Below the pieces are notes generated by a model that saw only the letters and a list, made by a program, of their open reading frames with translations, was not told where the DNA came from and did not search any database. Source: Candidatus Thorarchaeota archaeon (GTDB taxonomy: Archaea > Asgardarchaeota > Thorarchaeia > Thorarchaeales > Thorarchaeaceae). Taken from it: a stretch of DNA of 32,000 nucleotides. Of this stretch, positions 1 through 32,000 are shown piece by piece (position 1 is the first letter of the stretch; every line of letters starts with the position of its first letter). Where the stretch lies: positions 1 to 32,000 of the forward strand of contig SHMX01000007.1 in assembly GCA_008080745.1 (NCBI GenBank), given 5' to 3'. The translations under genes were made by a program, and so were the position numbers.

Positions 1-597
1 ATGTCATGATTGCACAGGTCATGGAGGAGCTGGAGGACACTGGAGACCAGGACATTCGCCTACTAGCAAGCATTCCTGGGATAGGACTTCCTAGTGCAGC
101 TGTGCTCAAGGCTGAGATAGGAACCATCGAGCGCTTCAAGACCCCGGAGAACCTATCATCCTATGCAGGCCTGGCACCCCGGGTCCACCAGTCTGGAAGT
201 GTGCTGAAGACGGGTCGGGTCAGTCGTCGGTGTAATCATCACATCAAGACCACCATGTATCTGGTATCTCAAGTCTGTGCACGATACGGTCCTGAACATC
301 TGAGAGGGTTTCACCAGACCCTCAAAGCGAAGAAGGGGTATCAGGTTGCCACGGTAGCTCTGGCAAGACGGATGATGGTGATCATCTGGAAGATGTTAAA
401 GACAGGCAAGTCCTTCCAGAGTGTCCATCAAGAGGAGCTGCTGGAACGAAAGCGGAAAAAGATCCGGTATGAGACCAGACGATTGAAGAGATTACGACAG
501 AGCTATGGAGTTAAGGAGTTCAGGGAGATGATCCGACAAGTCATGCAGCATGACCAGACCATACTCTCTTCGTAGTCCTACCTCTTACTCATAGAAA
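1..597 (+). mobile_element. IS110-family insertion sequence, right-hand part (left end outside window)
   Basis: Contains the transposase C-terminus and is visibly more GC-rich than the flanking DNA. A short non-coding tail ends in ...CTCTTACTCATAGAAAG, resembling the CATAG-type right ends I recall for IS110 elements. The exact boundary (about 593-598) is an estimate. Confidence 0.75.
6..575 (+). CDS. IS110 family transposase, C-terminal (Transposase_20/Tnp) domain; 5'-partial
   Basis: LLASIPGIGLPSAAVLKAEIG...F...LSSYAGLAP...QSG motif with the conserved Ser, and ALARRM near the end. The frame is open to the window edge. Confidence 0.93.
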   Translation: MIAQVMEELEDTGDQDIRLLASIPGIGLPSAAVLKAEIGTIERFKTPENLSSYAGLAPRVHQSGSVLKTGRVSRRCNHHIKTTMYLVSQVCARYGPEHLRGFHQTLKAKKGYQVATVALARRMMVIIWKMLKTGKSFQSVHQEELLERKRKKIRYETRRLKRLRQSYGVKEFREMIRQVMQHDQTILSS

Positions 598-913
598 GTT
601 TGTCCAACTAGCAATGATCGGTGCAAAGATTGATGTTCGTATAAGCGATTTGACCGAACCGATATATCAGTTCGCTGAATTAAATAAATCGTCTATGGTT
701 ATTATCTCTAATGCTTCTCCTATCACTGCTGCTTGGATGACTCGCAATTTCAATCCTGATTTAATCGACAATGCTACCGAAACTTTTGACGAAGCATGGG
801 AACAATCCATATCAATCCTTGAAATAACGTCTGAAAATTTCAAAAAAATTGGCGCGTCATTGGATACTGTCCTCTCTAAGGCTGCACGGGAAGTCACCAA
901 ATCTAAGGACTGA
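593..913 (+). pseudogene. C-terminal remnant of a TrmB-like regulator paralogue, truncated by the IS110
   Basis: IDVRI...YQFAELNKSSMVIISNASPITAAW...NPDLIDNATETFDEAWEQS aligns by eye with the C-termini of 919..1806 and 1806..2744. The frame runs upstream of ATG 614 (RKFVQLA) into the IS end, and the wHTH part is missing. Confidence 0.7.
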
Positions 914-918
914 GCATC

Positions 919-1806
919 ATGTTTGAGAATGATTCGGAATTATTTGCATTTCTGGGCATTGACCTTAATTCGGTCAGAATGGATATTCTCTCCGCCATAA
1001 TTAAGACACAAGGTATGACTGGCTCTACATTTGAGGATATCATGGAGCAACTTCTTTACGTTCGAGGAAAAAAGGCTAACGAATCTTTGGTATATCGTAG
1101 TCTAAGTGAATTGGAGGATATAGGTTTCATTTCAATTGACAAATCAGAACACATTCACATTTACAGTTCCGGATTTGATCATCTTGAGCATGTTCTGAGT
1201 CAAAGGTTACCAGCATCCATTAATGAGCTAAGATTGGAACAGGAAACCATTGAAAAGAAAATAAAAATGATTAGAAATGCTGAGGGTATCGACCTAGCGA
1301 AACATATGGTAGAAATTCTAACTGGGAAAAAAACCGAGCAGCAATCCCGCTTTGCGTTAGGATTATCCAACATTTTTCGACTACTCTCTGCCGAAATATT
1401 CGCAAATGTTGGTTATAATGATGTGATTCGAATCTCCTTGGGATGGGGCAGTCCGGAGGTGGAGGACCATCTCATAGCTGATGATAAGCTTGAAGGTCTT
1501 CTGGAATTTAACACCAATATTCGAATACTTGTTTCCATGGATTGGAAATTTCATGAACCACTTATTTCTTTGATATACCTTAAAAGATCAGAGGGCTTTA
1601 ATATTGAGATTAGAAGACGAACGCATTTTCATGGTACATACCAATTTCTAAGTCATAATGATGAAAATCTTGTTCTAATCACATCTGAAAAACCTCTGTC
1701 GGCAGCATTCATTCCGGAACATGCTAATCGGATTCTAGTTGCCGATGCAATTCGGGTTTTTGATAAAGAATTCTCAGACGCATCTATCATTTCGGAGGGT
1801 CCCTGA
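919..1806 (+). CDS. TrmB-like regulator (winged HTH, coiled coil, PLD-fold effector domain)
   Basis: N-terminal wHTH (VYRSLSELEDIGFISID), a heptad-like segment (INELRLEQETIEKKIK), and a C-terminal alpha/beta domain with no HKD motif. Confidence 0.6.
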   Translation: MFENDSELFAFLGIDLNSVRMDILSAIIKTQGMTGSTFEDIMEQLLYVRGKKANESLVYRSLSELEDIGFISIDKSEHIHIYSSGFDHLEHVLSQRLPASINELRLEQETIEKKIKMIRNAEGIDLAKHMVEILTGKKTEQQSRFALGLSNIFRLLSAEIFANVGYNDVIRISLGWGSPEVEDHLIADDKLEGLLEFNTNIRILVSMDWKFHEPLISLIYLKRSEGFNIEIRRRTHFHGTYQFLSHNDENLVLITSEKPLSAAFIPEHANRILVADAIRVFDKEFSDASIISEGP

Positions 1807-2744
1807 TGAATTTGGAAAAGGCAAAATCGATTCTTAGCACCGTAGGAGTCAAAGAAAATTCCCGTGATATACAAATTTTGAAACAGATGCTATTATTGTC
1901 TCATATACCTACCAAACCCTTGATATTCCGAGAGATTATGGATTACATAAATGAAGAACGAAAAGCTGACAATGAGAGCCCGTTCTCGCGTGGTTGGATA
2001 AGCAAATGCTTGAATAGTCTAGTGGATCGACATTTTGTTCACAAAGATAGCCTCGGAAGTCCTTACAAATATTCAGTTACTCTGGAAACTCTTAGTGATG
2101 GAATCCACCAAGCCTGTCAAGAGTATATTTCCATCTTGGAAAAACAAAATAGCGAAATAGGAAGAAAACTTGCACACCTCCGTTCGGTTGATCCTTTGTC
2201 TTTAGCAAGAGATCTCTATCGTACTCTCTCTGGGACTGAATACATTTCTCCTGGTGGAATTGATGGTGTTGTGGGAGTAAGCAATGCAATAATTTCAGGG
2301 ATTATCGAACCAGCTCAAGAATCCGATATTCTTCGCGTATTTGGGCATTATTATCTGGTTCGGTCGGGTATTGAAATCGGACCTATTCAGAAACAATTAG
2401 TTGGAGCATCTCTCCGAGGAGTTAAAACCTTAATCTTACTCTCCCCCCCAGAGTCTCAAAACAATATTGTTGAACTCATTAGGAGCTCTATTACTTCCTA
2501 TCAGAAGCCTCTGAATCTCGCTATAGAATCTGGAAATCTTCAGATTCGTCTACTTCCAGATAAAAAACGAACCTATCGTGGAATCATTCTTAACGACATT
2601 CGAATGATTTTGATTCTTAGTGATAAACAAAAACCTGATTCAGGTGTCTTTATTACTCCAGACTCAAACACTCCACTCATTCTTGCTGCCATTAAGACCT
2701 TCGATCAACTCTGGACTGAATCTCATCCACTGGATTTTTCCTAG
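1806..2744 (+). CDS. TrmB-like regulator paralogue
   Basis: wHTH (WISKCLNSLVDRHFVHK...YKYSV), coiled coil, ASLRGVKTLILL and LQIRLL...YRGIILND. The start overlaps the upstream stop (TGATG). Confidence 0.6.
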   Translation: MNLEKAKSILSTVGVKENSRDIQILKQMLLLSHIPTKPLIFREIMDYINEERKADNESPFSRGWISKCLNSLVDRHFVHKDSLGSPYKYSVTLETLSDGIHQACQEYISILEKQNSEIGRKLAHLRSVDPLSLARDLYRTLSGTEYISPGGIDGVVGVSNAIISGIIEPAQESDILRVFGHYYLVRSGIEIGPIQKQLVGASLRGVKTLILLSPPESQNNIVELIRSSITSYQKPLNLAIESGNLQIRLLPDKKRTYRGIILNDIRMILILSDKQKPDSGVFITPDSNTPLILAAIKTFDQLWTESHPLDFS

Positions 2745-3820
2745 TCCTGACTCTGTTTTTCAGCAATCCAAGATTGATCCTTACTTAGAATATTATAGAT
2801 ATCTGCACAGACTGCTTCAAAGTCGTCATATAGTCCATACTCTCCACCTGCGGCATATGGATGTCCTCCTCCTTTGAAAATTTTAGCAGCCTCGTTACAA
2901 AGTACCTTTTCACTACCTCTTCTGAATCCAAGCATTCCACCTTGGCTAAGTGTAATCAGAAGATCTGCTAGTGGGTATTTTTTCCCCTCTAATTCGAGAT
3001 TCTCAGAATCTGCCAGATATGTACCTAGGTCGGTGGTCGTTACCCCTGTTGGAATCTCAACAATTCTTACCAGTACATCATTTATTTCTTGGTCGCAATG
3101 GCCAGCAAAGGCCTTTCTCATCTTCTTTGCCTTATCCTTTCTATAATGGTGGACCTGTTTAGCGAGAAGATTATCGCGCAATTGATTACGTTTAGAATCC
3201 CAAACACCTGCAATTCCATTTTCACTAAGGGACATTAGCAGTGGTTTGAGAGCATCTGTGATGTCGTGTCTTCTATCAATTGCACCGAATCTGATCACTG
3301 ATACTGCATCTGTAAGAGCATTTGCAGCTGGTATAGCTCGTTCGTTGAAATCAGTATCATGAGCAATTGCAGCCAATTCTCCACTGATGATGTCCCGAGG
3401 CATTAAGACTTTGTAAGCGATTTCAGCCGCGCAGAAATCATGATTTATTTTTACTACCGGCTTTCTATCCAATTGAAGAATTGCCTTAATGGCTTCCTTT
3501 GACCACTGATGGTGGTCCAACCATACCACTCGACAATTCTGAGAGACGGCCTTCGATAGTGCATTTTGAACGGCCTCTAGGTAGTTTGCATCTAACCCCA
3601 AATCCGTAACAACGATGAGGGTATCGCGCAATCCCGTGACCTTTGAAAAAGCATAATCGAATGAACCGTAGTCAGTAAGAAGTACATCAAAATCCAGATT
3701 TTTTTGTTTAGCATATCTGGCTACAATTGCAGCTGCACAAAGTCCATCTACGTCTTTATCGTGGCTGATTGAGAACACGGATTGGAGTTTTTTTCCTCGT
3801 GTCTCGTCTTTTTTGCTCAT
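2741..3820 (-). CDS. DHH/DHHA1 family phosphoesterase (NrnB/oligoribonuclease-like)
   Basis: SHDKDVDG, VTDLG, WLDHH and GGGHPYAAG motifs. The likely start is ATG 3820 (MSKK); the ORF track starts at 3838. Confidence 0.9.
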   Translation of the reverse strand: MSKKDETRGKKLQSVFSISHDKDVDGLCAAAIVARYAKQKNLDFDVLLTDYGSFDYAFSKVTGLRDTLIVVTDLGLDANYLEAVQNALSKAVSQNCRVVWLDHHQWSKEAIKAILQLDRKPVVKINHDFCAAEIAYKVLMPRDIISGELAAIAHDTDFNERAIPAANALTDAVSVIRFGAIDRRHDITDALKPLLMSLSENGIAGVWDSKRNQLRDNLLAKQVHHYRKDKAKKMRKAFAGHCDQEINDVLVRIVEIPTGVTTTDLGTYLADSENLELEGKKYPLADLLITLSQGGMLGFRRGSEKVLCNEAAKIFKGGGHPYAAGGEYGLYDDFEAVCADIYNILSKDQSWIAEKQSQD

Positions 3821-3916
3821 GGTTGCTCGAATTTGCAATGTAATTACCCTTTTTCATTGTTTTCTATCAGGAATGGTCTAAAGGAAACTATTTTCTGCTG
3901 TTTTTGAGTTCATATC

Positions 3917-5785
3917 ATGAGTTCGGTTACTATGGACGAATCCCCCAATTCTGAAGAAATCATGAGTGGGAATGTGGCATTTGCAAAAGGTGCTATTCAT
4001 GCTGGCGTTGGATTTTGTACCTCTTATCCCGGCACTCCGTCAACTGAGATTACGGAAACTCTATTGCAATATCGTAATGAAACTGGGATGATTGTGGAGT
4101 GGAGTGTAAATGAGAAGGTAGCTTTGGAGTCTGCTGCCGGGGCCAGCTGGATGGGTATTCCCTCTTTGTGTGTAATGAAATCACTCGGACTCAATGTTGC
4201 AGCTGATTTTCTACTCAATTTGAATCTATCAGGAGTTGGTGAAGGAGGTCTCGTGATTATTGTTTGTGATGACCCCAAGGGGCACAGTTCAAGTAACGAA
4301 CAGGACTCAAGATTCTATGCCAAAGCCGCACAAATTCCTTTATTCGAACCCAGTACACCTCAACAGGCTAAAGATGTAGTTGCACATGCTCTTGAACTCT
4401 CTCAAATTTTTCGTGTACCTGTCTTGATACGAAGCACAACCCGTCTCTCTCATTCCGGTGCCCTTGTGTCATCAAGTCCTTTTTCTTCACACTTGTGGGT
4501 ACCATCCCAGAATCTTCCATCTGGTTTATACAACGTTCCGAATCCGGAAAAACAGCACAGAGAGCTGATGGAAAAGCTTGAGTTGATTCAGGATAAATTT
4601 GATAACCATATTATGAATTCTCCGCCAAAAGAATGGAAAGATATCTTGTTTGTAGCAACAGGTGTGTGTCAGAAATACGTGGAGGAAGCTATGAAATACA
4701 TCGAAGAGGATGTAAGTTTCTTTGGCATTGTCACCACATATCCTGTTCCACACAAACTAATCCACGAATGTCTTAAGCATTCTAAACGGATTTTCTTTTT
4801 TGAGGAAAACGATGCCTTTGTCGAAGATCAATTCCGTATCGTGGCATCACTAGAAAATTCACCCTGTATTCTTGATGGTAAGCATAGCGGCCTAGTACCT
4901 TTTTCCGGAGAGATGAATGTGGATTTGGTATTAGAAGCTCTACGGGATTTCATGACCCCTAAGAAGGAAGCAGAGTATGAAGCTGTTCCTGTACTTGATA
5001 GCCGTTCACTCCTAATTCCACGTCCACTGACTTTCTGTGCAGGTTGTACTCATCGCAATGTCTACTATGCTCTTCAACGAGTACGAAAGAGATTGAAAGG
5101 CAAATTGGTAGTAACTGGTGATATTGGCTGTTATTCGTTGGGTGTATTTTATCATAATTCTATGGAAACCATGCAATCTATGGGCTCTGGTATTGGGACT
5201 GCTAATGGGATAGCACGCTTGGCTGATTTTGCACTTGACTCCAAGGTTGTTTCTCTTGCTGGCGATTCTACGTTCTTTCATGCATGCATACCTGCGCTGA
5301 TCAATGCACGTCATAAGAATGTAGATTTGACATTTCTCATCTTGGACAATTCCACTACTGCAATGACCGGATTTCAATCCCATCCTGGAGCAGCTGAACA
5401 AGACGAATCCGATAGGATTGTGGAAATCGAAGATATTGTTCGTTCTATCGGTCCGGATTCATTCATTCGAATAGGAGCGACAGATGTGGTTGATTTGACT
5501 GATGTAATGCATGCAACAATAAAACAACCCGGGCTCAAAGTCATGCTCATCGATAGCATCTGCCGACTTGAACGAAAAAGAAAGCAGCAACCACAAGAGG
5601 GGAGCATTCGTATAGAAACTTCTCTCTGTCAAGGCGAATCATGCAGACTCTGTGTGAGTGAATATGGATGTCCAGCTATCACTTGGTCCTCAGATAGTGA
5701 GACTGCGGAGATTCTGGATCATCTTTGTGTACAATGTGGTTCCTGCATTGCCATATGTCCTCAACGTGCTATTCAGGAGGAATAG
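3917..5785 (+). CDS. iorA: Indolepyruvate:ferredoxin oxidoreductase subunit alpha
   Basis: YPGTPSTEI, WSVNEKVALE, FCAGCTHR, GDIGCYSLG, GDSTFFH TPP-binding motif, and a C-terminal 2x[4Fe-4S] ferredoxin domain. Confidence 0.93.
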   Translation: MSSVTMDESPNSEEIMSGNVAFAKGAIHAGVGFCTSYPGTPSTEITETLLQYRNETGMIVEWSVNEKVALESAAGASWMGIPSLCVMKSLGLNVAADFLLNLNLSGVGEGGLVIIVCDDPKGHSSSNEQDSRFYAKAAQIPLFEPSTPQQAKDVVAHALELSQIFRVPVLIRSTTRLSHSGALVSSSPFSSHLWVPSQNLPSGLYNVPNPEKQHRELMEKLELIQDKFDNHIMNSPPKEWKDILFVATGVCQKYVEEAMKYIEEDVSFFGIVTTYPVPHKLIHECLKHSKRIFFFEENDAFVEDQFRIVASLENSPCILDGKHSGLVPFSGEMNVDLVLEALRDFMTPKKEAEYEAVPVLDSRSLLIPRPLTFCAGCTHRNVYYALQRVRKRLKGKLVVTGDIGCYSLGVFYHNSMETMQSMGSGIGTANGIARLADFALDSKVVSLAGDSTFFHACIPALINARHKNVDLTFLILDNSTTAMTGFQSHPGAAEQDESDRIVEIEDIVRSIGPDSFIRIGATDVVDLTDVMHATIKQPGLKVMLIDSICRLERKRKQQPQEGSIRIETSLCQGESCRLCVSEYGCPAITWSSDSETAEILDHLCVQCGSCIAICPQRAIQEE

Positions 5786-5787
5786 AT

Positions 5788-6381
5788 GTGCAGAATCCAT
5801 TCAATATTCTGATAGCTGGAGTTGGTGGACAAGGTAATGTAACAAGTGGGAAGATTCTTGCAACTGCAGCTCAGCGTGAAGGATTGCGTCCAGTTATTGG
5901 GGAGACCTTCGGGGCATCAAGAAGAGGTGGTACTGTCTATACACATGTCCGCATTGGAGATACCGATTTAGGACCTTTGATTCCCGTTGGTAGACTTCAT
6001 GTTCTACTTGGTCTGGAGCCGATGGAAACCCTTCGCGCATCTCTTGAGTTTGCAGGAAGAAATACAATTGTCATTATGAGTTCTGTTTCTATTCCGCCAA
6101 TAGGTGTTCATGCCAGGACAGACGAGTATCCACCCGTAGAATCTATTATATCAAGTCTGGAAAAAATGTGTGCTAGGGTGCATACTGTTGACTCTGATAG
6201 CATACTCCGACCTATCAACGCAATCCGCTCGCTAAATATACTGCTTATTGGTATTATGGCTGGTCTTGGAATTTCACCACTAGGAATAGAATCACTAAGG
6301 TTGGCAATGCTTGATATACTCGGTCCGAGTGACAAGAATTTACAGGCTTTTGAATTGGGGCTATCGGATAATACCGGTTAG
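5788..6381 (+). CDS. iorB: Indolepyruvate:ferredoxin oxidoreductase subunit beta
   Basis: ILIAGVGGQG, ETFGASRRGG, LLGLEPMET. The GTG start at 5788 follows AGGAGG (5775-5780), directly after iorA. Confidence 0.9.
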   Translation: MQNPFNILIAGVGGQGNVTSGKILATAAQREGLRPVIGETFGASRRGGTVYTHVRIGDTDLGPLIPVGRLHVLLGLEPMETLRASLEFAGRNTIVIMSSVSIPPIGVHARTDEYPPVESIISSLEKMCARVHTVDSDSILRPINAIRSLNILLIGIMAGLGISPLGIESLRLAMLDILGPSDKNLQAFELGLSDNTG

Positions 6382-8687
6382 TCCTTTACACCTTTCTTCT
6401 TGGCTTCAGCATTCTTCTTTGCCTCTCGCCACATTAATTCTGCTAGAACTGTGAACATGTCTGCTACACCCTCACCTGTCTTTGCAGAACTCTCCATATA
6501 CAGAAAACCTTGGTCCTCTGCCCATTTCTTCGCTTCTTCGGGACTAACAGCTCTATCTGGCAAGTCAATCTTGTTCCCAACACATATCATGGGTACTCGT
6601 GTACCAATGGATGCATCTGCTTCCTCCACCCATTTGTGTAATTCAGCAAAAGATCTACGTCGGGTCACGTCAAATACAAGAATGACACCTGCAGCTCCAG
6701 AATAATACATCTTTCGTACTGCTTTGAATCTCGCCTGTCCTGCTACGTCCCATGCTTGTATCTTGATACCGACTGCGTACTCTGTAGATGGCGGAGATAT
6801 ATGAGCCAATTTTACTGCAAATTGTGAACCTATGGTAGTTTTGTAGTCACGTTCAAACACACCAGTCACATAACGATTTACAAGCGTGGTTTTACCAACT
6901 GCACCCTCTCCTATTACCATGGTCTTAAAGAGGTAAGAATATGCATCAGGAGAGGCATTGGGTCGTACTGGTTTAGGCTCACGTTTTCTGATTTCCACGA
7001 CAAGTTCTGACTCAACTTGTTCCTCCTCAACCTCAGGGGTGACAGTGGTCTCAGGTTCTGTGGTGGTCTCTGCACCCATCATTGATTTAACATCATCCAG
7101 AGCAGCTTTGGCATCGGATTCGCCACCAAAAAGCTGATCTAAGAGGTCTTCTGCTGCTTTCAACGAGTCCTGTGGATTGGTCTTTTGTGCAGTGACCTGT
7201 TCAATCTCTGATTCTGGTATGGATGAGAAACCTGTTCCTTCTGCTGGAGTAAATCTACTTGGGGTTTCAGTCATAGTTGGAGTAAAAACTTCGGGCTCCG
7301 CAGATTCCTCTTCAAGTGAGGTCATCACAGCCTCTCCGTCTCCCTTTTCAATAAGTAGGACGGTTTCCGGTGTAGTAACTTGACTTACCTGCTCATTTTC
7401 TCCTTTCCACATGAGCACAATGGGACGCAGAATTACACTACCTTCTTTCTTTGGAAGTAACTTAATTTCAACAGTCTTTTTCTCTCTAGGGTCAAGGTCA
7501 AATCGCAGTTGCTGATCTGAGACCTCAAGGTGGTCCTTGGGGAACCAATAGATTTTCCCCGAGATTCCAGTCATGGGTGTATCAGTGACGTTCTCTAGGG
7601 TGACTTTTCCAACTAATGGTTTACCTACTGTAGAAGTATGAGGAACATCGAAACTTGGAATCACTTTGTACAGTCCCTCTATGACTTTTAGGGGACCATT
7701 GGAAACACCAACAAGGATTTCCTTTCGTTCGTCACCTTTAGCGTCACCCACACTTAGTGCGAGAATTTTAGAATCAATATCGACAGTGGCTACCAGATTA
7801 AGGTCAGCCATGTATAAGTTATAGAAGTTTATCTTCATATCAGAGGTTGCTATAATAACCTCATCCATATGATCAGCATTGATTTCTTCCATTCTGATAG
7901 ATAGTGCCTTTACATCCTCAAGAGTTGAGAATAGGTCTAATTTGCTCTCCTCGTTTCTATAAATCCGAATTGAACCGTCGTGTGTCACCACACCTAGTTC
8001 CATCTTTCTATCTCCCAGAATGTCTCCCGATGTCACCGATATAACCGGACTAGGAAGTTCAAGAACTGTAATCTGCTCAATCTCACCATCTCTAAGCTTG
8101 AATACCCGTAGTGTCTTATCTCGGTTTCCTGTCACCATCTCATCAATTTCATCGCCTATCACATCACAGGTTCCGATTGCTATGGGCATGTCATCCAATT
8201 GATATTTTGCATATTCGGTGAGTTGATTTTCAGGGGTCAACTTGAGAACTCTTAGTGTGGAGTCGCTACCACCTGCCACAATCTCATTATAATCATCTCC
8301 AGTAACATCTGTGACTACCACCGTTGTTACAAATTTATCTATTGCATGTTCTGCTAAGAGTTCGAATTGTCCATTGACTGCATATCGATATATCTGCACA
8401 GTACCTGTGATACCTGGTGATTCTCCAATGCCTACGCTTCGTCCTATGACTATCTCATTCTGGCCGTCATTATTCGCATCAGCAATTTTTATTGACAGGA
8501 TACTTCCAGAGAGATCCAATTGTGCCAAGAATTTGTATTCAGTATGGTTAATGCTATAGAGACGTAGAACTCCATCACGACCACCAGTACAGAGTTCAGG
8601 CTCTCCGGAACCAGTAATATCACCTACTGCAATTGCGCTAGTGCTCAAGTCATCAGAAATCTCGGATAGTATTTTGGGCGATGTCAA
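6378..8687 (-). CDS. FG-GAP beta-propeller + Ig-like domain + acidic linker + Rab-like small GTPase fusion protein
   Basis: Seven repeats of about 45 aa with a [GT]D-x-x-[GN]D-x3-E core. G1 GEGAVGKT, G2 TIG, G3 WDVAGQ, G4 NKID, G5 ESSAK. No signal peptide or TM segment is visible. Confidence 0.9.
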   Translation of the reverse strand: MTSPKILSEISDDLSTSAIAVGDITGSGEPELCTGGRDGVLRLYSINHTEYKFLAQLDLSGSILSIKIADANNDGQNEIVIGRSVGIGESPGITGTVQIYRYAVNGQFELLAEHAIDKFVTTVVVTDVTGDDYNEIVAGGSDSTLRVLKLTPENQLTEYAKYQLDDMPIAIGTCDVIGDEIDEMVTGNRDKTLRVFKLRDGEIEQITVLELPSPVISVTSGDILGDRKMELGVVTHDGSIRIYRNEESKLDLFSTLEDVKALSIRMEEINADHMDEVIIATSDMKINFYNLYMADLNLVATVDIDSKILALSVGDAKGDERKEILVGVSNGPLKVIEGLYKVIPSFDVPHTSTVGKPLVGKVTLENVTDTPMTGISGKIYWFPKDHLEVSDQQLRFDLDPREKKTVEIKLLPKKEGSVILRPIVLMWKGENEQVSQVTTPETVLLIEKGDGEAVMTSLEEESAEPEVFTPTMTETPSRFTPAEGTGFSSIPESEIEQVTAQKTNPQDSLKAAEDLLDQLFGGESDAKAALDDVKSMMGAETTTEPETTVTPEVEEEQVESELVVEIRKREPKPVRPNASPDAYSYLFKTMVIGEGAVGKTTLVNRYVTGVFERDYKTTIGSQFAVKLAHISPPSTEYAVGIKIQAWDVAGQARFKAVRKMYYSGAAGVILVFDVTRRRSFAELHKWVEEADASIGTRVPMICVGNKIDLPDRAVSPEEAKKWAEDQGFLYMESSAKTGEGVADMFTVLAELMWREAKKNAEAKKKGVKD

Positions 8688-8762
8688 ATGGATAACCTCA
8701 ATTATATGCTCAATCTGCTCTAAATTGGACCTGATATTCTCACCAATATGCAGTTTTAATCA

Positions 8763-8779
8763 TCCCTTCTTTGAAGGGA
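8763..8779. promoter_or_regulatory. Palindrome TCCCTTC-TTT-GAAGGGA in a divergent intergenic region
   Basis: Perfect 7-bp inverted repeat between the GTPase fusion gene and the ABC ATPase gene. Function is inferred only. Confidence 0.35.
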
Positions 8780-8863
8780 GTCCTTTTCTACTTTGTTCTG
8801 AGGCACACTCAAAATTGTTATGACAGGACAGTATTTAACCTAGCTCAGTTGAACATATCGTAG

Positions 8864-9673
8864 GTGAGAAACCTGTCCAAACTTGCTGTTCGCAACCTTT
8901 CAAAGACATTCCTTACAGATGAAGACGAATCCGTCAAAGTACTTGATTCGATTGATTTTGAAGTCAAAGAAGGCGAATTTGTAAGCATACTTGGACCGAG
9001 TGGATGCGGCAAGACCACTCTACTACGTATAATTGCTGGATTACTTCGCTTTTCAGAAGGTGAGATTCTGATTGACGGGGTGAGGGTTGGTTTGGGTCAT
9101 AACAGAATTGGTTTTATTTTTCAACAAGAATCACTCTTCCCCTGGAGAACCGTTCGAGGTAATATCGAGTTCGGTCTAGAATTAAAGGGCATGTCCGAGG
9201 GTATGAAACAGGATCTCTTAGAGAAGATGTTAGATCTTATTGGTATGACGGAATATCAAGATAATCTTCCTCATGAAATATCTGGAGGACAGGCAAGAAA
9301 GACCGAGATGGCTCGCAGTCTCATAACCACGCCCGATATCTTGGTTGCCGATGAGCCCCTCTCAAATTTAGATGCACAGACAAGAAACTTTCTACAAGAG
9401 GAGCTATTACGAATTAGGGAAAGAACTGGTTCCACAGTACTTTTCGTATCTCATAATGTTGACGAAACTGTGTTTCTGTCCGATCGAATATTGGTTCTTA
9501 GTAATATTCCTGCAAGAATCATTGCAGAGTACACTATTGATATTCCCAAACCAAGAGACCGTACTTCTCCTGAATGTCTATCATATAGATCTCAAATCTT
9601 GGAAGTTCTCAGAGCAGAGCGTGAGAAAATTCTCAACGATAGAGCTACACAGAGACCCCAGGTCTCCATCTGA
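8864..9673 (+). CDS. ABC transporter ATP-binding protein (SsuB/TauB/NrtD-like)
   Basis: Walker A GPSGCGKT, Q-loop FQQ, signature ISGGQ, Walker B LVADEP, H-loop SHN. GTG start. Confidence 0.93.
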   Translation: MRNLSKLAVRNLSKTFLTDEDESVKVLDSIDFEVKEGEFVSILGPSGCGKTTLLRIIAGLLRFSEGEILIDGVRVGLGHNRIGFIFQQESLFPWRTVRGNIEFGLELKGMSEGMKQDLLEKMLDLIGMTEYQDNLPHEISGGQARKTEMARSLITTPDILVADEPLSNLDAQTRNFLQEELLRIRERTGSTVLFVSHNVDETVFLSDRILVLSNIPARIIAEYTIDIPKPRDRTSPECLSYRSQILEVLRAEREKILNDRATQRPQVSI

Positions 9674-10487
9674 GTATATTTCTCTCCATTATCAGGAATA
9701 CATAACTGATCAGAAAGCCAATGAGCCCTATGAGAAGCATAGCTGAGATAACCTCACCAGTTCTTCCTACTTGCTGCATAATCAACACAAGGTAACCTAA
9801 TCCCAGACCTCCCCCAATCATCTCTGCAGCAACTAGACACATCCAACCAATTCCAAACCCTATCCGTAATCCTGCAAATATCTCTGGTGCAGCGGAAGGT
9901 ATTACAATCTTGGAAAGAATCTGCGATTCTGTTGCACCAAATGTCTTTGCCACATCAACATGTACCGGTTCGGTTCGTTGTACCCCTGTGGTGGTGTTGA
10001 TTAGAATTGGGAAAAAAGCACCAATCCAGATTATGAATACCTGTGCACCAATCAGATTGGCCCGAAACATAAGAATGGATAGGGGTATCCATGCAATTGG
10101 TGGAATTGGTCTGATTGCATCTACAACAGGGCCGAATACATCATTCATAATCTTGTATCTACCGATGGTAATTCCAAACGGTATTGCTGTAAGAATTGCA
10201 ACTAAGAATCCCAACACTACTCGAAAAAGACTCATTCTAACATGGTCAATGAGCAAGTGTCCTTCGCTATCTCCCTCGATAGATAGTCTGATGAATGCAT
10301 TAACTACATCTATTATTGAAGTTCCAGAGAGAAAGGCAACAACTTCCCAGAGAATGATTAGAATGATTGCTGGAAGTATAATTTTTATCGCGATATTTTT
10401 TATATCAAACCTTCCAGAATCTTTTCTCCCTTGAGGGACTGACTGCCTGACTCTTGCAGCTTCCTGTTGAGATTCCATTTTTCTCAA
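9645..10487 (-). CDS. ABC transporter permease (SsuC/TauC-like)
   Basis: About six TM segments, RPIPPIAWIPL, and an EAA-like loop (VAKTFGATESQILSKIVIPSAAP). Confidence 0.92.
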   Translation of the reverse strand: MRKMESQQEAARVRQSVPQGRKDSGRFDIKNIAIKIILPAIILIILWEVVAFLSGTSIIDVVNAFIRLSIEGDSEGHLLIDHVRMSLFRVVLGFLVAILTAIPFGITIGRYKIMNDVFGPVVDAIRPIPPIAWIPLSILMFRANLIGAQVFIIWIGAFFPILINTTTGVQRTEPVHVDVAKTFGATESQILSKIVIPSAAPEIFAGLRIGFGIGWMCLVAAEMIGGGLGLGYLVLIMQQVGRTGEVISAMLLIGLIGFLISYVFLIMERNILRWRPGVSV

Positions 10488-10525
10488 GGAGTCAGCACAG
10501 TCTTATTCCTTTGAATCTACCGTTT

Positions 10526-11509
10526 TTACTCAGCATTTTCAATGAAGGTTGTATTTACAAATGAATCAAAGAATGAATCAATCTCTGTAGGATCCATAGT
10601 AACCTGTCCTTCATCAATTAGAAAGCTGAGATATCTCTCAAGGCCAGTCATGTTTAGATTATAATCAAAGATGATATTATTGAAGGCCGTTGTCACGGGA
10701 GTTTCATCCATCATGAGCCAGTCCATTGCTATTTGAATTGCATCAGCTGGATTTGCAACAATCCACTCCTCTGCTCTCTTATGGACATCAATAACTTTCT
10801 GAACAATATCTGGGTGTTCTGCGAGAAAAGTATTCGTTGACGCAACTACACAACAGGGATGATTTGGCCAGATATCACCAGATTGAACTAGAGGCACTGC
10901 CTTCTCCTCATACTCTGCTCGTGCGTTGAATGGCTCCCAGGCAACAAACGCAGGAGCATCTTCGGTCAGAGAATCTGCCATATAGGAGGGCGATGTGGTT
11001 TCAGGTGTTATATCTTCATAAGTTAGACCTGATTGGTTCAAGGCCAATCGAAGAAGGAAATTTTGTACCGTAGAGGGGCCTGGTTGATATACAGTCTTTC
11101 CTGCAAGATCTGCAATCGTAGTCACTCGACCAGCATCATATTCTGATTTGAGACCCATTATAGCTGAGCCTTCTAAATTCACTGCAGCAAGAATAGTTAT
11201 CATAATATCTTGATTGAGTCGTTTGGTAATTGCAGGTGCAGCACCTAGATACCCCAGGTCTATCTGTCCACCGTTGAACCCATCCATCTCAAGTGCGCCG
11301 TTACCATATTGTACGAGCTCGACGTTAATTCCCTCCTCAACAAACCATCCCTTTTCGACGGCTACTCTGAGGGCCAATTGATGTAAATCTTGAGAAAGGT
11401 AGCCAATTCTGGCATCGGGAACTGTGGAGGGATACCATACGGCGACCAGTACAAGTGATGAAATTACAATAACAGTAATTGCTATTGCGACACTCTTATT
11501 CTTCTCCAT
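10526..11509 (-). CDS. ABC transporter substrate-binding protein (SsuA/NrtA/NMT1-like, N-terminal membrane anchor)
   Basis: RIGYL, G-x-IDLGYLGAAP, AFVAWEPF, WPNHPCC. The likely start is ATG 11509 (MEKNK), followed by a hydrophobic anchor. Confidence 0.88.
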   Translation of the reverse strand: MEKNKSVAIAITVIVISSLVLVAVWYPSTVPDARIGYLSQDLHQLALRVAVEKGWFVEEGINVELVQYGNGALEMDGFNGGQIDLGYLGAAPAITKRLNQDIMITILAAVNLEGSAIMGLKSEYDAGRVTTIADLAGKTVYQPGPSTVQNFLLRLALNQSGLTYEDITPETTSPSYMADSLTEDAPAFVAWEPFNARAEYEEKAVPLVQSGDIWPNHPCCVVASTNTFLAEHPDIVQKVIDVHKRAEEWIVANPADAIQIAMDWLMMDETPVTTAFNNIIFDYNLNMTGLERYLSFLIDEGQVTMDPTEIDSFFDSFVNTTFIENAE

Positions 11510-11621
11510 GAATCTCTGCTCCTTAGCACAAATGATTTGTATCTGAACCATATAGAATTTGACCTGTGTACCTAATACTTAGTACAACACATTGATTAGC
11601 CCAGTAGAACAGGTGTAATAT

Positions 11622-12014
11622 ATGACCCTCCGAGATCGAATTCCCGAACAACTAACGATAACCGATGACTCTCTGATTGCTGCCACCATGGAAACGGATG
11701 TTGGTGTCTTTCCGACAAGCGATTATATTCTCTTAGAGATATCTCATAAGGCTGGTCGAATTGATGTCTATAAGGTGGCTAATACTGCATATGACTTGGT
11801 AAAGAACGGAAATCGTATGGTTGCAATCCGTGGATATGGTTTCAAGGGTATAGGGCTTTCTGTTCGGATAGCACATGAGATTCGTAAGATGGAAAAACGC
11901 TTCCAATACCAGATGACATTTGATACGTTTGATGCTTACGAACCAGATACTGAACGACCGCAGACCAGTGTTCAGATTGTTGTCATGCCACCTGAGGATG
12001 AGTCCGAGGAATAA
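11622..12014 (+). CDS. Divergent Alba-family nucleic-acid-binding protein
   Basis: NGNRMVAIRGYGFKGIGLSVRIAHEIR resembles the Alba segment VIIKARGRAISRAVDVAEIVR, and TSVQIVV resembles STIEIVL. It has an N-terminal extension and an acidic tail. Confidence 0.6.
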   Translation: MTLRDRIPEQLTITDDSLIAATMETDVGVFPTSDYILLEISHKAGRIDVYKVANTAYDLVKNGNRMVAIRGYGFKGIGLSVRIAHEIRKMEKRFQYQMTFDTFDAYEPDTERPQTSVQIVVMPPEDESEE

Positions 12015-12038
12015 TTTCTTGGATCGTGAGATTGTATT

Positions 12039-12608
12039 GTGAACGCAAAGAAAGGGATTGGAGTACTGAAAGTTAAGCTATCAAAGGTGACTTTTCCCGA
12101 GGTGTGTCCTGCCTGTCTAGAAGATGCAGAGGATCTGATCTCCATGGAAGTATGGAGTGATGAGGACAAGGCATCCACAACTTTCAGCCGTGCCGATCAA
12201 GCAGAATCTGCGCTCTCCGTGAAGAAAGGAGCGACGGTAATCTGGGTTCCTACTTGTATGAGTCATGGTAGTAAAAACGTTAGAACAACTAGAAAGGTTG
12301 TCTTGGCATGGATTGGTTTTCTTATCCTATGGTATCCTGGCATCTATTTCCTATTAGGATTGATACGTGCATTCTATTACAGTAATTCTATCCTCCTTCC
12401 TCTTCTACAGTTCTTAGTCATGTTGGGGATAATGGGGCTTGTGCTCCTGTACGGATATTTTCCTCGTGCGGTTGAGCGAAACCTGCATTTTCTAGATGTG
12501 GATATCCAGAAAGACACACTCTATGTATTGATTGGTAAACAAGAATATTATGACCTCTTTCTTGAACTAAATGAAATGCATGCAGAAGAAATAGATGTGA
12601 TTGAGTAG
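12039..12608 (+). CDS. Hypothetical two-TM membrane protein with a putative Zn site (CPAC...CMSH)
   Basis: CxxC and CxxH pairs precede two hydrophobic helices. GTG start. Confidence 0.65.
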   Translation: MNAKKGIGVLKVKLSKVTFPEVCPACLEDAEDLISMEVWSDEDKASTTFSRADQAESALSVKKGATVIWVPTCMSHGSKNVRTTRKVVLAWIGFLILWYPGIYFLLGLIRAFYYSNSILLPLLQFLVMLGIMGLVLLYGYFPRAVERNLHFLDVDIQKDTLYVLIGKQEYYDLFLELNEMHAEEIDVIE

Positions 12609-12701
12609 AATGTTGGACATTGGTTTGAAAACTATTCATGTACTTATGAAACAATCTATTAACGGAATGCGCGGATTTAGATAGGATATGGATGATGGAT
12701 T

Positions 12702-14021
12702 ATGCGACACATTGAATGTTTTGTAATACTCCTTTTGTTCTTAGCATCTTCATTCGTGATTGCTCATTCCTCTCCTCAACTGTTGTACTCAAAAGAAGAT
12801 TCTCTGGTGGTTTTCTCATCATATGAAGAATTTCATCCAATTTACGTTAACGGTGATAAAGAACTCTTAGAAGCTGCATCCGAAAATGAATGGATTGGTG
12901 ACGGATCGCAAGCGAATCCTATTATGATTGAGGGTTACTCCATAACTGGAATAAGCTGGTTGATCCGAGTAGAAAATGTACGACTGTATTTTGAGGTTGC
13001 TGAGAACCGATTGAATGGTTACGACTCCGATTGGTCCTCTATTCTTGTTAGGAATTCCACAAACTTTACCATACGCGACAATCTCGTACATAATGGCACT
13101 ACAGGGATTCGTATCCTTAATTGTTCAAATTTCGAGATACGTGACAACACTGTAATGGAAGAATACACCGCACTATATGTTACTAATTGTTCCGCGAGTG
13201 CAATAATAACTCGTAATTTGATTCACGACTGTAGAAGTGTTGGAATAGCTGTGTTGGATTGTACGGGTGACTTGGAGGATGGATTCTCTATCTATGAGAA
13301 TATAATCGAAAATCTTACAGCAGCTGCAATATATGTTCGCCATTCCAGATACATATCGATTAGCACTAATCACATAAGATTCATTGAGCAGACCGGAATC
13401 ATACTATCTACAGATGATTCTTCTTGGCTTTATGGTTCACAATGTACCATAAGCGAGAACAATGTGCAAGAGTGTTCTATCGGTCTTAGTATTATGACAT
13501 CCAATAATCTGGTCAACAATAATACAATTCAGAATTGCACTGGGGAATGCCTTCGTCTACAATCTGCATCGGAACCCGACTTATCATCTTCTGATAATAC
13601 TGTGGTTTGGAATATCTTTGCATTAAGTCAAGGTTATGGGGTTGTCATCGAATCTGGTTGTAGAAATAATACCTTCTCACAGAATGATTATATTCTAAAT
13701 ACTCTCACTCCGCAGGCTTCCGACGACGGAGCTTTCAACACGTTTCGGGATAACCATTATTCAGACCACACCTCTCCAGATTTTGACAATGACTTGGTTG
13801 TTGATACAGTATATGACTTGGATGGAGAAAGTGAGAATTTTGATGTTCGTCCTAATCTTGTTCCACATAGGCTTGAATCAATTCTTATTATGAATCAGTT
13901 CTTCTCTCGCGATAACCCTTTCCAATTCTGGGATTTAGTACGAATTGCACTTTCTTCAATTCTTTCAGCCATATTTGCTATTGGTATCATTGCATTTGTT
14001 GCAAGGAGAAAAAACACATAG
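12702..14021 (+). CDS. Right-handed parallel beta-helix (NosD/PbH1-like) membrane-anchored surface protein 1
   Basis: Signal-like N-terminus, repeats of about 22 aa of type I..N.I.....GI, and a C-terminal TM helix followed by RRKNT. Confidence 0.85.
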   Translation: MRHIECFVILLLFLASSFVIAHSSPQLLYSKEDSLVVFSSYEEFHPIYVNGDKELLEAASENEWIGDGSQANPIMIEGYSITGISWLIRVENVRLYFEVAENRLNGYDSDWSSILVRNSTNFTIRDNLVHNGTTGIRILNCSNFEIRDNTVMEEYTALYVTNCSASAIITRNLIHDCRSVGIAVLDCTGDLEDGFSIYENIIENLTAAAIYVRHSRYISISTNHIRFIEQTGIILSTDDSSWLYGSQCTISENNVQECSIGLSIMTSNNLVNNNTIQNCTGECLRLQSASEPDLSSSDNTVVWNIFALSQGYGVVIESGCRNNTFSQNDYILNTLTPQASDDGAFNTFRDNHYSDHTSPDFDNDLVVDTVYDLDGESENFDVRPNLVPHRLESILIMNQFFSRDNPFQFWDLVRIALSSILSAIFAIGIIAFVARRKNT

Positions 14022-14111
14022 TGCCGGAATGTAAGTATTGCTTATAACAATAAGACGATATCATTAGGTATCACTGGATGGAGATTTTTCCATATTCTCG
14101 GAGTGACTTAC

Positions 14112-15263
14112 ATGTTTAGAAAAGCCGGTCTGCTACTCGTTACTGTTTTATTATCTCTCACATTTTTAGGAGTCAATACGTATCAAAACTCTCTTCAACT
14201 AACTACTCAACCAAAATCTCTGATTGCAGATCATATTTACCATGATCCTATTTGGATAACTGGTGATGCAGAGTTTCAGGCTGTTGCAAACATAGAGGGT
14301 TGGGATGGTTCAGGAACGATTTCTGATCCAATTGTAATATCGGGGTATCTCTTCGATAACAGCACCATTCAACCTATTCGAATCTGGGACACTACACTTC
14401 ATTTCATAATCTCCGACTGTGTAGTAAATGGTAGCCCCTCTATGTGTGGAATCTATCTCAAGGGCACATCGAACGGAAAGGTACTCACTACAGAAGTATA
14501 TGAAAGACATTCTGGAATTATCATATCGGATTGTGAGAATATCACTGTGCAGCTGTGTAATTTGTACAATAACAGTGCTCATGCTATAGAAGTTGACTCA
14601 ACAAGTATGAATGTGACAATACGTGAAAATACTATGAGCGATCTAGGTGGATGTGGTATTTTTGGTTCAAACTCTAATGGAATTAGCATAGTCGATAATG
14701 AAATAATGAATTCGACAAAAAATGGCATACAACTCTCAATGTGCAATGATGTGGAGGTTGCTCGAAGCGAAATCTCCGAGTCTGGTCTTGATGCGGTAAA
14801 TATCACGGGTGGCCAACGAATTGATATCAATAACTGTGCTATGAAGAATAATGGTGATAATGGGGTTGCGCTAAAATCTGTCAAAAATGGTCAAGTATTC
14901 AAGAATTTAATCAGCAGTAATTCCGCATATGGTGTAACTCTCACAGAATCATCTGAGAACATCACTGTTTCATGGAATACCTTCATTCAGAATGACGGTT
15001 CCAGTCAATGCAATGATGATGGGATGAACAACGAATTCATCCTTAATTTCTTTTCAAATTGGATTGCGCCCGATGCAAATGGGGATGGCATTGTCGACAA
15101 TCCCTATCCAATTGATGGAGATGCAGAAAATCAGGATCCATACCCTCGTAGAAGTCCAGAAGCAGAACCAAGTATTCCCTCTGGAGGGCAAAATCCGTTA
15201 TTGATTGGGCTTGGAGTAATAACTCTATTTGTTATTATAGTCGTTATCCTTAAACGTAGATAA
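14112..15263 (+). CDS. Right-handed parallel beta-helix surface protein 2
   Basis: Same architecture, with DANGDGIVD and a C-terminal TM helix plus KRR. ATG 14112 follows GGAGTGA; GTG 14103 is an alternative start. Confidence 0.85.
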   Translation: MFRKAGLLLVTVLLSLTFLGVNTYQNSLQLTTQPKSLIADHIYHDPIWITGDAEFQAVANIEGWDGSGTISDPIVISGYLFDNSTIQPIRIWDTTLHFIISDCVVNGSPSMCGIYLKGTSNGKVLTTEVYERHSGIIISDCENITVQLCNLYNNSAHAIEVDSTSMNVTIRENTMSDLGGCGIFGSNSNGISIVDNEIMNSTKNGIQLSMCNDVEVARSEISESGLDAVNITGGQRIDINNCAMKNNGDNGVALKSVKNGQVFKNLISSNSAYGVTLTESSENITVSWNTFIQNDGSSQCNDDGMNNEFILNFFSNWIAPDANGDGIVDNPYPIDGDAENQDPYPRRSPEAEPSIPSGGQNPLLIGLGVITLFVIIVVILKRR

Positions 15264-15281
15264 ATAATAAAATATCATGAA

Positions 15282-16484
15282 TTGATGATGAGCATGAAAC
15301 GGTTGATATTAGTTAGCACGATAATGGTTCTTTCATTATCTGTTTTGATGGCAGCTCATACAGAATATTCATTTTATGTATCGAATGAACCTCAACCTAC
15401 TCTGTTCCAACCCTCCTATGAGGAGCATATTCCTGTTACAATCGTGGATGAAAACGGTTTCATTGCACACGGATTTTCAGGTTCTGGGACCATAGACGAT
15501 CCCTATCTTATTGAGAATCTTTTCATTTCTGATGGAACGTGCATCAAAATCAGGAATATAGATAGTTATCACGAAATCAGAAATTGCTATTTTGAGGGAG
15601 TTCAAGGATTTCCAGCAATTATACTCCAAAATACGAGTAATGGTGTCATTCGTGACTGCATCATTGAAGGAGATCCCAATTATGGTGTTCATTTGTCTTC
15701 TGTGAACAACACTATTCTCGTCGATAGTGGGTTTTATGGCGGGAATCATGGGGTTGTTATTGAGAATTCATATGATTGTGATATCGTTAGATGCATTACA
15801 AGTAACAACGAATATGGAGTCAGTACATTACAGTCCCACAATATAACGGTTACAGATTGCAAGATTTATGGTAACTTAAGAAATGGAATTAACCTTGATG
15901 AGGGAACTTCTGGAACTCTTATTTTCAATAACTCCATTGGATGGAATGGTGGAATTATCACAATCTATCCTCTATCAAATGCTCATGATGATGGCATCTG
16001 GAACCGTTGGGATAATGGTTCGATGGGCAACAGATGGAGTAATCTTGCAACTCCAAGTGAGTATGAAATAGAGGGAAATGCAGGTTCAGAGGACCATTTC
16101 CCATCCGCCTTAATTGACCTTGAAGCTCCAATTCTCAGTGGATCTGAAGATTTACGTATTGATTCTGGTAGTGATTCGATTGCAATGTGGAATGCCAGTG
16201 ATGCTTTTCCATACACCTATGAAGTGTCGGTTGACGGTACTAATGCTGAAAAATTCCTTTGGATTGAGAATAATATCACCGTGAATCTTGATTTCCTTTC
16301 AGCTGGCCAACACAATCTGACACTTGAAGTACGAGATGCACGCGGTAATGTCAATCAAGATACAATTAATATTATAGTGTATCCACGCCTTGTGGGTGGC
16401 CTCGGCACAGAAATAGTAGTGCTGGCATCGCTTTTTTCCATTCTCTCTTTGATTGTAATTATACTACTAATGAAAAGAATCTGA
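15282..16484 (+). CDS. Right-handed parallel beta-helix surface protein 3, with an extra Ig-like domain
   Basis: Beta-helix repeats, then DLEAP...GQHNLTLEVRDARGN (Ig-like), then a TM helix plus KRI. Confidence 0.85.
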   Translation: MMMSMKRLILVSTIMVLSLSVLMAAHTEYSFYVSNEPQPTLFQPSYEEHIPVTIVDENGFIAHGFSGSGTIDDPYLIENLFISDGTCIKIRNIDSYHEIRNCYFEGVQGFPAIILQNTSNGVIRDCIIEGDPNYGVHLSSVNNTILVDSGFYGGNHGVVIENSYDCDIVRCITSNNEYGVSTLQSHNITVTDCKIYGNLRNGINLDEGTSGTLIFNNSIGWNGGIITIYPLSNAHDDGIWNRWDNGSMGNRWSNLATPSEYEIEGNAGSEDHFPSALIDLEAPILSGSEDLRIDSGSDSIAMWNASDAFPYTYEVSVDGTNAEKFLWIENNITVNLDFLSAGQHNLTLEVRDARGNVNQDTINIIVYPRLVGGLGTEIVVLASLFSILSLIVIILLMKRI

Positions 16485-16571
16485 AACCTTTCTTTTCAGG
16501 TACCACTCCATCAAATACATAAGGATGCACAAGAGGAAGTCATCTTAGTTCACCCTGTAGGTGATAATAAT

Positions 16572-17147
16572 ATGGCACTTGATTTTGCTAAAGGCATTAC
16601 CGAATTTAGATGGCACGGACGAGGTGGCCAAGGAGTAGTCACTTCTAACCAGATGCTAGGTAAGGCCGCCCTTGCAGAAGGCAATTATATCCAAGCCTTC
16701 CCCGAGTTTGGTCCTGAGAGAACAGGGGCACCAGTAAGGGCGTTCTTGAGAATTAGCAAGGATCCCATTCAGATTTATGCCCAGGTCTATAATCCCGATG
16801 TGGTAGTATGTATAGACCCTACTCTATTGGAGGTAGTAAACCCCGTAGAGGGCCTAAAAGAAGAGGGAACTCTTGTTCTTAACACCACACTTTCCCCCGA
16901 TGATGTTCGTAAGAAATACGACTTCAAGACTGGTAGGGTTGTCGCTGTTGACGCTACTAGTATTGCATTAGACATCTTAGGCCGTCCCTTTTACAATATG
17001 CCAACAATGGCTGCAGCAGTTCACGCTGTTGGTACGGTAAAGATTGACACCGCAATAGAAGCTGTACTCGAACGTTATCCCGGAAAAATTGGAGAACTTA
17101 ACAAAGCTGCAATGGAAAAGGCAGTAAAGGAGGCTCAAGTAGGATGA
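16572..17147 (+). CDS. porG: Pyruvate/2-oxoacid:ferredoxin oxidoreductase gamma subunit
   Basis: EFRWHGRGGQG, FPEFGPERTGAPV, NPDVVVCIDPTL. AGGTGA RBS upstream. Confidence 0.93.
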   Translation: MALDFAKGITEFRWHGRGGQGVVTSNQMLGKAALAEGNYIQAFPEFGPERTGAPVRAFLRISKDPIQIYAQVYNPDVVVCIDPTLLEVVNPVEGLKEEGTLVLNTTLSPDDVRKKYDFKTGRVVAVDATSIALDILGRPFYNMPTMAAAVHAVGTVKIDTAIEAVLERYPGKIGELNKAAMEKAVKEAQVG

Positions 17148-17440
17148 GCGAGAAATTTGACGAGATACCGATGGCTGGTAATATTATCAAACCAGGCAAT
17201 GCAACCGAGTACAAGACTGGTGGGTGGCGCTCAGAGAGGCCTGTTCATATCCCCGAAACTTGTCTCTGGATTAAGAATGGAACTTGTGGAATATGTTGGA
17301 TCTACTGTCCTGACATGGCCATTAAGCTGATCGAGAAAGACGGCAAATACGAGTTCGAATATGACTATGACTATTGCAAGGGATGCGGTATTTGTTATAA
17401 TGAGTGTCCCACTGATAGTATTAAGATGGAGAAGGAGTAA
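17144..17440 (+). CDS. porD: Pyruvate/2-oxoacid:ferredoxin oxidoreductase delta subunit (2x[4Fe-4S])
   Basis: KTGGWRSERP, C-x7-CGICWIYCPD, DYDYCKGCGICYNECP. Confidence 0.93.
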   Translation: MSEKFDEIPMAGNIIKPGNATEYKTGGWRSERPVHIPETCLWIKNGTCGICWIYCPDMAIKLIEKDGKYEFEYDYDYCKGCGICYNECPTDSIKMEKE

Positions 17441-17441
17441 G

Positions 17442-18635
17442 ATGACAGTAGCAAAAGATAAAATTTCAATCGAGGGACTCACTGGAGATGCGGCTATAGC
17501 TCATGCGCTCAAGCAGTGTGACCTTGATGTATTAGCAGCATATCCCATTACGCCGCAGACGATCATTGTAGAAGATTTTCAGAAATTTGCAGCAGATGGT
17601 GAGGTACAGACTGCAGTTATTCCTGTCGAGTCTGAGCATAGTGCAATGTCAGCCTGTGTTGGTGCCTCTGCAACCGGAGCCCGTGTTGCTACAGCATCTG
17701 CATCAGCAGGACTTGCATTAATGTGGGAAATACTCTACTGTGCAGCATCTATGCGTATGCCGATTGTCTTTACTGTAGCAAATCGAGCATTGAGCGCTCC
17801 GATTAACATTCACAATGACCACTCTGATGGAATGGGGATGCGTGACAGTGGGTTTGTACAACTCTATTGTCAGAGTTCACAGGAGGCATACGACACAACT
17901 ATTATGGCCTTCAAAATCGCAGAGGACCACGATATTCTCTTACCCGTGATGGTGGGCATTGACGGTTTCATTCTCAGCCACAACGTAGAACGTGTTGAGA
18001 TGCTTCCAACCGATGTTGTCACTGATTTCTTGGGTATTCGAGAACCTGTCCAACCCCTGCATCCTGACAAGCCTATCACAATGGGTCCACTTGCTCTAAC
18101 CGATTACTACTTTGAATTCAAAGAGCAACAGGACCGCGCAATTCAAGAGGTTCCAAAGATCTACAAGAAGGTCGAAAAAGAGTTTGAAAAACTCACGGGA
18201 CGCTCTTACGGAATGATTGAGGAATACAAGACCGATGACGCTGAAATTATCATCCTTGCCATGAGTACTATGGGTGGTACAGCAAAAGCTGTTGCCGATG
18301 TACTCCGTGAGAAGGGTGAGAAAGTCGGTGTGATTCGGCTCAAGATGTTCAGACCCTTCCCTGTCGAAGAGATCTGCAAAGCAATTGGAGATGCCAAGGC
18401 TGTCATGATTTTCGAAAAGGCAATGTCCTTTGGAGCTGTGACTCACCCATTAGCAATGGAGATTCGCAGTGCACTCTATGAGGCTGAGAACAGACCAATG
18501 GTCCTAGATTTCGTTGTTGGTCTTGGTGGACGTGATGTTCCTCCAACAACATTTGTTGAAGGATATGAAAAGACAAAGAAATACCTCGAGAAAGGTGAAG
18601 CACCTCTCTATGAAACACTGGGGGTTAGAAAATAA
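17442..18635 (+). CDS. porA: Pyruvate/2-oxoacid:ferredoxin oxidoreductase alpha subunit
   Basis: AAYPITPQT, VESEHSAMS, NRALSAPINIHNDHSD. The start is ATG 17442 after AAGGAG. Confidence 0.95.
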   Translation: MTVAKDKISIEGLTGDAAIAHALKQCDLDVLAAYPITPQTIIVEDFQKFAADGEVQTAVIPVESEHSAMSACVGASATGARVATASASAGLALMWEILYCAASMRMPIVFTVANRALSAPINIHNDHSDGMGMRDSGFVQLYCQSSQEAYDTTIMAFKIAEDHDILLPVMVGIDGFILSHNVERVEMLPTDVVTDFLGIREPVQPLHPDKPITMGPLALTDYYFEFKEQQDRAIQEVPKIYKKVEKEFEKLTGRSYGMIEEYKTDDAEIIILAMSTMGGTAKAVADVLREKGEKVGVIRLKMFRPFPVEEICKAIGDAKAVMIFEKAMSFGAVTHPLAMEIRSALYEAENRPMVLDFVVGLGGRDVPPTTFVEGYEKTKKYLEKGEAPLYETLGVRK

Positions 18636-19591
18636 TGACTGAAGAAGCAGCAGTACGAATTAAAGACATGCTTGAGAAGGATGAGATTCTATCATCCGGG
18701 CACAGAATGTGTGCAGGATGCGCCGCTCCAACTATTGTCAAACTCATGGGCATGGCCCTACGAGGACCAACTGTAGTCTGTGAAGCAACTGGTTGTCTGG
18801 AGGTCGCAACAACAATTTACCCCTATACAGCTTGGAAGATTCCTTGGATTCACGTTGCCTTTGAAAACGCTTCAGCAGTAGCATCTGGTGTAGTAGAGGC
18901 ATACAAAGTTATGCATCAGAAGGGTCGTTTTGAACACGAACATGTTGATGTTATTGCTATTGGTGGAGATGGTGGCACCTTTGACATTGGTTTCGGCTCC
19001 CTGAGTGGCATGCTTGAAAGAGGTCATGACGTAGTTTACATGGTCTACGATAATGGTGCTTACCAGAATACTGGTATCCAGCGTTCAGGTGCAACATTAC
19101 CAGGTCAGGAAACAACTACTTCCTGGGCTGGCAAAGTATCTCCTGGAAAGGAACAACGGAAAAAACCCATCGCTGAAATCGTTGCAGCTCATAAGATTCC
19201 TTATGTTGCAACTGTAAGCCCCTATCACCGACGTGATTTCATACAGAAGTTCCGTAAAGCACTAGAGGTCGAGGGACCGGCATTTATTCATGCAATCTCT
19301 CCCTGCCCAAGAGGTTGGAGATCAGAAACTGGAAAGAGCATGGAATTAGCCAAACTAGCCGTTGAGACTGGTATTCATCCCCTCTACGAAGTCTTTGATG
19401 GTGAAGAATACAAAATGTCTGGCCCAAGTAAGCGTATCAAAGAGCTTACTCCCATTGAGGACTACATGAAACCACAGGGCCAATTCCGACACCTATTCAA
19501 AGACCCACAGTGGGAAGGCTTCAGAGAGCAGATTCAGACTTGGATCAAAGAGGACTGGGAACTGCTCAAGAAGAAGTGTGGTGTAGAATAA
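18635..19591 (+). CDS. porB: Pyruvate/2-oxoacid:ferredoxin oxidoreductase beta subunit
   Basis: GHRMCAGC, TGCLEV, GGDGGTFDIG, YDNGAYQNTGIQRS, SPCPRGW. Confidence 0.95.
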   Translation: MTEEAAVRIKDMLEKDEILSSGHRMCAGCAAPTIVKLMGMALRGPTVVCEATGCLEVATTIYPYTAWKIPWIHVAFENASAVASGVVEAYKVMHQKGRFEHEHVDVIAIGGDGGTFDIGFGSLSGMLERGHDVVYMVYDNGAYQNTGIQRSGATLPGQETTTSWAGKVSPGKEQRKKPIAEIVAAHKIPYVATVSPYHRRDFIQKFRKALEVEGPAFIHAISPCPRGWRSETGKSMELAKLAVETGIHPLYEVFDGEEYKMSGPSKRIKELTPIEDYMKPQGQFRHLFKDPQWEGFREQIQTWIKEDWELLKKKCGVE

Positions 19592-19603
19592 CTCGATAAA
19601 TGA

Positions 19604-19645
19604 AGGAGCACTTGGTGTGCTCCTATCTTCTTATTTTTAGTTTTC
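19604..19645 (+). terminator. Hairpin plus T-rich tract after porB
   Basis: AGGAGCAC-TTGGT-GTGCTCCT (8-bp stem, 19604-19624) followed by ATCTTCTTATTTTTAGTTTT. Confidence 0.65.
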
Positions 19646-20263
19646 AATTCCAATATCATAAAACAAAAAATCAAGTTGTTCCTTTTTGATAAGATGATAC
19701 ATTTTTTGTGCCATCTCACGAATCTCAAAATCTGCTACATGCTCAGCTCTGAGCTTGAAAAAGTTACGAAGTGATCTAGCATTAATAGTCATGACAAGAT
19801 CTGTCCGTGTTTCCTGAGGTAGTTTTCTTCTAGCTATATCTGCATCGTATCCTTTCTCCAACCACTTCTCGTAGATGGCTATTTGCTGTCGGATATCTTT
19901 AATCCACTCTTCACGATCTTCTTCACTTAGATTATCAGGAATGACAAAGTCCTCCTCGGTCAAAATCCTTTCTTTTCTGTGACTCTTCTGAGTATATGAT
20001 GCCATTCTATGTCTGACAAGCTGATGAGATGCAACGCGAGAGATACTGACCCAGAACTGGAATACAATGTGTTCAAGCACACTGTCATGACCTAAACGAA
20101 TCATCTTTTCTAAGAATTCCCGTGCTCTTTCGAAGGTTATCTCTGTCACAAATTCATGATATTCATCATCATGGCGAGAAACCATTCCCGCAGCAGTTGC
20201 ATCAATAATGCTCTCCTTAGAAGGTACTCCTGACCTCGTCCATTCCACCTTCGTCATCAACAT
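19637..20263 (-). CDS. thyX: FAD-dependent thymidylate synthase
   Basis: GHDSVLEH, RHRMASYTQKS (RHRx7S), INARSLRNFFKLR, EIRE. The start is uncertain (20257, 20263 or 20272). Confidence 0.9.
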   Translation of the reverse strand: MLMTKVEWTRSGVPSKESIIDATAAGMVSRHDDEYHEFVTEITFERAREFLEKMIRLGHDSVLEHIVFQFWVSISRVASHQLVRHRMASYTQKSHRKERILTEEDFVIPDNLSEEDREEWIKDIRQQIAIYEKWLEKGYDADIARRKLPQETRTDLVMTINARSLRNFFKLRAEHVADFEIREMAQKMYHLIKKEQLDFLFYDIGIEN

Positions 20264-20373
20264 GTATTCCATCCTTTTGTTGTTGATGCTTGCATAGCAT
20301 CGTGCAATTATAGGTATCGAAAGAATATGGTTCAAGAAGACTTATGGACAGTAGTATACTCTAAAGAAGTATC

Positions 20374-21186
20374 ATGACCGATAATCCTCTGATTAGTCCA
20401 TCTCGTCCCCTGATCATGGGGCATCGAGGAAATCCCTCTGCAGCTCCCGAGAATACACTAGAGGCGATTAAAGCAGCTGTAGATATAGGTGTAGATTTTA
20501 TAGAGACCGATATACGGCTGACCAGTGACGACCGGATAGTTCTATTTCATGATGATACATTAGAGCGGATAACTGGCGAAGCAGATGTTGTTAGTAACTA
20601 TACCCTTGACGACCTACTATCTTTTGACATGGGTGCGCTTTATACTCCGGATGGTGAAACTTACCCTTTCAAGGATAAGGGGTATAAGATTGCAACTCTT
20701 GAGAAATCTCTGAGCATGTTTCCGGACATGAAGTTCAATTTAGATATCAAGGATGATATTGATGATTTTCCTCAGATACTGATTGATTTGCTTATTCGCC
20801 ACGGAGCAAAAAATCGTGTCGTGATTGGCTCTTTTCACTCACAACAGGTGGAACGGGTCAGAGGTATTGACTCAGAAATTATGACCTCTGCTCATCCCGG
20901 AGAGGTAAAACGTTTTGTTCTTGGAATGAAAGCACATCTTGACCGCTTTCTAGTGAAGAATCCTAGATATTTTGCATTACAAGTGCCCATGCAGAGTGGG
21001 CGAATCAAAGTGATATCAAAAAGGTTTATCGATGCTGCACATAATCGAGGTGTCGCAGTTCATGTATGGACCATAAATGAAGCGGAAACCATGAACGAAT
21101 TGATTGATTTGGGTATTGATGGTATATTTACTGATGAACCTCAGCTTCTAAAGGACATTCTATCTGATAGAGGACTCCTAACTTGA
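20374..21186 (+). CDS. Glycerophosphodiester phosphodiesterase (GDPD)
   Basis: GHRG..PENTL, ETDIRLTSD, FHD, WTIN, GIDGIFTDEP. Confidence 0.93.
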   Translation: MTDNPLISPSRPLIMGHRGNPSAAPENTLEAIKAAVDIGVDFIETDIRLTSDDRIVLFHDDTLERITGEADVVSNYTLDDLLSFDMGALYTPDGETYPFKDKGYKIATLEKSLSMFPDMKFNLDIKDDIDDFPQILIDLLIRHGAKNRVVIGSFHSQQVERVRGIDSEIMTSAHPGEVKRFVLGMKAHLDRFLVKNPRYFALQVPMQSGRIKVISKRFIDAAHNRGVAVHVWTINEAETMNELIDLGIDGIFTDEPQLLKDILSDRGLLT

Positions 21187-21189
21187 TCT

Positions 21190-22011
21190 CTAGAAGATAA
21201 CTGACCCCTTCGTATCCCAACGTGTATAGAGCTTCGCATCGGGTTGCAGAATGAGATAGCGTGGATCTGCGGTCTCCTCTGACACCATGCAATCGTCGTT
21301 CCATACAACTCCAATACCATCTGCATCATATTTCCATGCCCCCAAAGCAAGTAGTTCTAATTTTCTATATCTGGTTCGACTCTTGAATTCTGTAAGCAGT
21401 TCATCATAGACTTTCGTTGCGATATTGTCTGCTCCATAGAGTTTTTTGAATGATGCTTGGCTAGGTTTCCATACATTTACCAAGAGGTCCATAATGTAAT
21501 CAATATTATAATCATCAAACCAATTAGTCATAGCTATCGAGAGTCTTAGCACGAATCCTTTTTCTCGGATCATCGCCACCAAATTTAATGGTTCGTAGTT
21601 AGCCTTTGCAGGCACTCGCATGATTCTGATGATATCTTCTTCGTGGAGGGCGGGAACTGAGAGGGAGATTACACGAATTCCTGCCTCGTATAGTATATCC
21701 AATTTTTCCTCTGTAAGACCGACACCACTTGTCTGAATCTCAACATGAGCCATCTCTGGTGCGACTCGGTTGATAATTCCCATGACGTCTCTGATGTAGT
21801 TGATATTGATAGTTGGTTCGCCATGACTCGTAATCATAATTGCAGCAACACGGCTGGCTGCGTATCGCACTCGTTTCGCTATCTCTTGAGTCCATCTTTC
21901 ATGATTGCTCTGCCACTCAGTTCTGAAACGTGTGGCGTGTTGACGGTACACACAAAAGGGGCAATCATTCATACAACCGGCTGGAATAGTTACCTGCAGC
22001 GAACCAATCAT
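21190..22011 (-). CDS. Radical SAM protein of unknown function
   Basis: CMNDCPFC (CxxxCxxC), TSHGEP, EIQTSG. No auxiliary Cys-rich SPASM domain. GGAG upstream. Confidence 0.85.
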   Translation of the reverse strand: MIGSLQVTIPAGCMNDCPFCVYRQHATRFRTEWQSNHERWTQEIAKRVRYAASRVAAIMITSHGEPTININYIRDVMGIINRVAPEMAHVEIQTSGVGLTEEKLDILYEAGIRVISLSVPALHEEDIIRIMRVPAKANYEPLNLVAMIREKGFVLRLSIAMTNWFDDYNIDYIMDLLVNVWKPSQASFKKLYGADNIATKVYDELLTEFKSRTRYRKLELLALGAWKYDADGIGVVWNDDCMVSEETADPRYLILQPDAKLYTRWDTKGSVIF

Positions 22012-22202
22012 GACATTTTATCTCCAAAGTTCAATCCAAATTTGAAATATTCTGGAATTATCCTGTTATAGCATTATCCGGGATTTGAAAAAAACCCCAT
22101 TCTTGCTCTCGAAAAGATAACAATAGATACGAAAATTCGATTGTGTCCGAACAATGTTAATATGCTGCTACAGAGAACTTCTTTGCGCTAGTCCATGTTG
22201 AT

Positions 22203-22217
22203 TGTTCTTTAAGAACA
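22203..22217. promoter_or_regulatory. Palindrome TGTTCTT-T-AAGAACA overlapping a TATA-like TTTAAG
   Basis: Perfect 7-bp inverted repeat about 35 bp upstream of ATG 22253. Confidence 0.5.
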
Positions 22218-22252
22218 CGAAACGTGGAGGACCAATACTGGAGAACAAGTAT

Positions 22253-22390
22253 ATGACCTGCCCAGAGTTTAATGCGGATGAAAGCAAATGTGGCGTAGAT
22301 GGCTTCAAGTTCTATGAAGGAATGAACAAGCCATGTGATACTCCTGGAATTAACAAGGACAAGTGTCCACGTTTTGCAATGTCCGAATAA
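22253..22390 (+). CDS. Small 4-Cys protein (45 aa), putative Zn/metal-binding
   Basis: MTCPEFNADESKCGVDGFKFYEGMNKPCDTPGINKDKCPRFAMSE, with C-x9-C-x14-C-x9-C spacing. GGAG upstream of the ATG. Confidence 0.65.
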   Translation: MTCPEFNADESKCGVDGFKFYEGMNKPCDTPGINKDKCPRFAMSE

Positions 22391-22392
22391 AT

Positions 22393-22478
22393 AGTCAAGC
22401 TGCGACTGTCCGTCGTATATCAATTATTCTTGACTGAGTGAGACGCGGAAAGGCGCGTCGCTCAGTCACACTTTCTAA
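22393..22478 (+). other. Structured RNA element or terminator: two overlapping hairpins
   Basis: Hairpin B is TGACTGAGT-GA-GACGCG-GAAAGG-CGCGTC-GCTCAGTCA (22431-22468). The alternative hairpin A pairs AGTCAAG 22393-22399 with CTTGACT 22429-22435 and contains an inner stem TGCGAC/GTCGTA. Confidence 0.55.
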
Positions 22479-22575
22479 TTCCCAGTAGATGTTTTCAGGT
22501 CAGAACAGGTTTTTATCAGAAGAATTTATCAGTGAGAGAAGAATGGTGAGCAAATCCCTTTTGGTGGTAAAAAGC

Positions 22576-22842
22576 ATGGTCAAGGCTTACATTTTGATCA
22601 GAACAAAGGCTGGAAAAGAGGATGACGTCCTCAAAGAGATTCTAAACCTACATGTTACCGAAGAGGCTCATAAGGTCTTTGGGCCCTATGATATTATTGC
22701 TGAGGTACGTGGAAGAGATATGGAGAGTCTTGTTGATATCATTCTTACAAAGATACGCAGAATAGATGGGATGGAAGAAACCCAGTCTCTCATGGCAATA
22801 GATGCAGAATTGGATATGATATCAACTTCACTGGGTTCCTGA
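22576..22842 (+). CDS. Stand-alone Lrp/AsnC ligand-binding (RAM) domain protein
   Basis: AYILIRT..GKEDDV, VFGPYDIIAEV, IRRIDG.EETQS. No HTH. The likely start is ATG 22576. Confidence 0.85.
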   Translation: MVKAYILIRTKAGKEDDVLKEILNLHVTEEAHKVFGPYDIIAEVRGRDMESLVDIILTKIRRIDGMEETQSLMAIDAELDMISTSLGS

Positions 22843-22951
22843 TGTATTGAACAAAGCCTGGAAGGACATTTCTTCCGGTTTGTCGGACATTTTGTTAAAA
22901 AGGACTAAACCCAGAAAATAGTGGAACCAAGACCACTTTGGAGGTATACAC

Positions 22952-23764
22952 ATGCCAATCAAAACATTATCAAGAAGACCTTTTGCACTAATGCTAGAAG
23001 ATGACTCTGGTGAGATTGTACCAGTAAAGTTAGATCCCGCAATGGTAACCAGCGACAGAGCATTAATTGTTTTAGATGAATTTAATGACACCTGTTGGGT
23101 ATGGATTGGTCGAAATGTCAATATGCCAACTCGTATGCACGCATTACGAATGGGAAAAGGTATTCAGAAATCTGGTCACACTATTGGAGTAACTACAATT
23201 GGAATGGCCACGACACATCTCGTAGAGATGATGGAGAAGGATGCAGGAGATCCTGAAGTAGCTGGAAATATTGAACGGTTTAAGACTGCAATAGATCAAA
23301 AGTGGACCTATGAAGACGAAGTCCTTGCAACTCTATCCGACGGATCTGGACCCACAGCTCCACCTCCAGAATCATCCTCTGCAAGTTATGAGGCAACACC
23401 TGCAATCAGTGAATCTCCGCCTCCCAGCCCTGAACCAGAACCTGTAAGCACAAGGCCACCCAAACCACCGAGAAAGGAACCTGAACCTTTACGTGAAACC
23501 GTAACCACACCCACAGGTTCAGTTGGAGTAGAACAGAAAGCTGCCTATTTACTATATGCAACAGTGAGCAACGCTGAATTAGTGTACACTGAACGTATCA
23601 ATCGTGATGGCAAGACTGGCTTCAAGATTGAAGCACCAGGAATTTTTGTCGTTGAAGCCATATTAGATGGTGATGACCTCTCCATCAAACCGAGTAATTT
23701 CGGTGATAATGAAGAGGCCAGAAAGATAAAGGCCGAATACGAATCCATGATTAAGAAACTCTAA
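22952..23764 (+). CDS. Gelsolin-like domain protein with a proline-rich linker and an unknown C-terminal domain
   Basis: VTSDRALIVLDEFNDTCWVWIGRNVNMPTRMHALRMG matches the gelsolin pattern S.D..ILD....yvW.G......r..A, followed by a Pro/Ser/Glu-rich linker. Confidence 0.7.
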   Translation: MPIKTLSRRPFALMLEDDSGEIVPVKLDPAMVTSDRALIVLDEFNDTCWVWIGRNVNMPTRMHALRMGKGIQKSGHTIGVTTIGMATTHLVEMMEKDAGDPEVAGNIERFKTAIDQKWTYEDEVLATLSDGSGPTAPPPESSSASYEATPAISESPPPSPEPEPVSTRPPKPPRKEPEPLRETVTTPTGSVGVEQKAAYLLYATVSNAELVYTERINRDGKTGFKIEAPGIFVVEAILDGDDLSIKPSNFGDNEEARKIKAEYESMIKKL

Positions 23765-23788
23765 TAACCATCTGGCACGGTCTTGGCA

Positions 23789-24565
23789 TTAGGCTCGAGG
23801 TGTTTCTACCTCGAGCGTTCTATACCAATAATCAAAATATTTCCCAAATCCTAATTTTCTATACAAATCTAAGGCAGGGGTGTTGTCACTCTCGACCTGT
23901 AAATATGCATGTTCAACTCCCAACTCCTTAGCCCATTTTGCAATGGCACAACTTGCAGCAGTAGCGCATCCCAGCCTTCTATACTCTGGATCTGTGGTTA
24001 CCGAAAAAAGTCCTACCCATTCTTTGTGCACTACTCCGAGAGCTAATGACACTATCTTTCCATCATAACTGATTTCCACAAGTAATTTGGGCTGTGAAAT
24101 TCTCTCCATAATTTTTCTTCGAATTTTCACATAATAATTTGATAGGTCGAGCATCTCTTGATATCTCTTTATCCATCGATTTGTTACATGATTTGATGTC
24201 AATACAGGAATATCTATTTGATGTTGGAGAAGATCATCTACCGCTGCAATTTCTACTTGGGTGGGCATAAGAATGGTGAAACCTCTTGCCTTTAGTGCCT
24301 CATCAAGATTAGGCGGTTGTGTGAAATTGGTCAGTTGAAATTGCGGTGTGATCTTCCTCCTTTTGTAGAATGATATCGCATAGTCAATTGCCTTTTCTAC
24401 TTCGGTAGGCGGAGGATTTTCTGGAAATACACTATTAGCTCTACTAGTGATTCCATGGTTTGCACGTAATTGCCACCCGCCATATTGTTCGATTTCTTTA
24501 GCAGGCCAAGCATCAGCTGCTATCCTCTGAAGTTTCCGCTTACTCTCTAGAGACAGCCTACTCAC
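23789..24565 (-). CDS. GNAT family N-acetyltransferase (tandem GNAT fold)
   Basis: VTTDPEYRRLGCA acetyl-CoA motif, YLQVESDNTPALDLYRKLGF, and N-terminal RANSV. GTG start. Confidence 0.9.
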   Translation of the reverse strand: MSRLSLESKRKLQRIAADAWPAKEIEQYGGWQLRANHGITSRANSVFPENPPPTEVEKAIDYAISFYKRRKITPQFQLTNFTQPPNLDEALKARGFTILMPTQVEIAAVDDLLQHQIDIPVLTSNHVTNRWIKRYQEMLDLSNYYVKIRRKIMERISQPKLLVEISYDGKIVSLALGVVHKEWVGLFSVTTDPEYRRLGCATAASCAIAKWAKELGVEHAYLQVESDNTPALDLYRKLGFGKYFDYWYRTLEVETPRA

Positions 24566-24670
24566 CTATATTGTCTGCGAGCATATGTGATTTAGAATTA
24601 TCTCTCTAAGTAAAACTGGTATTCGATAACATTCTTCAGTGGTATAGTTTCCAAAAGTATCACCCCTGGA

Positions 24671-25624
24671 GTGAATCAAGATATGAGTCATGTGCGCTGG
24701 AATCCAATGCTGGGTGAATGGGTTATTGTAACCCCGAAACGTGCGAGTCGACCATTTCAAAAAAAGGACCATCAATGCCCTTTTTGTCCCGGACAAGAAG
24801 AAACCAAGGGGGATTGGAGAGTCCTCACATTAGAGAATCGCTTTCCTGCATTATCCCCTGACGTTGGCCCTGTTCCTCTTGATGGAGATATTGTGATGGA
24901 GGCACCAGCTTTTGGAATCTGTAAGGTAATAATAACTTCTCCAGAACATGATAACCAAATCGAGAATATGCCTGATGAACAACTTGAACTCATCATGAAA
25001 GAGTATCTCAGGGTCTTCAAGGAACTTGACAAAACGAAGGGAATTGAATATGTGTTCCAATTTGAAAACCGAGGTAAAGCTATTGGTGTAAGTCTCAATC
25101 ATCCTCATGCCCAGGTCTATGCAATGCCTTTCATTCCACCCCGAATTAGCCGAGAGATTACCCAAGCGAGAAAAATATGGGAACGGGAAGATGAATGCAT
25201 GGTATGTCAGATTATCGAAAACGAACAAAAATCTGCAACCTCTCGCATCATCAAAAAGAGCGAGAATTTCATATCTGTTGTACCATTCTTTGCCCGTCTT
25301 CCTTACGAGGTCCATATCTATCCTCTATCTCATGCTTCCAGCCTCGCAGAATTAGAGGGACAATTATTGGAACTTGGAAGGATGATTCAGGATATTGCAA
25401 GACGGTATGATGCAGTCTTTGACGAAAATGCATACATTATGGCTTTTCATACCCGTCCCTCTTCAGGTACACACCCCTATTGGCATTTTCATATTGAATT
25501 CTACCCACCTTGGCGAGATAAATCTAGAATCAAATATTTGGGTGGTGTTGAAACCGGGAGTTTTACTTACACCAATGATAGCTCTCCAGAGGAAATAGCA
25601 AAGGAGCTTCAGGAGGCATTATGA
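24671..25624 (+). CDS. galT: Galactose-1-phosphate uridylyltransferase
   Basis: RWNPMLGEWVIV...RASRP, CPFCPG, ENRFPAL, SLNHPHAQ (HxHxQ). The start is GTG 24671 or a downstream ATG. Confidence 0.92.
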   Translation: MNQDMSHVRWNPMLGEWVIVTPKRASRPFQKKDHQCPFCPGQEETKGDWRVLTLENRFPALSPDVGPVPLDGDIVMEAPAFGICKVIITSPEHDNQIENMPDEQLELIMKEYLRVFKELDKTKGIEYVFQFENRGKAIGVSLNHPHAQVYAMPFIPPRISREITQARKIWEREDECMVCQIIENEQKSATSRIIKKSENFISVVPFFARLPYEVHIYPLSHASSLAELEGQLLELGRMIQDIARRYDAVFDENAYIMAFHTRPSSGTHPYWHFHIEFYPPWRDKSRIKYLGGVETGSFTYTNDSSPEEIAKELQEAL

Positions 25625-26781
25625 TGGATATCCCAAAAGGCATGTTGTCATCTCTGCAAGAGCTAGTAGGTTCTCACGGTGTCCAACCAGTTCTATCACG
25701 TGCCCCTGGTCGAATTGAGGTTCTTGGTAACCATACCGATTACAATGGTGGTGTAGTTCTTGCAGCCACTATAGATCGATTTGTTTGGGCATTAGGAATT
25801 CTGAGTGATGAAGTACGTATTCATTCTATTGACTATGATGACACGTTTTCCTTCAGTCCACAAGACATACCGAAGTTCAAAGTAACAAGCTGGACAGAAT
25901 ACGCAAAGGGTATCTATTGGGCTCTTAATCGTCGTAAACACAATCCTTCAGGCATGACGGCGGTGGTTAAAGGTGATGTTCCACAGGGATCCGGTCTCAG
26001 CTCTTCGGCAGCTTTCGAAGTGGCACTAACAAACCTCGTGAGTGAATTGAACTCTCTTAATCTTCCTCCGAAAGCCGCAGCTATGATTGCTTTTGAGGCG
26101 GAACGTGTCTATTGTATGGTTTCTTGTGGCGTGATGGATCAATTCACTTCACAGCTTGGTCAACCAAACTCGCTGATAGGAATCAACTGCCAGAATCTCC
26201 AAGTTAGACATGTAAACATCCATGACGACATTAAATTTGTCGTAGTAGACTCGATGATATCTCGAGCAGCCGGTGATGCATTAAACCAACGGCGTCATGA
26301 GTGTCAACAAGCATTGCGAATATTAAATGAGGCAGGGTGGAATATTGGTACTCTTAGTGATATTGATTCATCCCGTATTGATGATCTTGATGATGTACTG
26401 GAAGAGAAATTATCTCAAAGAGTAGAACATGTAGTAAGAGAGAATCTCAGGGTTCGGAAAGGAATCGAAGCAATTCAGCATAACGATTTAGAGGAATTCG
26501 GATCAATCATGTTCCGTTCTCACATCAGTTCACGTAATCTTTACGAAGTATCTCATCCCAATCTCGATATGTTGGTTGATATGGCAACACGCCACGAAGG
26601 CGTTCTGGGTGCAAGAATGACGGGTGCTGGATTCGGAGGAGCAATTCTCTGTATGGTAAAATCGAAAAACGTAACCAATTTCGTGTCTTATATTCAAAAG
26701 AGATACGAGTCAGAAACAGGTAAGGCTGCCTTTGTCCTAGAGTGTGACATTCCTGGTGGTGTTCAGCTACAAAAAATGTAG
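25621..26781 (+). CDS. galK: Galactokinase (GHMP kinase)
   Basis: APGRIEVLGNHTDYNGG, GSGLSSSAA, CGVMDQ, GARMTGAGFGG. Its start overlaps the galT stop. Confidence 0.9.
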   Translation: MMDIPKGMLSSLQELVGSHGVQPVLSRAPGRIEVLGNHTDYNGGVVLAATIDRFVWALGILSDEVRIHSIDYDDTFSFSPQDIPKFKVTSWTEYAKGIYWALNRRKHNPSGMTAVVKGDVPQGSGLSSSAAFEVALTNLVSELNSLNLPPKAAAMIAFEAERVYCMVSCGVMDQFTSQLGQPNSLIGINCQNLQVRHVNIHDDIKFVVVDSMISRAAGDALNQRRHECQQALRILNEAGWNIGTLSDIDSSRIDDLDDVLEEKLSQRVEHVVRENLRVRKGIEAIQHNDLEEFGSIMFRSHISSRNLYEVSHPNLDMLVDMATRHEGVLGARMTGAGFGGAILCMVKSKNVTNFVSYIQKRYESETGKAAFVLECDIPGGVQLQKM

Positions 26782-26906
26782 CATGTCCCCAGTAAGTGCT
26801 TGAATGCGGCAACTATTATAGATTTGATTCCTACAAGATATTATCATATACTTAGGTTTCGAAATGAGTCAAGCCTCGAAAAGCCGCCACCACCGGGGTC
26901 GCCCTG

Positions 26907-27860
26907 ATGAGCACAAAGCCACATAGAACAAAACTAGATGATAGGTTAGGGACCTTTTTCACATCAGTCAGTGCGGCTTCTATTGTTGCGGTTTCACTCT
27001 ATCTTGTATTCTTTCTGGGCTATCTTCTGACCCATCCTGACCTCATTACTGCGCTACAAGACTCTTTGATTCAACGACGATTCATTGAATTACAACATGT
27101 GTTAGAACAGATTGATGCAGGAGTCATGAGTGTTAGCGGATGGGTTCGTCTTGCATTGGGGCTGGGGCTTCTATTAGTTTCACTTGTATTTGTATTGAAT
27201 ACAGGTGGTATTGTATTTTCAGTATTCATACACAGTCCCTTTAGTGCCGGAGGCACTCCTACCGTCAGTTGGTGGAGGCTAAGCCTTTCTCGGAGCTACT
27301 TGACAATTCGTTTACTCTTCTTCATTTCCGCATACAAAGCTGCGGGAGTCCGAGCCTTTTCTATACTTGAGCAGTTCTTTCCAGGAAATGAATTATTATC
27401 TGTAGGCTTCTTTCTGAGTAGTTCTCTGAGTTTTGGAACGATGATTGTGCTTGCTAGCGTAATCAAAGTTGTCGTGTACGAAGTGGGACGATACGAAGTT
27501 ATGGTTAATGAAAACCGAGCGAGTGTACTCGAGGCTCTGGGCGAATATTTGAAACGTTGGAAAAATGAGATGATTATTCTTGAAGAGGGTACTTTCTCTG
27601 AAGATCAAGGATATGTCAAGGCAAAACTTGAGGACGCTACACGGGATATGCGCTCCAATATTCGGTTATTAGAGCGTGCAAGGAGCGACTTGACCCGCCT
27701 ATCTTCGCCAAATCAAATCATCAGAAAATTATTTCTTACATTTGTGGGGGTTGTGGTCCTTCAGATTGTGACCGATATCATATTGGTAATTGGTTGGGGT
27801 ACAATTCTGGAATTTGTGATTGGACTTGCAACTCATCTGAATTGGAGCTGGGTGATGTAA
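26907..27860 (+). CDS. Hypothetical polytopic membrane protein (about 5-6 TM) with a soluble helical/coiled-coil loop
   Basis: Several hydrophobic stretches, with a charged heptad-like loop (VKAKLEDATRDMRSNIRLLERARSDL) before the last TM segments. Confidence 0.7.
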   Translation: MSTKPHRTKLDDRLGTFFTSVSAASIVAVSLYLVFFLGYLLTHPDLITALQDSLIQRRFIELQHVLEQIDAGVMSVSGWVRLALGLGLLLVSLVFVLNTGGIVFSVFIHSPFSAGGTPTVSWWRLSLSRSYLTIRLLFFISAYKAAGVRAFSILEQFFPGNELLSVGFFLSSSLSFGTMIVLASVIKVVVYEVGRYEVMVNENRASVLEALGEYLKRWKNEMIILEEGTFSEDQGYVKAKLEDATRDMRSNIRLLERARSDLTRLSSPNQIIRKLFLTFVGVVVLQIVTDIILVIGWGTILEFVIGLATHLNWSWVM

Positions 27861-27861
27861 T

Positions 27862-28923
27862 ATGAATAAACCAAAGACGATAATCGTGACGAGTAACAAA
27901 GGCGGAAGTGGTAAGAGCCCAATGTCTATCAATCTTGCAGCTTGGGCGTTATCTAGACCTAAACCTTGGAAGGTCTTAGCAATAGATATCAATCATACCA
28001 ATCAAGATTTCTTCCAGGCCCTGCAGCATCTCCAGTTTTCAGACGAACGCAAGTTTGAAACCGCTTTCTCTTTGGACAAAGTCGGTACTGCTTACTATCT
28101 TCCTCTAAGCGATTCCCTTCATCTTGTTCGCCCCCGTGAATTTCTCCCGTTATCTCCAACTCAGACTACTGAAATCATAGCAAAATCTGATTCAGCATAT
28201 GCCAAACAGACTGGTAGTGCACTGTTCGAACCAGATCTAATAGTTGTAGATGGCAATTATTGTTTCCCAAGTTATCGAGTTAATCCAAATGAAAGGTTAG
28301 AAATTCCTCCATACATCTTCATGAACATCTGGAGTATCACAAGTCCTCACGAGTTACGATTACCTACAGCATACAGAAAAACAATTCAGACCTACAGAGA
28401 TGTCTTCGATTGTCCTGATTGGGACAGTACACATTTTATCAACGTCTTCTCAGTTTTGGAGAAGGAGCGAAAGCTGACCTCTGAATTTCAACGATTAGTA
28501 AGTCTTCAGAGATCAGTCTATGATGTTCCAGGATCAGATGATTTGGCAGGACTCTATAAGAAAATCGTACGCAATTCTGATACAAAAGAAGAGGGATTCT
28601 CATTTGATGCTGTTCAGAATGAGATTTTCTCCCCTATTCTAGCCGAGCTAGAATCACTAATGGTTGAGGATCCAAAGGCTTACTCAGAGGATGTCATCAA
28701 TGCACGCTGGGTTGAGAGAGTAAATATCTTTTTGACTCGACATAAAGTATTCCCAGTTAATGTACTACCCTTCCCACATTACTATCCGTTCCTGAGAAAA
28801 GCAGTAGTTGACATGATTCTGCGAGAACGCTTTGACTTGGAGTTTGTCAGAAAGCTGTTTGGTGACTTCTACAAATGGATGTCTATGTATCTTGACCGGT
28901 TCTTCGCTTATCATATCCGATAA
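27862..28923 (+). CDS. ParA/MinD-like (SIMIBI) P-loop NTPase, divergent
   Basis: Deviant Walker A TSNKGGSGKS, VLAID (Walker A'), DLIVVDG (Walker B), and a long unassigned C-terminus. Confidence 0.75.
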   Translation: MNKPKTIIVTSNKGGSGKSPMSINLAAWALSRPKPWKVLAIDINHTNQDFFQALQHLQFSDERKFETAFSLDKVGTAYYLPLSDSLHLVRPREFLPLSPTQTTEIIAKSDSAYAKQTGSALFEPDLIVVDGNYCFPSYRVNPNERLEIPPYIFMNIWSITSPHELRLPTAYRKTIQTYRDVFDCPDWDSTHFINVFSVLEKERKLTSEFQRLVSLQRSVYDVPGSDDLAGLYKKIVRNSDTKEEGFSFDAVQNEIFSPILAELESLMVEDPKAYSEDVINARWVERVNIFLTRHKVFPVNVLPFPHYYPFLRKAVVDMILRERFDLEFVRKLFGDFYKWMSMYLDRFFAYHIR

Positions 28924-28931
28924 CTGGTAGA

Positions 28932-29576
28932 TTACGGATAACACAGCTCCCAAGTAGGATGGAATGAATGTATCATCTCCATAATCTCGATGTATCCCTC
29001 TTCTGAGAAATACTGTTTTGGACAATATCGGGTGTTGTCTTGAATAACATCAAAGTGGATATGTGCTCCATCACCAATATTGAGAAAGTTCGCAATCTTC
29101 TCCCCCGTATCTACCCAATCCCCCACTTCAATATCAAACATTGCTAGTTGTCTATCCTTTTCTGCTTCGTTCTGGGTCCAAGGTTCAAAATTATAGCCTA
29201 ATTCAACAGTCGCATTGAATCTAATTGTAATCCTAATGTGGAATCGATTATCCTCGCTCTCTCCGTAATCCGTCCACTCTATATTAGTAACATGTCCCGG
29301 AGCAGCTGCTATCACTACGGAATTGTTAGCAAGGAAGTAATCTATGCCATTATGCTCGAAACCCCATGGACAGTTATCTGATTCGCTATATCCTTCATTG
29401 AAGGCAATATTGTCTGATCGGTTCTCGTAAATCACATTCATGTAATCCAGCTTTGTTGAATCATATCTTCCTCCAGAGTCGAAAAGTATACCAGTCCTAC
29501 TTTGTAGAACGAAGAGGACTACACCTGAGAATACAATGATTATGATAAACAATAAAGCTGCAGTCTTTTTATTCAT
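28932..29576 (-). CDS. M23 family metallopeptidase with an N-terminal membrane anchor
   Basis: HNGID (HxxxD), VIAAAPGHV, VEVGDWV-like segment (IEVGDWVDTGEKI), HIHFDV (HxH), and an N-terminal TM helix. Confidence 0.8.
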   Translation of the reverse strand: MNKKTAALLFIIIIVFSGVVLFVLQSRTGILFDSGGRYDSTKLDYMNVIYENRSDNIAFNEGYSESDNCPWGFEHNGIDYFLANNSVVIAAAPGHVTNIEWTDYGESEDNRFHIRITIRFNATVELGYNFEPWTQNEAEKDRQLAMFDIEVGDWVDTGEKIANFLNIGDGAHIHFDVIQDNTRYCPKQYFSEEGYIEIMEMIHSFHPTWELCYP

Positions 29577-29612
29577 AATCGAAGATAGCTTTTGAATCTA
29601 AAATGAGTTTCG

Positions 29613-29659
29613 AAAAAAAGCTGGTACCTTTGTTCACAAATTTCTCAATGAACAAAGGT
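29613..29659 (-). terminator. Hairpin plus U7 tract after the large surface-protein gene
   Basis: 11-bp perfect inverted repeat ACCTTTGTTCA (29626-29636) / TGAACAAAGGT (29649-29659) with a 12-nt loop. On the minus strand it is followed by T7 (A7 at 29613-29619). Confidence 0.65.
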
Positions 29660-29670
29660 CTTACTAAATT

Positions 29671-32000
29671 CTAACTGCTAGTCTGTTTTGGACGGATAAC
29701 AACAAAGTAAACTACCACCAGAGCAATAGCCAATAGAGCTCCAACCAATATCAGAACCGTAGGATCTAATGGAGTTTGTTCTGGTGTTGTGGGTGTTGTT
29801 GTAGTAGTTGAGGTGGTCTCTGTTGCTTGATTGTCCACTGTGAGGATGTAAAGAACCTCTGCTGAGTTTCCTGCTTGGTCGAAGGTCTTAGCGACAATGA
29901 CATGATTTCCATCGTCTTCATTTGCAGTTTCCCAGGTAAACGAGAACGCAGCAGATGTATCGTTTGAAACCAGTACATCATCAACATAGAACTCTACTCG
30001 AACGATATCTGAACCCGTACCGTCAACCGTTGCAATCAGACTGACATCGCCACTGACTGTCGACTCATTTGTAATCGAGTTCAAGACTATTGTTGGCGCA
30101 ACAGTATCTACTACGGTATATGTGTGATAATCTGTTCCGTCACTTGAGGAGGAAACCTTTTCAAAGGTATCATTGGCTACTACCCGATATTCTATCTCGG
30201 AGTTCCAAGTCTGGAATGGAATAGTTGCTGTGTAATTTGAAGCGACTGTTTCAGTCATAACAACTCCAGACCATGTTCCACCATCAACTCTGTATTCTAG
30301 CCAGACGGTGTCAAGAGCCGAATCCTCAACTAGAGCATAGACATCAACATTCTCATCCGGATTGGGCTCTAACGGTGTTTGTTTCACATCACTGATGATT
30401 GGTGCAGAACCCTCATAGAGATAGAAGTCATCAAAGATAATCTCCAGTTTCCCACCAGCATCCGTATCTCCCTCTATTGCAACATAATCGATTGATATCG
30501 GAGACTCTTCAAATGTGTCATAGAAATCCTGGTATAGATTAATCTGGGTGTTTATCCAAGTACCAGTCTGATTTGCTTCTGGTAACATGATATATGCATC
30601 ACCCTCACCACCATATGTTGAACTTCGTCCTGTTGCAAGTACATAGTAGATATTGTAATCATAGAAGCTAACGTAGATTAGGATTTCATCATTCTCAAGT
30701 GCTGAGAAGTCATCAAGGTACCAATTGAAATCTAGATAGAGTTCAGTTGTTGAGTTCAGAGCTCTCTCCTTGAGTTCTTGATCCATCCATATAGCGGTGT
30801 TATCCGTTAGTGTGAGATTTGCAGCTTTGTTTCCAGAATAGGCAAAGTCTGTGACTAGCAGATTTGGATCCTCATCTATTCCGCTTGTTCCCCACGAACG
30901 TATAGGTGTACCAACATCAAGCTGGTCTTCATAATCTCGGTCATTTAGAGCTGAAGCCATTAACCTCATGTCATCCATTAGGAATACTAATCTACTGCCG
31001 GGCTCTCTGCATTCCATATGGATTTCTATATGCTCAATTACTAACTCTGTAGTTGTATTCAGAGCTGTCACGTCCTCCCAGATACTTCTATTGAAATAGT
31101 TCCAAGTACCTGTAGAATTGAAATCGTCTACATGAATTGCATTATATCCCTCATATTGGATTGGCGCAGAAGTACCCACATAACAGAACCAGTAGAAGAG
31201 ATGGAATTCGTGGGTGTTATTTGCCATTTCTATCTGCATGTAAATATAACTATCCACATCTGGGACTTGCCAATCATCTATCTTCCACGGGAACTCGAGT
31301 CGATCTTGATTGTCGCTGGTTAATCGAATAGTAGGACCGAACGAGATTTCTGCATTACTCTCATTTCCTCGGGATAGAGTAGTCATGTTAATGGCCCAAT
31401 TCCCTTCCTGTTTCTCTGTCGTTTGAGAAATATCTCCAGGGTCTCTATCTGCTGTTGAATACCATGTACCAGATCCTTCGAAATTACCATTATTCACACT
31501 ACCACCAATTCTTACTGTGCCGTTTACCAAATAGAAGTCATCAACAAAGACTCGACTGTAAGCTGATTCTTCTGTCTGAAGATAGAAATACATAGTTGTG
31601 AACGCTGATGGATATGCTCCAAAGACTTCGAAGAAATCTTCTGTGATATTACGGTTGAAAGAGTTCCACTGGTCTAGTGGACTGTCTAAGTTGAAATATG
31701 CGTAGGAAGTACTATTCGAACTGATACTTGCTCCCTTCATGTAATAGTGCAAGTATTTTGAAGCAAAACCTTCTTTCATCCTTAGCTCAAGGTGGAAGAA
31801 ATTGACCTCTGAAGGATTCCAAATTGCATCCAAGAAGTAATCAAAACTAATCGTGAGATTTGTAGGATTATCCCATTGAGACTGTGGATTTGGATTTAAT
31901 TGTGCCTCTGAGTGATGGTATTCATCAACAGCCTTGACTTGCATACCAAAGGATTTGCTTCCCTCATTGACTGGCCACGGATTAGATGCATACCACGTGA
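29671..32000 (-). CDS. Large membrane-anchored surface glycoprotein with tandem CBM-like beta-sandwich repeats and Ig-like domains; 5'-partial
   Basis: The frame is open from the window edge (TWYASNPWPVNEGSKSFG-MQVK). It has three repeats ending in DD[FM][YR]L, two Ig-like domains (DTVAP...DGNHVIVAKTFDQAGN), a Thr-rich linker, a C-terminal TM helix and many N-x-S/T sequons. Confidence 0.8.
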   Translation of the reverse strand, partial: TWYASNPWPVNEGSKSFGMQVKAVDEYHHSEAQLNPNPQSQWDNPTNLTISFDYFLDAIWNPSEVNFFHLELRMKEGFASKYLHYYMKGASISSNSTSYAYFNLDSPLDQWNSFNRNITEDFFEVFGAYPSAFTTMYFYLQTEESAYSRVFVDDFYLVNGTVRIGGSVNNGNFEGSGTWYSTADRDPGDISQTTEKQEGNWAINMTTLSRGNESNAEISFGPTIRLTSDNQDRLEFPWKIDDWQVPDVDSYIYMQIEMANNTHEFHLFYWFCYVGTSAPIQYEGYNAIHVDDFNSTGTWNYFNRSIWEDVTALNTTTELVIEHIEIHMECREPGSRLVFLMDDMRLMASALNDRDYEDQLDVGTPIRSWGTSGIDEDPNLLVTDFAYSGNKAANLTLTDNTAIWMDQELKERALNSTTELYLDFNWYLDDFSALENDEILIYVSFYDYNIYYVLATGRSSTYGGEGDAYIMLPEANQTGTWINTQINLYQDFYDTFEESPISIDYVAIEGDTDAGGKLEIIFDDFYLYEGSAPIISDVKQTPLEPNPDENVDVYALVEDSALDTVWLEYRVDGGTWSGVVMTETVASNYTATIPFQTWNSEIEYRVVANDTFEKVSSSSDGTDYHTYTVVDTVAPTIVLNSITNESTVSGDVSLIATVDGTGSDIVRVEFYVDDVLVSNDTSAAFSFTWETANEDDGNHVIVAKTFDQAGNSAEVLYILTVDNQATETTSTTTTTPTTPEQTPLDPTVLILVGALLAIALVVVYFVVIRPKQTSS

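Follow-up and report, generated by a model that had tools for sequence, protein, structure and literature searches.

Eukaryotic large Rabs (Rab44, Rab45/RASEF and CRACR2A) are single chains that begin with interaction domains, continue with a long linker or coiled coil and finish with a Rab domain; they carry EF-hands and a coiled coil N-terminally and are prenylated. Seven-bladed propellers of the FG-GAP class are found in the cytoplasm in BBS1, BBS2, BBS7 and BBS9, which work with ARL6 (PDB 6VBU, 6VOA, 4V0M), and in ITFG2 of KICSTOR (9V6E, 9O5A). In the BBS proteins the propeller is followed by an Ig-like (GAE) domain, and BBS1 binds a small GTPase via its propeller according to the title of PDB entry 4V0M. 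FG-GAP/VCBS repeats are also joined to Ig domains (DUF11, CARDB, ASH/DUF1573, FlgD-Ig and TIG) in prokaryotic surface proteins. Thor-Rab (PDB 7EZB/7EZD/7EZE), from the same lineage as the DNA analysed here, is a stand-alone GTPase of ~180 aa, and longin and roadblock domains are the only fusion partners of GTPases described in the corresponding work (Tran et al. 2024, PMC10933270).

Here we analyse a gene within a 32,000-nt stretch of a Thorarchaeota contig (hereafter, the window) whose product joins a propeller and an Ig-like domain to a Rab-like GTPase. Among titles and abstracts, no literature on Asgard archaea and FG-GAP proteins was found and none on Asgard archaea and the BBSome dealt with the fusion protein, and a propeller fusion is absent from the Thor-Rab paper (PMC10933270), an Arf preprint and the preprint of Liu et al. 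The combination of these three domains seems to be undescribed.

Gene structure and domain architecture

The fusion gene (6378..8687, minus strand) was delimited from the ORF list and its translation and comprises 769 codons without interruption or internal stops, beginning with TTG and ending with a stop codon at 6378-6380. Sequence inspection identified GAGGT 7 nt 5' of the TTG, within the 176-bp intergenic region (8688..8863) that separates the gene from a divergent ABC-ATPase gene according to the sequence and ORF map. In alignments the N-terminal start of the homologues falls on the identical residue, and a 100% match to the protein is present in the protein collection. The gene looks like a separate transcription unit. 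Next to it lie genes for subunits of an indolepyruvate-type oxidoreductase and for an NMT1/NitT-TauT-type ABC transporter, which give no clue to function. A scan with the PADLOC defence models returned no match.

The encoded protein consists, in this order, of a seven-bladed FG-GAP propeller, an Ig-like beta-sandwich, a 131-aa acidic linker and a complete Rab-like GTPase. The four-part layout given in the preliminary description is confirmed, each part lying where it had been placed. The domain match scores are far above chance and the layout recurs in >120 sequence clusters. A sequence scan detected no signal peptide, transmembrane segment or prenylation cysteine, and the earlier reading of a leaderless protein agrees with a polar N-terminus and a peak 19-residue hydropathy of 1.23 in the whole chain. 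Because it lacks a leader and ends in a GTPase, the protein must function in the cytoplasm, and the same two features rule out an exported surface protein. A protocoatomer identity was rejected as well, since no alpha-solenoid follows the propeller and neither the model nor the Pfam scan shows a helical domain at any point of the chain.

The propeller (aa 1-342; 7662..8687, minus strand) contains seven blades with the motif D-x-x-G-D-x-x-x-E-hhh-G, including the blade quoted in the preliminary description (VVVTDVTGDDYNEIVAGG..., aa 123-149). Pfam assigns it to FG-GAP_3 with 64 bits (cut-off 26.9) and to FG-GAP with 23.8 bits (cut-off 22.1), and the confident AlphaFold2 model (mean pLDDT 90.6) has 28 strands within aa 1-342. 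Motifs, Pfam matches and model thus identify seven repeats that fold as a single propeller of the FG-GAP/VCBS class. The Ig-like domain (aa 343-447; 7347..7661, minus strand) adjoins the propeller directly and, as had been proposed, is an all-beta sandwich in the model (pLDDT 94.5 when predicted alone); DSSP found no helix of at least four residues in aa 1-447 of the model. By fold it resembles domains of the DUF11/CARDB/TRAP-beta/macroglobulin-domain type, with TM-scores of 0.80-0.85 and rmsd values of 1.5-2.2 Å to DUF11/CARDB clusters and a Foldseek match to the PF1109 CARDB domain (E-value 3.6e-5). By sequence it had no Pfam match to DUF11 or CARDB at E-values up to 1, the matches obtained being Transglut_C (0.009) and ASH (0.02).

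The S/T/P-rich linker (aa 448-578; 6954..7346, minus strand), originally estimated at about 135 aa, contains 31 Asp and Glu versus 11 Lys and Arg residues, resulting in a net charge of -20. It harbours a conserved island identified by windowed conservation, SLKAAEDLLDQLFG (aa 508-521; 7125..7166, minus strand), which is predicted to form an acidic amphipathic helix with a hydrophobic moment of 0.55. Conservation of the island reaches 0.85-0.88 compared with 0.3-0.5 in its flanks, and its motif AE.LLD.LFG was found in 111 of 120 clusters.

The Rab-like GTPase domain (aa 579-769; 6381..6953, minus strand) matches Pfam Ras over aa 588-751 with 156 bits (cut-off 21.6) and is complete, as first described. 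All of G1 to G5 are present, namely the P-loop GEGAVGKT (aa 593-600; 6888..6911, minus strand; motif search), YKTTIG in switch I, DVAGQ (G3), NKID (G4) and SAK (G5), including the catalytic Gln of DxxGQ, and the G1, G3, G4 and G5 motifs, which were those searched, are kept in 120 of 120 family clusters. The nearest solved structure is Thor-Rab (7EZB, E-value 1e-50), which shares the same complete G-motifs and is matched over the whole domain. Among the best 60 PDB profile matches it is followed by Rab14, Rab1, Rab30, Sec4, Rab35, Rab11, Rab8 and Ypt1, and the closest kin of the domain in these profile searches is Rab rather than Ras, Rho, Ran or Arf (Pfam Arf, just 48 bits). In contrast to the stand-alone Thor-Rab, the GTPase here forms the C-terminal end of a chain of 769 aa and is preceded by the propeller, the Ig domain and the acidic tether. 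Its Lys-rich tail is devoid of Cys; no Cys occurs within the final 30 residues, although eukaryotic Rabs have a C-terminal cysteine motif for geranylgeranylation, and only 1 of 120 family clusters has a Cys among the final 12. Thor-Rab likewise lacks C-terminal prenylation cysteines (Tran et al. 2024, PMC10933270). The genome from which the window derives encodes ~25 paralogous small GTPases, the closest of which is 52% identical to the fused domain, and the GTPase most likely originated from a local expansion of Rab-like paralogues. A ROCO protein was considered and rejected, as the match to the Roc model (105 bits) overlaps the stronger Ras match, a COR domain is lacking and the chain ends 18 residues past the GTPase.

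Kinship of the propeller and Ig domains

The preliminary description proposed a BBSome- or coat-like architecture, in which BBS1/2/7/9 or ITFG2 would have a specific homologue, and possibly their forerunner, in the archaeal N-terminal module, the GTPase would take the role of ARL6 or Rab8, and the whole would represent a primordial GTPase-recruited coat or adaptor. The part of this proposal that concerns structural resemblance was reproduced. Foldseek searches against the PDB and Swiss-Prot models returned BBS2, BBS9, BBS7 and BBS1 at the top, followed by ITFG2 (E-values 1e-17 to 1e-13), with integrins at 1e-12, and by profile HMM ITFG2 was the best solved protein (E-value 7e-6 over ~150 residues) and BBS7 the fourth. 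Like the BBS proteins and ITFG2 the fusion protein is leaderless, its Ig-like domain follows the propeller as in the BBS proteins, and a single line of a 2026 preprint names one structural cluster exclusive to Asgard archaea and eukaryotes BBS7/ITFG2. However, unrelated propellers are not far behind, and sequence identity between the fusion propeller and those of BBS proteins and ITFG2 is 12-16%.

A specific relationship was not upheld. Pfam searches with the fusion protein gave 54 bits for Beta-prop_BBS7, 51 bits for BBS2_Mid and 32.9 bits for Itfg2 (cut-off 27), the last covering just profile positions 10-114 of 330. Signal-anchored FG-GAP proteins match BBS2_Mid, Itfg2, Beta-prop_BBS7 and BBS1 as strongly as the fusion protein does, reaching 38-67 bits on these models, and on Beta-prop_BBS7 a 2246-aa frame of the same contig scored 32.7 bits versus 32.3 bits for the fusion gene. 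The match is therefore not BBSome-specific, as such scores are common to generic FG-GAP proteins. Furthermore, prokaryotic VCBS/FG-GAP proteins are equal or better structural matches in the AlphaFold DB and ESM Atlas; the top AlphaFold DB clusters are prokaryotic VCBS/FG-GAP/Calx-beta proteins, and PTHB1 appears at rank 26. An ESM Atlas search by language-model features returned no usable match. In BBS2, BBS7 and BBS9 the propeller precedes a coiled coil, GAE domain, platform and helical C-terminus, whereas in the fusion protein the linker and GTPase follow the Ig domain, the coiled coil, platform, alpha-solenoid and helical C-terminus are missing, and the Ig domain has a fold of the DUF11/CARDB/TRAP-beta kind. 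The BBSome GTPase ARL6 is Arf-like, whereas the GTPase described here is Rab-like and covalently attached. The restriction of the fusion to one order in the phylum sample also speaks against a coat ancestry, and we regard such an origin as unlikely. The likeness to BBSome and KICSTOR propellers is common to the whole FG-GAP class and does not demonstrate ancestry.

Instead, the prokaryotic FG-GAP/VCBS and Ig surface proteins match the N-terminal module best overall, also in how its two domains are positioned towards each other. They form the top AlphaFold DB clusters and have the blade motif in common with the fusion protein. The module superposes on them as a two-domain unit with TM-scores of 0.69-0.74 and rmsd values of 3-4 Å, compared with >20 Å for BBS proteins. 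Kinship with generic secreted FG-GAP/VCBS proteins and an Ig domain of the CARDB type, which the preliminary description had named as observations that would count against its coat reading, are largely what was found. Two of the generic FG-GAP proteins examined, P0128 and P0129, differ from the fusion protein in having signal anchors and many repeats, whereas the latter is leaderless with a single propeller and a GTPase at its end. Asgard relatives with a single propeller that were examined are leaderless too, and none of the other Asgard propeller proteins checked (383-846 aa) carries a GTPase.

The platform is probably a module of prokaryotic type whose leader peptide was lost. In a propeller tree the fusion propeller is sister to a stand-alone 340-aa Thorarchaeal paralogue with moderate support (91/88); as this tree was built without eukaryotic BBS or ITFG2 sequences and its deep branches lack resolution, it settles this sister relation only. 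Most likely, the lineage already possessed a stand-alone, leaderless propeller whose duplication gave rise to that of the fusion. A more far-reaching evolutionary scenario appears improbable to us: that the fusion acts as a Rosetta stone, indicating that a partnership of a GTPase with a cytoplasmic FG-GAP propeller and ear-like Ig domain, comparable to ARL6-BBS1, already existed in Asgard archaea, that the GTP-bound Rab-like domain docks on its own propeller and opens a cargo or membrane platform, and that leaderless Asgard propellers were the stock of BBS1/2/7/9 and ITFG2.

Putative function as a tethered switch

On balance, the fusion gene probably specifies a 'large' Rab-like GTPase, composed of several domains and residing in soluble form in the cytoplasm. 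The protein is restricted to Thorarchaeia-type Asgard archaea and probably acts as a lineage-specific, self-tethered switch and scaffold. In the proposed mechanism, the flexible acidic linker of ~130 aa would keep a Rab-like switch, catalytically complete by its motifs, permanently attached to a rigid platform for binding, which is formed by the seven-bladed FG-GAP propeller packed on the DUF11/CARDB-type Ig sandwich. We infer that the nucleotide state of the GTPase may gate binding by the platform or the location of the protein, and that in one state the GTPase may dock on the platform, on the acidic amphipathic helix of the linker or on an outside partner. The protein would represent a switch joined to its own effector or scaffold. 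As a lipid anchor is lacking, any contact with membranes would be peripheral only, for example via the Lys-rich tail. Complex prediction with the N-terminal module and the GTPase domain yielded a score of 0.00 in two runs without controls and is neutral on docking. The eukaryotic large Rabs follow the same overall logic, but the fusion protein has a propeller and an Ig domain instead, and no homology is implied beyond the Rab domain.

Some propellers can act as guanine nucleotide exchange factors, as do RCC1 for Ran and Sec12 for Sar1, and by this parallel the propeller could be a built-in regulator (exchange factor or GAP-like) of its own GTPase, in which case the protein would not serve as a scaffold but would be a timer that regulates itself. 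In favour of this, very strong constraint acts on the GTPase as well as on the propeller (conservation 0.90 and 0.81, compared with 0.74 for the Ig domain and 0.57 for the linker, the lowest of all parts), and the two are never found apart. However, apart from the propeller fold in general, nothing in sequence or structure matches RCC1 or Sec12, and intramolecular regulation does not require a flexible 131-aa tether, which leaves this alternative with little probability.

We likewise assign a low probability to the platform being a sensor for a small ligand, metal, glycan or peptide with the GTPase as signalling output, as in signalling GTPases with several domains. The FG-GAP and DUF11/CARDB modules of surface proteins typically bind ligands, and the blade-2 loop DANNDGQNE (aa 70-78; 8454..8480, minus strand), read from the sequence, agrees with the canonical consensus of FG-GAP Ca2+ sites, D-x-N-x-D-G-x-x-E. 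This loop is invariant across a 21-sequence alignment, 115 of 120 family clusters retain DANNDGxxE, and the loop is a putative metal-binding site. On the other hand, blade 2 alone of the seven blades carries the full consensus, and sensor-type neighbours or output domains are lacking.

Distribution and significance

Of 76 genomes from the family to which the window belongs, 73, spread over 16 genera, carry a collinear fusion with a frame of ~770-800 aa. The fusion was also identified in the one genome searched of the sister family, which encodes a full-length orthologue with 43% identity and the same Pfam layout. More than 120 collinear homologue clusters (751-826 aa) were retrieved from NCBI, JGI, ENA and Logan, and in a sample of the phylum the fusion was limited to a single Asgard order. 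No split forms exist in the collection, in which shorter proteins are contig-end fragments only, and a search of longer proteins for extended fusions gave just two unrelated weak matches. Within its family the fusion is under strong purifying selection and near-universally present in single copy. The assembly stems from a marine-sediment metagenome, and a search of sequencing runs listed two DNA runs of one marine-sediment study, from which the window may derive, and no RNA run. Nothing was found in favour of the concern, raised at the outset, that the fusion might be an assembly chimera absent from related genomes, or of a two-gene read-through or a decaying gene, and such an artefact is exceedingly improbable given the uninterrupted frame in these genomes and clusters, the occurrence in the sister family, the flanking genes kept on both sides in 11 of 12 genomes sampled and the lack of internal stops.

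The automatic labels "BBS7", "BBS2_Mid" and "Itfg2" call for caution, because they apply to the entire FG-GAP class and are therefore not evidence of cilium- or coat-related ancestry. How eukaryotic membrane traffic arose is a debate in which the small GTPases of Asgard archaea, together with the partners of these GTPases, have a central place. In the literature consulted, the fusions discussed so far are those to longin and roadblock domains only. The present fusion, found in nearly all genomes of its family, offers a ready-made system to ask what an archaeal Rab-like GTPase controls.

Domain architecture of the fusion protein

The fusion gene occupies the minus strand at 6378-8687 and comprises 769 codons without interruption, starting with a TTG codon that is preceded by GAGGT 7 nt upstream; the start residue is shared by the aligned homologues. 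The elements listed in the preliminary description were all found where it had placed them, namely a propeller (aa 1-342), an Ig domain (aa 343-447), an acidic linker (aa 448-578) and a GTPase (aa 579-769). A D-x-x-G-D-x-x-x-E motif recurs in seven propeller blades, and the linker of 131 residues carries a net charge of -20. Membrane-spanning hydropathy is reached by no segment of the protein, and no cysteine occurs in its last 30 residues.

The GTPase is recognized by Pfam Ras (156 bits, aa 588-751) and retains motifs G1 to G5 intact. Among solved structures it is closest to the Thorarchaeota Rab 7EZB (E 1e-50), and Rab14, Rab1, Rab30, Sec4, Rab35, Rab11 and Rab8 come next. Conservation is highest in this part (0.90), with G1, G3, G4 and G5 intact in 120/120 homologue clusters and a tail that is rich in Lys and free of Cys. 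Conservation is lowest in the linker (0.57), which nevertheless contains an island, SLKAAEDLLDQLFG, with a conservation of 0.85-0.88; this island is present in 111 of the 120 clusters and predicted to form an acidic amphipathic helix. The gene product is a soluble cytoplasmic protein under strong selection, in which a rigid propeller-Ig platform carries a permanently attached, intact Rab-like switch.

Affinities of the propeller and Ig domain

The N-terminal 447 residues were modelled as a seven-bladed propeller packed on a beta-sandwich (mean pLDDT 90.6, pTM 0.86). The top solved structures are eukaryotic cytoplasmic FG-GAP propellers, with BBS2, BBS9, BBS1 and BBS7 (Foldseek E 1e-17 to 1e-14) ahead of ITFG2 (1e-13) and integrin alpha (1e-12), and Swiss-Prot models are ranked in the same way. 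In profile HMM searches, ITFG2 was the best solved protein (E 7e-6) and BBS7 the fourth. Furthermore, Beta-prop_BBS7 (54 bits), BBS2_Mid (51 bits) and Itfg2 (33 bits) match the protein above the Pfam cut-off, in addition to FG-GAP_3 (64 bits, spread over three stretches).

The preliminary description had read the fusion as a possible archaeal forerunner of BBSome- or coat-like, GTPase-recruited modules. The likeness to BBS2/9/1/7 and ITFG2 holds among solved structures, but its specificity does not, as generic FG-GAP and VCBS proteins match too. Generic FG-GAP proteins, including the signal-anchored P0128 and P0129, score 38-67 bits on BBS2_Mid, Itfg2, Beta-prop_BBS7 and BBS1, and once prokaryotic models are included, VCBS, FG-GAP and Calx-beta proteins lead the structural matches (E 3e-20 to 1e-16), with PTHB1 at rank 26. 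These controls show that the likeness of the propeller to BBS/ITFG2 is class-level, not family-level. A further sign that the Beta-prop_BBS7 model catches generic FG-GAP repeats is a 2246-aa open frame beyond the window on its contig (G000:C7:59880-60365), which is level with the fusion gene in the same genome search (32.7 versus 32.3 bits). Bacterial FG-GAP+Ig proteins superpose on both N-terminal domains (TM 0.69-0.74, rmsd 3-4 A), whereas BBS proteins align across both only at rmsd >20 A. A specific forerunner of the BBSome or KICSTOR is therefore an unlikely reading, although a single line of an October 2026 preprint names an Asgard-eukaryote-exclusive structural cluster "BBS7/ITFG2".

A separate model of the Ig domain (pLDDT 94.5) has TRAP-beta and a Pyrococcus CARDB domain as its nearest folds by Foldseek and DUF11/CARDB/TRAP_beta clusters as its nearest neighbours in the Atlas (TM 0.80-0.85); on its modelled fold the domain is probably a common prokaryotic sandwich, and a gamma-adaptin-ear identity is a possible reading.

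Two other roles for the propeller were considered. One blade loop, DANNDGQNE, agrees with the consensus for an FG-GAP Ca2+ site and is retained in 115/120 clusters; that the fusion is a ligand or metal sensor nevertheless seems improbable, and we consider it quite doubtful that the propeller is a built-in GEF- or GAP-like element acting on the attached GTPase.

In an exhaustive profile search, the fusion family was followed by large FG-GAP proteins with many repeats and by small proteins with a single propeller, two of the latter with Asgard source names (Promethearchaeota and Helarchaeales); leaders were absent in all small single-propeller proteins checked. A propeller-domain tree restricted to non-eukaryotic sequences places the fusion propeller as sister to a stand-alone 340-aa Thorarchaeal paralogue (support 91/88), with deeper branches unresolved. 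In the window's own genome this sister is a leaderless FG-GAP propeller of 348 aa, encoded on the minus strand at G000:C10:63717-64763 (L033:5717-6763) and adjoining housekeeping genes (Sua5, THUMP, CDP-alcohol transferase, HD and RNase III). A second match, to frames of ~340-370 aa, was obtained in many, not all, genomes of the family.

Leaderless proteins of ~555 aa are encoded in two other Asgard genomes (L034:17-3860 in G083:C19; L036:1685-5666 in G192:C35), directly downstream and on the same strand of a gene for a 680-720-aa protein. Beta-prop_BBS7 matches their propeller more strongly (66-90 bits) than FG-GAP_3 does (42-55 bits), and the upstream protein shows weak matches to DUF11 and to the mu-homology family of adaptor medium subunits (26-34 bits against a cut-off of 31.6). 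In the Atlas, the 559-aa family forms a cluster of 81 members, mainly Promethearchaeota.

Distribution and gene neighbourhood

Homologues of the fusion form >120 clusters in the protein collection (63-88% identity, 751-826 aa, same Pfam mix), most of them labelled as Thorarchaeota "GTP-binding protein". The survey of Asgard genomes proposed in the preliminary description was carried out with an N-terminal profile against 301 genomes. The full-length fusion was present in 73 of the 76 genomes of the window's family, covering 16 genera (E 1e-229 to 1e-267, frames of ~770-800 aa), and in the single genome of the sister family; elsewhere, only weak matches to other propeller proteins were obtained (E 1e-11 to 1e-18). 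All four parts are collinear in a 781-aa orthologue with 43% identity, shorter relatives are contig-end fragments only, and the homologue search returned no longer fused forms. The fusion is real and fixed, and the probability that it is an artefact is negligible. The window's genome contains a single copy, alongside ~25 other small GTPases, the closest with 52% identity.

The fusion gene is convergent with indolepyruvate-type oxidoreductase genes and divergent from those of an ABC transporter whose binding protein is of NMT1 type. Twelve genomes, representing 11 genera of the family, were sampled. In 11 of them the fusion gene lies between a DHH protein followed by oxidoreductase alpha/beta on one side and, in this order, the ABC ATPase, the permease and the binding protein on the other; the twelfth retains the transporter side alone. 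A larger block (window 919-12608) adds two paralogous unknown proteins before DHH and a pair of small unknown proteins, 130 and 189 aa long, after the transporter, and the order of these flanking genes is kept in 9 or 10 of the 12 genomes. The 130-aa protein (11622-12014) has no Pfam match and is 57-68% identical across the sampled genomes. Genes for a DHH protein and for an oxoacid oxidoreductase also occur close to the 781-aa orthologue, in a rearranged order. As no trafficking-linked genes were found around the fusion gene, the conserved order looks like plain synteny.

The adjacent paralogues at 919-2744 (295 and 312 aa), which the preliminary description had placed in a 'regulator triplet', are not matched by any Pfam model within an E threshold of 1e-5; they are conserved, upstream of DHH, in most of the related genomes, with 23-35% identity. 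Beside the 43%-identical orthologue of the sister lineage, L043:10794-14144 encodes two proteins, an Arf-family member of 319 aa and one of 772 aa without a recorded Pfam match, which may be another GTPase-plus-large-partner pair.

Working model

We favour, with somewhat better than even confidence, a nucleotide-gated switch joined to an effector or scaffold and built from local Thorarchaeal paralogues. The nucleotide state of the GTPase would gate partner binding or placement of the protein, with the GTPase docking on the platform, the linker helix or an outside partner, so that the protein would act as a switch fused to its own effector or scaffold. Its assembly would have taken place within the Thorarchaeal lineage, out of a propeller paralogue and a Rab-like paralogue that were both local.

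Our literature search found no paper describing a propeller-Ig-GTPase fusion. The stand-alone Thor-Rab structure was reported by Tran et al. 2024 (PMC10933270), who mention only longin and roadblock among GTPase fusions. According to Liu et al., who suggest domain shuffling, most multi-domain architectures seen among eukaryotic signature proteins (ESPs) occur only in narrow Asgard subsets, a view that the propeller-GTPase fusion fits.
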